Origin: Blepharisma stoltei ATCC 30299
Taxonomy: Eukaryota; Protista; Ciliophora
Direction: 5' to 3'
DNA length: 64,000 bases
NCBI GenBank assembly: GCA_965603825.1
Contig: CBFDEM010000015.1
Location: 496,001-560,000, forward strand
The position numbers were made by a program, and so were the translations under genes. Positions 1 to 64,000 of this stretch are shown one piece after another. Within the stretch, counting starts at the first letter, position 1; every line of letters begins with the position of its first letter. The notes beneath the pieces were generated by a model, which ran no database searches, had not been told where the DNA came from, and saw only the letters and a list, made by a program, of their open reading frames with translations.

Positions 1-49
1 AGTAAACAATCATAAATCACTAATGTATATTTATAGCTCTCAAATAAAA

Positions 50-1147
50 ATGAAGATAATACCTATTGTGCTTATTATAGTAGTAAGCTGACTTGTTTAT
101 TTCGTAATAAATTGCTTAGATTTATTTGTCAATGTAAAGCTCCATCATGATGAAGATTGCGAAAAAATTATGCTTCCTCTAGAAGCTGAAGATTTAGCAT
201 GATATGGAAATGTTATAATTTCAGGGATGAGCGACCTTAAAGCAAGCTTTTACAAGCATTTAGCAGCAAAACAAATCCAGAAAGGATCTCTAATCTATAT
301 CGACCCTATTTCTAAATCTTGGGGTTATATCTCTATGATAAATTATCCTGAAAATTTGCCATTTAATCCAATTGGATTCGATATTTATAACAACAAAACT
401 CTTTATGCAATTAATACAGCATTTGGGGACTTTGGAGAAAGAATTGAAGTCTTTTCTCTATCTGACTCAAAAGAAGGAATACAAGCCCACTACTTGAGAT
501 CAATAATTTTTGGAAATAATTGGCTTGGCAAGCTAAATGATATCGCTGTCCTTAAAGAAGGCCATTTTTATGTTTCAGAAGAAATTTTTTACCCAGATAC
601 GCCTGAAGGTAGAGATCATTCATTTTGGCCTTCAATAAAAAATATGATATGGAGTATCATAGGAAATATTCAAGTGTTATGTATTGCAAAGAAGCTACAG
701 ACAAAGCTCCTGAATGCACTCGCCAAGATTATAGTTATATGGAGTTACTATTTTAAATAACCAGCTTTTTGCTTCAGATACTCTGGGGGATGTTGTAAAT
801 ATTTATAATATCCAAAACGATTATAGTCTCATGAAGGTCGAAACTATTAAATTCCAGCATCATATGGATAATATTATAAAACAGAATAATGGATCATTAT
901 TAGTGAGTGGGATCAAAAAAAATTTTCAGTTTATGGACTCAACTGAAAAAATTAAATCAGGGAAAGAAAGTGAGCCAATTACATCTGCTGTGAGCAGGAT
1001 AACAAAAAATGACGGGAAATGTCTGTGGAAGAGATCATTATGCAAGATAAAATTGGAGCGTCATCAGCTATTCTTGTAGATAGGAAAACTTTAATTATCA
1101 GCTCAATGGTTGATACATTTCTCTTAGTCTGCTCATTAAAGGAATAA
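50..1147 (+). pseudogene. Paraoxonase/arylesterase-like beta-propeller hydrolase, frameshifted copy (pseudogene or assembly errors)
   Basis: Starts at ATG 50; TGA 89-91 aligns with TGG-Trp (VISW) of the paralog at 1220. Collinear with the paralog to TAA 1145-1147 but needs three 1-nt insertions (near 665, 739, 1021) to stay in frame. Confidence 0.7.
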
Positions 1148-1219
1148 TTCAGCTTGATATTTTAGCATCTTAATTAATCTAAATATTTTCACTATGGAAT
1201 AATTTGCTTAGAAATTATA

Positions 1220-2314
1220 ATGATTACTAAGATCATTTTTAGCATTTTTGTGATTGTTATAAGCTGGCTTTCCTACTATTTTATTGACGTTCTTGATATT
1301 TTTGTTGTTACACAATTGCATGACCATGAAAATTGTAAAGCATTCGCTATTCCTCTAGCAGCTGAAGACTTCGAGATATATGGAAATCTTTTAATATCAG
1401 GGATAGCTGATCGAAAACATTTTGATGTAAAAGATCAGATTAAAGGCTCGCTACTTTATTTTGACTCCGAAGCCAAAACATATGGATTTATTAAGCTTTC
1501 TAAGTTCCCTGCTGATCTCCCTTTTCATCCTCATGGAATTTATTTATTCGATAATTCTACTCTATATGTCCTGAACCATGCTTATGGCGATTATGGAGAA
1601 AGAATTGAAATTTTTTACCTAATGGAATCCAAACCAGAAAGAATCAGGGCAAAATACGTAAGATCTATTGTATTTCCCAATGAGTTTCTAGGAAAGCTAA
1701 ATGATATAGCTGTTATAAAGGATGGGCATTTCTATGTGACTGAGTGGATTCCTACTCCAGACACACCTGAAGGAAGAGATGTTTCTGTATGGACAACTCT
1801 TAAAAGAAACTTTTATATGATGGGGAAAAATACAAATCTTTATTACTGCAAAGAAATTAAAGGGCAAAGTCCATATTGTGTAATTCAAGACACTGAGAGA
1901 AGCTTCAACGGAGTTTACATATCAAACAACCAACTTTTTGCTGTTGAATCTATTGAAAGAAAGATAAAAATTTATGACATAAAAGAAAATTTCAGTCTTT
2001 CCTTCAATGCAGTCGTGAATTTTTCTCATCATATTGATAATATTCTTAAACAAAGAGATGGGACGTTTTTGGCAACTGGAATTAAGAGGATGATTGAATT
2101 TATGATCATTTTAGAGGAATTTCATAGTGGGAAGGAAAGGTCAGCTATAGCTGGAGGAGTCAGTAGAATGAGTAATGACAATGGAAATTGGACTGTTGAA
2201 GAGATAATTATGCAAGATAAAACCTTTGCTTCTGTTGCTGCTATTAATGATGACACACTTATTATTGGAAGTGCGACAGATAATTATCTTTTGCTTTGCC
2301 CAATAAATAAATAG
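1220..2314 (+). CDS. Paraoxonase/arylesterase (PON-like) with N-terminal signal anchor, 364 aa
   Basis: Motifs AED, F-x-PHGI, LYVLNH, LNDI, FYVT, NG, DN typical of PON/arylesterase; ends at TAG. Confidence 0.85.
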   Translation: MITKIIFSIFVIVISWLSYYFIDVLDIFVVTQLHDHENCKAFAIPLAAEDFEIYGNLLISGIADRKHFDVKDQIKGSLLYFDSEAKTYGFIKLSKFPADLPFHPHGIYLFDNSTLYVLNHAYGDYGERIEIFYLMESKPERIRAKYVRSIVFPNEFLGKLNDIAVIKDGHFYVTEWIPTPDTPEGRDVSVWTTLKRNFYMMGKNTNLYYCKEIKGQSPYCVIQDTERSFNGVYISNNQLFAVESIERKIKIYDIKENFSLSFNAVVNFSHHIDNILKQRDGTFLATGIKRMIEFMIILEEFHSGKERSAIAGGVSRMSNDNGNWTVEEIIMQDKTFASVAAINDDTLIIGSATDNYLLLCPINK

Positions 2315-2351
2315 AAAATATTTTTAAAAGTTTTATTTAATAATATTATCA

Positions 2352-3182
2352 TTAAGTGACCTTACCATTTATTGATAATCTATAATGCAATAGCCTTTGG
2401 TCTCTTTCTACTATATCTTCATATGAGAATTTATCTATAACACTCTCAAGATCTAATTTCAAGCATAAACTTTTTTCTCTTTCTTCGTCTAATCGATGCC
2501 TAATAGTCAAAGCTTTACCTGCAATAGTTAATTCATCACATTGATTTGATTGGATATTCCAAATCTTCAATGTGAATTTACTCGAAAAATTCTCCAAAGT
2601 CCTAAACTGTGGATAAAACAAATTTTTTGTTGAATCCATAAAAATATAAGTCAAGATTGTTATGGTGTTTCCGTCTTTATAATGAAATGTATGCAATAAT
2701 TTAACACAGCCAGCAATTGGAGGAAGTAAATTTGATCTTAGTCTCGAAGAAAATTCAGCAGTATCTCCCATAACATCATAATGGGGAATTTTATGTTTCA
2801 TGTTTAAATGAGAAAAAACAGATTTATGGGTTCCAGCTCATCTACAACTAGGCATTAAACATTTTAAGCCAGAAGGATTAAACCTGCAATCAATTTCATG
2901 AGAAATTCTTGATGAAAGTTTCATTGTTGTGGTGCATCCTTTAAAATGGCAAGAAATATCAATCAGCGAAAGCTGTTGTTCTAGGCTATAATTTCGCAAT
3001 TTCCGACCAATGTTTGACTTACAAAATGGGCATTTAGGTATTTTTTCTGAGCATCGGTCACATATAGAATGTCCTCGATCACACTGAAAAATAGGGATTG
3101 TAAAAAATTCAGCGCATATAGGACATTCAAGCGAGGACGAAACCAATAGATTTATATTTGTAAGAGATGATCTTTCTGACAT
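2352..3182 (-). CDS. SIAH/Sina-like RING E3 ubiquitin ligase, 276 aa
   Basis: RING CPIC..IFQCDRGHSICDRC..CPFC, RNYSLE and Sina Zn fingers. TGA 2838-2840 read as Trp gives CRWAGT..HL..KH (SIAH CKWQG..HL..H) and joins two in-frame ORFs. Confidence 0.85.
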
Positions 3183-4274
3183 CTTTTATATTTTTTTGAT
3201 AAATGGAATGACTTGGGTAAATTTTTGCCTGAAAATTGCATTGGAAATTATTACTCATATTAGATTCTGACTTATTAAAATATAATTGGACCATAAAGAA
3301 AATTAAATGGAAAGAAAAATCAAATGGAATAAGATAAATTTTTGAGGTATTATAATGGCCACATAAAATAATAGGAACTAAATTTTATATTAGCCTAGTC
3401 TCTAATTTTAAAATTATTATCATTATTATTAATTTTATTTAGAGTATTCTGATTATCCTCTTCACTATTAGAACAGCATTATAAATGGATAGTTATGTAA
3501 GATGATCGGATAATTAATTAAATAGCAGATGATCTAGAATAAAAGTATGAAACTAATTATATATCATATAAATAAAATTATACAAAAAAAAGTGAACTAT
3601 TAAGTTATATTTCTGGCTAAACTCGTTTTATGTGACCTAAAAATTGCTTTCTATGTCATTTGGAGTATGCAAAAGTTAGATCTAATAACTGAAATTATTT
3701 AATGCCATATCTCTGATTATTTAAATTTTCTCTATTGCTTCAGAGTGTTCTATTTTTTTACTGTATATAATTTGATTCTAGCTATAATGCTGGCTCTTAT
3801 TTAGATTCTGTGCGAGATATTCTAGCAATTACGTTTTTTCTGCCCTAACCATAAACAAAATTTATAAATAAAAAATAGTTTGCTATTTTATTTCTGGCTT
3901 ACCTACAAAATTTCCCATTTTCTAAGTCATTTTTCACCTAGAGACACTTTTCTAAATGAATCTAACGCGAAATGGCGCAATACTTTATAAGTTTATAACT
4001 ACTTATATAAATTTAAAGTCCTTACCCTTTAAACTGTATAAATTATTCTATTCTTGCAATCCCTCAACCCAAATAATGGAATTTTACTAAAAAAATAATA
4101 TAAATGATTAGAGTTTTATTGACTATTTTAATCGATATTCTCAAAATCGACACTGATATTCCTTCATAAATAGCACATGTTGGATTTTCATTTTAAGCTC
4201 AAAACCATTATTTCCTAGAACACTATAATTTTTCTTTACTAATTCAAACACCCACTGATAATTTTTAACATAAA

Positions 4275-5840
4275 ATGGGAGTTTGCTGCAGTAATAATGC
4301 ACCTCAACACAACCGAGGGCGATATCCAACAATCGGCGAATTTGTCGCTACATCACATCTGCGAGGGGTCATCCGTGAAAGTACTCACTATATAGACATA
4401 AGAGAACATTATAAATTTATTAAAATATTAGGCCACGGCCATTTCGGAACAGTCAGAGAAGCAATCAGACTTCACCAATCTACCAGGCAGCAAAAATACG
4501 CAATTAAATCAATCCCCATTTCAAAAATCCACTCAATTGACGTCCTCAAAAATGAACTAGAAATCCTTCAGCAAGCTGACCACCCCAACATAATAAAACT
4601 GTTTCAATGCTATGAAGACTCCAACTATGTCCATCTTGTCATGGAATTGTGCACAGGCGGCGACCTTTTAGAAGATTTTCTTCGAAAAGGAGTTTTAGAT
4701 GAAGAAACAGCCGCGAAATGGCTAGAAAAAATCTGTTCAGCTGTAACTTATCTACACAACTTGCATATTTGTCATCGGGATATCAAACCCGAAAATTTTC
4801 TATTGACAACAAGACTGCCAGATGCAGAGCTAAAAATGATAGATTTTGGATTATCAACAAAATTTTCTGAAGACCAAAAAGAACTTCATTCTGTAGTTGG
4901 GACGCCTTATTATTTAGCTCCTGAAGTGATCAATAAAAACTATGGAGTCGAATGCGATGTATGGAGTATTGGAATTATGATGTATTTATTATTAGGAGGC
5001 TATGTCCCGTTTACTGGAGATAACCATCATGAAGTTTTTGATAAAATTTTGCATGAAGAATTGGTTTTTCGTCACGAAAGATGAGAACTTATTTCTAATG
5101 ACGCAAAAGACTTGTTGAGCCAAATGCTTACAAAAAGTACGACAAATAGGATAAAGCTGCCTCAGGTTTTAAAGCATTCGTGGTTTAAGAGATATAGAAA
5201 AAACAAGCTTAAGAGCGTACCTTTAAATGTAATTGAGACTTTGATGAAATATCATGCTCCTGACAAGCTTAGAAAATATCTTATGAAACTTATCATAAAA
5301 AATATGAGCTATAACGAAATCAAAGAACTTGACGAAATTTTTAGGGCTCTCGATACAAATAAAACTGGAGTCGTCAATGCTTTTGATGTGGTTCAAGCTC
5401 TTAAAAATGCAAAACAGCCAAAAGCTGTAGAAAAGTTGGAAAAATTGTTAGAGAGAAATAAATACTTGGAAAATGGAGATTTCTACTATAGCGATTTTAT
5501 AATTGCAACTCTTGATAAAAAGAAAGTGCTTAATGAAGATATTTTAAAAGATGTGTTTTACTCGCTGACCAATGTAAAAATAATGTAGGGAACACAAGCC
5601 ACAATTACTCCACAAGATTTATATGATAATTTCTTACGTTCTGGAATTGAGGTCACCCAAGGCGAAGTAGATGACATGATAAACCAGTTTAAAGCAGCAA
5701 ATAAAGAGTTTGATTATGAAGCATTTCAAGAAATTGTGATGCAGAATTCGCCATTGCTAGATAGCCCAATGCTGCCAAGAAGGTCTTTAAAAAAGGACTC
5801 ATCAGATCCAAGGTTGAATCAGTATTTGCCTATACAATAG
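4275..5840 (+). CDS. Calcium-dependent protein kinase (CDPK-like) with partly degenerate EF-hands, 516 aa
   Basis: MGVCCS acylation motif, GHGHFG, HRDIKPEN, DFG, APE. TGA 5082-5084=W (W-ELISNDAKDL). 15-nt intron 5574-5588 gtaaaaataatgtag. Stop TAG 5838-5840. Confidence 0.88.
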
Positions 5841-6035
5841 GTATTTAGCAATTATTAAATTGTTATATATATATTTAAAATGTTTATTAGTCATAGTTTT
5901 ATTACTTCTTCTGTTATTTGGGCCGTTTATTTTTTTTGAATGTTCTAATTGAGTAGATTTTCAGGGATTCTCCAATAAAAGATTTGGAATTCGAAAAATA
6001 TCGTGGTTTTCCAATTTTTAATTATAAATTTATAT

Positions 6036-6497
6036 CTATTTTTTATTCTGGGTCTGCGAAAGTTGGTCCAACAATTTTTCTAATCTTTCAGGTCGCTTCG
6101 GGCCAAATGTTTTTCCAGGTGCATATGTTTCCATATTTTTTATTCTTTTGAGAACTTGGATATTTCTTCTTGGTTTTGTGTCATTCCGAGGCCGTGACCA
6201 TACATTAAATTCCCAGCTATCAAAGCATCACTTTGATCGTCTTCTCTTTTTGGGTGAACCCAACTCATTAAGAGAAATAGCGCTCTGGGATTTTAAATGC
6301 TGGATATCTGGCAGTGAACTCCTCGAGGTAACTGGCTTTGGGTCGTCATCATCATTGTGATGACAGTTTAATCTTGAAAAATATTTGTCTACTTTAAAAG
6401 GTTCACGCTTTTCGATCTTGTTTAAGATGAATTTTGGCTTTAAATTCTCGTCTAAGCTTTTGAATTCAAGTGAAAAATGTTTTAGTCTTTTAAACAT
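6036..6497 (-). CDS. Hypothetical protein, 153 aa
   Basis: ATG 6497; TGA 6228-6230 read through; TAG 6036-6038; no recognisable domain. Confidence 0.5.
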
Positions 6498-6788
6498 TTT
6501 TGGATTTTATGTAATAGTTTTTTTATAAATGTGTGATAATAGATATTGAAATAAAATACTGAATGACTATGGCAGTTTTCCATATACTTATTTTTATACT
6601 GCATTTTAGCTACTTAATTTATATAAAGAATAAGAAAACTCGTAAATTTATAATAAGATTATAATTTATTTATCAATATTTGTTTCCAACACTGATATAT
6701 CGCTTATTTATGGATTATTTTTTGAGTAGATCTTAAGCTATTTTAAATTTTAATTCTTCCAAATATATTTATACATTTCAAGATAAAA

Positions 6789-7880
6789 ATGGGCAGATGC
6801 ACATTTACAAACTGTACCAAGCTGCTCGGCAATTTTTTCGTCCTTTTTGTGTTTTTAGTAGTCTCCTTTATATACTCCAACGTAATCCGACTATATCTCC
6901 CCTCCCTTCAAGACCGGTCTAATTTATGTCTCAAACTGCTCATATTCCTCGCAATTTTCCACATCATTATCTTTATGTTTCTTTGAAGCTTTTTTAAAGC
7001 AATGCTTACAGACCCAGGAATGGTTCCTCCTTTATGAGGCTTTTATATGGGAGATGCAGAAATAAAAAGAAGAAGATATTGCCTAATGTGCCACGTTTTT
7101 AAGCCTGAACGTTGTCATCACTGCTCTGCATGTAATCGCTGTGTGCTTAATATGGACCACCACTGCCCATGGATTAACAACTGTGTAGGCTTTTTCAACA
7201 GAAAATATTTTATCTTGGTATTATTTTATGTATTGATTTGTTTATATATGTCAGTAGCTGTGATGGCAAAGCCTGCTTATGATAACGCTCTTTATATCGT
7301 AAACACAAGAGATCTGCATGCTTATTCAGAAGTAGTTTTAATAGGCGCATTTTTATTTGCTGCATTATTGGCAGTTGTGCTTACGCTTTTTGCAAAATTT
7401 CATATAAAGCTTATATTAGGCAACACAACGACGATAGAACAGATGGATAAGAAAGCAAATCAGAGGACAGGGCTATATGACAAAGGAAGGGAAAGGAACT
7501 GAATTCAGGTTTTTGGGCAAAATCCTTGGATATGGCTACTCCCTATGACAGGGGTAACAGGAAAACCAATAGGAGATGGAGTGATTTGGAATATGGAAAA
7601 TAGGTTCAGTGTGGATGAGGCCCCATCAATTGAAGGAAAAGCTTCAAACATTCCAAAAGCATCTTCATCAATCCCTATAAAAGATGAACAAATAGGTAGC
7701 ATCAAGCTCGTTATGAGCCCACCTCTAAGCAAAGTCAGACAGGACTCACCTCCAGACGAAGGAATTGAAGTAAAAATTTCTCCATCTTATGAGCCTAGAA
7801 GAAAATTTTTCGAGTCAACAGGCTCTACGTCTTCTAGAGACCAAAATTTGAGTGACAGAGGCTCCAAAATATCTATTTAA
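6789..7880 (+). CDS. DHHC palmitoyl-acyltransferase (ZDHHC2/15/20-like), 363 aa
   Basis: Three in-frame ORFs joined by TGA=W (6984, 7035, 7500). TDPG, CLMC..KPERCHHCSACNRCVLNMDHHCPW, TTIE and four TM helices. Confidence 0.93.
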
Positions 7881-7903
7881 TTAATTTGTTTAGCCATATT
7901 ATT

Positions 7904-8611
7904 ATGTTTTTCTTAACATTGCTACACGTAAGTTTTGGGCTTCTCTGTGAAGATATGTTTGAGCAAGCTTACGACCTTAAAGACATCATAGCCCAACAAA
8001 TTGTCCCTGAACATCTCAGTGCTCAGTAATCTTAATTTAGATGTATTTCCTCATATATTAAAAAAGGAGCTTATGAAGAAGCTGAATATTTGATTTCTAA
8101 AGCTGGCAGTTCAAAAGTTGACTTGAATTCAGTTATGAATTTACTATTAAGCTATAAAAGATCTATAGCAAGCTTAACAAGCTTATTTGATGTAGAAAAT
8201 GAGCCGCAAATAGTTAAACCAAGCTTCAGATGGGCACAGTCATTAACTCATATATATCTTGACATAAAGTTCTCACATAGATTTGACTCTGCAGGATGCA
8301 CTCATGTATATGATAAAATTATAAAAGTGAAAAAGGACCATCTTGAATTTTCAGCTAAATGCATTTATTCTAAACAAAAGCTGCAATTTGAGCTTAATTT
8401 GCCATTTTATGAAGTTATTGATACAAGGTATACAGAAACTAATGAAATTTTAACCGGGAGACTTGAAATTAAGATCCAGAAGTGGAAAGCGCCAAGTGTA
8501 TGGCCTCAAATTTACTCTGGCGAAAAACCTCAAAATATGTCACCTTGGTGGGATATGCAAGAACAGTTTAATGAGCAGCTGAAGCAGCATCAAGATTTGA
8601 ATGCGCTTTAA
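7904..8611 (+). CDS. CS (p23/HSP20-like) domain protein with N-terminal hydrophobic signal, 230 aa
   Basis: ATG 7904; 15-nt intron 8026-8040 gtaatcttaatttag removes an in-frame TAA. PSFRWAQS..IYLDIK and W..W-W-D CS-domain pattern. Confidence 0.75.
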
Positions 8612-8635
8612 TTTAACAAATTATTATAACCATGC

Positions 8636-9094
8636 TTATTTATTTTGCTGTTGCTGGGCAATTTGAGCTTGCTGAGCTTGAATTGCTTGTTGTGCCCATT
8701 GAACTTCTCTCATTCTGTCTCCTACGTATTTCGGTATAAACAGCCTGCCTGGATTCATATTCCAAGGCTGCTTTGTGTCCCTAACATTAACTGGGTGATC
8801 AGGTCCATGCACTGGTCTCTGATGTGGATAATGGCTTTCTTCAAACAAAAATTGCATTCGCGATTTTTTCTTATCTTTTCTTCTTGTAGTATAAGGATTT
8901 TTCTTGACATACTCCAGAATAGAATCATAAATCGAATCATGGCTATCACATGAAAGAAGCAAATCTTCCCTGATCTTTTTATAATCATTCGCAAACTGCT
9001 GCAGCTTTTCTCCTTCTTTGCCATTCAATAAATCGCCTATTTCTGCCAAGTTGTGTGAAGTTGGGTCATTTGGGCACTCTATTTGTTTTACCAT
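8636..9094 (-). CDS. Hypothetical protein with Q-rich C-terminus, 152 aa
   Basis: Uninterrupted ATG..TAA ORF with coding-like composition between two convincing genes. Confidence 0.65.
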   Translation of the reverse strand: MVKQIECPNDPTSHNLAEIGDLLNGKEGEKLQQFANDYKKIREDLLLSCDSHDSIYDSILEYVKKNPYTTRRKDKKKSRMQFLFEESHYPHQRPVHGPDHPVNVRDTKQPWNMNPGRLFIPKYVGDRMREVQWAQQAIQAQQAQIAQQQQNK

Positions 9095-9104
9095 TTTATT
9101 TATT

Positions 9105-9908
9105 ATGCTTTTAAAAGGCTTGCTGAGGGTTTTTGCGACTTCTGAAAATGCTATTAAAGAGCTTAATAGAAAACTAAGCCAGTGCTACTCGTTAGGAGAT
9201 TACCAAGAAGCCCTTAGCATTGCTGAGCAAGCTTATGAAGAAAGCAAAGAGCTAGGGGAATATAACCAAATGCACATCACAGCATGCAGCAATTTGGCGC
9301 TGATGTACAAAACTGTAGGCCGATATGAAAATGCATTAAACTTATATGAAAACGCTTATAAGTCATATACGAATATTCTAGGAGAAACACACAAAAACAC
9401 TGTCACAATTGTACATAATATTGCTGCCACACATAAAGCAAGAGGCGAGCCTGACAAAGCGATCCCTCTATTAGAAAAAATAATCGAGATGAGGAGAAAT
9501 AGTGAAAATACATCTGATTTAGTCAGTAGCTTAAATATTTTGGGATCATGCTACAAAGACATTGGGAACTTAGAAAAAGCGAAAACTTATATAAAAGAAG
9601 CTTTAGATATTATTGAAGAAAGATTTGGAAAAGGAAATGTGATGTCTGTCAACTCACTAAACGCAATGGGATTAGTTTGCAAAGCAAATAAAGAATATGA
9701 GCTTGCTGAAAAATACTTAAAAGAGTAATTTATAAATAGAGCTCTACAGCTACGTGAAAACTGGCACGGCGAATCTCACCCAGAAACTCTTGCAATCCGT
9801 CACAACCTTGCAGAGCTCTACATGGCTTCTGGACAAGTCGACAAAGCTAGAGACTATTTAACCTCCAATGTCAATATTATGCAGGAAGAAATAAGTAAAG
9901 AAAATTAA
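9105..9908 (+). CDS. Kinesin-light-chain-type TPR repeat protein, possible mitochondrial presequence, 262 aa
   Basis: Repeats NLA.MY...G.Y..A..LY..A and G..H..T....HN.A. 15-nt intron 9725-9739 gtaatttataaatag. TAA 9906-9908. ATG 9105 (MLLKGLLRVFA) preferred over the upstream TTG. Confidence 0.8.
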
Positions 9909-9923
9909 TGATTTTAATAATAA

Positions 9924-11168
9924 ATGTGGATCGTCAACCTCGTCATTTGCTTCACGCTCGCAGAATACTTATTTAGCCTTTACGTAAACCTCCGCCAATG
10001 GAAACGCTATAAAATCAAAACTCTTCCAGACGAGCTCAAAGCAGTAGCCACAGAAGAAGAATTTATAAAGTCACAAAATTATGGATTTGACAAAATTTCG
10101 TTCAGCATGGTCAAAACTTATGTGTCAACCCTAGAGACAATTTTAATCCTTTATTTTAATGTAATTCCTTATATTTGGGAAAAAAGCCACGATTTTTTGT
10201 TATGCTTTGGGCTTGAAGGAGAAATTTACCAAGCTTTGGCTTATAGCTATGTATTGATGCTTATCGGAATATTTGATGACTTGCCATTTAGCTTGTACTC
10301 AACTTTTGCGATAGAAGAAAGATATGGGTTCAACAAGACCACGATGAAAGAGTTTATAAAAGATATCCTCAAAAATACATTGGTGACAGCTGCGATTACA
10401 GGGGTTGTGCTTCCTATTTTATTATGGATCATTGATTGGGGTGGAGAATATTTCTATTTATATGTCTGGGGATTTCTGACTGTCGTGATTTTGGTGATTT
10501 CACACATTTACCATGACTGGATTGCCCAGCTTTATAACACATTTACAGAGCTTGAAGATGGGACATTAAAGACAGCTATAAATGAGCTTGCAAAAAGGCT
10601 TAAGTTTCCTTTGAAAAACATATATGTAGTTGATGGAGACAGACGATCAGAACACTCTAATGCGTACTTCTTTGGATTCTGGAAAAACAAAAGAATTGTC
10701 TTGTTTAACACTTTGCTGAAAAAAGAAAAAAATATCAGTGAAGATGAAATTATTGCCATTTTAGCACATGAACTAGGCCATTGGAAATTGAGCCACTTTT
10801 TGAAAGGGATTTTGATTTTGGAGCTGCAAATTTTGGTGATGTTTTATCTCTTTGGAAAAGTTATGTACACTCAAGAACTTTATAGACAGTTCGGATTTTC
10901 AAAGCAAAACAGTTTTATAGGACTTATGCTGTTTTCGTATATTTATGCTCCAGTCAATGTAGTCCTGTCAATTATTTTGACTTTTAGATCAAGACGCCAA
11001 GAATTCCAAGCAGACGCTTTCGCTAAGAAAAATGACTATGGAGATCTGCTTAAGACAGCATTGATTAAGATCCATACCCAAAATAGTGGCAACATTTACC
11101 CAGACCCATTATATTCTGCAATTAACTTTTCGCACCCGCCACTTTTAGAAAGATTAAAAGCTCTTTAA
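9924..11168 (+). CDS. STE24: CAAX prenyl protease 1 (Ste24/ZMPSTE24, peptidase M48), 414 aa
   Basis: F.IEERYGFNKTT, HSNAYFFG..KNKRIVL, HELGHW zinc motif, EFQAD, SHPPLLERL. Confidence 0.95.
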   Translation: MWIVNLVICFTLAEYLFSLYVNLRQWKRYKIKTLPDELKAVATEEEFIKSQNYGFDKISFSMVKTYVSTLETILILYFNVIPYIWEKSHDFLLCFGLEGEIYQALAYSYVLMLIGIFDDLPFSLYSTFAIEERYGFNKTTMKEFIKDILKNTLVTAAITGVVLPILLWIIDWGGEYFYLYVWGFLTVVILVISHIYHDWIAQLYNTFTELEDGTLKTAINELAKRLKFPLKNIYVVDGDRRSEHSNAYFFGFWKNKRIVLFNTLLKKEKNISEDEIIAILAHELGHWKLSHFLKGILILELQILVMFYLFGKVMYTQELYRQFGFSKQNSFIGLMLFSYIYAPVNVVLSIILTFRSRRQEFQADAFAKKNDYGDLLKTALIKIHTQNSGNIYPDPLYSAINFSHPPLLERLKAL

Positions 11169-11186
11169 ATCATTATAATTTCATAA

Positions 11187-11912
11187 TTATCTTGAATACA
11201 TCTTGTTGCCTCCATTAAGTGCGTTTTCTAAATCTTCATAAGCTGATCTCTGCAGAAACTGTGTATTTTGGAGCCTTTGTATGAGCTCGAGTTCTTCTTG
11301 TTCCATTCTGGCAATTTCTCCTTCTTTTAGTTCTCTTATTTTGCTTTCATTCTCCATTCGGTTGTTTAGCTGATTTCTAACTTTTAATTTCTTCTGTTCT
11401 AACTGTTCTTTTCTTCTTTGAACTGACACTTCTTTTTCCTTTTTCAGCTGCTCTTTTATGGTTCAATTTCTGGTAAATTCTTCTTCTAATTTTCTTTCCA
11501 GCTGAATTTTATAGTGGGCTTTGGCTTCCCTTACTGATTTTCCTTCCATTTGTTTTTGGATTAAAACTTGGTTTTTCATGATTTGTTGAGCTTTTAGAAT
11601 ATTTTGTTTCCTTTTATAGTTTTCGATTGCTCTTTGCTTGGTTTCCATTGACTTCGCTCGTTGCTCTTCTTCTTTCTTTTTTTGGAACTCTTGGTTTCTT
11701 ATGCGGCTGTTTATGATATCTTTAGCCCTTTTACGAGTTTCTTCAATGTGTCGTTGAGCTTTAGCTTCTTCAGCTTTTAATAGAGCGATTCTATTTGCAA
11801 GAAGTCTTGCATCCTCTTCCACTTGTTTCCTCATTTGTTTAGCTTCATTCAGCTTTTGAACGTCAGATTCAAGCTGGCTGTCACTTATAGAATTAGAATT
11901 AAAAGTATCCAT
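11187..11912 (-). CDS. Coiled-coil protein, 241 aa
   Basis: Two in-frame ORFs joined by TGA 11463-11465; LLANRIALLK.EE and ME.EE.ELIQRLQNTQ coiled-coil segments. Confidence 0.75.
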
Positions 11913-11922
11913 TATAAGAAGA

Positions 11923-12660
11923 TTAACTGCTTTTTTTAGTTTTATTACGCTTTTTGCATTTGGCTCTTTTAAGCAGCATTTTAAACGCTTTTTGCTCCAC
12001 TTTTTTTCAGTAGTGTTTTTCTTTTCTGTTCATTCCTTTGTGTGTCTCTGGGATTTCTTGCTTAGCTTCTTTTACATGCTGCTTAAATAAGTCACGCTTC
12101 TCAGGAGATTTTCCTACCCCAGGGCATAATTTGGCGTTATGGCCTTTTGATCCGCATTTATTGCAGCTGAAACTGCTGATGGCTTTTTTGGCTTTTTCTA
12201 TTGTGTAGCAATTTATGTGACCTTTTTCGTTGCAATATATACACTGGTATTTTTTTTCGTCTTTTTCTCTGATAGGCTCAGGTTTTGTTAAACAAAAAGA
12301 CACTGAGTGTCCTTCCCTTCCACAATTGTTGCAGACCTTATTGAATTTGGTTCGGCAGTCTCTAGAGAAATGCCCAACTCCTTGGCACTTGTAGCAAATC
12401 ATTTGTTCACATTGAGAAAACTGATGTGTAGATTTTGTACAAAAAATGCACGGTGGCCGCTTTGCTTCATTTGGGCACTTAAAAGACATGTGCCCAAATT
12501 GAGAGCATCGGAAACATTTGATGCAGGGGTCTGGGTCGTCGAAGTACCTTGTATTTCTGGAAAAATCGTCAGTTATGCTGGCTTTTTGGGTGTTTTCAAC
12601 TGTTGGTGGGTCATTATCAATATAAAATAATGATGAATCCAGCTTAATTTTGTCTGACAT
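11923..12660 (-). CDS. CCHC zinc-knuckle protein, Air1/Air2/ZCCHC7-like (TRAMP subunit candidate), 245 aa
   Basis: RYF motif followed by five CX2CX4HX4C knuckles and one CX2CX4HX2C variant. TGA 12007-12009 read through to TAA 11923-11925. Confidence 0.75.
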
Positions 12661-12686
12661 TTATAAGCTTAAACCTATTATCATAA

Positions 12687-13361
12687 TTAATGCCAAATAT
12701 TTTCTCTATTGGCTACTGCTCTTTCAAACCCTCGCTTATTCACAAGTGCTTCTTCATATTGTTCATAGAGCTTTTTGACCTTAAACATTTTGGTGATATA
12801 TTTTGCATAGGTTTTAATCCATTGGACAATGACATTTTCTTTGCTTTTTTCGTATTCCTGCTCTATTTCCTTGAACTTTTCACTTCTGATCTGGCTCAAA
12901 ATCGAGTCTTTTACTTCTTCAGTTGCTTTTTTGACGTCTAGTTTTTCACAGTACTTGATAGCGAATTCTTTATTTAAGTGAGTCATGATTTCGTCTTTAT
13001 CCGTAATTTCAGTGTTTGTATAGCATAATAAGAAAAGGCTGCAGAGCTGGACAAATTTTTCGTCGTCCCAGTTTACTTCATTGAAATTGAATGAGTTTAC
13101 TTCTCTCGCAGCAAAGTAAAGCTCTTTAGATAGTCCTGGGGTCTCATCTTTTTGGGATTCAGTTTCGAAAACTTTGATTTCTTCTTTCAACTGAGGGATT
13201 CTTTGGCTTGCGAGCTGGATTACATCTTCTTTGCATTGAAGCCAAGATTCTCGAAGCCTTGAATTGACTCCTCCAAGCTGAATGACGGTTGAGGAGTCAT
13301 TTAGAAAAGGAATTATATGATGCCTGAGAACATCTACTGGAACATGATCGAATTTGGCCAT
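12687..13361 (-). CDS. Hypothetical protein with F-box-like N-terminus, 224 aa
   Basis: FDHVPVDVLRHHIIPFL..LGGVNSRLR resembles an F-box; intact ATG..TAA ORF. Confidence 0.65.
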   Translation of the reverse strand: MAKFDHVPVDVLRHHIIPFLNDSSTVIQLGGVNSRLRESWLQCKEDVIQLASQRIPQLKEEIKVFETESQKDETPGLSKELYFAAREVNSFNFNEVNWDDEKFVQLCSLFLLCYTNTEITDKDEIMTHLNKEFAIKYCEKLDVKKATEEVKDSILSQIRSEKFKEIEQEYEKSKENVIVQWIKTYAKYITKMFKVKKLYEQYEEALVNKRGFERAVANRENIWH

Positions 13362-13565
13362 TTAATTTACAACTGGCAGAGTCTATTGAATTTGGAATAT
13401 TTTGTCAATATGCAGAATAAAATGAGATTAGATGCCTGTAATTAACAAATTAAGTATAATTTTTCTAATTGAATTTTAATTAATTTTCATCAGCTGGTCA
13501 GGGATTATTTTCAATTGATGCATTTCAGTAGCAGCCATAATCAATTTTAAAAGATGATGAACATT

Positions 13566-13619
13566 AATCTCGGTTCTCATCGAAATATATAAAATCTCGG
13601 CTCTCATCGAAATATATAA
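13566..13619. repeat. Tandem 27-bp duplication with one mismatch in a divergent intergenic region
   Basis: aatctcggttctcatcgaaatatataa followed directly by aatctcggctctcatcgaaatatataa. Confidence 0.9.
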
Positions 13620-13716
13620 ATTTAGATAGCTATCTTATTAGAATTCATCTTGATATCGATATAATTAGCTGAATATATAAGGAAAAAATGCTTGAGAATA
13701 GAATAATAGAAGTTAT

Positions 13717-14628
13717 ATGGCTGATCAAGCCCAAAAACGAACCTATGCTCCTCTGCAACAGCTAACGCGCGTTGAAAGTGAAATAACAAACGTTGGAAAA
13801 CATTTTAAAAGCTCAAAAAAGCGCTTCAGATGGACTTTCAATTTTAACTCAAAAGCTTATGATATCATACTTTTCTCAAGCAAGTATTCTGGAAGAAGGA
13901 CCTTGATTATCAATGGGAATAAAGAAATAGAAACATATAAGCCCAGCTGTGTCTTGGAAAATGTGTATAATTTTATTCTTGATAACTGCAACTTTCAAAT
14001 CTATGAATATCATTACTCAAGATTTGACATTAAATATGATAAGGCAATTTATGATAATTCTCCTTCTAATTGAGATTCTGCAGATTTATATTCAAAAGAA
14101 CTAGAAAGGAGTTCATTTGCATCTACTGGGCAGGGAAGATTATCGTCTTCAGAAATAGAAATTGAAGGCCAAAATCAGGTTAATGAGTATCGTCCAGCAG
14201 CTAAAAAGACAAATGCTGAATTACACGAAGCATTTTACAAGAATAACTGCGGGCCAAGAAAATATTTGAAAGAGGAAATAAATGATTATGGGCAATTCAG
14301 CACGTATGCAAAAACCGAAACCACATGAGACGAATACAATTCACAGTGGGAAGTAAAAGCCACTACTTATAATAAAAATCATTCAACTTTTGGAGCCAAA
14401 AAACTGCAGCCTTCATCCAGTGTGAAGACAATAGATCTTCTCGGACTTTCTGAAAATAATGAAACTCCAACGGATATATTTTTTCCACTGTCAACAAGAA
14501 GCAGTATATCCCATTACAGCACAGCCCGTAGATCTACAAATCCTTTCGACGATGATTACATTAACGATGATAATTTTTTTTCTAAAGAATGGGCCACACC
14601 CAAATCAAGTCACAATTATTACAAATAA
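13717..14628 (+). CDS. Protein with FAIM1-like N-terminal beta domain and disordered tail carrying DLL/NPF motifs, 303 aa
   Basis: TGA 14071 and 14326 read as W join ORFs in one frame to TAA 14626-14628. WTF..YDIIL..SGRRTLIING resembles FAIM1. Confidence 0.65.
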
Positions 14629-14725
14629 TAAAGCAATTAATTAATTGTGAGAAAATCGAAAAACAATAATTTCTTTGCACATTAAAATAATTAATTTTAT
14701 AAAGGTATCCGTTTTACAATATACA

Positions 14726-15162
14726 ATGAGAAGATACTTAGTTTTTGCTTTGCTTGTTCTAGGGTGTGTAACTTTAGAATCTAAACAATATAGTACTGAT
14801 ACAGATGGAAACAAAAAATTTCTTCAAGCCTTATCAGAGCCAAGAATATTAAAATTTAGCGGCCAACCTACCAGTATGTAATATATAGAGATTTAATGCA
14901 ACTGAGCAATGATGGCTCAGGGGAAGATGATGATGGACTTGAAGATGATACCAAAGTATTAAGCGTATTTTTACTAAATTTTATTGTTTGCGTTATTTGC
15001 TGTGGGATGGTTCAAGGTGTTATGATACTTAGCAAAAAAATGAATAGCGAATTGAATCTATTGAAAAAAAATTATAAGCAATATCAGGGATATATGAAAT
15101 TCAGAGAATTCAGAAAGGCTTATGCAGATGAACAAAAGAAAAAAGAAAGTGAAAATAATTAA
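14726..15162 (+). CDS. Small type I membrane protein (signal peptide plus one TM), exon join uncertain
   Basis: MRRYLVFALLVLGC signal. Joining to the TM-containing ORF requires a 17-nt intron 14874-14890; the 15-nt alternative 14874-14888 gives a stop after two codons. Confidence 0.5.
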
Positions 15163-15273
15163 AAAATAAGCCAAATATTTTTCTTACAAATGAATTTTAT
15201 TTTCTAGTAATATCTCTTAGTTGAAAAGTATCATTAGATATTTAAAGTTTCTCTCTTTTAATTCCAAATAAGC

Positions 15274-16260
15274 ATGGACGAAAATACAGATATCAAAGAT
15301 AGCTCTGAAAATAATATTTCAGAGCTTGAGTCATATATTTTAGAGCTCAACAAGAAGGCCATGACAAATTTAGATTCCCCTAAAGAGTCGCTTCAGTTTT
15401 TGCAGGAAGCTGAAAAGATTTTGCTTGACGGGGCAAATCCTGAAATATCCAATATGCAAAACCGATTGAAATTAACTTCTATTACATTCAATAATTTTGG
15501 CTGCTATTATAAACGAACCAAGCAGCCAAATGTAGCTTTATTTTACCTAAAACAAGCTTTTAAGCTTGAAGTCCAAACATATTCAGATCCTGCAGCAATT
15601 GCATCAACTCAGCTCAATATCTGTGCCATAAATTCACAGCTTGGCAAACATGATATTGCGCTGAATTATGCAATTCAAGCCTTAAGCTTGCTTAAAGATA
15701 TAGAAAATAGTGACGAAAATTTAGCTGAAAATGCTGTAACGACATTGATTGTTGCTCACTATAATGTAGGAGTAGAAAATGAATACCTTCAAAAATTTGA
15801 TCATGCTTTAGAGCATTATCAAAAAGGCTATGATTTTGCATTAAAACATTTAGGCCCAAGCAACCAATTGACTGAAAATCTGTTTAATAGCTTGATGCAG
15901 TCAAGTAAGCGATATGGAGCATTTAATGTTTTTCAACAAACTCGTCAGAATAAGCGAGAACTAAGCAGAGTCATTTCCCACAGTCTTACTCCATCTCTAA
16001 AATCAAGGAAACCTGAAATTCTTGATAATATTTCAAGGCTAAACACAGGGTATCGAAAAACTCCAATACCAAAAATGAGGTCACGGAAAAAAATTACCCC
16101 AGAAATGAATTTAAATCAAAGCTACACTTATAACCCCACCTATAATCCAAGCTCCCCAATTGATCGAAAAAGACTAATAGAACTAGGTATTGGTGGAACA
16201 AGAAAATATTTAGATGCGACTAGGCGTCTAAAAATGTACTGTGCTAAGATTATATCTTAA
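15274..16260 (+). CDS. TPR-repeat protein, 328 aa
   Basis: TFNNFGCYYKR..ALFYL, TQLNICAI.SQLGKH..AL, IVAHYNVGVE.EYL; intact ORF. Confidence 0.85.
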   Translation: MDENTDIKDSSENNISELESYILELNKKAMTNLDSPKESLQFLQEAEKILLDGANPEISNMQNRLKLTSITFNNFGCYYKRTKQPNVALFYLKQAFKLEVQTYSDPAAIASTQLNICAINSQLGKHDIALNYAIQALSLLKDIENSDENLAENAVTTLIVAHYNVGVENEYLQKFDHALEHYQKGYDFALKHLGPSNQLTENLFNSLMQSSKRYGAFNVFQQTRQNKRELSRVISHSLTPSLKSRKPEILDNISRLNTGYRKTPIPKMRSRKKITPEMNLNQSYTYNPTYNPSSPIDRKRLIELGIGGTRKYLDATRRLKMYCAKIIS

Positions 16261-16275
16261 CTTATAAATATCTAA

Positions 16276-17010
16276 TTACATGAATAAATCAGTCATTTTC
16301 CCTTTTCTCTCCTTTTTAGAAGTTGGGTTAAACGTTTTTACTCTTTTTTTGGCTCTCATAAACTTAGGCTGGGTGTTTTCTTTTCATGACTTTGGAGTTA
16401 TAAAAGCTGATTGAGTAATAGAACTAATTGAAGGCAATGCTGGGCATGATGAATAAGCGTTTATGATGCCTGCTGTTTTAGGCTGAGGTCTTGAGAAATA
16501 ATTTCCAAATTTCTTGATTTCTCTTTTAAGAAAAAGGTTTTTATTAGTAAGCTCGTCTAGCCTTGAAAAGTCTTGAAATATCCTTACACGACCATCATAA
16601 GGCTGAGATTCTGGCTTAGGTTTAGGAGGCTCAACCACATTTTCAATGCTTCTTCTGTTTTTTGATTTATTTCTTGCGTCGATGTCATAAATACTTAGAG
16701 AAAAAGGAGTTTTAGGCTTGGGAAAAACAAGGGTTTGCTTGGCTCTGGGTTTTCCGGGCTTAAAATCAAATTGATTGAATATTTGACCTTGGAAGGAAAA
16801 CTGCTTTATCTCATCTAGCTTGAGGGACTGGGATAGTTGTTTTGGTGAAAGCTTTATGGACTGTGATAATTCTCTTTCTGATTTTTCTGGCTCTAATATA
16901 ACTTTGAACTGATGAGAAAGGCAGCAAATAGCGGGTTCGTCTTTTCTTGTTATTACGTTAAATGTGCTTGCAGGGAGTTTGGTATTTTTCGAAAGATGGG
17001 GTTTTGCCAT
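16276..17010 (-). CDS. Hypothetical basic low-complexity protein, 244 aa
   Basis: ATG 17010; TGA 16384-16386 read through to TAA 16276-16278. Confidence 0.6.
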
Positions 17011-17395
17011 ACTACTTAAAAAAATTATTAATTATAGCCTATAATGTATCATTAATAAAAGAAGTATGCAATTATAACGTATGAGTATTTTAAATCAAAT
17101 TAAGCTTAGTTATATTTTAATACTTTCCTGTAGGTTTCTTTACTTAAATATCTTGAAATGCTAAATTAAATAAATAGAAATAAATTTCTTGAATATAAAA
17201 AACACATCTATTTTACTATCTAAAACTCCAGTCAAAAATACTCAAGATCCAAATTAAAAATTAAGCTTAAATTCTTCCAAAACATCCATTTTAAAAATTA
17301 AAAATATCTTTAAAAAATAATCCATACAAATCACGATTTCTTGCCATCAGATAAAATGTCTGACCAAATTTAATATATTATATTTTTCCTTATTT

Positions 17396-18847
17396 ATGAA
17401 AGTTTCTAAAAAATACCAAGGGATAATAGCCCTTACAGGATGCTTTGTCTCAAATATGGTAATGCCAAGTAAGGTTTCAGGAACACTAAATATTTGAGGC
17501 ATTATCAGCCTATATTTTACTTCTTATTTCCATTCACTAGACAGTTCAGTCACACAGTCTAAGATGTATTTGGGCTTATCAGTATCATATTTGTTTGATT
17601 CACTTACGCTGAGTAAATAATATACAGTTCTTGCCTCTTATCTTTGCCGAAAGATAGGCTGCAAATGGGTGGCACTATTAGGAGCGATATTTGCAGCTTT
17701 CTTTTTGTTTTTGAGCTCTTTTATGACCAAGTATTATGCATTTTGTTTACTTTATGGGCTAAATGCAGGGATTGCGTCAGGGATGATCAGTATGCCTGCC
17801 ATTTGGGCTTGCTGAGGATTTTATTCTAAAAGGATTGGTCTGATATCAAGCATTGGACTTGCTGGGAAAAGTATCGGCCCAACAGTATTTGGGTTTTTGT
17901 GAGCTTGATTAATAAATCCAAATAATGAAAGCATCAAAAATAATAATAAAAATGACCAATATTTTGCCTCGTATGTAAATAATAATGTTCCAGGTGCTAT
18001 CAGATGAGTTTCGTTAGCTTATTTTATTACAGCTATATTCGGGATTTGTATGATTTGCAATAAAAAACATGAAAAATCAGAAGAAAAAGAAAATAAAACC
18101 TCGATGAAACTTATTGAGGTAATTAAACAAAAAAGATTTTGGCTTCTGACGATGCTGTTTTATTTTTTCTATATTTTTTATGTGTACTTATTATCAGAAT
18201 ATAAAGAGTTTGGGACAACCCAGATAAACGATGACTTATTTTTTACATGCATTGGAGCGATTGGATTTTTATTGGGTGGGATGTCGCGCCTGCTTTGTGG
18301 GTATTTTCTTGATAAGTTTTTATGATGAAAGGTAGCTTTAACTTCAGCATCAATTCAAATATGTATAAGTTTGTCTATTTATTATATTGTTGTAAGTGAA
18401 GTTTTATATGCAGTCTGAGTTTTGATAGGCTTTATATTCGTTAGCTGTACTGGCCTTGTTCTAGTAATGACATGCAAAGCAATTTATCCCCATGATGATT
18501 GAATTTTATCATATTCGAACACTGGATTTACATTATTAATTGGATCGCTTTATGCCTACCAGTTACTAGTTTTCCCTGTATTTCATATATAGATTATAGG
18601 CTATCAAGGCACATTTTTTGTTATGGCTGGTTGCTTATTAGCCAGCATTATTATTATATTAGTTTTAAAGCAATGCAAATGTCTTCAAAGTTATCAAGCT
18701 TCAAGCAACCCTGAATCATCACCTATAGAGGCCCAAAAAATGCAAGCAGGTGAAAGCACAGAATCTAACTCTTCTTCTGGTACAAATAATAACAAAGAAG
18801 AGCAAATAATAACTACATTGAATACACACAAAATAATAAATTTATAA
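17396..18847 (+). CDS. MFS transporter (oxalate/formate antiporter or MCT-like), about 468 aa
   Basis: One frame throughout with many TGA=W (including TGA-TGA 18323-18328). 15-nt introns 17613-17627 and 18578-18592 (required) and 17459-17473 (probable). About 12 hydrophobic segments; INPNN loop; SRLLCG..LDKF motif. Confidence 0.82.
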
Positions 18848-18998
18848 TGTTTTATATAAATTTATAATAAAAAATAGCTTAAACATAATAAAGCTGACCC
18901 ATTTTGCTTATATATATTGTCCCAAAGCAAGCCTAATTCCTATATTTCTCATGTTGATAATCCACATAATTTTCTTATGATAATTATGTCTAATTATA

Positions 18999-20345
18999 AT
19001 GTTTTTCTTCATTTTATTCGCGACTAGCGCTGCCGTGATCTATTTCCCTATCGAAAAAGAAGAAGAAATCACCTTTGGTAAGCTTTATAAAGATTTCGAC
19101 ACTTCTGGATTTTTATCTCTTTCTGCAAATACAACAGCGCAGTTATCCAATCTTCAAAACGTATTTTCTATTTAGATGCAATATAAAGGCCAAATCCAAA
19201 TAGGCTCACCACCTCAGAAGTTTAAAGTGATTTTCGACACTGGGAGCTCAGTAAGCTTTATTTAGTGACTTTGGGTTGTTTCCAAAGACTGTGATAAATG
19301 CCACTCAGTCACTAATTCTTTCAACAAGAAGAAATCAGCTACATTTGTTGATAGAGAAATACCAAAAACACTGATTTATGGAAAAGGGGCTTGTGCAGGA
19401 AATATATCGTCTGATCTTGTATTTATTGGGGATAAAGGTACGCTTAACCCTGTTATGCAGGATTTTATTTTGGTCTCCAAAGATAAAGATTTTAGTGGGA
19501 TGCAGGCGGATGGGATATTAGGAATGGGATTTGATGGGCTGAGTGACAGTATTCCGCCATTAATTCAAAACATGAAAGAAAGCAGTATTATAGAGAACGC
19601 GACTTTTTCTGTGTTTTTGAGTGATAATGGATATGGGAAGTCAAATACAAATCTTCAGTCTATGGTTATTATAGGAGGCTATGATTTAGACAAATATGCT
19701 AAAGAAAAAGAAATTACTTATTTGCCTGTCATAACTTATCCTGGATATTGGACAGTTAGGTTGTCAAGGATCTTTATAGATTCAACACCCATTGTTTTAG
19801 CATCAAGTCTAGCTATAGTCGATACAGGAACATCATTCCTCATAGGCCCTACCACTGAGGTAAACCAAATCTACAGTTATCTTCAACGGAGTTTTGGCTG
19901 CAGCTTATCCAACTCCAATCTAATTTGTGACTGCGGAAATTCCCATTCATTATCTGATTACCCAGATCTTGGATTTGTATTCTCTGATAATGTAAAGTTT
20001 ACCTTGAGCCCACATCATTATTTTATGAAAAGTGGCAGAAATTGCTTGCTTTTAATGGCTACAATGGGAGATTCTTATATGTGGGTGCTTGGTGATGTAT
20101 TTTTGAGGAAATATTATACGATTTATGATATGGATAATAGAAGGGTCGGATTTGCTGAGTCTGTAAATGAAGATGTGTCAGGAGAAGAAAGCTCGAGAAT
20201 AGTGAGACTTCTACTCGTAGCTGGAGGGATGATATTGTGTGGAGTACTTTTAATTGGACTGAGAATTCTCTACAAGAAGTACACCAGAAGGAATAGACTG
20301 CCATTAGATAATTCAATTGATCTCCCACTTAGATCAAACAATTAA
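18999..20345 (+). CDS. Pepsin-like aspartic protease (A1) with signal peptide and C-terminal TM anchor, about 433 aa
   Basis: Splicing 15-nt introns 19161-19175 and 19251-19265 (probably also 19078-19092) yields [25 protein letters not shown](TGA)-LWV. Second catalytic DTGTS, DGILGMG, WVLGDVFLRKYYTIYD. Confidence 0.92.
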
Positions 20346-20468
20346 ATATAACCATACCATACCATATTAATTTTAATTTTTTAATTATGCTATATGATTA
20401 ATAGAAGTTTAAAATATTGAAACAAGTCTATGAAAATTGACTCAAGAATAAATTTTAATATTTTGCAG

Positions 20469-21899
20469 TTAATTTAATGACTCAATTTTGAGAATTTCTT
20501 TGAATTCATCAAAACTAATATATCCTTTGTCTTTAGAATCGACTTCTGCAATCGCTTTTTCTCCATCAATTCCTTTTCTGCCACTTCTTTTAATGGCTTC
20601 TTCAAAGGACTCTGCTGTGATTTTTCCATTGCCCTTGACATCAAAATGCTTAAAAATTCTTAACAAGAGGTCTTCATCCACTATATCTTTAGCTGCTAAG
20701 GTAGCTGCTAAAAACTCAGAATAGCTTAATCTCCCATCTCCATTTCCATCTGCATTTAGAAAACAAATCTCCAGCTCTTTATTAATATTGTTATAATTGT
20801 CATCTTTCAACGCATCTTCAATATCCTGAAGCGTCAAAAATCCTTCATTATTTTTATCTAATGATAAAAAGGCTTCTTTTAGATCTGCAATCTGATATGA
20901 CTCTAGATCTCTTACTAAAAAGCCCATAGCTTCTCTTTGAAAAGTACTTTTAACCCGAAATCTGCGAAAACTATCGATGATTTTTGGATTAATCCTCTGA
21001 GAATGGTTCATTTCTAAGTACTTGAACCATGGATGATGTAAGGCATTTTCTGCGGTAATTCTATTACTTACATCAACTGTTAATAGTTGATGGATTAAGT
21101 CCTTTGCCAGTCCACTGATTTCTTTTCAAATGCTATCTGTAAACTCAAAATTCCCATCCATGATTTGTTTAAAAATTTTAACTTTGTTTTCGCCATAAAA
21201 GGGGAAATTTCCACACAAAAGGGCATACATGATAACTCCAGCACTCCATAAATCACATTCAGGGCCATAGACCCCTTTAAGGACTTCAGGAGCTACATAA
21301 TATGGAGTTCCTACAATTGAGCTCATTTTATTAGAGGAGTTTCTGAATTTTTTTGACAGCCCAAAGTCAATTAATTTGAGCTCGGAATTTGGCTCATCAT
21401 CTTCGTACATGAAATTTTCACATTTCAAGTCTCTATGGCAAATATTTACTTTATGTAAATGATTAACAATTCCTAAAATTTTTTTCATGATTTCCCCTGC
21501 TTCTTTTTCTGTAAAATTTACTTTTTTTAACATTTTATCCATCAAATCTCCGCCTGTACAATATTCCATTACAATGTGATAGAATCTTTTCCCTTCATAA
21601 ATTTCATGGAGCTTTATTATATTTGGGTGATCCAAACTTGAAAGAATTTCAACTTCTAAATGCAATTGGCTAATACAGCGGACTCGAGCTTTATCTATAG
21701 ATTTTATTGCAACTTTGTGAGTAGGATTTTTTTTCGGGTACCCAATTCTAACCGCTCCAAAGTTTCCCATTCCAATAACTTTACCGATTTCATATTGTGT
21801 TGTAATGTCACAGTTATAGGTGGGCAGTCGGCTCTTTTTACGGCGGAGTCTGGGAATAGAAGGTGCTGGAGTTGAATCTTTGTTGCAAATATTGCCCAT
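20469..21899 (-). CDS. Calcium-dependent protein kinase with four EF-hands, 476 aa
   Basis: MGNIC, GMGNFG, HRDLK, DFG, APE. TGA 21126-21128=W joins the kinase to the EF-hands (DKNNEG, DGNGDG, DVKGNG, DSKDKG). Confidence 0.93.
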
Positions 21900-22049
21900 C
21901 GATTTTTAAAATTTATTAACCTATTAATTAAAACGTAAATTTGGCGATTTTAATATCTTAATTCTGAATTCCAGCATAATAATGCTGATCTGGTCTGGTT
22001 AGCATTATGGACTAAAGAAATGATAATTTTTTATTGGGTAAAATTAAAA

Positions 22050-22547
22050 ATGGGTCCGAATGGGTCTATTAAATCGAGAACAAGTTTGAAAAATCATATG
22101 CATAAAATAGATGATTTTATTTACTTAGGAGACCAATATAGTGTCCAAAATGATAAAGAATTGCAATTATGTGGAATAAAAAATATTTTGCAACTTTATG
22201 AAGTCCCTAGAAAAGAGCATTTGTATAATTATTGTGTGCTGCCTTTGCCAAGAGGAAAAAATTTTAGTATTTTGCCAGTTGTTCAAGAAAGCTTGAGGTT
22301 TATAGATCAAGCAATTTCTAGGGGAGAAAAAGTCTTGGTTCATTGTAAATTCGGCAAGAACAGAAGTGCTACCATTGTAATTGCTTATTATATGGCGAGC
22401 AGAGACTGAAGTTATAGACGTGCTTATGAATATATTTTAAATAATAGAGCAATAGTCCCAAGTAATGAGCTGAAAAATCAAATTTTATCAATTCATCATC
22501 AGCTCAGAACTTATCTGGATCCAAGTAAAGAAATTGTAAGAATTTAA
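22050..22547 (+). CDS. Dual-specificity phosphatase-like protein
   Basis: IYLG, VLVHCKFGKNRSATIVIAYYM. TGA 22407-22409=W. TAA 22545-22547. Start could be 22020, 22050 or 22098. Confidence 0.8.
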
Positions 22548-22887
22548 AATGATGGCCGAGCATGAAGAGATGAGTTATTTTAATATATAGCCTAAGCATC
22601 TAGATGAAATAATATTTTATGTATTCTATAGCATGAATGAATTTCCAGCTAAAAATCCAGTAATTTCAATATTAATTCCAAGTTAAGATATGCTTAAATA
22701 ATTTTCTAAATCCAATAAAGATCTAAAAAAGCATTTTTATAATTTTGCTCTCTTAACTAGGCTTATAAATTTAAATTTTGGTTTTAAAAATAATTGACAG
22801 CATATCTCAAGAAAGTAAAATTATAATAGGCTCTCATCCAGCTACAATAAAATTTTAATAATATGATTTTAATCCTTATAAATAACT

Positions 22888-23889
22888 TTAATTGGTAGAT
22901 ATCTTTTCTGGCCCATTAAGCTGGAGTTTTGCCTCTTCATACTTCAATGAAATTTCAGCGATATCTTTATCTTTTTCTCTTACCGTCTTCAATTTATCGG
23001 CTAGCACTTTTCCAAGTAAATCCAGCTCATTGCTAAGCTTAGTCGAAGTTTTACTGACTGTTAGATTTGATGTAATTTTTATAGTCCTTAGCTCTTGCTG
23101 CTTATCCTGTAGCTGCTTTTCTAGTCTTGCACATTGTGCTTTCTCTTGACTAATTTTTTCATTTAGTTCACTAATCATATGTTGTAAACTTCTTATATCT
23201 TGACCTTCAGTGCTTGCAGATTTCTGCATGATTTGTCTTTCGACATCTTCAATTTCTTCTTTCAGCTCCTTTTCAGTTTCTACACAGTTCTGGTAGTCAT
23301 CTTCTAGCTGCTGCAGTCTGCTTCTAGTGTCTTCATTATTTTTAAACCTAGCTGCAGCTTTTTCACAGTTTTCTTTAAGCCTTTTAGTTTCTGCTTCCGA
23401 TTTTTTATATTTAGCTGAGAGAGCTGCATTTTCTTGCTCCAATTGAGAAAGCTTTTTCTGGAGGTTCACAAAAAACTCATTAGCAGCAGTTGGGGATAAG
23501 TTTTCCCATTCTTGGAGCCCAGAATCTCCGATTTCTTCATTTTGCCTCTTTAAGTCTTCATTTTCTTTCTCTAAATTTGCGATTTGTTCATTAAGCTCTT
23601 CAAGCTGACTATCAGAAATTGGTAGAGGGTCTATTCGATTTTTTAATTCTTCACAGCTTTCTGATAGTTCAGAGTTAGTTTCTTGCAGCTTACTAAGTTG
23701 ATCAGTTAGCTCATCGATTTCTCCTTGGCAGTGTCTAAGGAGAGATTGCTTTTTGAGGGATTCGTCACGATCTCCAGATTGAGTCTCATCGATACTTTCA
23801 GCTTGGGCTATCTGCCTATTGAGCTTTATGACTTCTTCTTTCATATTAAGAATCTTTTTCTTGTAATTGTTGATAAGTTCGGGCTCCAT
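22888..23889 (-). CDS. Long coiled-coil protein, 333 aa
   Basis: Intact ORF with E/K/Q/L heptads. Confidence 0.8.
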   Translation of the reverse strand: MEPELINNYKKKILNMKEEVIKLNRQIAQAESIDETQSGDRDESLKKQSLLRHCQGEIDELTDQLSKLQETNSELSESCEELKNRIDPLPISDSQLEELNEQIANLEKENEDLKRQNEEIGDSGLQEWENLSPTAANEFFVNLQKKLSQLEQENAALSAKYKKSEAETKRLKENCEKAAARFKNNEDTRSRLQQLEDDYQNCVETEKELKEEIEDVERQIMQKSASTEGQDIRSLQHMISELNEKISQEKAQCARLEKQLQDKQQELRTIKITSNLTVSKTSTKLSNELDLLGKVLADKLKTVREKDKDIAEISLKYEEAKLQLNGPEKISTN

Positions 23890-24681
23890 TTATTATTACA
23901 GTGATTTTTTTTTGCTCAATTAAGCAATAGCAATCTTTTTAAAGCATTATTTAATAAAAATATAACTGAGGTCTCAGCTTTTTAATTATTATAATTTTAT
24001 TAAATATTGAAAAGGTAGGTTTACAAACTCAATAGTCAACAAAAATTTGTAAAATTTAATTTGAAAAATACATAAATGCTAATAAGATAATGGATATAAA
24101 CATGCAAATTTATAAAAAAAATCAATGATAATATTGCTGTACATTTTCATAAGGCAAATGCAAGCATAAAGCATTATTTTCAATTAAGTCTTAAACCTAA
24201 AATATAAAGATGCTTTACTATGATTATAATTTATATTTATAGCTCATCATATTTTAATTACTTATAATATATAAAGGCAAATTTATATTAATTTTAGAAG
24301 TATTATATATTTAATCATTTTAATTTTGAAAAAATGTTGAAAAAGCATTTTAATTTCTGAAACCTTAAAAGAAATCAATAAAATTTTTATCGCATTATTT
24401 ACTACTCCTTGTCAGCACGGATGAAGTGCATAATATTGAAAGATCATAAATAAATCATTCTAATTTTTGCTTATTATAACGTATTTAAACGAATAAGTCT
24501 TAAGTTTAATCCATTTTTTAATACAAAGATATTGTAAAATAATAATTAGCGGATATTATTTTTGAAGCAAAATTTTATTCAAAATATTTAGTGAAAAAAA
24601 ATATTGAGAGTTTTATATGCTATAGAAAAAGGATTTTATATTCATTTTTTTATTAATTATTATCAAAATTTGCAAGCTTAT

Positions 24682-25323
24682 TTATGAAGTTTTATTGTCA
24701 AGTCCTATTTCAGTTTTCTTTATTTCAACTAAATTACTGAGTATTGATTCCCAGTGACGGAGCATTTTTAGTTTTGAACGTTTGTCACCAATTTCATTAA
24801 TTTTTGTGCAGATATTCAAGCTTCCTCCTAAATTTTGAATTAGAGTATCATTAATCGTAATGCTATCGGTTAAAGATACTTCGAGATTGTTTTTAATTGC
24901 ATCTTCTGGGCAAAGAGAATTTACTTGGTTGTGTATGATTTCTGATGATTTAGCTTTGTTTGTCCTAAGGGCTTCCTTAATTTCAGTCCTCTGGTCTGCA
25001 GTCATCATGCTTCTCAGCCTATAGAAATGGTTCTTTACGCTTGATGATGGTCTATGATTAAAATACAAAGAAATTTGATGTCACTTTGCTCCATAATTAG
25101 AATATAACTCTAATAGCAACTGATCCTCTTCTGCAGTTCATCTTGGCTTATCCTTTAACAGCATAGCTTCTTCCTTTTTTGGAGTCATTGATTGGACTTT
25201 AATCTCTTCATGGCCAATTTTTTTATTATTTCCAAAAGAGTTTTGATTATTTTGGATTTCTCCTTCAAAGCACGCCATTTCTCCAATGACTTGCTTGAAG
25301 GGATAAAAGCCAGATATCTCCAT
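24682..25323 (-). CDS. Myb/SANT-domain protein, 213 aa
   Basis: With TGA=W at 25138-25140 and 25081-25083: W-TAEEDQLLLELYSNYGAK-W-HQISLYFNHRPSSSVKNHFY, a Myb repeat whose two Trp residues are both TGA. Confidence 0.88.
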
Positions 25324-26214
25324 TTATCTGGATCAGAAAAGATTACTTTTAAAATGAATCGCATGGCTCAAGCTAATAATTTAAATGATATAAGTAACCA
25401 GTTAGTTTCTTGAGAAATAAAATTGGGAAAATTTATTAAAGAAAATATGCTAAATGGATCATTTTGTGAAAAATATGACAATTAACTAAAAGGTAAAATC
25501 TGTTTAAAATTTGTTATTTTATAAAAATAAGTATGAATTTTAAGCTTATTCCTGCTGCTTTATGATGAGAAAATAATTGAAAACTTATATAGCCTGGAAG
25601 ACCCCTTAGCTTCTAGAGGTATAATAATTCGATGGATAGTAGTTTATCATATCCATTAGATGTTTCATTTCTGATGTGATTCAAGTAATAAAGATATAAA
25701 AAGCAGTCTAAAAGATTGATTATTGAATAATAGTCCATTCCTACAAAAGTTATCCCTTTTTGGGCTTTAAGAGACTATATATTGAACATTATCCTTTAAA
25801 AATAATTTTTCATGAGGTATCAGCATCTTATAAGTGTTGGATTTTGCTAGATATGAAATGCTTTAGTATTTTTATTGTTTCGCTAATTAAATGAATCATC
25901 TACAATTACAGCTGTACAATTTAATAATAGGCCAAATTTTAAAAAAATATTTATTTGCCTTTTGCATTTTCTCTAATCTTGTTAAATATAAATATCATGC
26001 AAATGGTTCTAGAATAAATTCAGTTTGAAAAAATTAATTTTGTAATAATGCTTATTCAAACAATAAGCAATTAATACTAATATTTTTAAAGGGTTTTTGA
26101 TTTTATTTCTAGTTTATCTGCTCTTCATTATCCTTTTTTACTTTTCTTTTGAATTTAAGACTTATGAGACATTTTTCGTTTCAAATGATTAATAATTTAT
26201 ACATAAAATTAAAT

Positions 26215-27768
26215 ATGGGCTGCTGTGCTTCAAGAGAAGAGCCTAACTCAAAACAAAATTCCCAAAAAAACACTAAAAAGTCATCAATTAAGCTTAAAAG
26301 CAGAAACTCAACTCAAACTAACGCTTCAGCTTCTCAATCCAACCCTTCATTAGAAAAAAAGGGCACAGGGCTTACTCGTGCTAAATTTATTAAGACTAGT
26401 TCAGGCACTATTCGCAAAAATTTTACTGTTATTAAAAAGCTTCAAGCTGGAATATATGGTGATGTCAAACTTGCAGTTGACAATCGAAATAACTTGCAAC
26501 GAGAAATAAAAGAAATCAATAAATCACTTATAAACCCTGAAATGGAAGAAAAAGGTTGGGAAGAAGTATATAAACTTGTTGAACTTGTAAAATATATATA
26601 GGATCACCCAAATATAGGTAAAGTTGTAGAAATCCGCCAATCAAGCGACAAAATTTATTTTATTTTTGAGTATTTAAAGGGAGGGAATCTTTTTGATAGG
26701 ATTTTGCAAAATAGAATTAGTGAATATCATGCAAGTTGCTATATGCGTGACATTTTAACTTGTATGCAATATTTTCATAGCAAGGGAATTATTAATAGAA
26801 ATATAAGGCCAGAAAATATAGTCTTTGAATCTACTGAAGATGATTCTGTCTTAAAATTAATGAATTTTGAGCTGTCTCCTGGGATTTGCCAAGTTCCAAT
26901 ACAAACCGATTTTGTATTTATTACATAGCTTGACTACTTGGCTCCAGAAGTAAGGAAGGGAGACCATAACCAAACTGCAAGTGATATATGAAGCTTAGGA
27001 GTAGTTTTATATATAATTATGATAGGAAGGCCTCCTTTTACTGGACTATCAATCAATGAAATTACAAGAAGAATTAATGAAAATTTTCTTTTAACGTCAG
27101 AGCTTTTTTCATTATACTCAGAAGAGATAAAAGATTTATTAAGCAAAATGTTAAATATCAATTATAAGAATAGAATTACAGCAGTTGAGGCGCTTAATCA
27201 TCCTTGAATTGTCAACCGAGAAAATCTTAATAAATCAAGTGGAAACGAAGAAGTTTTAACTCGTATCGCCAGATTCCAAGTATAAAATATTTAGGCAAAA
27301 TCAATCATAAAAACATCAATTTTGACATTTATTATTTCACAGTTCACAGATATTGCTGGAGAAAAAGAATATATAAAAATCTTTAAATCCCTTGACACTA
27401 ATGATGATGGGGTCATAAATAAAGCTGAACTTATTGAAGGCTGCAAAATTTTGGCATTAGAAGATATTGCTGAGGTTGAAGAAATATTGAAAAATTGTGA
27501 TATAGATCAAAGTGGATGTATTGAGTATTCGGAATTTATTGTTGCTGCAACGAATTGAAACACTGCTGCACAAATAAGAAAATTAAGAAATGCTTTTGAA
27601 GTGTATGACACAAGTGGAGATGGGAAGCTAAGTTTCAATGAACTTAAAGAGGCGGTACCGGGGATTGAACACTCAGAATGAAGCAAATTTTTTGAGGAAG
27701 CTGATGTCAATAAAGATGGGATGATCAGTTTTGACGAGTTCAGAAAATTCCTGTTAAAAGATAATTAA
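26215..27768 (+). CDS. CDPK-like pseudokinase with EF-hands, 502 aa
   Basis: MGCCAS. 15-nt introns 26587-26601, 26914-26928, 27280-27294 give LDHPNI and YLAPE. DIW(TGA)SLG. HRD replaced by NRN and DFG by NFE. EF-hands DTNDDG, DIDQSG, DTSGDG, DVNKDG. Confidence 0.85.
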
Positions 27769-28465
27769 TATTTAAATAAAGTTAATTTTGCTAAATTTGC
27801 CAATTGAGATATTGCTGATTTAGCTATGATATTAAAAACACACTTGATAAATTTAGCTTATGCATATAAATTTATGGAAAAAGCCTATGGTTTGTAAATT
27901 AAGCTTTATCCACACTTCAAAATAAGCTTCGCTGTTCTTTTGCACTATCTTTTGACTAAATTTATTTGATTTTTGATGATTTAAGTTTTGCAAAGTGTAA
28001 AGTTATGCTTCAAAAATAACTAGAGCTCTAAGTAATCCTGCTCTATAGAATATCAATTAAGCTAAGCGCTGATTGAACAATTATAGATCCTAAATGTTTA
28101 AATTGTCCCCTCTCTTATAGATTACAAATAATGAATTATACTAAATCCTCCAAGCAGCGGGCTTTACACAGATTTTCTCATAGTTAATTCAATCTCTATG
28201 TTTTTCTGCAATATTATTTACTAATTCATTCAATTTTTTTTCCTTTCTCCTAAATCAATAGTCAATCTCATTTATATGAATACTAAACATTTTCAACAAA
28301 ACCCAATCACACTCAAAAGTGTAATTAAGCTTAAAAGCTTTATGTTTTATCTCTAAAACATTTATTTCTATATCTGAATTATATTTATATTATTTAATTC
28401 TGTATTTTTTATCTAAATTCTGATTATAATATAATAATATTTATTAAACACGATTAATTTTGCAT

Positions 28466-29950
28466 TTATATTGCAAATTTCCTTATTAAGATGTAGAAGT
28501 CTTCGAAGCTCAGCATTTCCTTGCCAAGCACTTCAGCGGCCAGACGGTAAAGTCTGTCAACTCTTTCGTCCTCTATATACATCGCAATATCTTCAGCGTT
28601 GATCAAACCATCACTGTCTGAGTCGATTCTATTAAAAGCATGATAAAGACAATGGACATCTGGAATCTCATGGACAAGATTTACAAACACATCATGAGTG
28701 ATGCTGTGATTTCTAGTAATGTCCATTCTTTTTACTATTATTTTGGCTTTTTCTTCAGGATCTTCTTGATTTTTTAGAAATCTGGCTAAACCTTCGTGGA
28801 ACTCATCAGTTCTGAGCTCTCCATTCCTGTTCGAGTCAAGATCCTTCCATAATTTTTCTATTATTGGGACATCAGGCAGCATATTTGCTGATGCCAATAT
28901 TTTTGATATAACATATTTAAGTTTGTTTCCAAGTAAACGCTTTTTTTCAAGCATTCTGTCTTCTTCTGGGTTAAGAACTGCATGGAGAATTTTTTGCAAA
29001 ATTAATGATTTTTGTGAGAAATTATAAGTATAAAGAACTGCAGAGTCAAGCAGCTCACTTGCACTTGGGCGATTATCTTTTTTAAGCATTCCTTTTATAA
29101 AGTGTCGAGTCTCTCCAGGCAGGTTTTTAAACTGAGAAGGTCTTAAAATATTTGCCTTCATAATGCTTTTGACTATTTCTCCATATGTTTCACCTTGAAA
29201 AGGCTGCGATCCGACTAGCATGGTATAAATTGTCACCCCAAGTGACCATACATCGCATTTTTCATTATATGACCCTGAAAAAATTTCAGGTGCTGTATAG
29301 TAAAGGTTTCCGCATTTTTCAGTTAAATTTCCATTAGCTAGTTTTACAGAACTTCCAAAGCCTATGATTTTTATCTGGGTTCTTTCTCTATCAGAAAACA
29401 TGATATTTTCAACCCATAGACCTCTATGGCAAATTCGAAGACTATGAATGTGTCTTATTGCGTCTAAAATTTGTGCAGTAAACATAATGCCTTTATTATC
29501 AGGCACACACCGAATTTGTCGTAACAGCTCAAAAACAGTATCACCTTTGCAAAATTCCATGACCAAGTGGATGTATCTCGGCTCCAGAAATACTTCAAAA
29601 ATTTTGATTATATTTGGATGATGCAGTTTTGAAAGTGCTGATATTTCATTTATGATGTTCGAAAATAAAAGGCCTTGCTTGCTTGGAAACATTATGTCAT
29701 TTCTGTCTCTTGTTAAGGTCGCGTCGCTTAAAGAATATGATTTTACTGCTCTTTTTGCATGGAGCTGTCTGTGGGTGAAGAGACGCACTTGAGAAAAGCG
29801 ATGAGGCTTATTTCCATCGATTCTTGGCCCTAACTCATAAAAGGTCTTGATATGGGTTTCCGACGTATAAAACTGGACGTATCCGTGAGTTATTGAGTTT
29901 TTAAGTTCTTGGTAGCGAGCTTGAATCAGCGACTGTGCTGGCGATTCCAT
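28466..29950 (-). CDS. CDPK-like pseudokinase with EF-hands, 494 aa
   Basis: RAVK, LHHPNII, APE, CDVWSLG retained; HRD replaced by HRG, DFG by GFG, Gly loop lost; EF-hands DSNRNG and DSDSDG. Confidence 0.85.
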   Translation of the reverse strand: MESPAQSLIQARYQELKNSITHGYVQFYTSETHIKTFYELGPRIDGNKPHRFSQVRLFTHRQLHAKRAVKSYSLSDATLTRDRNDIMFPSKQGLLFSNIINEISALSKLHHPNIIKIFEVFLEPRYIHLVMEFCKGDTVFELLRQIRCVPDNKGIMFTAQILDAIRHIHSLRICHRGLWVENIMFSDRERTQIKIIGFGSSVKLANGNLTEKCGNLYYTAPEIFSGSYNEKCDVWSLGVTIYTMLVGSQPFQGETYGEIVKSIMKANILRPSQFKNLPGETRHFIKGMLKKDNRPSASELLDSAVLYTYNFSQKSLILQKILHAVLNPEEDRMLEKKRLLGNKLKYVISKILASANMLPDVPIIEKLWKDLDSNRNGELRTDEFHEGLARFLKNQEDPEEKAKIIVKRMDITRNHSITHDVFVNLVHEIPDVHCLYHAFNRIDSDSDGLINAEDIAMYIEDERVDRLYRLAAEVLGKEMLSFEDFYILIRKFAI

Positions 29951-30259
29951 TTAACTTTTGGTCTTAAAGCAATATTATTACCTATATGGTTATTAAACCT
30001 TGCCTTTTTTAAATATTTTAGGTATAAAAACATATATGAAAGTGGGCTGATTTTTAATTAAAAGAAATAGTGGAGAGGAGTTTCAAAATTCTGTGTAAAA
30101 AAATCTGCAGAAGGATAATAAAAGTATAAGGAAATTACCAATAAGCCATGATTGTTAGGTTAGACTATATGAAATTAGGTGTCAAAATTACTGGACAGAT
30201 ATCGTAATTAATTTGAATGATAATTAGGTTTATTAGTCTTCAGGATCTCTATATGGCAG

Positions 30260-30661
30260 TTACTGTTCAGGAGCATAGAGGCAGCATTTTTTGTGTTTTT
30301 TACCAGATCCACAGGGGCATGGCTTGTTTCTTAATCTTTGATTTCGAACGATAAAAGATGGCTCAACGTAGTCTTCGGGCTTTGAAGTTGATTTTCTTTG
30401 GCCGGTTTGCTGATTTATTAAATCACTGGCTGAGGAAGTCCCAAGTATTTTTTTACATCCATCATTAAAAACACTATAAGCACTTACTCCTTTTCTTTCT
30501 CCTAAATTAAAGAAAATGAAAATTATCCCACTCAGAATGACGAATCTACATTAAATTTACAATTCTCCAATGCCTAAAATTGCAAATCCATAAATTGAGC
30601 TGAGTCAAATAATGATCCCAATAAATGTTTTATTGGCGATATATGAACTCAAACTATTCAT
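30260..30661 (-). CDS. SAYSD1: SAYSvFN-domain membrane protein (SAYSD1-like) with C-terminal SEC-C motif, 128 aa; absent from the ORF track
   Basis: ATG 30661, one TGA=W, 15-nt intron 30546-30560. Translation: hydrophobic hairpin ..FFNLGERKGVSAYSVFNDGCKKILGT..RNKPCPCGSGKKHKKCCLYAPEQ, TAA 30260-30262. Confidence 0.88.
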
Positions 30662-30869
30662 TGATTTTTTATTATATATAGCAAAAATATTAATTGTAAT
30701 TAAATAATCATTAGTTTATTGGGAGAACTTTGCATTGCTGTTTTCATATTTAAAATATCTATTTATTTAAAAGCTTTTCTTCATTACCAGAACATCAAAT
30801 GGATAACTAAAAATTAGAGGTATCTAAAAATTTAATTAATCTGTGTAACTTTCGAATAGTTATTTTTTT

Positions 30870-31430
30870 TTATGAGTTTAAAACAGTTCTGAGCCATTCT
30901 AGTCCTTCAAAAAGTCCTTCTCCTGTAATTCCAGATGTTGCTTGAATGAACCATTCTCTATCTTTAATTGAATGAAGATTTAGCTTATCTACAATTTCTG
31001 AAACCTTAATCGGATTGGGCAAGTCTTGCTTATTAGCTAAAACCAGCAAAGGGACTTTAATTAGTTCTTCACTACTCAAAACTTTAAAGAGCGCATCAGA
31101 TGCTTCCCCAAGCCTTTCTTTATCATATGAGTCAACAACAAAAATCAACCCTTCTGTGCCTTGATAATAATGCCTTCATAAGCTTTGGATTTCAGGTAAT
31201 CCTCCAACATCTCATATGCTAAAGTTAGTGTTTTTATATCTGACAGTTTCGAAATTAAACCCTATCGTTGGAATTGTTGATGCACACACACCCTCCTTAA
31301 GCCAATAAAGAGTTGTGGTTTTCCCACTTGCATCAAGCCCAACAATTAAGATGCGCTTTTCTATTGTTCCAAAAAAATATTGCCAGATTTTTTCAAAAAA
31401 TTCACAAATTTGTGAGATTATTGAGCCCAT
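30870..31430 (-). CDS. ARF: ARF-family small GTPase, 186 aa
   Basis: MG start, [18 protein letters not shown](TGA)DVGG, LW(TGA)[20 protein letters not shown]. Confidence 0.92.
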
Positions 31431-31504
31431 TTTACTTTTAATATAATAAATAGTATTTTTATCCTACGAAATTTATAATGTAATAAAATAATTTGATTTT
31501 ACTG

Positions 31505-32482
31505 TTAATTGAATGATTGGCGTTGTCTCATATTTCTCAACTCAGATGGAATATCATTGAAAAATGGATGAGAAAGTGCCTGCTGCGAAGTAATCCTATT
31601 TGATGGGATCATCTGGAGCATTGCTGTAAGCAGCTCAAAGCCATTATCATCAATTTTAGGCACTAAAGACCTCAAATCAATTCCTTGATATTTTGGAAAA
31701 CTTTTACGGAACTCTGGAAATCTACTGACTCCTGGCCAAGTATTTTCATTTGGAGTCCCAAAGACCATGAAAATTTTTTTTAATTGGTCGTTATTGGTAT
31801 TTCCAGCAAATAAAGGTTTTCCTCTCAGCATTTCAGCAAAAATGCACCCAACTGACCACATATCAATTGTTGTGGTGTATTTTTTGTTGCCCATCAAAAT
31901 ATCAGGTGGCCGATATCACAATGTGACTACATCTTGAGAATAAGTACTATAAGGAATCCCAAAAGTCCTTGCTAGCCCGAAATCTGCCAATTTTAATACT
32001 CCTTCGTTGTTTATTAAAATATTTTGTGGCTTAAGATCTCTATGCAGAATTTTATCGGCATGACAAGCAGCAAGTCCTTTTAAAAGTTGATACAAATATG
32101 ATTTAGCTTCAAAAAGGTCAAATCCCTGACCTAAATATGTATCAAGTATCATTTTTAAGTCGTGGTCAACATACTCAAAAACTAGGTAAAGTTTGTGATT
32201 ATCATGAATTACATCAAGCAGCCTTTATAATAATTACTTTACTATATTGGGATGAATTAAATCTTTCAAAAGGGAAATTTCACGAATTGTTGTGCTAGGT
32301 ATTCCTTCTTCACCATCTGATAGGCGGATTTTTTTCAAGGCAACGAATTGATCAGAATTAGTATCAATTGCCTTGTATACGCTGCTGTAGGTACCTTCTC
32401 CAATTTTTTCTAACTTTTCGTAATTATCTAGATGATTTCTGATACTCAGGCGCGGGTTGTTCTCGAATGTTAGCTTGCGCAT
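31505..32482 (-). CDS. CDK: Cyclin-dependent kinase (CDK1/2/5-like, PSTTIRE), 320 aa
   Basis: [20 protein letters not shown], 15-nt intron 32223-32237, [19 protein letters not shown](TGA 31916)-YRPP. Confidence 0.93.
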
Positions 32483-33939
32483 GATTATTAATAAGCAATA
32501 AGTAAAATTTTAATTAAAATTTTCATCTTTATTTAGAAGTAAGGAGACCAATAAATTGTGCATTCAGAAATATGAATTTATTAATAATTAATTTTTACTT
32601 TGTAACAAAAATAAATGTTTCTAATATTTTATATTTTGACTTATTATTCCGAGTAATAAAATAGTGCTTTGTTCATACTTTCTGATCAATAGAAATTTGC
32701 TTCTTCTACAGAATATATTTTAATTAGTTTTTACTACTAAACAATTTTGGGTTCTTATAAGCTTTATTTTGACGATTATTTTATTTATTTTTTTCGTTCA
32801 TCTTTAAGAGAAGATTATTTTGCTTAATCGCAAATTTAAATCTAAATTACCTAGATTTATTTTAATCTATTATTGACTATGAAAAGCAAATAATTAGATA
32901 TTGAAATCACTTTATTCAATTAAATATTACATGAGAGTCATCATAATTTATTGAAAATTTTTAAATTCTGCCAAAAGGGGTATCTTTTAATTTTTAATAA
33001 AAATAATTTTAACTTAATTTATAAAAATATAGATATTTACCATAATAAATTGCATGCTGATAGCTTACTAAATTAAATATATATCATATAGGAAATTTAT
33101 TTTTCAGAAAAGAGATTTGCTTGAGCTTTGCTGGGCCAAATTTTTATTAGATTAAATGAAAGTTTAAATCTGCTCAGCTTCCATTATAATTAAAAATCTA
33201 TGGCCTTATAAAGAGAGCTTGGAATTCGAAAATATAGTCCGATACCCTTAATAATTATTCTAAGCATGATTTTCCTGCAAAGCAAGCTTGAACGCTTGAG
33301 AAAAAGCAGAAGGCTATTTGATAAATAGAAAGATAATAAATAATAGGCAGATCACTTACGCATTAATATTAGGAAAATAGATTTAAATAGAGACTAAAAT
33401 TTACATTGATGACTTCAAACCTCATATAATGAAAAATTCACCAGCAAAAAGATTTTGCACAAAATTTGTTTTTCAATGCAAAAATTAATAATTTGAAATA
33501 AAATTAAAATCCTAGGAAAGCCTAAATTTGAAAAGCAGAAAATCACACATAATTGATCTCTACTTTAGTGACTTTATTTATAGGACAGAATAAGCATTTA
33601 TTTGAAGATCTTCTAATTCAATATATATAAATTAAGTATTTACCTAGAGCACTTTTGCTTTTTATTGATTATCTAAAAGTTTTCGCAATACATTTAATAG
33701 CCAACACCCGAAAATTATTTTTTTAGCACTTATCTCTAATTTAAAATCGAAAATGCCTCCTTCTCAATTTTCACCATAAGTATCTAAAAATTTTAAGCCT
33801 TTTTTATCAAAAATTAATTGCTTCATTTTTTCTTCCATAACAAATTCATAAAATTATAATTCTAATTTCCTTATTTAATTAGCCTCTCTTTTAACTATCT
33901 TCTCAAAATTTTCAATGGGATAAACGTAATCAATTTTTA

Positions 33940-36900
33940 ATGGCTGATTTTTGTAGACTAGACCAAGCGAGCTATATCAGTCGTTTCCTTATGCTCTGGA
34001 TATTTCCAACAATCAGAAAGCTCTCCAAAACTGACTGCTACTACGACAAGAACCTTGAAATCCTGCCCAAATCTTTGGAAACAGAAGAAAATTTTAAAAA
34101 ATTAAAAGGCACTTGGACACTCGAAGCATGTTCAAGAAATCCCAGTTTTATCCGTGCCCTTTTCAAAGCTTTTGGGTGGAGGTTTTTCACAGGGAGCATT
34201 CCTTTTATACTTACTCAATATTTAAGTATAACAATAGCAATTTTGATAAACCTTATTATCGGTTACTTTGAGGATGACTCAGAATCCCAGTGGAAGCCGA
34301 TTTTATATTCTCTCCTGCTTTTATTTGTTAGTTTACTTTATTTTATTCAGAATGAAAGAGGATATTTCGATTTCATGCTCGTTGGAGTCTCGATAGAGTC
34401 CTCTATATATGGTTTAGCCTACGAAAAAGTATTAAATATGCCATATAAATCTTTAAGTCAGCCTGAAATTTCTGGGCAAATTTTGAGCATAATATCTACA
34501 GATAACGAAGGATTCAGAATGATAAGCTTAGCAGCTCCTGTATGGACTGTTCCTATCTATCTGATAGGAGCTGCTGTTGCTTTATATATATATCTTGGAT
34601 GGCCTGGGCTTGTTGGATTATTTTTAATCATATGTACAGTGCCATTACAGATATTTTTATCAAAGAAAAATATAGGCTTAAGGAATAAAATAAGCCAATA
34701 TATTGACTCAAGGGTGAATTTAATAGGAAATATTTTAGATGGTATCAGAATAATCAAATTTTATACATGGGAAATTTCTTTTTCGAAGATTGTTGGAAAA
34801 TTGAGGGAGAGTGAAATTTCATTTTATTTTCAAAGTGCAGTGCTAAAGCTAATAATTAATGCCATATTAATAAGTGGGCAAGGATTGATAATAGTTGCAA
34901 CTTTTTGGATTTATGTAGAAACAGGCGGCGTGCTAAAGCTGAGCAATGTGTTTTGTGGCGTAAGTATATTGATGACTGCCCATTTTAGTGTTTCAGGAAT
35001 TTTTGCAAATGGATTATTATATTTTTCTAATTTATTCTCAACATCAAGAAGAATTGGGCAATTTTTACTTTCATCTTCAATCAATTTCCAACAGCTCAGT
35101 CCTGCAGACATAACAGGAGAACTTGAATTAATTGACGTCATCGCCTCTTGAAATAAAGTCCAACTAGAAGAAAAAGAATTAACGACATCTGGCTCCTTAC
35201 TGACTTGTCCAGAAACCCCTGCAATAGTACTAAGAGGCATCTCTTTTAAGGTCGCTAAAGGTGAGTTATGTGCCTTAATCGGGGCAATTGGGTCTGGAAA
35301 ATCAACAATAGCCAAAACAATTTTAGAAGAAACTTCTTTAATCAGCGGAGAAATAAAAATCAAAGGATCTATTGCCTATTTAGAGCAGCAGCCTTGAATT
35401 ATGTCAGGAACAATTAAAGAAAATATCATTATGGGGGATGGCTATGACCAAAATTACTATGAAGATGTGCTTAAGTGCTGCTGTCTAAAAGAAGATATCA
35501 GTGAAATGAAGCATGGAGATTATACTCAAGTAGGAGTAAAAGGCTGCAATTTAAGTGGAGGGCAAAGGGCAAGAATTGCATTAGCAAGAGCGGCGTATGC
35601 ACAAAGGGATATTTATTTACTTGATGATCCATTTAGCTCAGTTGACTCAAAAGTGGCTGAAATGTTGTTCAGCAACTGCGTTAATGGCCTTTTGAAAGAA
35701 AAAACAAGAATTTTAATTACAAATCAGCAAGAGTTTTTGCCAATGTGTGATAAAATAATATTCATTGAAGGAGGAAAAGTACATTTTCAAGGAAATTATG
35801 AAGAGTTTAAGGCTCAAGGATTTTCCTATATAAAGAATAACGCTGAAAAAGAAGAAATTAAAGAAATTAACCATGAAGAAAATGATAAAAATGAGCCCAG
35901 CTCAACAGAAAATGCTCCAGTTCAAGATTCTTGTGACGACGAAGTACACAAAGCTTCAGTAAAATTCAAAGTTTATTACATGTTTTTGAAATTCGGATTT
36001 AAATCAATAATTGTGATGCTTTTATTTGCATTAATGTGTATAGCGACACAGTCTCTTTATATAGGTATGTCATACTGAAACGCTTATTGAAGCTCCAGAA
36101 ATAGCTCAGAACAAAAAAACTGGCTATATCCAGTCGTTTTGGCAATAATTTCATTAACTGTACTTGTTACTACTTATATCAGAAACTTGTGCATGCTTAA
36201 AGCGTTTTATATATCAGCGAGGCAAATCCATAACAATTCTTTTTCAAGGACAGTTCTTGCCCATTCAAAGTTTTTAGACAAAAATTCTGAAGGAAAACTT
36301 CTCAACGTGTTTTCACGAGACACATATTCAATGGACAATAATTTGATCACAAATTTTACAGACTCAATCATGTATGTCCTTATCATTTTTTCCTATTTCA
36401 TAGCAATCATAATCGTTCTCCCTTATGACGCCATAATTATTTTTGCATATGGAATTTATGTATATTATCTTCACCGTCTAATAGCCCATAAAATACGAAT
36501 TCTTAAGCGAAAAGACCTTACCAGCCGCAACCCTGTTTATGGGCTTTTTTCTGAAACCATTGAAGGAATAGAAGCTATAAGATGCTATGGGATGAAGAAC
36601 ATTTTTAAAGAAAAACTGACCGAAAAAGCGTCAATTGCTGCACGAATTTCGTTTAATTTTATCACTTGTTTAAGATTCTACAATTTAGCATGCTCTTTGG
36701 GCATAAGTTTTGCACTGGGTATGAGCTCATTAATGATAGTACTTATTTTATCTAAAGACGATGCCACTTTAGCGAGTATGAGCTTAAGCTTCACAGCATC
36801 CATAATGTCTTATGTTCCGTTACTCATTAGAACTATGACAGAGACTGAAATCACTATGACTAATGTTGAAAGAGTTTCTAATTTTATTAATGTCCAGCCA

Positions 36901-37779
36901 GAAGGAGACACTACAAGCGAAAATTGGAAAATTAGAAAAGGGTCTGTGGAGTTTGCAGGCGTTGACATGCGATATGACGATAGCTTGGATTTTGTGCTGA
37001 AAAATGTAAATTTTCAAATCGAAGGGGGCAGCAAAGTAGGAATAGTAGGAAGAACTGGCTGTGGTAAAAGCACAATTTTTCAAGTTTTGTTTCGAATGTA
37101 TCCTATTAGCTCTGGAAATATTTTTATCGATGGCCAAGATATCTACACAATCGGTCTGCATAACCTCAGGAAGCAAATGTCAATAATTCCTCAAGTCCCA
37201 TTCATTTTTACCACAACTCTACGAAATAACATTGACGCTTTAAACCAATACACAGACGACGACATAAAAGAAGCACTAAAAGCAGTCAAGCTTTACGACC
37301 ATTTCCAAGCCCTCAATGGTCTTAATACTCACTTGTCTCCAGCATTATCTCTATCTACCGGAGAAAAGCAGCTTTTATGCTTAGCCAGAGCAATCATTAC
37401 AAAAAATAAAATATTAATCACCGATGAGGCCACAGCTTATGTAGACCAAGAGTCAGATAAATTTATTCAAGAAATTATAAGGGAAAAATTCAAATCGTCT
37501 ACAATTTTAGCCATTTCTCATAGGCTTGCAAATTTAAAGGATTATGATAAAATAATAGTGATGGATAAGGGCTCCGTTATAAAAATTGGGTCACCATCAG
37601 AAATTCTTACAAAGCAAAGCCCCACTGATCTGCTTTTCCCAACAAACAATAGGTTTAGTAATCAAAAGAAAAACTCGTCATTTAGCTTGTCAAGTCAGAT
37701 GAGCTATAAATCATCTTGCATAGCAAGAGAATTAAGTAGGAGCATTAGAAAATACCATACCATAAGAGACGCTATTTAA
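33940..37779 (+). CDS. ABCC/MRP-family ABC transporter (TMD-NBD-TMD-NBD), 1279 aa
   Basis: One frame with TGA=W at 35149, 35395 (QQPWI), 36076 and 36088. NBD1 GAIGSGKS, LSGGQRARIALARA, LLDD. NBD2 GRTGCGKS, LSTGEKQLLCLARA, DEATA. Confidence 0.93.
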
Positions 37780-37888
37780 TTTTAAAATCCCATTATTTTC
37801 TATCCATAATATAAATCGCTATTTACTATGCAAATAATCATGTTTATCTTAAATTTAACCCTTTTGAATCTACAAATATAATTATTAG

Positions 37889-39415
37889 ATGACTGAGTTG
37901 GTCCAAATTTTGATAGAAAATGAAAAAACAATAGTCGAATACATTTTGAAGAACTATGACCTCGCAAAAATTTTTGGACTCACCCCTTTCAAGCCAGCTA
38001 AAGCAATCTGTGGTGTAGAGTTTATTTTTGACCCAAATACCTTAAATCGTTTAGATAGGCACCCTGGGAGCAATTTCAAGGGCACAGACACAACTCTTGA
38101 CTTGTCATTGTCAGACAAGCCACATAAAAATATAAGTGAATTGATCAATGATTCAGACAAGACAATTAGTTTAACCGATTATATGAAATTAAAAGATGAT
38201 GATGCTTTTTTATCTAGATCATCCACTGCAGACACCTCATCAGCTGATTTGCAAAGAGAAGAGTACTCTGTATGATGGCACACAGAAACCATTGAAAAAA
38301 GATCAAATAGCTTAAACTCAAATATTTATGCGTCCTTAAAAGACAAATGGGAAAAAGACGAAAAATTTTGCAGCTTCAAAGAGCTTGATTTTAAGTCATG
38401 CTTGGCAAAAGAAATTTTAAAAAAAATTGGTGAAGTGATAGTCAAGATTGCTGAAAGAGGAGTCGAGTTTTTGAGATTTCCAGGAGAATTGATAGAAATC
38501 TCGATGCAGCAAGAAACAAAAATCAGAATGATTCCACATAATATAAGCAAGATAGCAAAAATAAACTCAAGTATAGACTTAGAAAGGTATAGAGGTGTTA
38601 TTGAGGAATGGCTCAAACCTTATGCAAAAGAAATCCGTTTTATAAAAAGTTTGCATTATGAATTAACACCTTCTGATTTCAACCGCGCTTCAGAAATTGC
38701 CATATCAGGGTTATATAAAGGAAACCAAGTACAATCATGAATTACACCCAAAAAAAATTCACAGTTATATATAGATTATTATTATGAGCTTAAAACCCTC
38801 AAAGATTTAAGCCATAAAAATATATTAAAAGTTTATGGGCTGCATGACACAAAGAATTTCTGTTCTCTGATTGTGGAAGAATGCAAAAGTTTGAAAAGTA
38901 CTTTAGAAGAAAATATAAGCGTCCAAAAAGTTGTAAAGATTGGTCTAGAAATTGCTGAAGGGGTAAAGTATATCCATGACCAAAATTTTATATGTGGCTG
39001 CTTGACGCCAGAAAATATTTTTATTAACTGTCAATCAAAAATTGTCTTAGGGAGACTTAGAATTGCAAAGGCAGAGTTTGCAGCGTTTTTCTGCGCTCCT
39101 GAAGTGCTTGCAAATAGAGAAGTTGAGGCAGCTGCTGATATCTGATCGTTTGGGATGATACTCTATTGGATGCTAGCTAAAAGGATTCCTTTTGACTATC
39201 TAAGGGACAGCGAAGATTTTAGTTTTAAGTTTTTGAGCGATTCTATTGAGTTTAATAGAAGGAAGCCTATGCTGGATAGAAGAATTGAAGAAAAATATCC
39301 AAAGCTTGTGTCTTTGATTAGAGATACTTGATCGATTTTACCAGAAAATAGGCCTGTTATAGAAGATATAATTGAGGATCTCAAGGAAATTTTAGATGAG
39401 ATAAATAATAATTAG
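37889..39415 (+). CDS. Protein with C-terminal TKL-like pseudokinase domain, 508 aa
   Basis: ORFs joined by four TGA=W. LSHKNILKVYG, IAEGVKYIH, APE, ADIWSFGMIL, W...PENRP; HRD replaced by CGC and DFG by GRL. TAG 39413-39415. Confidence 0.8.
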
Positions 39416-39473
39416 ATATGAAATTAGAGAAATAATTTCCTTTAAGGATCCATCTTAAAACATATAAATAATT

Positions 39474-41213
39474 ATGGAAGACGTAGACGACCTATTGATT
39501 TTATCTCTCCAGCAGATGTCAATCCCAGCATGTCAAGGCATAAAATCCCTTGAAAACTTGCAAAACCCTGATGTTCTTCTTCCAGTCACTATGGGCCTTC
39601 TAAACATTATATTAGGAAAAGTTTTCACTGAATACCCTACAACCCTTTCATCAAAATACAAGATGTGCATGCAGTTTAGCGAAAAAATAAAAACTCTAGG
39701 GTATACAGGAGATCTTAATTTTAACACTTTTCTGTATCCAGATATAAAGGACATCAGAAAAGTTGTGGGATTCATGATGGATAAAGTTCCAAAAGAAGAG
39801 GCAAAGGCAGTCGCTATTGATGATACTCCTCAGCAAGCATTTCAAAGAAGGATTAAAGAGAAGGTTTCTAAGTGGACTCAAAAGAAATGGCAGCCTCCAT
39901 TTGATAAAACTCATAAGTTAACTTTTCGTGGAATAGTCGAGCTTCATGATGGTGCCGAAATTTCTGAAGAGCTAAAACCAGCATGGGAAACCTATAAAAA
40001 CTCCAAAATTTACTGGCAAAAAAGGCTCGCGAAAGGCAATCCTTCAGCTCTCTATACCACTCAAGTCTATTTAACTCAATCAAAAATAAATAAAAGCAAA
40101 GACCTCGATTTTTCAATAGGGAGATCTTCAAATAAAACTTCCTCAATTTTAATTAAATCTGACCTTTCAGAAAAATCCCTCCCATCCCTCCTCCACGTAC
40201 TGGAACGCCCAAATTTGACCTCTCAAGTCACAGAAGATATTGGCAGTGTTTTTGCTATTGACACTCAAAATCTAGAAGAAGATGAACTGCTTCAAAGCGG
40301 CATCATTGAAGGCACCCCTCCTCCTAAATCAGCTGACTCAATGGAACAAAAAGAAAAAGAAATCCAAGAGCTTGAAGAAAAACTTAAAGAAATTTCGGAA
40401 GAAAATGATCAAATTGAAGCGTCAATTTCTACAGCAAAAGCAAATATAACAGCAACGTCGCAGAGTTTAAAGCAACTTAAAACTGATAATGAAAACTTAA
40501 AGAAAGACCTTGAGCAAAAGCATAGGATGGCTACAGCACTTACAGAAGGAAACTCTACAAAGCTTGAAGAAGAAATAAAAGATCTAGAAGGTAAGCTTGA
40601 ATTAATGGAAAAAGAATGAAACGAGTACAAAGAGCCGATTTTGGAAGAAATTAAAGAAAAAGAAATCCAGACTGAAAAGCTGAAAGAAAGCTACAGTGAT
40701 AAAATCGAAGAAATTAAACAGATGAAAGAAGAAATGAGAGAAATGGCAGAAGAAGCAGAAGATAAAGAAGAGTTGTTAGAAATTCTGAAGCAGGAAGAAG
40801 CAAAAGGAACGTCAAGCATTAATAGAAATACTTATGTTAAAAGGATCACAGAAATTGTGGAAAAATTAAAAAGACAGAAAAAAGATATGACGAAAATTGT
40901 GAAAGATATAACACAGATGCAGAAGAGCGTGGAATTAACTAGAGAAGCATTGAAAAGGACTGATGCTGCAACTGAGGATTTAGTGTTTCAAGAAGCGAAG
41001 AAAAATTCAGCTGCCAAAGTTATTTATAAACTTTTGGTAGATTTAAGAGAAAGCTATGCGGCATTGATAAGGAATGTTGAAGACCAGTTTAGACTTCAGT
41101 CAAAAATGAGTGATTTGGAAATCAGAATTGAGTCTGCGATATCTAGAAATGCTAAGCATGATATTAATCAGCTTAGACAAGATTTAGAAAAAATCAAAGC
41201 AGAACAGCAATAA
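39474..41213 (+). CDS. CCDC22: CCDC22 homolog (CCC/Commander complex), 579 aa
   Basis: MEDVDDLLILSL, LGYTGDLNFNTFLYP, RNTYVKRITEIV..L.RQK, RTDAATEDLVFQEAKK; TGA 40617=W. Confidence 0.88.
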
Positions 41214-41559
41214 TAATTAACCTTCATTAATTGGTCTCTAAATCAGATGATTGTATTTCTTATAATATAAGGTTTCCCTTACAATTAATATTTTTCTTTA
41301 TACCATTGAAAGAGAACCAGAAATGATTCTTTTATTTCTTACTTAAAGGCTAGAGTTATCAGGATAATAGAATTATTAATATAACATTTTTATATTAAGT
41401 TCAATTAAGGCATAAAAACCAGAAAAATCTAAAAAATTGTTTTTTCATTTTTCTAGAAGTATTTATTATAAGCTAGATATATTAATTCTCAAATAAAATT
41501 TCCGTAGCAATCACAGTTATTTTAAACACTAGTTTTATTTAATAAACTAAGCTAAAATA

Positions 41560-41925
41560 ATGGAAAAACATAAATTCAAGCACACTGGAAGAGCTTCTTC
41601 AATGACAAATATAAAATCAGCTTATTGCCAATATCAAACAAAATTGTCTCATAAGACAATGCATTTAAATAAAAATATCACTAAGTTGGAAACTTGATTT
41701 TCTAAAAGAAGATCAAATAATTTTAGAAACTCTGGATCATTTGCAACACAGCTAATAATAGATGGATCTACTGATATGAGTCACTCTCCATCCCCGCAGC
41801 AAGCTCAGTCTCTGTTTAGGACAGAAAGGTCAAGATTTGAAGAAGATGAAAACCAGAAAAATTTAGAAGAGCCTTGTTTACTAGCCTTAAGCGTTTTAAA
41901 AAAATCCACCCAAGAAGTTTTATAG
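41560..41925 (+). CDS. Hypothetical protein, 121 aa; absent from the ORF track
   Basis: ATG 41560, one in-frame TGA, TAG 41923-41925; higher GC than the flanks. Confidence 0.5.
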
Positions 41926-42613
41926 ATACTTATAAATTAATTATTATTTGTCTAAATATTATGGGAGAAAATTGATTTCCTGAAAGTAATTGATTTTAAA
42001 AATTCTTATCACTCTTACTAAAATAACTTTAATAGTTCAAATGCATATGACTGCTTGAATAACTAATTTTCTTGGAATTTTAATAACTTATATTGATATA
42101 TTAGCTCAAAAATGTGGAATTCCATAACCTAAGCCTATATCTTCTTTCATTTTATAATCACACTATTAATCCCTAATCAAAATTTCCTTTGATTCTGATT
42201 TAAATGTATGCTATAAGCCATCATAAGTCAGACGAAATGCCAATAAACTATTTAGAATCTCTTTACTCCAAGGCTTAAAATTTAAATTCTTGCGATTGTA
42301 AATGAAATAAATACTTTTGTCTTCATTTATTAGTAAAAAAATCATACCTCTTTTAAATTAATAAAACATAACTGATTCGAAATATTTCATCGCCTTATAT
42401 AAATAAAATTAATTAGGCTTCAATTAACTTCTTACCTTACAGTCACCACGGCAAATTATTAACCACTTTTATCTTTTAAAAACAATAAAACAAATTTCAA
42501 TTATATCTAAACTAACGAGATTGACTAAATAATTTCTATAATGTTTCTAAACTTTATTCAACTCTAATTTATATGAATTTATAATAAGCCATTTTTAGAT
42601 TTATTAAAAGTCT

Positions 42614-42955
42614 TTAGCCTCCAAATCCATAAAGCGTTCTTCCTTGGCGTTTCAACGCATAAACCACATCAAGTGCCGTTACTGTTTTTCTCCTTGCATG
42701 CTCAGTATATGTAACCGCATCTCTTACAACATTTTCTAAGAACGATTTCAGGACATTTCTCGTTTCATCATACACCAGCCCACTCAGTCTTTTCACTCCA
42801 CCTCTACGGGCCAAACGTCTAATTGCCGGCTTGGTGATTCCTTGTATATTTTCCCTGATAACATGCCGTCTCTTTTGTTTTCCCCCAATCTTCCCTAATC
42901 CTTTGCCTTTCCCCTTGCCTTTGATTCCTTTCGCACCTTTTCCTTCCACCTTCAT
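42614..42955 (-). CDS. H4: Histone H4 with extended, divergent N-terminal tail, 113 aa
   Basis: [56 protein letters not shown]. Confidence 0.98.
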
Positions 42956-43036
42956 ATTAATTTTTATATTTAAAGCCCCCGCTATTATTTTCGAATATTC
43001 CTAATTAAACATCTTTTCTCTATTTTCCTAATAAAA

Positions 43037-44791
43037 ATGCTTTTCACCTTGGCACGCTATTATTTGAAGTAATTCTAACTCAGACTTTTAGCTGCTTTTT
43101 TCTTCCAAGAAGTAGAAACAGTTGGGCGGCACTTGACTCCTTCGACTGGGCCTGTTATTTTGTGTGGAAACCACTCAAATCAATTTGTGGACCCAGTCTT
43201 GATCATTAGCCAATGCAAAAGACAACCATCGTTCCTGATGGCTGCCAGTGTAAGATTTATTTAGTCAATGAAAAAGAAAGTTGTAGGGTCGCTTGCCAGA
43301 CTGTTCCATGTAATCCCTGTGAAAAGGCCTCAAGATTATGTTACAAAAGGGACTGGAACAATTACTTATGATGACGATCTTAAAAGAATCATAGGAACTG
43401 GGACCAAATTTGTGACTGAAGTGCACCCAGGGGACGCCCTTAAGTGTGAAAAAGTCATGATCACTGTAAAATCTGTTGAAAACGACACTGTTGTTGTCCC
43501 TATGGGTCCAGCTATAGGGATTAAAGACATGCAGTTTAAGATCATGCCTAAAATAGACCAGCATGATATATATGAAGCTGTGCAGACTGAGCTCAGAAAA
43601 GGAGGGTGCATTGGGATATTCCCAGAAGGAGGCTCCCATGACAGGCCAAATTTATTGCCACTAAAGGCTGGAGTATGTTTAATGGCATTAGGAGCCATGT
43701 CAAGGTATAATATCACAGTCACAATTCAATGTGTTGGCTTGAATTATTATCAAGGGCACAGATTCAGATCTAAAGCAGTCGTCAATTTTGGAGTTCCTTA
43801 TGCGATTCCTAGAGAGCTTGCATCGCTCTATTTGCGAGATCGCAAAAGGGCTGTAGAAATCTTACTAAAACAAATTGAAAATGTAAAAGATATTTAGAGA
43901 CTTGGAGAAGTTTGGGTCACAGCGCCGACTTATGATGAGCTTTCTCATGTATTTATGGCAAGAAGAGTTTACAAGCCTGACCATCTTAGAGAAAACCCAG
44001 CTTTAGATATGGAAATGAATATAAAATTTGCAAAAGGATATAAAGAGCTAAAAGAAAAGTACTCAGATTTGCCTGACTTTAAGAATCTAGTGCAAATTGT
44101 TGAAGCTTATTCAAATAATTTGAAGAAAATTGGGCTGCAAGATTACCAGTTAAGGCTGTCGAATTTCTCTAAAGTAAAGATGATTGCTTATACTTTGATA
44201 ACCTTGATAAGGATTTTGGGTGGACTAACAATTTCTCTTCCTGGGTGGGTAATTGCAGGACTTATGGGTGCAATTTTGAACTATATTGCAGAAAAAGAAA
44301 GAAAAAAAGCTTTGATGTCTTCTTCAGTCAAGTTAAATGCAAGTGATACAGTTGCGTCAACGAAAATAGTATATGGGATGGTTCTCATGTTTCTTTTCAC
44401 ACTTTTCCTTCAGATTGTTGCTTTTATTTACACCTATTGTAAAATTTATGTAGATTTATATGGATCATTTTGGACTTCTCTAGAGTATCTCGCTATTACT
44501 GGCGTTGCATGGCCAATTTATATGTACCTAGCTATTATACTTTCAGATAGAGCTTTTAGCAGCTTTGGGAGGCTTTATTCAAGGGCTCTCAGTATTTGTA
44601 GTCCGAGGGAAATTGAGAATCTTAAGAGTCAAAGAGCTCAGCTAAAAGAGCATGTGGTTAAGCTAGTAAATGAGCATGGTCCTAAGATATTCCCAGGATT
44701 GCAGCCAGGGGATTTGTTTAAGGAGAAGGCCAATGATCTGGATGATATGCTGAATGGAGCTTTTAATTTATTGAATGAAATTGGACTCTAA
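43037..44791 (+). CDS. Glycerol-3-phosphate/DHAP acyltransferase (Sct1/Gpt2-like), 569 aa
   Basis: 15-nt introns 43069-43083, 43250-43264, 43883-43897. NHSNQFVDP (HX4D), IPVKRPQD, IFPEGGSHDR..LLPLKAG, C-terminal TMs. Confidence 0.9.
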
Positions 44792-44983
44792 AATAATCAT
44801 TATGATGCTTAAATATTTGGTAATAAATTTAAGTATTAAAAGTAATATGATATAATACATCTTGGTGCATAAATTAGCTATTGAAGTAGCCCAAGGGTTA
44901 TAATATCAGAATTTATAATTTATTTATTATGTCTGTTAAAAATATAATAAACTGCTACTTATTTATTAAATAATAACTTTATT

Positions 44984-47900
44984 TTATTTGCGCCTATTCC
45001 AAAATCCTCCACCTATATTTGCATTTGCCATTTTTGGAGCCTTCTTTGGTAATGTATTGCTCTTTTCTGAAGCTTGCTTATCTACTCTTGTAATATTTTT
45101 AGCTTCTTCTGCTTTTTTTCTTTCTTCTTTTTGCTTATTAATGGCGATAGCGTTAGAATTTGTTGCTTTTGGAGGTATTTTAGCTTCTTCTATGTGTTTT
45201 CTTTCTTCTTTTCTTCTACGAGTCGCGTTAGCGTCAATACTTACTTCTTTATATCCTAATTTTGGAGCCTCCACTTTTTCTATATTGCTTGATTTCTTTT
45301 CATCAGGGATTCTATTTTGATAACCTTGAGGAATTGTCGTATTTATTTTTTGCTCTTCATTGTTTCTTTCAAAAAAATCACTATAATAATGATATCCTCC
45401 ATCTCCTGGGTTTCCCCAATGTGGATCATAGTCAATAGTTATCAATTTTCTTTTGTCATTGCAGTAGTCTATGAAGTCATCTCAATCATCATTTTTCCTT
45501 AAACAACGAGCATTTCCTACTATACTCAATGCAAATCTAGCTCTGGTAATAGCTACATTCATTCTTCTTCTATCACTCAAAAATCCAATATTTTCAGATC
45601 TTACTAAAGAAAGTATGATATAGTCCTTTTCTCTTCCTTGGTATCCATCAACAGAGTCCACTTCAATTCTTTTCCTTCAGCTACCTCCAAATCTTTTTCC
45701 AAGCAATTTCTTTATATACTCAGCTTGCGCTCTATAAGGTGTTACTATACCTATCGATGATCCTCTCTCCCCAAGCAATTCATAAACGATATAATTTGCT
45801 TCACATTCGTTGTAAAAGCTATGCCCATCACTTGCCTGAATTTCAGTTGAATTTACTAAGTTAAAAAATCATAAACCAGGGTTCTTTATGCCAGGTGGCA
45901 TTTGTCTCCTATCAACACTAGGATCAGATTTTAGTTTGTGATCATAAAAATACATAGCAGGATACTCACAAAGCTCAGATATCATTCTATACTGTGTTTT
46001 AAGCATCAAAGGCTCAAGCTTGCAATCTTCCATCCTTTCAAATAGTGATCGGTTATATAGGTTAGTTTTCGAGGCATCTGCAAAAGTTGTTGCAGGGAGC
46101 TGCTTTGGATCACCAAATAAAATAGCAGTCGAAGTGTCATATAGAAAAGGAATTAAAATGCTAAGTTCAATGGATTGACATGCTTCATCAATAATAAGAT
46201 AGTCAAATTTTCTTATTGAAATTCCATTATCATCAGCTGTAAACGCAGCCAGAATATCCAGAGAGCCAGCTGTGCTTGCTGTGCAAAAAATAATATCTGA
46301 TTCATCAATATACTCTTTCTTCAGGGATTTTTGGCGCTCAATATATATATTCTTTTCATCATATAGCTGGTTCAACTCATCTAACAAAAGCTTAATATTT
46401 CTATTTAAGTTTTCATATTGTTCAACATTCTTATTTCCTTTTTTGGTCATTTGATCTCGTTCACCGCTCAATCTGTCTAATTTTATTCGCAGTTTTTTAA
46501 TTTCATCTGTAGGGTCTCTCAATCCTTCTTCTTCCATAGCTACTTCTATCAAGTAATTTAATGATATTTCTTTAACGCTTACAGGGATTTCTTTTGTATT
46601 AACATTTTCCACTATTCCTAACTCATTTTTTAATCTTTTTTGGCCAATTCTAAGCATTGGGATGCCTTGCAGCTGATCTCCATTTTCATCAAATAGTCCA
46701 TGGTTATGAGCTCTAGAGGCGATTTCGTCAATGGCTGCATTGCTGGGAGCACAAACTAAAATTTTTGGCCTTAAATAACGATCGATTGACAAATATCCTG
46801 AAATCAGACCAAGAATTACTGAAGTTTTTCCTGTTCCTGGGGGGCCTTGAACTAACAAAATCCCTTCATTAACACGAAATGAGTAATTAAGGACATCATA
46901 CTGCGATTGATTAAATTTATTTTTGATTGTTTTAAGAAAACGCTCTGAAACAATTGGATTTGATGATATTCTAGGTGGTTTAGGAAATAATATATAATCC
47001 AATAACAAAGAATCTTCAATCTTGCTAAAAGTCAAAAATTCTCTTCTGAGTGTGGTTAAGTTTCCAAGGCTCACTATCTAAAATTCTGCTCGAAATCGCC
47101 ACATTGCTGCGCTTTTATTGAAATCAAACCACCTCTGTGCTCTTTCCTTGCAATTCCTAATCAATATTTTGAACTTAATATCTCATCTGACATTTGAATA
47201 CCAGATCCACTATGAGGGAGTAGTAGAAGCAAGTCATTTGCCTGTATTTCATCATAAAATGTTTTAATAAAAGCACTTTCATTTGAATGCGAAACTTTAT
47301 AGCCTCCCGTATCTTCTTCCAAAATTAAATTGAAAACTTTGAATTTGTTTATATCTTTAATTTGCTTCTTAATAATTTCTTTCACCTCTAAAAAAAAAGC
47401 TGCCTTAAACTCTTCTTGATACTGATCAAAATTATCAAATTCATCTGAAATCTTTTTTGCTGGAGGAGGAGTTACAAAATCAACATCATTAAAATGCAAA
47501 ATAAAGTAATCTAGCTCTTGATATGGTTGAGTCTCAAACAAATTTATTATTTTTCTTCTTTTCCTAGACTGAACTTCTTCAAATTCAGATTCACTTTCTT
47601 CTTCTGTTCATCCAGAATCATCTGAATTACTGAATTCATCAACGCTTTCTTCTGATTTTTCATCTTCTATAGCTAATGGCTGGTTCTGGCCTTCAGAGTT
47701 TATTTCAACAAATTTATTTCTTATTCTATTTTCAATTTCTCCTTTAAAGTTATTCAATATTTGGGCTGCTGTTTTAAAGTCATCAGGATTCGAAACTTTT
47801 ATTTTATCTGGGTGTATTTTTAAAAGAATCCTATTTGCAATTTTTTTAACATTTTCGTCTGGCTCTTCAGCTTCAATATTTAAAGCTTCATAAATATCAT

Positions 47901-48339
47901 TAGCTTTTAATATTCGCTGGCATATATTTTGCCTTTCTTCATCAAGTTTTCTTTTATCTTCTGCTTTCTTTTTTGCCAACTCTTCACTTTCTCTTATTTT
48001 CCGCTCGTGCTCTTCCTTTCTTTCTTTTACACTATTTAACAATTGAAAATTTTCAGATGATGGTTGAATATTGCAAGCTTTGGTCAGGAAAGTTATAGAT
48101 TTCGCAAATTCATGGTTTTTTAAATATTTATTGGCAATATCAATGCATCTTTGAAGCTCAATGGCATCTTTTTCGGAAAGGCTATTTTCGGGTTCTCTAT
48201 TTTCAGAGCCATTATTTTCAGCATTTTCTGTGCTTTCAAAAACTTGATTTTCATTCAAATTAATCCTGTCTCCAGACAATTCTAAGTCGATTTTACGCTC
48301 ATCCTCTTCGTTAATATTTTCATGCTCGCTTTTTGACAT
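44984..48339 (-). pseudogene. J-domain/Sen1-like helicase fusion, copy A, with one frameshift near 47077
   Basis: HPD intact (47806-47814). A 1-nt deletion relative to copy B creates TAG 47074-47076. The downstream frame is otherwise open with all SF1 motifs to TAA 44984. Confidence 0.75.
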
Positions 48340-48728
48340 TTAACCAAAATTGTAAATTTTTCAGATTTCTCATTTTTCCAGAAATTCTTGGCAAATGCAA
48401 ATCGTAGAGCAACAGTATTATGCTATTTTATTTGAATCTGCATAAATAATAAAACCTAATTTATATGAAAAGATAGACTCACTAAGTTAAATCTGCAGCC
48501 GTGCAAAACTTGAACTCATCTATAAGCAATATATTCACTTAAGAAAATAATCATTAGATGAATTGGCTTTAAATCGTTATAATTTTAAAACAGCCTGAGA
48601 TACTTAATTTAAACGCAAAGTTAATTCAATAATTTTTATAACTTTTTAGTAATTCTCTTGATTTTTGAATGCTTGACTCTTGGACTGAATAAGATATAAA
48701 TTATTAACCAAATTGTATTTAATTTTCT

Positions 48729-49210
48729 GACTAACAATTTCTCTTCTTATGGGTGCAATTTTGAGCTAGATTGCAGAAAAAGAAAGAAAAAAAGTTTTAA
48801 TGTCTTCTTCAGTCAAGTTAAATGCAAGTGATACAGTTGCGTCAACGAAAATAGTATATGGGATGGTTCTCATGTTTCTTTTCACACTTTTCCTTCAAGT
48901 TATTGCGTGAATTTACACCTATTGTAAAATTTATGTAGATTTATATGGATCATTTTGGACTTCTCTAGAGTATCTCGCTATTACTGGCGTTACTTGGCCA
49001 ATTTATATGTACCTAGCTATTATACTTTCAGATAGAGCTTTTAGCAGCTTTGGGAGGCTTTATTCAAGGGCTCTCAGTATTTGTAGTCCGAGGGAAATTG
49101 AAAATCTTAAGAGTCAAAGAGCTCAGCAAAATGATCTAGATCCTAAGATATTCCCAGGATTGCAGCCAGGGGATTTGTTTAAGGAGAAAGCCAATGAAAT
49201 TAGACTCTAA
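48729..49210 (+). pseudogene. Duplicated 3' fragment of the GPAT gene
   Basis: Near-identical to 44223-44791 apart from net deletions of 21, 24 and 42 nt and an in-frame TAG at 48767-48769; lacks the catalytic domain. Confidence 0.85.
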
Positions 49211-49394
49211 AATAATCATTATAATGCTTAAATATTTGGTAATAAATTTAAATATTAAAAGTAATATGATATAATATACCTTGGAGCATAAGCTATAGAG
49301 GCAGCCCAAGGGTTTTAATATCAGATTTTATGATTTTTTTATCATATCTGTAAAAATATATAATAAGTTGCTATTCATTAAACAATTAATTTAT

Positions 49395-52300
49395 TTATTT
49401 ACGCCTATTCCAAAATCCTCCACCTATATTTGCATTTGTCATTTTTGGGATCTTCTTCGGCAATGTATTGCTCTTTGCTGAAGCTTGCTTATCTACTCTT
49501 GGAATATTTTTAGCTTCTTCTGCTTTTTTTCTTTCTTCTTTTTGCTTATTAATTGCGATAGTGTTAGTATTTGTTGCTTTTGGAGGTATTTTAGCTTCTT
49601 CTATGCGTTTTCTTTCTTCTTTTCTTCTACGAGTTACGTCAACGTCAATACTTACTTCTTTATATCCTAATTTTGGAGCCTCCACCTTCTCTATATTGCT
49701 TGATTTCTTTTCCTCAAGAATTTTATTTCCATAAGCTTGAGGAATTGTCGTATTTATTTTTTGCTCCTCATTGATTCTTTCAAAAAAATCACTATAATAA
49801 TGATATACTCCATCTCTTGGGTTTCCCCAATGTGGATCATAGTCAATAGTTATCAGTTTGCTTTTGCCATCGTAGTAGTCTATTAAGTCATCTCAATCAT
49901 TATTTTGCCTTAAACAACGAGCATTTCCTAAAATACTCAATGCAAACCTAGCTCTGGTAATAGCTACGTTCATTCTTCTTCTATCACTCAAAAATCCAAT
50001 ATTTTCAGATCTTACTAAAGAAAGTATGATATAGTCTTTTTCCCTTCCTTGGTATCCATCAACAGAGTCCACTTCAATTCTGTGCCTTCAGCTATCACCA
50101 AATCTATTCCCAAGCAATTTCTTTATATGCTCAGCTTGCGCTCTATAAGGTGTTATTATACCTATCGATAATCCTCTCGCCCTAAGCAATTCATAAACGA
50201 TATAATTTGCTTCATATTCGTTGTAAAAGCTATGCCCATCACTTGCCTGAGTTTCAATTGAATTTACTAAGTTAAAAAATCGTAAGCCTGGGTTCTTTAT
50301 GCCAGGTGGCATTTGTCTCCTATCAACACTAGGATCAGATTTTAGTTTGTTATCATAAAAATATGTAGCAGGATACTCACAAAGCTCAGATATCATTCTA
50401 TACTGTGTTTTAAGCATCAAAGGTTCAAACTTGCAATCTTCCATCCTTTCAAATAGTGATCGGTTATATCCGTTTGTTTTTGAGGCATCTGCAAAAGTTG
50501 TTGCCGGAAGCTGCTTTGGATCTCCAAATAAAATAACAGTCGAAGTATCATACAGAAAAGGGATTAAAATGTTAAGCTCAACAGATTGGCATGCTTCATC
50601 AATAATAAGAAAGTCAAATTTTCTTATTGAAATTCCATTATCATCAACTGCGAATGCAGACAGCATATCTAGAGAACCAGCCGTGCTTGATGTGCAAAAA
50701 ATAATATCCGATTCTCCGATATATTTTTTCTTCAATGATTTTTGACGCTCAATATATCTATTCTTTTCATCATATAGCTGATTCAGATTATCTTCCAAAA
50801 GGCTAAGGCTTCATTTTAAGTTTCTAAATTTTTCACCCTTCACATTTCCTTTTTTAGCCATTTCCTCTAGTTCACCACGCAAACTGTCGAATTCTATTAG
50901 TGTTTCTTTAATTTCATTTGTGGGGTCTCTCAATCCTTCTTCATTCAACGCTACTTCTATTATGTAATTTAATGAGATTTCTTTAACACTTACAGGGATT
51001 TCTTTTGTATTAACATTTTCCACTATTCCTAACTCATTTTTAAATCTTTTTTGGCCAATTCTAAGCATTGGAATATCTTGCAGCTGATCTCCATTTTCAT
51101 CAAATAGTCCATTGTTATGAGCTCTAGAGGCGATTTCGTCAATGGCTGCATTGCTGGGAGCACAAACTAAAATTTTTGGCCTTGAATAACGATCGATTGA
51201 CAAATATCCTGAAATCAGACCAAGAATTACTGAAGTTTTTCCTGTTCCTGGGGGGCCTTGAACTAACGAAATCCCTTCATTCATGCAAAATGAATAATAA
51301 AGGACTTCAAATTGTGATTGATTAAATTTATTCTTGATGGTATTAAGAAAACGCTCTGAGACAATTGGATTTGATAATATTCTTGGAGGTTTAGGAAATA
51401 ATATATAATCCAATAGCAAAGAATCTCCAGTCTTGCTAAAAATCAAAAATTCTCTTCTGAGTGTGGTTAAGTTTCCCAGGCTCACTATATTAAATTTCAG
51501 TTGAGAATTGCCACATTGCTGCGCTTTTATTGAAATCGAACCACTTTTGTTGTCTTTCCTTGCAATTCCTAATCAATAATTTGAAATTAATATCTCATCT
51601 GACATTTGAAACCCAAATCCACTATCAGGGAGTAGTAGCAGCAAATCATTTGCCTGTATTTCATCATAAAAATTTTTAGTTAAAACACTCTCATTTGAAT
51701 GCGAAACTTTATAGCCTCACCTTTCTTCTTCCAAAATAAAATCGTATACCTTGAATTTGTTTATATCTTTAATTTGTTTTTTAATAATTTCTTGCACTTC
51801 TAAAAAAAAAGCTGCTTTAAACTCTTCTTTATACTGATCAAAATTATCAAATTCATCTGAAATTTTTTTTATTTGAGGAGGAGCTTCAAGATTATATTGA
51901 TTAAAATTCAAAATAAAGTCATCTAACTCTTGATATGGTTGAGACTCAAAAAAATTTATTTTTTTCCCCTTTTTCTTTTTCTGAACTTCTTCAAATTTAA
52001 ATTCCCTTTCTTCTTCAGCTCATCCAGAATCATCTGAATTACTGAATTCATCAATGCTTTCTTCTGATTTTTCATCTTCTATAGCTAGTGGCTGGTTTTC
52101 TCGTTCATTCTGAGAGTTTATCTCAACAAATTTGATTTTTATTCTTCTTTCAAAGCCTTCTTTAAATCTATTCAACTTCTGGACTGCTGCTTTAAAATCG
52201 CCAGGATTCAAAACGCTTATTTTATTTGGGTCTATTTTTAAAAGAATCTCTCTCGTAATTTTTTTAACTTTTTTATCTGACTCTTCAGCCCCAATATTTA

Positions 52301-52757
52301 AAGCTTCATAAATATTTTTAGCTTTTAATATTCGCCGACATATATTTTGCCTTTCTTCATCAAGCTTTCTTTTATCTTCTGCTTTCTTTTTTGCCAGCTC
52401 TTCTTTTTCTCTTATTTTACGCTCGTGCTCTTCTTTTCTATCTTTTGCATTGTTTAACAACTGAAAGTGTGTAGATGATGGTTGAATATTGCAAACTTTG
52501 ACTAGGAAAGATATAGATTTCCCAAATTCATGGTTTTCTAAAGATTTATTGGCAATATCAATGCATCTTTGAAGCTCAATGGCATCTTTTTCGGAAAGAC
52601 TACTTTCGGCTTCTATATTAAAAGAGCCATTATTTTCAATATTTTCTCTGCTTTCAAAAACTTGATTTTTTTTCATATTAATCCTGCTTCCAGAGAATTC
52701 TAAGTCGCTATTACCCTCAGTCTCTTCTTTAATATTTTCATGTTTGCTTTTTGACAT
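49395..52757 (-). CDS. J-domain/Sen1-like helicase fusion, copy B, 1120 aa, HPD changed to DPN
   Basis: All track ORFs lie in one frame joined by TGA=[64 protein letters not shown]. Confidence 0.88.
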
Positions 52758-53108
52758 TTAGCCGAAATTGTAAAGTTCTCATTTTTCCCGAAATTCCTGA
52801 TAAATGTAAATTGTAGATTAGCAATTTTATCTTCATCTCATTAGAATGTGCATAAAAAATAAACCTAATTTATATAAAAAGATAGATCACTAATTTAAGT
52901 CCGCAGTAATGCGGTCTGAACTCATCTAAAAGCAACATATTCTCTTAAGATAATAATCATTAGAAGAATAAACGTTAAATAATTATATTTTAAAACAGTC
53001 TGATATTCTTAATTTAAACGCAAAGCTAATTCAATATTTTTACTACTCTTTAGCTAACTCTCTTGATTTTTGAATGCTTGACTCTTGGACTACATAAGAA
53101 ATAAATTA

Positions 53109-56100
53109 TTAACCAAATTTTTTTCTTTTGCCTGAACTTCCGATAGAAGACTCTGTTTTCTCTTCAATATTATTATATCCTTCCTTTAATAATTGATTTT
53201 CACCACTTATATTAAACTCAATTCTTTTACGATTCCTATCAATCGAAATTTTATTTTCAAGCTCTAATTGATTCCAATACGATTGTTTTCCATCATAATC
53301 CGAATGAATAAGCTTATTTTTGCTATCACAAAACTCAATAAAATTATCCCAATCATCATTTTTCTTCAAACTTAAAGCATTCCCCACAATATGAAGCCCA
53401 AACTTAGCCCTTGTTATTGCTACATTCATTCTCCTTATATCTTTAAGAAATCCAATATTCCCAGTAACTAAATCTGACCTAACCAGCGACAAAATAATAA
53501 AATCTTTTTCTCTTCCTTGGTATCCATCAACAGAGTCTACTTCAATTCTCTCCCTTCAGTCATCCTGAAATTTTTCATCAAGGAGTTTTGTCAAATATTC
53601 AACCTGTTTCCTATAAGGAGTAATTATGCCTACATTTTTTGCATATTCTCCAATTATTTTTTTTACAATATATTTAGCTTCAATTTCATTATAATAGCTA
53701 TAATCGTGCTGATTACTTATTTCTTGAGATCTTGTAAGGTTAATAAAAAGAAGACCAAGCGGCCTGATACCTAGTGGAGCTTGTCGTGAGTCTACTGAAG
53801 GATGAGATTTTAATAAATGATCATAAAAATACATGCTGGGGTATTGGCATAATTCTTTGCTCATCCTATACTGTACTTTTAAAATTTGAGGAGAAATTCT
53901 GCAGTCAATGAATCTTTCAAACATTGACCGATTGTATTTATTTACCTTTGAGGTTTCTGAAAATGTGGTTGCTGGTAATTGTTTATGATCACCAAATAAG
54001 ATCACTGTAGAAGTGTCATATAAAAATGGGATTAGCATGTTCAGCTCAATGCATTGGCAAGCTTCATCTATAATTAAATAGTCAAACCGTCGTGGAGATA
54101 TTCTATTTTTAGAGTTTGAAAATGCAGAAAGCATGTCTGCTGACCCAGCAGTGCTCGTTGTACAAAAGATGACATCTGCAGCCTGTATCAAATCTTTTCT
54201 GCTTTTCTTTTTGTTTTCGTGATAGTCTTTTTGCTCTTCTTTTAAGTACTCTATATCTTCAAGAACGTCTTCTCGCTTTTTGACTAATTTCTCGTATTTT
54301 TTTATGTCAGCAGTTCCCTTTTTCAGCATATTTTCTAGTTCTTCTGCTAATTTTTGCTCTTCTTTGACTTTTTCTTTAATTTTTTTTGCTTGGTCATGAA
54401 ACCCAATATCATTTAGATCTTTTTCACTTAAATAATTTAGAGAAATTTTCTTGACATTTGTGGGGATATCTTTGACATTAATATCCTCAATAATTCCTAA
54501 TTCGTTTTTAAATCTTTTTTGCCCAATTCTTAATAGATTTATTTTAGATACAGGATTACCATCTTCATCAAAAATCTGATTTTTATTGGCGCGAGATGCT
54601 ATTTCATCAATAGCAGCATTGCTTGGAGCGCAAACCAAAATTTTTGGTTTTGTTAGTGAGTTTGAAGATCAATATCCAGATATAAGCCCCATTATTGTAG
54701 ATGTTTTTCCTGTTCCTGGAGGGCCTTGAATAAGCAGTATGCCTTCTTTTATACTAAAAGCATTTAATAAAGCCTCATACTGTCCTTGGTTAAATTTTTT
54801 TTTAATCACATTCAAAAATCTCTCAGAAACAATTGTATTACAAATATTTGGAGGCTTTGGGCTTAAAATATGATCTAGAAGTAGCGCATCTTTTATTTTT
54901 GTAAACGTTAAAAATTCTCTTCTTAATGTCGTTAAATTTCCGATGCTAATAACACAATATTGAATATTTGGATCATCCTCAAGCAATGACAATATTTTAA
55001 CATTATTATCATTTGGGTTCTTTTTCGCAATGCCTAGGTTAAATGATGATTGTTTTAAATCATATTGATTTTCTATATAACTATAATCTTCAATATCACA
55101 TATAAATAGAAGATCGTTCGCTTGTATTTCTAAAGAAAATTCTTCTACAGTGAATCTTGTGCACTCTGGTGAAAGCACAAAATAATCATCAGTAAGCACA
55201 AAATTAACAAAGTATTCTTTTCCAGTGAACAGTCCATTGATTGCTTTAAGAATGATTTCATGGAGTTCTACAAAATAAGCAGCCTTAAGCTTAGCTATAT
55301 AATCATTAGCGTCTATAAATTCATTTGGTATCTCTTCAGAGGTTGGACTCCTAAAGAATTCACTATTAGAAAATTGTAAAATATAGTCTTCAAGTTCTTC
55401 ATAGACATTAACATCTTCTTCATATGGAGATTTTTCAGATGCTTGGGCCTCATTTTTTATTATGCACGACCCATGAAAGCGGGCGCTTTTTGGAATTCTT
55501 TGTGTATTTCTCGTGTTGATATCAATATCTTCATCAGAGCTATAACTATCATCTGAGATATCACTTTCTTCTGGTTTTTCATATTTTTTCAAAACAGTCT
55601 CCTCTTCCTTCGTCTCTTCTTTTTGCTCTTCTTCAACTAGATTTTCTGTTGTCTCTTGTTTCTTTTCTAATGTATCTTTGAGAGATATCAAAATTTGAGT
55701 AGCTTCTTGTGCGCTTGGTGCAAGATTTTTATCTGGATGTAAAATCCTTAAGAATTTTTTGATTGTCCTAATAATGTCTTCATCTGAAGAGCTCTCATCA
55801 ACTCCTAAGGTTTCATTTAAACTAGAAGGATTAATAATTTGCTTGCATAAATTTTCATTTGCCTCAATAATTTTTTGTTTTTTTAATTTTTCAGTTTCAT
55901 CTTCAAGCAGTTTTTTGATTACTTCTTCTTTTTTCATCTGTATTTCATTTAGCAATGATAAGCTTTCAGGAGAAGGATTCAGTTGTAGCGCTTTATTAGA
56001 AAAAATAAGTGCTCTATCAAATTCCCTTTTTTCAAGATACTTTTTTGCTATATTTAAACATCTATCAACTTCAGCTTTTATTTTTTCTGGTATCTGGCGC

Positions 56101-56300
56101 TGATTAATAGCATTTTCAGATTTATTTATGGGTAAGGCATTATTGAGAGCATCACTATTCTGTTCTGCTATTTTTACATTTTCTGGAGTTTCTGGTTGAT
56201 TAGAGCTAACAGATGCCCCAAACTCAAAGCTTGTCTTTTTTCATTTAGATTTTTTAGACTTTCTTTGCCCAGGAGCTGCTTTATTATTAGCACTCTCCAT
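53109..56300 (-). CDS. J-domain/Sen1-like helicase fusion, copy C, 1063 aa, HPD intact
   Basis: ATG 56300. [34 protein letters not shown] hairpin; [28 protein letters not shown]-domain; full SF1B helicase motifs; three TGA=W; TAA 53109. Confidence 0.9.
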
Positions 56301-56386
56301 AGTTTAGCATATATCAAATAAGAAAATAAAATAACTATGGATAAAAATTATAAATATATAAGAAATTAATATGCAAAAATTACCAA

Positions 56387-57181
56387 TTATTTTATAGATA
56401 CCTTACTGAGATGGCATTTGTTGCTCAAGCCTGGCTTTGATAATGGAGGCTTTTTCAAGACCCTTTTACTGTCAAATGATTTCCCTTGTGATATAGCCAG
56501 GTTTTCCTCACTATAATTATCACTTTCCATTTTCAAGCTTTTACGTTTAATTGGCTTTCTGGTCAAAGTTTCCAGCTTTTTCTCACTGGTGACTCACATC
56601 ATTTTGCTTCCACTATAAAGTCTCTCATGAACCGGTGACATTTTCCCCTTCTTTGACAAAATTCTTTGTGTGCCAGGACTTAAATTAATTTTTTTCCTTG
56701 CTTTTTCTTCTTCAGCTTCTTTAATCTGCTCATGAATAAATCTTTGTTTTTCAAGCTTTTGCTGCTTATTAGTCTCATAGTTAATTTGATCTTGCAAGAA
56801 CTGTTTAAGGCATCTTACAGACCTGGAGGGCGAGACTTGAGGAGCAAACGGACATTTTTCTTTTTCTTTGTATTCTTGCTCTTGTTGTTGAAATTTTATT
56901 CGGTTTTGAGAGAGTTGATGCTTAAAAAGAAGCCTTTCTACTACCTCGTTAGATTTAGGACTTGGGCTTTTACGAAAATTGGTCGGTGAGCTTGCTTTGT
57001 ATTGCTTTAACAGGCGCTCATAATCATAAGTATTTGAATCAGTTGTGTCTTTATTCAGTAGTGGGATTTTTGGCTTGCTAAGAATCTTTTTTGCCTTTGG
57101 TGAAGCTTGTGTAGTGGCAATATCTGTTGAAACATCATAAACAGAAAAATCAATTTCTTCATAATCCTCTAGAATTGACAT
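56387..57181 (-). CDS. Hypothetical protein with ERL and PF.P.(I/V) motifs, 264 aa
   Basis: VVERLL, CPFAPQVS, VHERLY. TGA 56594 read through to TAA 56387-56389. Confidence 0.7.
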
Positions 57182-57377
57182 ATTTATGGTTGTTTATTTT
57201 ATATGTTTGGATTTTGATGAGGAGTCATTTGATATATTAAGGACTGATTAATTATTACAGTATTATAAAATTAATTCATTATTTTAGTTTTAAAAAATAT
57301 TTGAATTTTAATATATTATATACATTATAAGTAGGACCAGAAATAATATATTAATTACTGAAAGCCAGTTATAATTT

Positions 57378-59423
57378 ATGAGTTCAAAACAGAACCTGAA
57401 TAAAAACTCCAAAAAAAGCCCTGGAACTAATGAAGCCAACAACCATAAAATCAAAATTGAAGCGCATTTAGATGGAAATCTTGAATCTCCAGATCAGAAA
57501 TCCGTTGAATACTCAGTCCTGTTTGTTGATCCTCATCCAAATTTTAATGACGAGTTAGACCTTTCCACCGCAGATCCTGCTCATTCCGACAAAGTCCATG
57601 AAGACCTTCCTGAAGAAGTATTTAAAGTAAAAAACCTTGACACTGGTGAAGAAGTTGACATAAGAGATGAAAATAGGGACTCTTTCACAGCTAAATTCGC
57701 CAAACTGCTAGTAGTCGAAGATTTTGAAGAAATTGAAGACATTTACAAACGGAAACGAAAAATAAATTCCTCTCTGTGGGAAGCAGTTCAGAGAAATGAC
57801 ATCAACAGAATCAAAGAGCTTTTGGATAGAGACACCTTTGGAGATTTAATTGCTCAAACCAATACCAAAGGCCTTGACGACTGAACTGCTCTTCATTTGG
57901 CAGCCTCAGATGGCTTTCGAGATGCCTGCGAAATTTTGATTCAAAATGGGGAAAGCACAGATATTGATGCAAAAACCTCAATGTTGAGGACTCCTTTACA
58001 TTTAGCTTGCATCCACGGACACTTGCCAGTTGTCAAACTTTTAGTGAGCCAAGGGGCTGATATTAATGCTATTGACATTGAAAGAAGCACTCCGCTTTAT
58101 TACGCGTCTTTACAAGGGCATCTTACTATAGTAAAATATTTGTTGAGAAAAGAGCCTGATATTGGCATAAAAAACCATTTAGGAATTACAGCTTGGGCTG
58201 TTGCATTGAATATGCAAGTCTTCAATGCATTTACTGAGCATTGTCAAAAGGAAAAACTTGTAATGCCCGAGTCGTTATATGCCCGCACACCATTTCATAC
58301 GGTTATGCTGCATAACTCAAGGACTGACTCAATAAACAAAATTTTAATGAAATGCAAACATATGCCAAGTGCTAAGGATTTGCAGGCTTTTAAAGAGAGG
58401 CCAGCTCTCAGTAAAAAGAAAGCTGAAATGCTGGGGCAGCTCAAAGATGTGCTGCCTCCTTGTAAAGTAGGTCCGAAAGATTTTAAAGGAATTCTCCAGC
58501 TTGGGAGAGGAAGCTTTGGAGAAGTTTATTTGGTTGAAAAAATTGATAGTGGTGAACAATTTGCGCTGAAGGTGTTAAGGAAAGACAAGGTCTTTGAAAA
58601 TAACTTGGTGAGATACGCTTTTACGGAAAGAAATATTTTGATGAAAATATCGCATCCATATATTGTTAAATTGAATTATGCCTTTCAAACTCCAGAAAAA
58701 CTTGTTTTGGTCATGGACTTTTGCCCAAATGGCGACTTAGGGACACACTTAGCCAGAGAAAAGAAATTTGACGAGCACAAAGCCAGATTTTACATTTCCG
58801 AGGTCCTACTAGCTCTACAAGAGCTTCATATGCATGATATTATTTTTAGAGACCTAAAGCCTGAAAACGTCGTTTTAGACAAAGACGGGCATGCCAGATT
58901 AACTGACTTCGGGCTTTCAAAAGAAGGTGTGCACGAAGGAGAGCTCAATAAATCCTTTTGTGGCTCAGTCGCATACTTAGCCCCAGAAATGCTGAGACGA
59001 GCAGGCCACACAAGGTCAGTTGATTGGTATTTATTAGGAGTTTTACTATATGAAATGATCGTGGGGACGCCTCCATATTACTCAAATAACCGTGAACAAC
59101 TGTTCAATAATATCCAAAGAGGAGTCTTAAAAATCCCCAAAAGCTTATCAGAAGAAGCAAAAGACTTAATAAAAAGGCTTATAATTAGAGACCCAAATAA
59201 AAGATTGGGCGCTGGCAAACGAGATGCTGAAGAAATTAAAGAACACCCGTTTTTTCAAGAAATAGATTGAGGAGGATTAATGGTAAGAGCAGTCCCAGCT
59301 CCTCCTGTAAAGCCAATAAGAAGAATCCCTAAAGAGCAATCTTTAGAAAAAATGTTTGGGAGGCTAGACCAAGATGAGCCTGCTCCAAGACTAGATCAAT
59401 GGTCTATTTTAAAGCCAAGCTAA
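57378..59423 (+). CDS. Ankyrin-repeat AGC-group Ser/Thr kinase (Akt/RSK/SGK-like catalytic domain), 681 aa
   Basis: W(TGA)TALHLAA, TPLHLAC, TPLYYAS ankyrins; GRGSFG, FRDLKPEN, DFG, SFCGS, HPFF..IDW(TGA); TAA 59421-59423. Confidence 0.92.
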
Positions 59424-59442
59424 TTGAATATAGTTTTATCTA

Positions 59443-60249
59443 TTACAAATATTCTGCAATTTTAGGAATTAACTCTGGAGGAATCCTATAAAGTGGCAGC
59501 TCTCTTTTTTTGCCCTTCTTCGAAATCATATTAGGTATCGCTTCACAGAGGTTTGCCCAATAAAGATTTCTCCCTCCGTCTTCTTCATCAGTCGGTGGCA
59601 TTATTTTTTTCGCAATTCACAAAAAATTCTTCCGCCTTTCCCAATTCAAAGTTTGCATTCCCACACTAATTTCGACGACCTTCATAAATGCAGCTGCAAT
59701 ATTTAAGCCATTTTTCGCTGAGGTCTCAATATAAGAAATTTTAATTTCGTTTTCTGTATCAATAATTTTTTGTATGTCATCAGAGCTGACTTCAAGATTT
59801 TCTTTGTCTGCTTTAGTGCCTATTAAAAGTAATTCTTTGTTTCTGTATTCGTTTTTTTTGAATAAATCGATTTTAGAAGAAATGTCTTGGCAGGAGGCAA
59901 AATTGGAGAGATCAAAGGCTAATGCAATGGAGTCAGCGTTTTTGATTGATTTTAGACGGCATTCGAGCTGCAAGTCCATGTCAGATAAAGAGTCCATGAC
60001 TAGAAGCTGAACTAGTAAACCGTAATAGTCAATTGAAAAGGTCTTTAGGTTGCAGCCTAATGTAGGACTGTAGTCGTTGTTGAATTCTTCATTGTTGTAT
60101 CTTTGGACAAAGCAAGTTTTTCCAACTTGCTGCTGCCCAACTATTAGACACTTTGCCCTTAGCTGTGGAATTTCGCTTGCTTTTGTGTGTGATACTCCCA
60201 TAATATTAATTAGTTTACTATTCACCTTTTTCTCATCAATTGTCGTCAT
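59443..60249 (-). CDS. Divergent Rab-like GTPase with C-terminal SOCS/cullin-box-like extension, up to 268 aa
   Basis: GQQQVGKT, YSPTLG, GTKAD, ETSAK. TGA 59617 read through to LPLYRIPPELIPKIAEYL, TAA 59443-59445. Alternative start at 60201. Confidence 0.78.
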
Positions 60250-60347
60250 AAGTTAAAATTGAAAATTAATAAGTAAAAGCTAATTAAGGAAAAATCTTTA
60301 ATTAATATTTTAATCACTGATCCAAATAATGATATAAACACATAAAC

Positions 60348-60737
60348 ATGGAGTCAATTGCTCGCAAGCTTGGCATTAAACTTCTAGACGCTGAACATGA
60401 ATATTCTGAAGAGTTTGAGCCTGAACTAAAACTGATTTCCGCCAAATCCTTTGCTTGCATGTCAAACTGCTATAAAAGTGATGCCCCATTCCAAGACTGC
60501 AATCTCTGTTCAAGAAAATGTTCTTTAACCCTTGCAAAGGCTCAGACAGAGCTAGAAGGAACCATAAATCACGTGAATTCCTCATTTAAAAACTGTACCA
60601 AAGGTTGCGCTTATAAATTTGGAGAAGAGGAGATTCCTGAAAATGTGAAATGTTTTGAAGACTGCTTTAACAGCTCATATGCAATACTTGCTGAGCATAA
60701 GGACAGAGTTAAAGCGAAACTTAAGGAATTCTTATAA
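60348..60737 (+). CDS. FAM136A-like (DUF842) small helical protein with paired CX3C motifs, 129 aa
   Basis: Four CX3C motifs (CMSNC, CSRKC, CTKGC, CFEDC) with the L.KAQ..LE linker spacing seen in FAM136A. Confidence 0.65.
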   Translation: MESIARKLGIKLLDAEHEYSEEFEPELKLISAKSFACMSNCYKSDAPFQDCNLCSRKCSLTLAKAQTELEGTINHVNSSFKNCTKGCAYKFGEEEIPENVKCFEDCFNSSYAILAEHKDRVKAKLKEFL

Positions 60738-60762
60738 TTAAACCATTAGTCTTAATAAAAAT

Positions 60763-61592
60763 ATGAACAAAAGGTTAGCAGGGAGGCTAATGAGCTTGCT
60801 AGTAATGACTATTCATAGACTTTGGCATTAATTCTTGTAGCTGATTTAATAGTCAGTTATTCTTTGATTTTTACATGATATCCTAGTAAATTTGGCTCAC
60901 TTGGGTTATCGCCACTTGGGCTCTTTATATTTTTACTTTATCAACTGTCGGTGTCTCTTTCTGTGATATCTCATTTTAAATGTATGTTTACCGACCCTGG
61001 AAAAACACCAAAATATCCTGTCCCTGGGGATATTCCTCTTGAGAACGTCAAATATTGTGCTGACTGTGAACAATGGAAACCCCCAAGGACCCATCATTGT
61101 AGGACTTGTAAAATCTGCTACCATAAGATGGATCATCATTGTCCTTGGGTTAACAATTGTATAGCAGTCAATAACCAAAAATATTTTATTCTTTTCTTGT
61201 TTTATATTTCATTTGCATCTTTATTGACGCTGATTATTATTGGAATGACTATTTATGAGTACCTTTGTTATGAAGGAAGTGTCAGATTTGACGTGATGAA
61301 ATGTTTTTTTACTGTTTTGGTTGGGTTTGAAGCGATTATATTTTTGATATTTACTGGAGATTTTCTGAGAGAGCAGCTGCAATTAGTTTTAGATAATCAG
61401 ACGACGGTGGAAAGCTATCAAGATAGGTATGGAATTCCTCATTCAGTTATAAAATGCTTAAGCGAAGTCTTAGGGAAAAACTCTTGAATGTGGCTTTTAC
61501 CTGTTTCTCCCTCAATTGATATTAATTATTTAGAGCCTTGCTACTCCTATGAAGAAAGAATGGAAATGTTGGGGAAGTCAAGAAAAGATTAA
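60763..61592 (+). CDS. DHHC palmitoyl-acyltransferase (ZDHHC3/7-like), 270 aa
   Basis: TDPG, KPPRTHHCRTCKICYHKMDHHCPWVNNC, TTVE; two TGA=W. The N-terminus needs a 17-nt intron 60802-60818. Confidence 0.85.
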
Positions 61593-61648
61593 AATAATTA
61601 TTATAGATTTTACTTTATTAAAGCCTGAATTCTAAAAACGCAAATTAC

Positions 61649-62620
61649 TTATAAATAAACAGGAATACGCTTTAATGGCTGCATAGGCCTTATAAAGTCA
61701 ATCCCCTCTTTTATTAGCCTTTTCATTTCCAATAGACTTTCAGCTGAATAGTACCCAGGCTGATAATCTGACAAAGTAAATTCACTTTTCAGGACTTTCT
61801 CCAAATCCCATTCCTTAATTTCTACCTTTTTATTTTTTATAAGTGCTATTTCATCACAAGATCCCAGTATCCCAGCACCCAAAATTTGATTTCCAACAAT
61901 CCCAAATTCAACTGAATAAAAATAAATTTTTGCAAGCTTTTCAATCTCTTCTTCAGTAGCTCCAAGAGATCTTAGTCCAATTGATTGGGAAAGCTCAGCA
62001 AAATCATTATTTGCAAAAAGAGGCACATGCCCCATTAGCTCGTGGGCTACATCTGGCTCTGGAGAGTAAAAGACTGCAGATTGGTGTCTGATATATCGAG
62101 AACTGTAAAAGATTTTATACGCAAGACCGTATAAAAATGACCTTGGATTTATCATTCCTCCGCATGGTACAAGCTTGAAACCTGTTTTATAATTGAGATA
62201 CTTGTTTACGAGAGAAAACTGCGGAATCTTTTCAGGAGAGTAAATCCCAAGTTGTTCAAGCTCTCTAAGATTCTCTTTATGCTCCTCACATGCACACTCT
62301 AAATGAAGCTCTCTCAATCTTGCATAAAGAATTTTCCAAGTCTGATAAGTGTCACTAGGATACACTATATCTGTCACATCAGCATCTACTGATTGATCTA
62401 TATTTCTTGTATTTTTGAGTCACTTCATATAGCTAGAGTCATCATACCCTGGATATGAGGCTCCAAGCCTTGATACACAGTCTTCATAAGATTTATCAAT
62501 TAAGTCAAGCTCACTTCTTGAAGAAGGATACCAAATTTCTTGGCCAATGAAACTGAACTTCCGAGTGTAAAGAGCTCTTAAGCTACTTTTCAGCTGATTT
62601 AAAGCACAATAAGCTAGCAT
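61649..62620 (-). CDS. PAH: Biopterin-dependent aromatic amino acid hydroxylase (Phe-4-hydroxylase-like), 323 aa
   Basis: IPQF..V..YL..KTGF, YIRH..YSPEPDVAHELMGHVP, IGL.SLGA, FYSVEFG, GAGIL.S, YQP.Y; TGA 62420 read through. Confidence 0.88.
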
Positions 62621-62858
62621 TTTATAAATAATAATCGTAAATTTATTTGGCCAATTTATCTTTAGGTGTTCTTCGAGCGTAGAAAGCCACTCTTTCCATT
62701 GAGCTAAAAATCAATCTTCCGATGAGGAAGTCAAATTATGCAATTTTCTGAACTCAAAAGCTTGCTGATCAATCAATATTTTTAATCAGGAAAAGTATTA
62801 TTATTGACTGTTTAAATATCTTACAAGATAAATCGAGCAGGTAAATTTTTAAAAAGCA

Positions 62859-63392
62859 ATGGAAGGCGCTGCTGAAATACATTGTAACAAAGAGATCCCT
62901 ATGACTTCAGAGAACGATTTACAAGAGAATAGAGACTCTAATTTAAAGGTAGAAAGCTCTTTTGGCTCAGGGCTCTTTTCGGATTTTGAATCATCTTCAG
63001 AAGGTTATAAAGGAAGCTTTATGGATAGATCTTATGAGATGAACCCAGACGGGTTCCCCAATAATATAGAAACCATAGAAAATAGCTTTAAGGTCTCGTT
63101 TGATAATGAAGCAGATTTTAATCAAGTTTTCACACAAGAAATTTCTAATTTCACATTAGATGAAGACGAGTCAGAAGAAAGAGGGGATGAGGAGATTGTT
63201 ATAAGAAACCCTTTGCCAAGCATGAAAGTGCAAAGAGAGCCTATAGAAGCGCTGTATAACCCTAGCAAAATCTTTCGATATAATAACCAGGCAATATCTT
63301 TAGAAAGTAATGGGATAAGAAAAAGATGACTATGCTACTCTTGCCTTCAGAGCTCAGGACACAATAAAAAGCATGAATGCCTTCTTCTTTAA
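62859..63392 (+). CDS. Acidic disordered protein ending in CaaX box (CLLL), 177 aa
   Basis: TGA 63327-63329 read as W extends the ORF to WLCYSCLQSSGHNKKHECLLL, TAA 63390-63392. Confidence 0.75.
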
Positions 63393-63491
63393 TTTTTGTA
63401 ATTATAAATAAATTATCCTGTTAAGCTCTTCTATTTCAAATAAGCCTTCTAGCCCTCTTCAATCAATTTTAATTCCCAATAATTAACTGAT

Positions 63492-64000
63492 ATGGCATCA
63501 GAAGAAGCAAAATTATATGGAAATTTCCCCCTGCCCCCAATTTCAAGCAGAAATAATCATTCAAGTTATTCCTTCAATATGAGCAGCGAGCAGCACATTA
63601 TAATTGAAGATGAAAAAGAAGACAACGAAATATACCATCCAAGACCTTTAGAATTTGATTTGTGAAATGGAATTGATGAAATCATCATCTCAGAAGAAGA
63701 TGTAAGGTTCCAAGAAATGAATGGCTTTTTTGGGTTTGATGGAGACGAGGAAATTAAAGAAGAAATCCAAGTCGAAATTAGCGTGCTCAGTGGTATAAGT
63801 GAAGATGTCAAAAATTTTTCTAGCAGCGTATCAAATAATTTGCACTCAAGCACTGTTCGTGATGAGCGCTGGATGTGTCCTGTTTGCTTAGAATTATTAG
63901 AAGACCCAGTGGAAACTCCATGCTGTCATAATCTTTTTTGCGAAAAATGTGTAATTAATATCAGAAAATGCCCATTATGCAGCCAAAATCTGGGGCAGTG
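63492..64000 (+). CDS. C3HC4 RING-finger protein, truncated by the window end; absent from the ORF track
   Basis: ATG 63492, one TGA=W, then CPVCLELLEDPVETPCCHNLFCEKC..KCPLC. Confidence 0.85.

Follow-up and report, generated by a model that had tools for sequence, protein, structure and literature searches.

Several class C J-proteins of ribonucleoprotein (RNP) machines, such as Cwc23/DNAJC17 with Prp43, Jjj1/DNAJC21 and zuotin, bring a J-domain, and sometimes Hsp70, to RNPs that undergo remodelling. To our knowledge, these proteins act in trans and none of them is fused to a helicase. The polyomavirus large T antigen, a viral hexameric SF3 DNA helicase that is unrelated to SF1B enzymes and has an unrelated J lineage, offers an analogy for the proteins described here, as it combines an N-terminal J-domain, a disordered linker and a helicase in the same layout within one chain. 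The J-domain of large T antigen binds Hsc70 (PMC11720896).

The Blepharisma stoltei fusion analysed here resembles two cellular families, one in each half. With Sen1/senataxin (SETX) it shares the entire helicase core with its N-terminal brace region, all the motifs and its grouping in the tree; it differs in its TPR hairpin and J-domain N-terminus, in the lack of SEN1_N and in belonging to a fast-evolving expansion restricted to Blepharisma. With the ER J-proteins DNAJB12 and DNAJB14 it shares the hairpin and J-domain, in the same order and spacing, and the HPDK-x-x-AP-S loop. Unlike these proteins, the fusion has no G/F region, transmembrane helix or DUF1977, and the positions that are near-invariant across the DNAJB12/14 family (Y, L, Y, F and K, together with helix IV) are altered. 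The fusion can be classed both as a Sen1/SETX paralogue and as a J-protein similar to class C.

Results

The window, that is, the whole stretch of DNA analysed, comprises 64,000 nt of B. stoltei ATCC 30299 contig CBFDEM010000015.1; the assembly contains 64 contigs and 41.46 Mb in all, and its proteins correspond to NCBI entries for B. stoltei. The locus, at positions 44984–56300 of the window, was found on record CAJZBQ010000015 of assembly GCA_914767885.1. The B. stoltei genome paper reports a MAC of 41 Mb, introns of 15–16 nt and UGA encoding tryptophan (10.1101/2021.12.14.471607). Within the locus we identified three co-oriented minus-strand copies (A, B and C), all of which combine an N-terminal hairpin and a J-like region with an acidic linker and SF1B motifs. 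The assignment of UGA to tryptophan, on which an earlier sequence-only reading relied, was upheld because in-frame TGAs of the locus genes align with tryptophan columns of standard-code SETX homologues. The same reading described three single genes, each with a J-domain; the three co-oriented copies were confirmed, but copy A is frameshifted and copy B has no HPD motif. NCBI gene models agree, with 1,063 aa for copy C, 1,120 aa for copy B and two genes of 421 and 557 aa for the split copy A. Copy C is the sole intact J-domain and helicase gene of the three.

Copy C (53109–56300, minus strand) is a single 1,063-codon ORF under table 4, encoding 1,063 aa, intronless in the MAC sequence and containing three UGA-Trp codons. 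A TPR-like helical hairpin (residues 77–125; 55926–56072), homologous to the N-terminal hairpin of DNAJB12/14, is followed by an atypical three-helix J-domain (residues 149–212; 55665–55856) with the HPD motif at 55731–55739, an acidic low-complexity linker (residues 216–296; 55413–55655) and the Sen1/SETX helicase core (residues 297–990; 53331–55412), the fold of which was assessed with a model of copy B. Walker A lies at 54702–54725, motif II at 54054–54068 and motif VI at 53406–53432, all features being on the minus strand. The region from the hairpin through the J-domain to Walker A spans 522 codons and is also open under the standard code, so the join between J-domain and helicase in copy C is independent of the choice of code. 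Motif III reads GDHKQL in copy C versus GDPKQL in copies A and B. No transmembrane stretch was found in the fusion protein.

Copies A and B were produced by a 4.46-kb tandem duplication with 88% identity (44261–53119, not assigned to a strand; 44261–48714 versus 48746–53119), and the end of the adjacent acyltransferase gene was duplicated along with them. A decayed 3' fragment of this gene occupies 48746–49220 on the plus strand, in an area where NCBI calls a 136-aa gene. Copy B (49395–52757, minus strand; 1,120 aa), matched to BSTOLATCC_MAC6427 by gene length and contig, retains an intact helicase; its HPD motif is changed to DPN (approximately 52224–52232, within IDPNK) and it gave no Pfam DnaJ match. 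Copy A is one base shorter than copy B near 47080–47094, which splits it into an N-terminal half of 421 codons (47074–48339, minus strand), retaining HPD at approximately 47814 and stopping right after the lost base, and a helicase half of 697 codons in a different frame (44984–47077, minus strand). The first methionine of the latter follows Walker A, and its model is MAC6424 (557 aa). A single GT-AG intron candidate of 29 nt from 47102 would restore the frame of copy A and was judged unlikely: the usual length is 15–16 nt, its removal would delete approximately nine conserved residues and it is uncalled in the RNA-based annotation. Between A and B the dN/dS of the J-domain was 0.88 (70 codons) versus 0.30–0.33 for the RecA cores. 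In B. stoltei, copy C would be the working copy, with A and B as a young duplicate pair in which the J-domain appears to be decaying.

The helicase half contains the SF1B core motifs I, Ia, II, III, V and VI (AAA_11 and AAA_12). Among solved structures searched with phmmer, yeast Sen1 was closest to copy B (E 1e-64), with Upf1 at E 3e-52. The model of the copy B helicase (pLDDT 88) superimposed on yeast Sen1 and Chaetomium SETX with Z scores of 31–33 (best 32.9), compared with 26–27 for Upf1 (best 27.3). This model aligns from its residue 5, to Sen1 residues ~1,102–1,110, and so covers the brace region, which precedes the stalk and barrel, whereas Upf1 aligns from residue 22–37 only. Overall, the copy B helicase is nearer to Sen1/SETX than to Upf1, IGHMBP2, Dna2, Aquarius or ZNFX1. 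In a quick tree, the J-bearing helicases grouped as a single clade (SH-aLRT 99) with a four-gene array on contig C47 as their sister (97), and the fusion and this array were nested in SETX paralogues found only in Blepharisma (SH-aLRT 99), apart from Stentor proteins. Sequence, fold and tree thus agree on the Sen1/SETX-type helicase that had been proposed.

The sister array (C47:158000–170600; L020–L023) is a tandem array of four SETX paralogues, three of which start with Met-Gly, a possible myristoylation signal. Two of its members look split in the assembly, and all are conjugation-induced, with ratios of 7–50. A basic N-terminal motif common to the fusion and this clade was not significant against shuffles. 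The genome also encodes a second, fast-evolving Upf1 paralogue (C30:592600–595200; L030:2647–5211) that keeps a CH-like N-terminus and has DDA, not DEA, as motif II.

SEN1_N (PF12726) gave no match on copy B, in the genome (a search run without a positive control) or in the heterotrich helicase homologues that were found. The hairpin and J module was sought in 120 helicase homologues, where nothing but copy B itself matched. The earlier reading contrasted this module with the large helical N-domain of Sen1, but a displacement of such a domain is not visible: the N-termini of the remaining SETX paralogues in this genome are of low complexity and carry no HPD.

Within the same genome, the N-terminal module is matched most closely by a 351-aa gene on contig C52; this gene encodes the hairpin, DnaJ, a transmembrane stretch and DUF1977, and is thus a DNAJB12/14. 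The module of copy C is 34% identical to this protein over 128 aa (E 7e-14), bearing out the DNAJB12/14 origin put forward earlier. A phmmer search with the module against 1.84 billion representatives returned 270 matches. Those spanning both hairpin and J-domain were mostly proteins of 320–460 aa, and most of those scanned carry DnaJ and DUF1977. A helicase domain was found in none of the best 150 of the 270 matches, one of which is a UGA-truncated piece of the second-species orthologue described below. The homology of the fusion module to its donor stops at helix III, so the capture did not include the G/F region, the membrane anchor or DUF1977. By sequence comparison, we consider the module to be derived from DNAJB12/14 and the fusion protein not to be a member of that family. 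A second DNAJB12-like gene of the genome (C47:435600–436400; L037) has no N-terminal hairpin.

Against the Pfam DnaJ cut-off of 27.8 bits, copy C scored 24.4 bits (E 3e-5) as protein and 27.7 bits in the genome scan, copy A 22.8 bits and the orthologue fragment 16.6 bits. The HPD motif lies between helices II and III in copies C and A and in the orthologue. A structure model of the orthologue module shows a J fold with helices I–III and HPD in the loop, together with a TPR hairpin of the co-chaperone type. J-domains were the best matches of the J model (Z 9.3 and 9.1; 9.3 against the J-domain of DNAJC27, rmsd 2.8 over 75 residues), although the model was built on a DNAJB12-rich alignment and leans to the J fold, a Z of 9.3 is modest for a helical domain and the Foldseek E-values were not significant. 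The J-domain named in the sequence-only reading is therefore below the profile cut-off even in copy C, but has a match in the modelled fold.

Three-helix J-domains such as that of Pam18/Tim14 work without equivalents of Tyr25 and Phe47 or helix IV. In copy C and the orthologue, the basic helix II and the Lys26, Arg/Lys36 and Leu57 positions (DnaJ numbering) are kept, whereas Tyr25 is changed to Ile/Leu, Phe47 to Thr and Lys48 to Gln, and helix IV is lost. Changes of Tyr25 and Phe47 impair DnaJ function in bacterial tests, whereas E. coli DnaJ is reported to do without helix IV (PMC1906734). Apart from its HPD loop, the J-domain of the fusion is degenerate, which makes stimulation of Hsp70 plausible only.

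We identified an orthologue of the fusion in a second species, on a contig of run SRR24908292. Under table 4 it forms one single-copy ORF of 997 aa with the hairpin, HPD-bearing J-domain, acidic linker and helicase, and it has the same four neighbours (DHHC, Rab-like, ankyrin kinase and a 269-aa gene; 59–88% identical in their best segments). Based on UGA=Trp, a GC content of 33.5% and synteny, the second species is probably another Blepharisma. The helicase is followed on this contig by a different open frame (L040:10247–11041), in the place that copies B and A and the acyltransferase occupy in B. stoltei, and synteny ends on this side. In the tree, the orthologue branches below C, A and B, so the fusion is older than the species split and the triplication came later: the fusion arose a single time, in the lineage ancestral to both species. 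The idea of a lineage-specific chimera is borne out. The homologue searches were non-exhaustive, so this distribution over two species is a lower bound; further orthologues were not found in word-limited searches that also missed known copies (C was absent), a weak negative.

Synonymous sites are nearly saturated between the orthologue and copy C. Identity is 61–62% in the RecA cores and 49% over the helicase, compared with 22–26% for hairpin, coil and linker (hairpin 22%). Within the module, the HPD loop and helix III reach 55% (16/29) against 24% (36/151) in the flanks, which indicates that this segment is under constraint (Fisher test, p = 0.0014 against the hairpin, coil and linker flanks and p = 0.006 against all non-RecA parts, for a segment that is short, at 29 residues, and was picked from prior knowledge of J-domains).

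Expression values were taken from Data S3 of the genome paper, with copy B identified as MAC6427 by contig and its length of 3,363 bp. Copy B rose from 0.15–0.33 to ~2 RPKM and was flat from 2 h (ratio 8.2); the helicase half of copy A had a similar profile at a lower level, and reads of A and B may cross-map. Many long genes near a ratio of 6.26 show a similar jump at 2 h. The row expected for copy C (g1469) was not among the top ~1,740 of 14,819 rows (ratio at least 6.26). MAC2096, a J-less SETX of 3,102 bp that corresponds by length to the paralogue at C5:280400–283500 (L024:3398–6535), rose from 1.3 to 139 RPKM (ratio 82) and ranks 78 among development-induced genes. MAC18803, a J-less SETX of 2,628 bp in the C47 array, had a ratio of 50. 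A development-specific SEN1 paralogue is known from Oxytricha (PMC5312943), and the MAC2096 paralogue is the better candidate for a role in development of the new MAC. With A and B at ~2 RPKM and the strongly induced SETX paralogues J-less, the genome-rearrangement role suggested for the fusion is unsupported; such a role suits the J-less paralogues better.

We also scanned 79 metagenome helicase loci for J-domains, with the human-gut-labelled contig L108 left out of computed comparisons, and identified one 757-aa ORF that joins a canonical J-domain to a Upf1-type helicase. The J-Upf1 fusion is present in two metagenome assemblies (L054:2472–4772, the same as L123:2872–5145, and L122:10001–12295; P0282 and P0283). 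The J-domain of the 757-aa protein scores 83 bits, is nearest to DNAJA1 and has helix IV, and its helicase matches UPF1 with E 1e-100; a CH domain was not detected in this protein. A short helical segment after the J-domain resembles, by eye, a SAP/ARMET-type motif. In the second assembly, a relative of 764 aa is flanked upstream by the same neighbours, so the fusion is not a misassembly. The host of J-Upf1 is a gene-dense, intron-poor eukaryote using the standard code; of the genes next to J-Upf1, one falls in a cluster with an MMETSP transcript and one has 52% identity to Blepharisma, and our guess is that the host may be a heterotrich ciliate.

Like the Blepharisma fusion, J-Upf1 comes from a gene-dense protist and is encoded by one intronless ORF that places a J-domain N-terminal to an SF1B helicase. 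It differs in its canonical DNAJA-like J-domain with helix IV, its Upf1-derived helicase and its standard code. The tree places it with Upf1 (99) and sets it apart from the Blepharisma clade by several well-supported branches; the two fusions are of separate origin. Literature searches found no paper on a J-domain joined to SETX or to Upf1, and an atlas search for the architecture returned separate helicase and DnaJ clusters, all below 0.9. The view that the architecture is undescribed thus agrees with the literature searches, but the combination of J-domain and SF1B helicase is not unique to Blepharisma, as J-Upf1 exists.

Discussion

In our reading, a soluble Sen1/SETX paralogue captured the cytosolic front end, TPR hairpin and J-domain, of the ER co-chaperone DNAJB12/14. 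Based on its family membership and intact motifs, the fusion is predicted to have helicase activity; it would bind single-stranded RNA or DNA and move 5' to 3' with ATP. The tethered J-domain would present its HPD loop to cytosolic or nuclear Hsp70 and trigger Hsp70 on proteins beside the helicase, which would help to strip a ribonucleoprotein or transcription complex. The fusion would be a low-abundance specialist and not the main developmental SETX.

On a fine balance, we favour this specialist SETX that brings Hsp70 to an RNP or transcription complex under remodelling. It is supported by the donor in the same genome, the syntenic HPD-bearing orthologue, the constraint on the HPD loop and the modelled J fold, and further by the kept helix II, Lys26, Arg/Lys36 and Leu57 positions, the identity of the helicase, the lack of a transmembrane stretch, the J-Upf1 fusion and the large T precedent. 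We counted against it the changes at Tyr25, Phe47 and Lys48 with the loss of helix IV, the sub-cut-off Pfam scores and the DNAJB12-biased model with its non-significant Foldseek values, as well as the loss of HPD in copy B, the J-domain dN/dS of A and B, the distribution over two species and the short, preselected segment. That the J module stimulates Hsp70, with either a substrate or the helicase itself as the target, is the broader claim and one we regard as probable.

A less likely but substantial alternative is that the module now serves simply for interaction or targeting, as a J-like pseudo-co-chaperone that docks the helicase on a partner or binds Hsp70 without stimulating it, with the HPD loop serving a structural or binding role. 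The Tyr25, Phe47 and helix IV equivalents are lost in both species, copy B, which lacks HPD, still has an open and expressed helicase, and the sister clade carries other N-termini (the three Met-Gly starts among them), a swap suggesting that this sub-family varies its targeting ends. A docking role fits less well with conservation that is highest at the HPD loop and helix III and not in the hairpin, and the precedents of E. coli DnaJ and Pam18/Tim14 weaken the argument from the missing helix IV and Phe47.

It is unlikely that the J-domain works in cis, with Hsp70 folding, releasing or switching the helicase itself, for example under stress. The 80-residue acidic linker could fold back on the RNA channel, and the J-domain is placed where Upf1 has its regulatory CH domain, which it replaces in J-Upf1; J-less paralogues of the same clade exist, however. 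Even less probable is a near-neutral chimera in a birth-and-death family, with selection acting on the helicase while the N-terminal module erodes slowly as a passenger. Fast evolution (the helicase being 49% identical between orthologues versus 59–88% for neighbouring genes), the lesions in A and B, the split copies in the sister array and low expression would fit such a family, but HPD and helix III are kept at saturated synonymous distance, and hairpin and J-domain are still recognisable. A conjugation-specific role, in small-RNA scanning or in removing nascent transcripts while IESs are excised, is very improbable: A and B do rise ~8-fold after pairing, and Oxytricha provides a developmental SEN1 precedent, but their plateau of ~2 RPKM, the expected copy C row below a ratio of 6.3 and the far stronger induction of J-less paralogues speak against it.

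Returning to a helicase that brings Hsp70 to its substrate, we tentatively suggest that protists may have repeatedly joined an Hsp70-activating J-domain to Upf1-like RNA helicases, such that a translocating helicase would deliver Hsp70 to dismantle RNPs or transcription complexes. If true, it would represent a recurring design, and other eukaryotes may achieve the same coupling in trans, as gene fusions often reveal partnerships found in trans elsewhere. From the two independent fusions of a J-domain to an SF1B helicase, it is predicted that Sen1/SETX and Upf1 work together with Hsp70 to strip protein from RNA. This prediction can be tested directly, as the HPD switch lies within a single polypeptide. 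The locus also provides a natural series, with intact (copy C and the orthologue), HPD-less (copy B) and cut (copy A) forms. The reach of these findings is narrowed for now by a distribution over two species and by the low expression of A and B.

The MAC+IES record shows insertions in copies C and B at 55751–55791, 55131, 54825, 54600, 53180, 52702 and 49805. The insertion inside the J-domain of copy C coincides with 40 MAC bases that do not align to this record.
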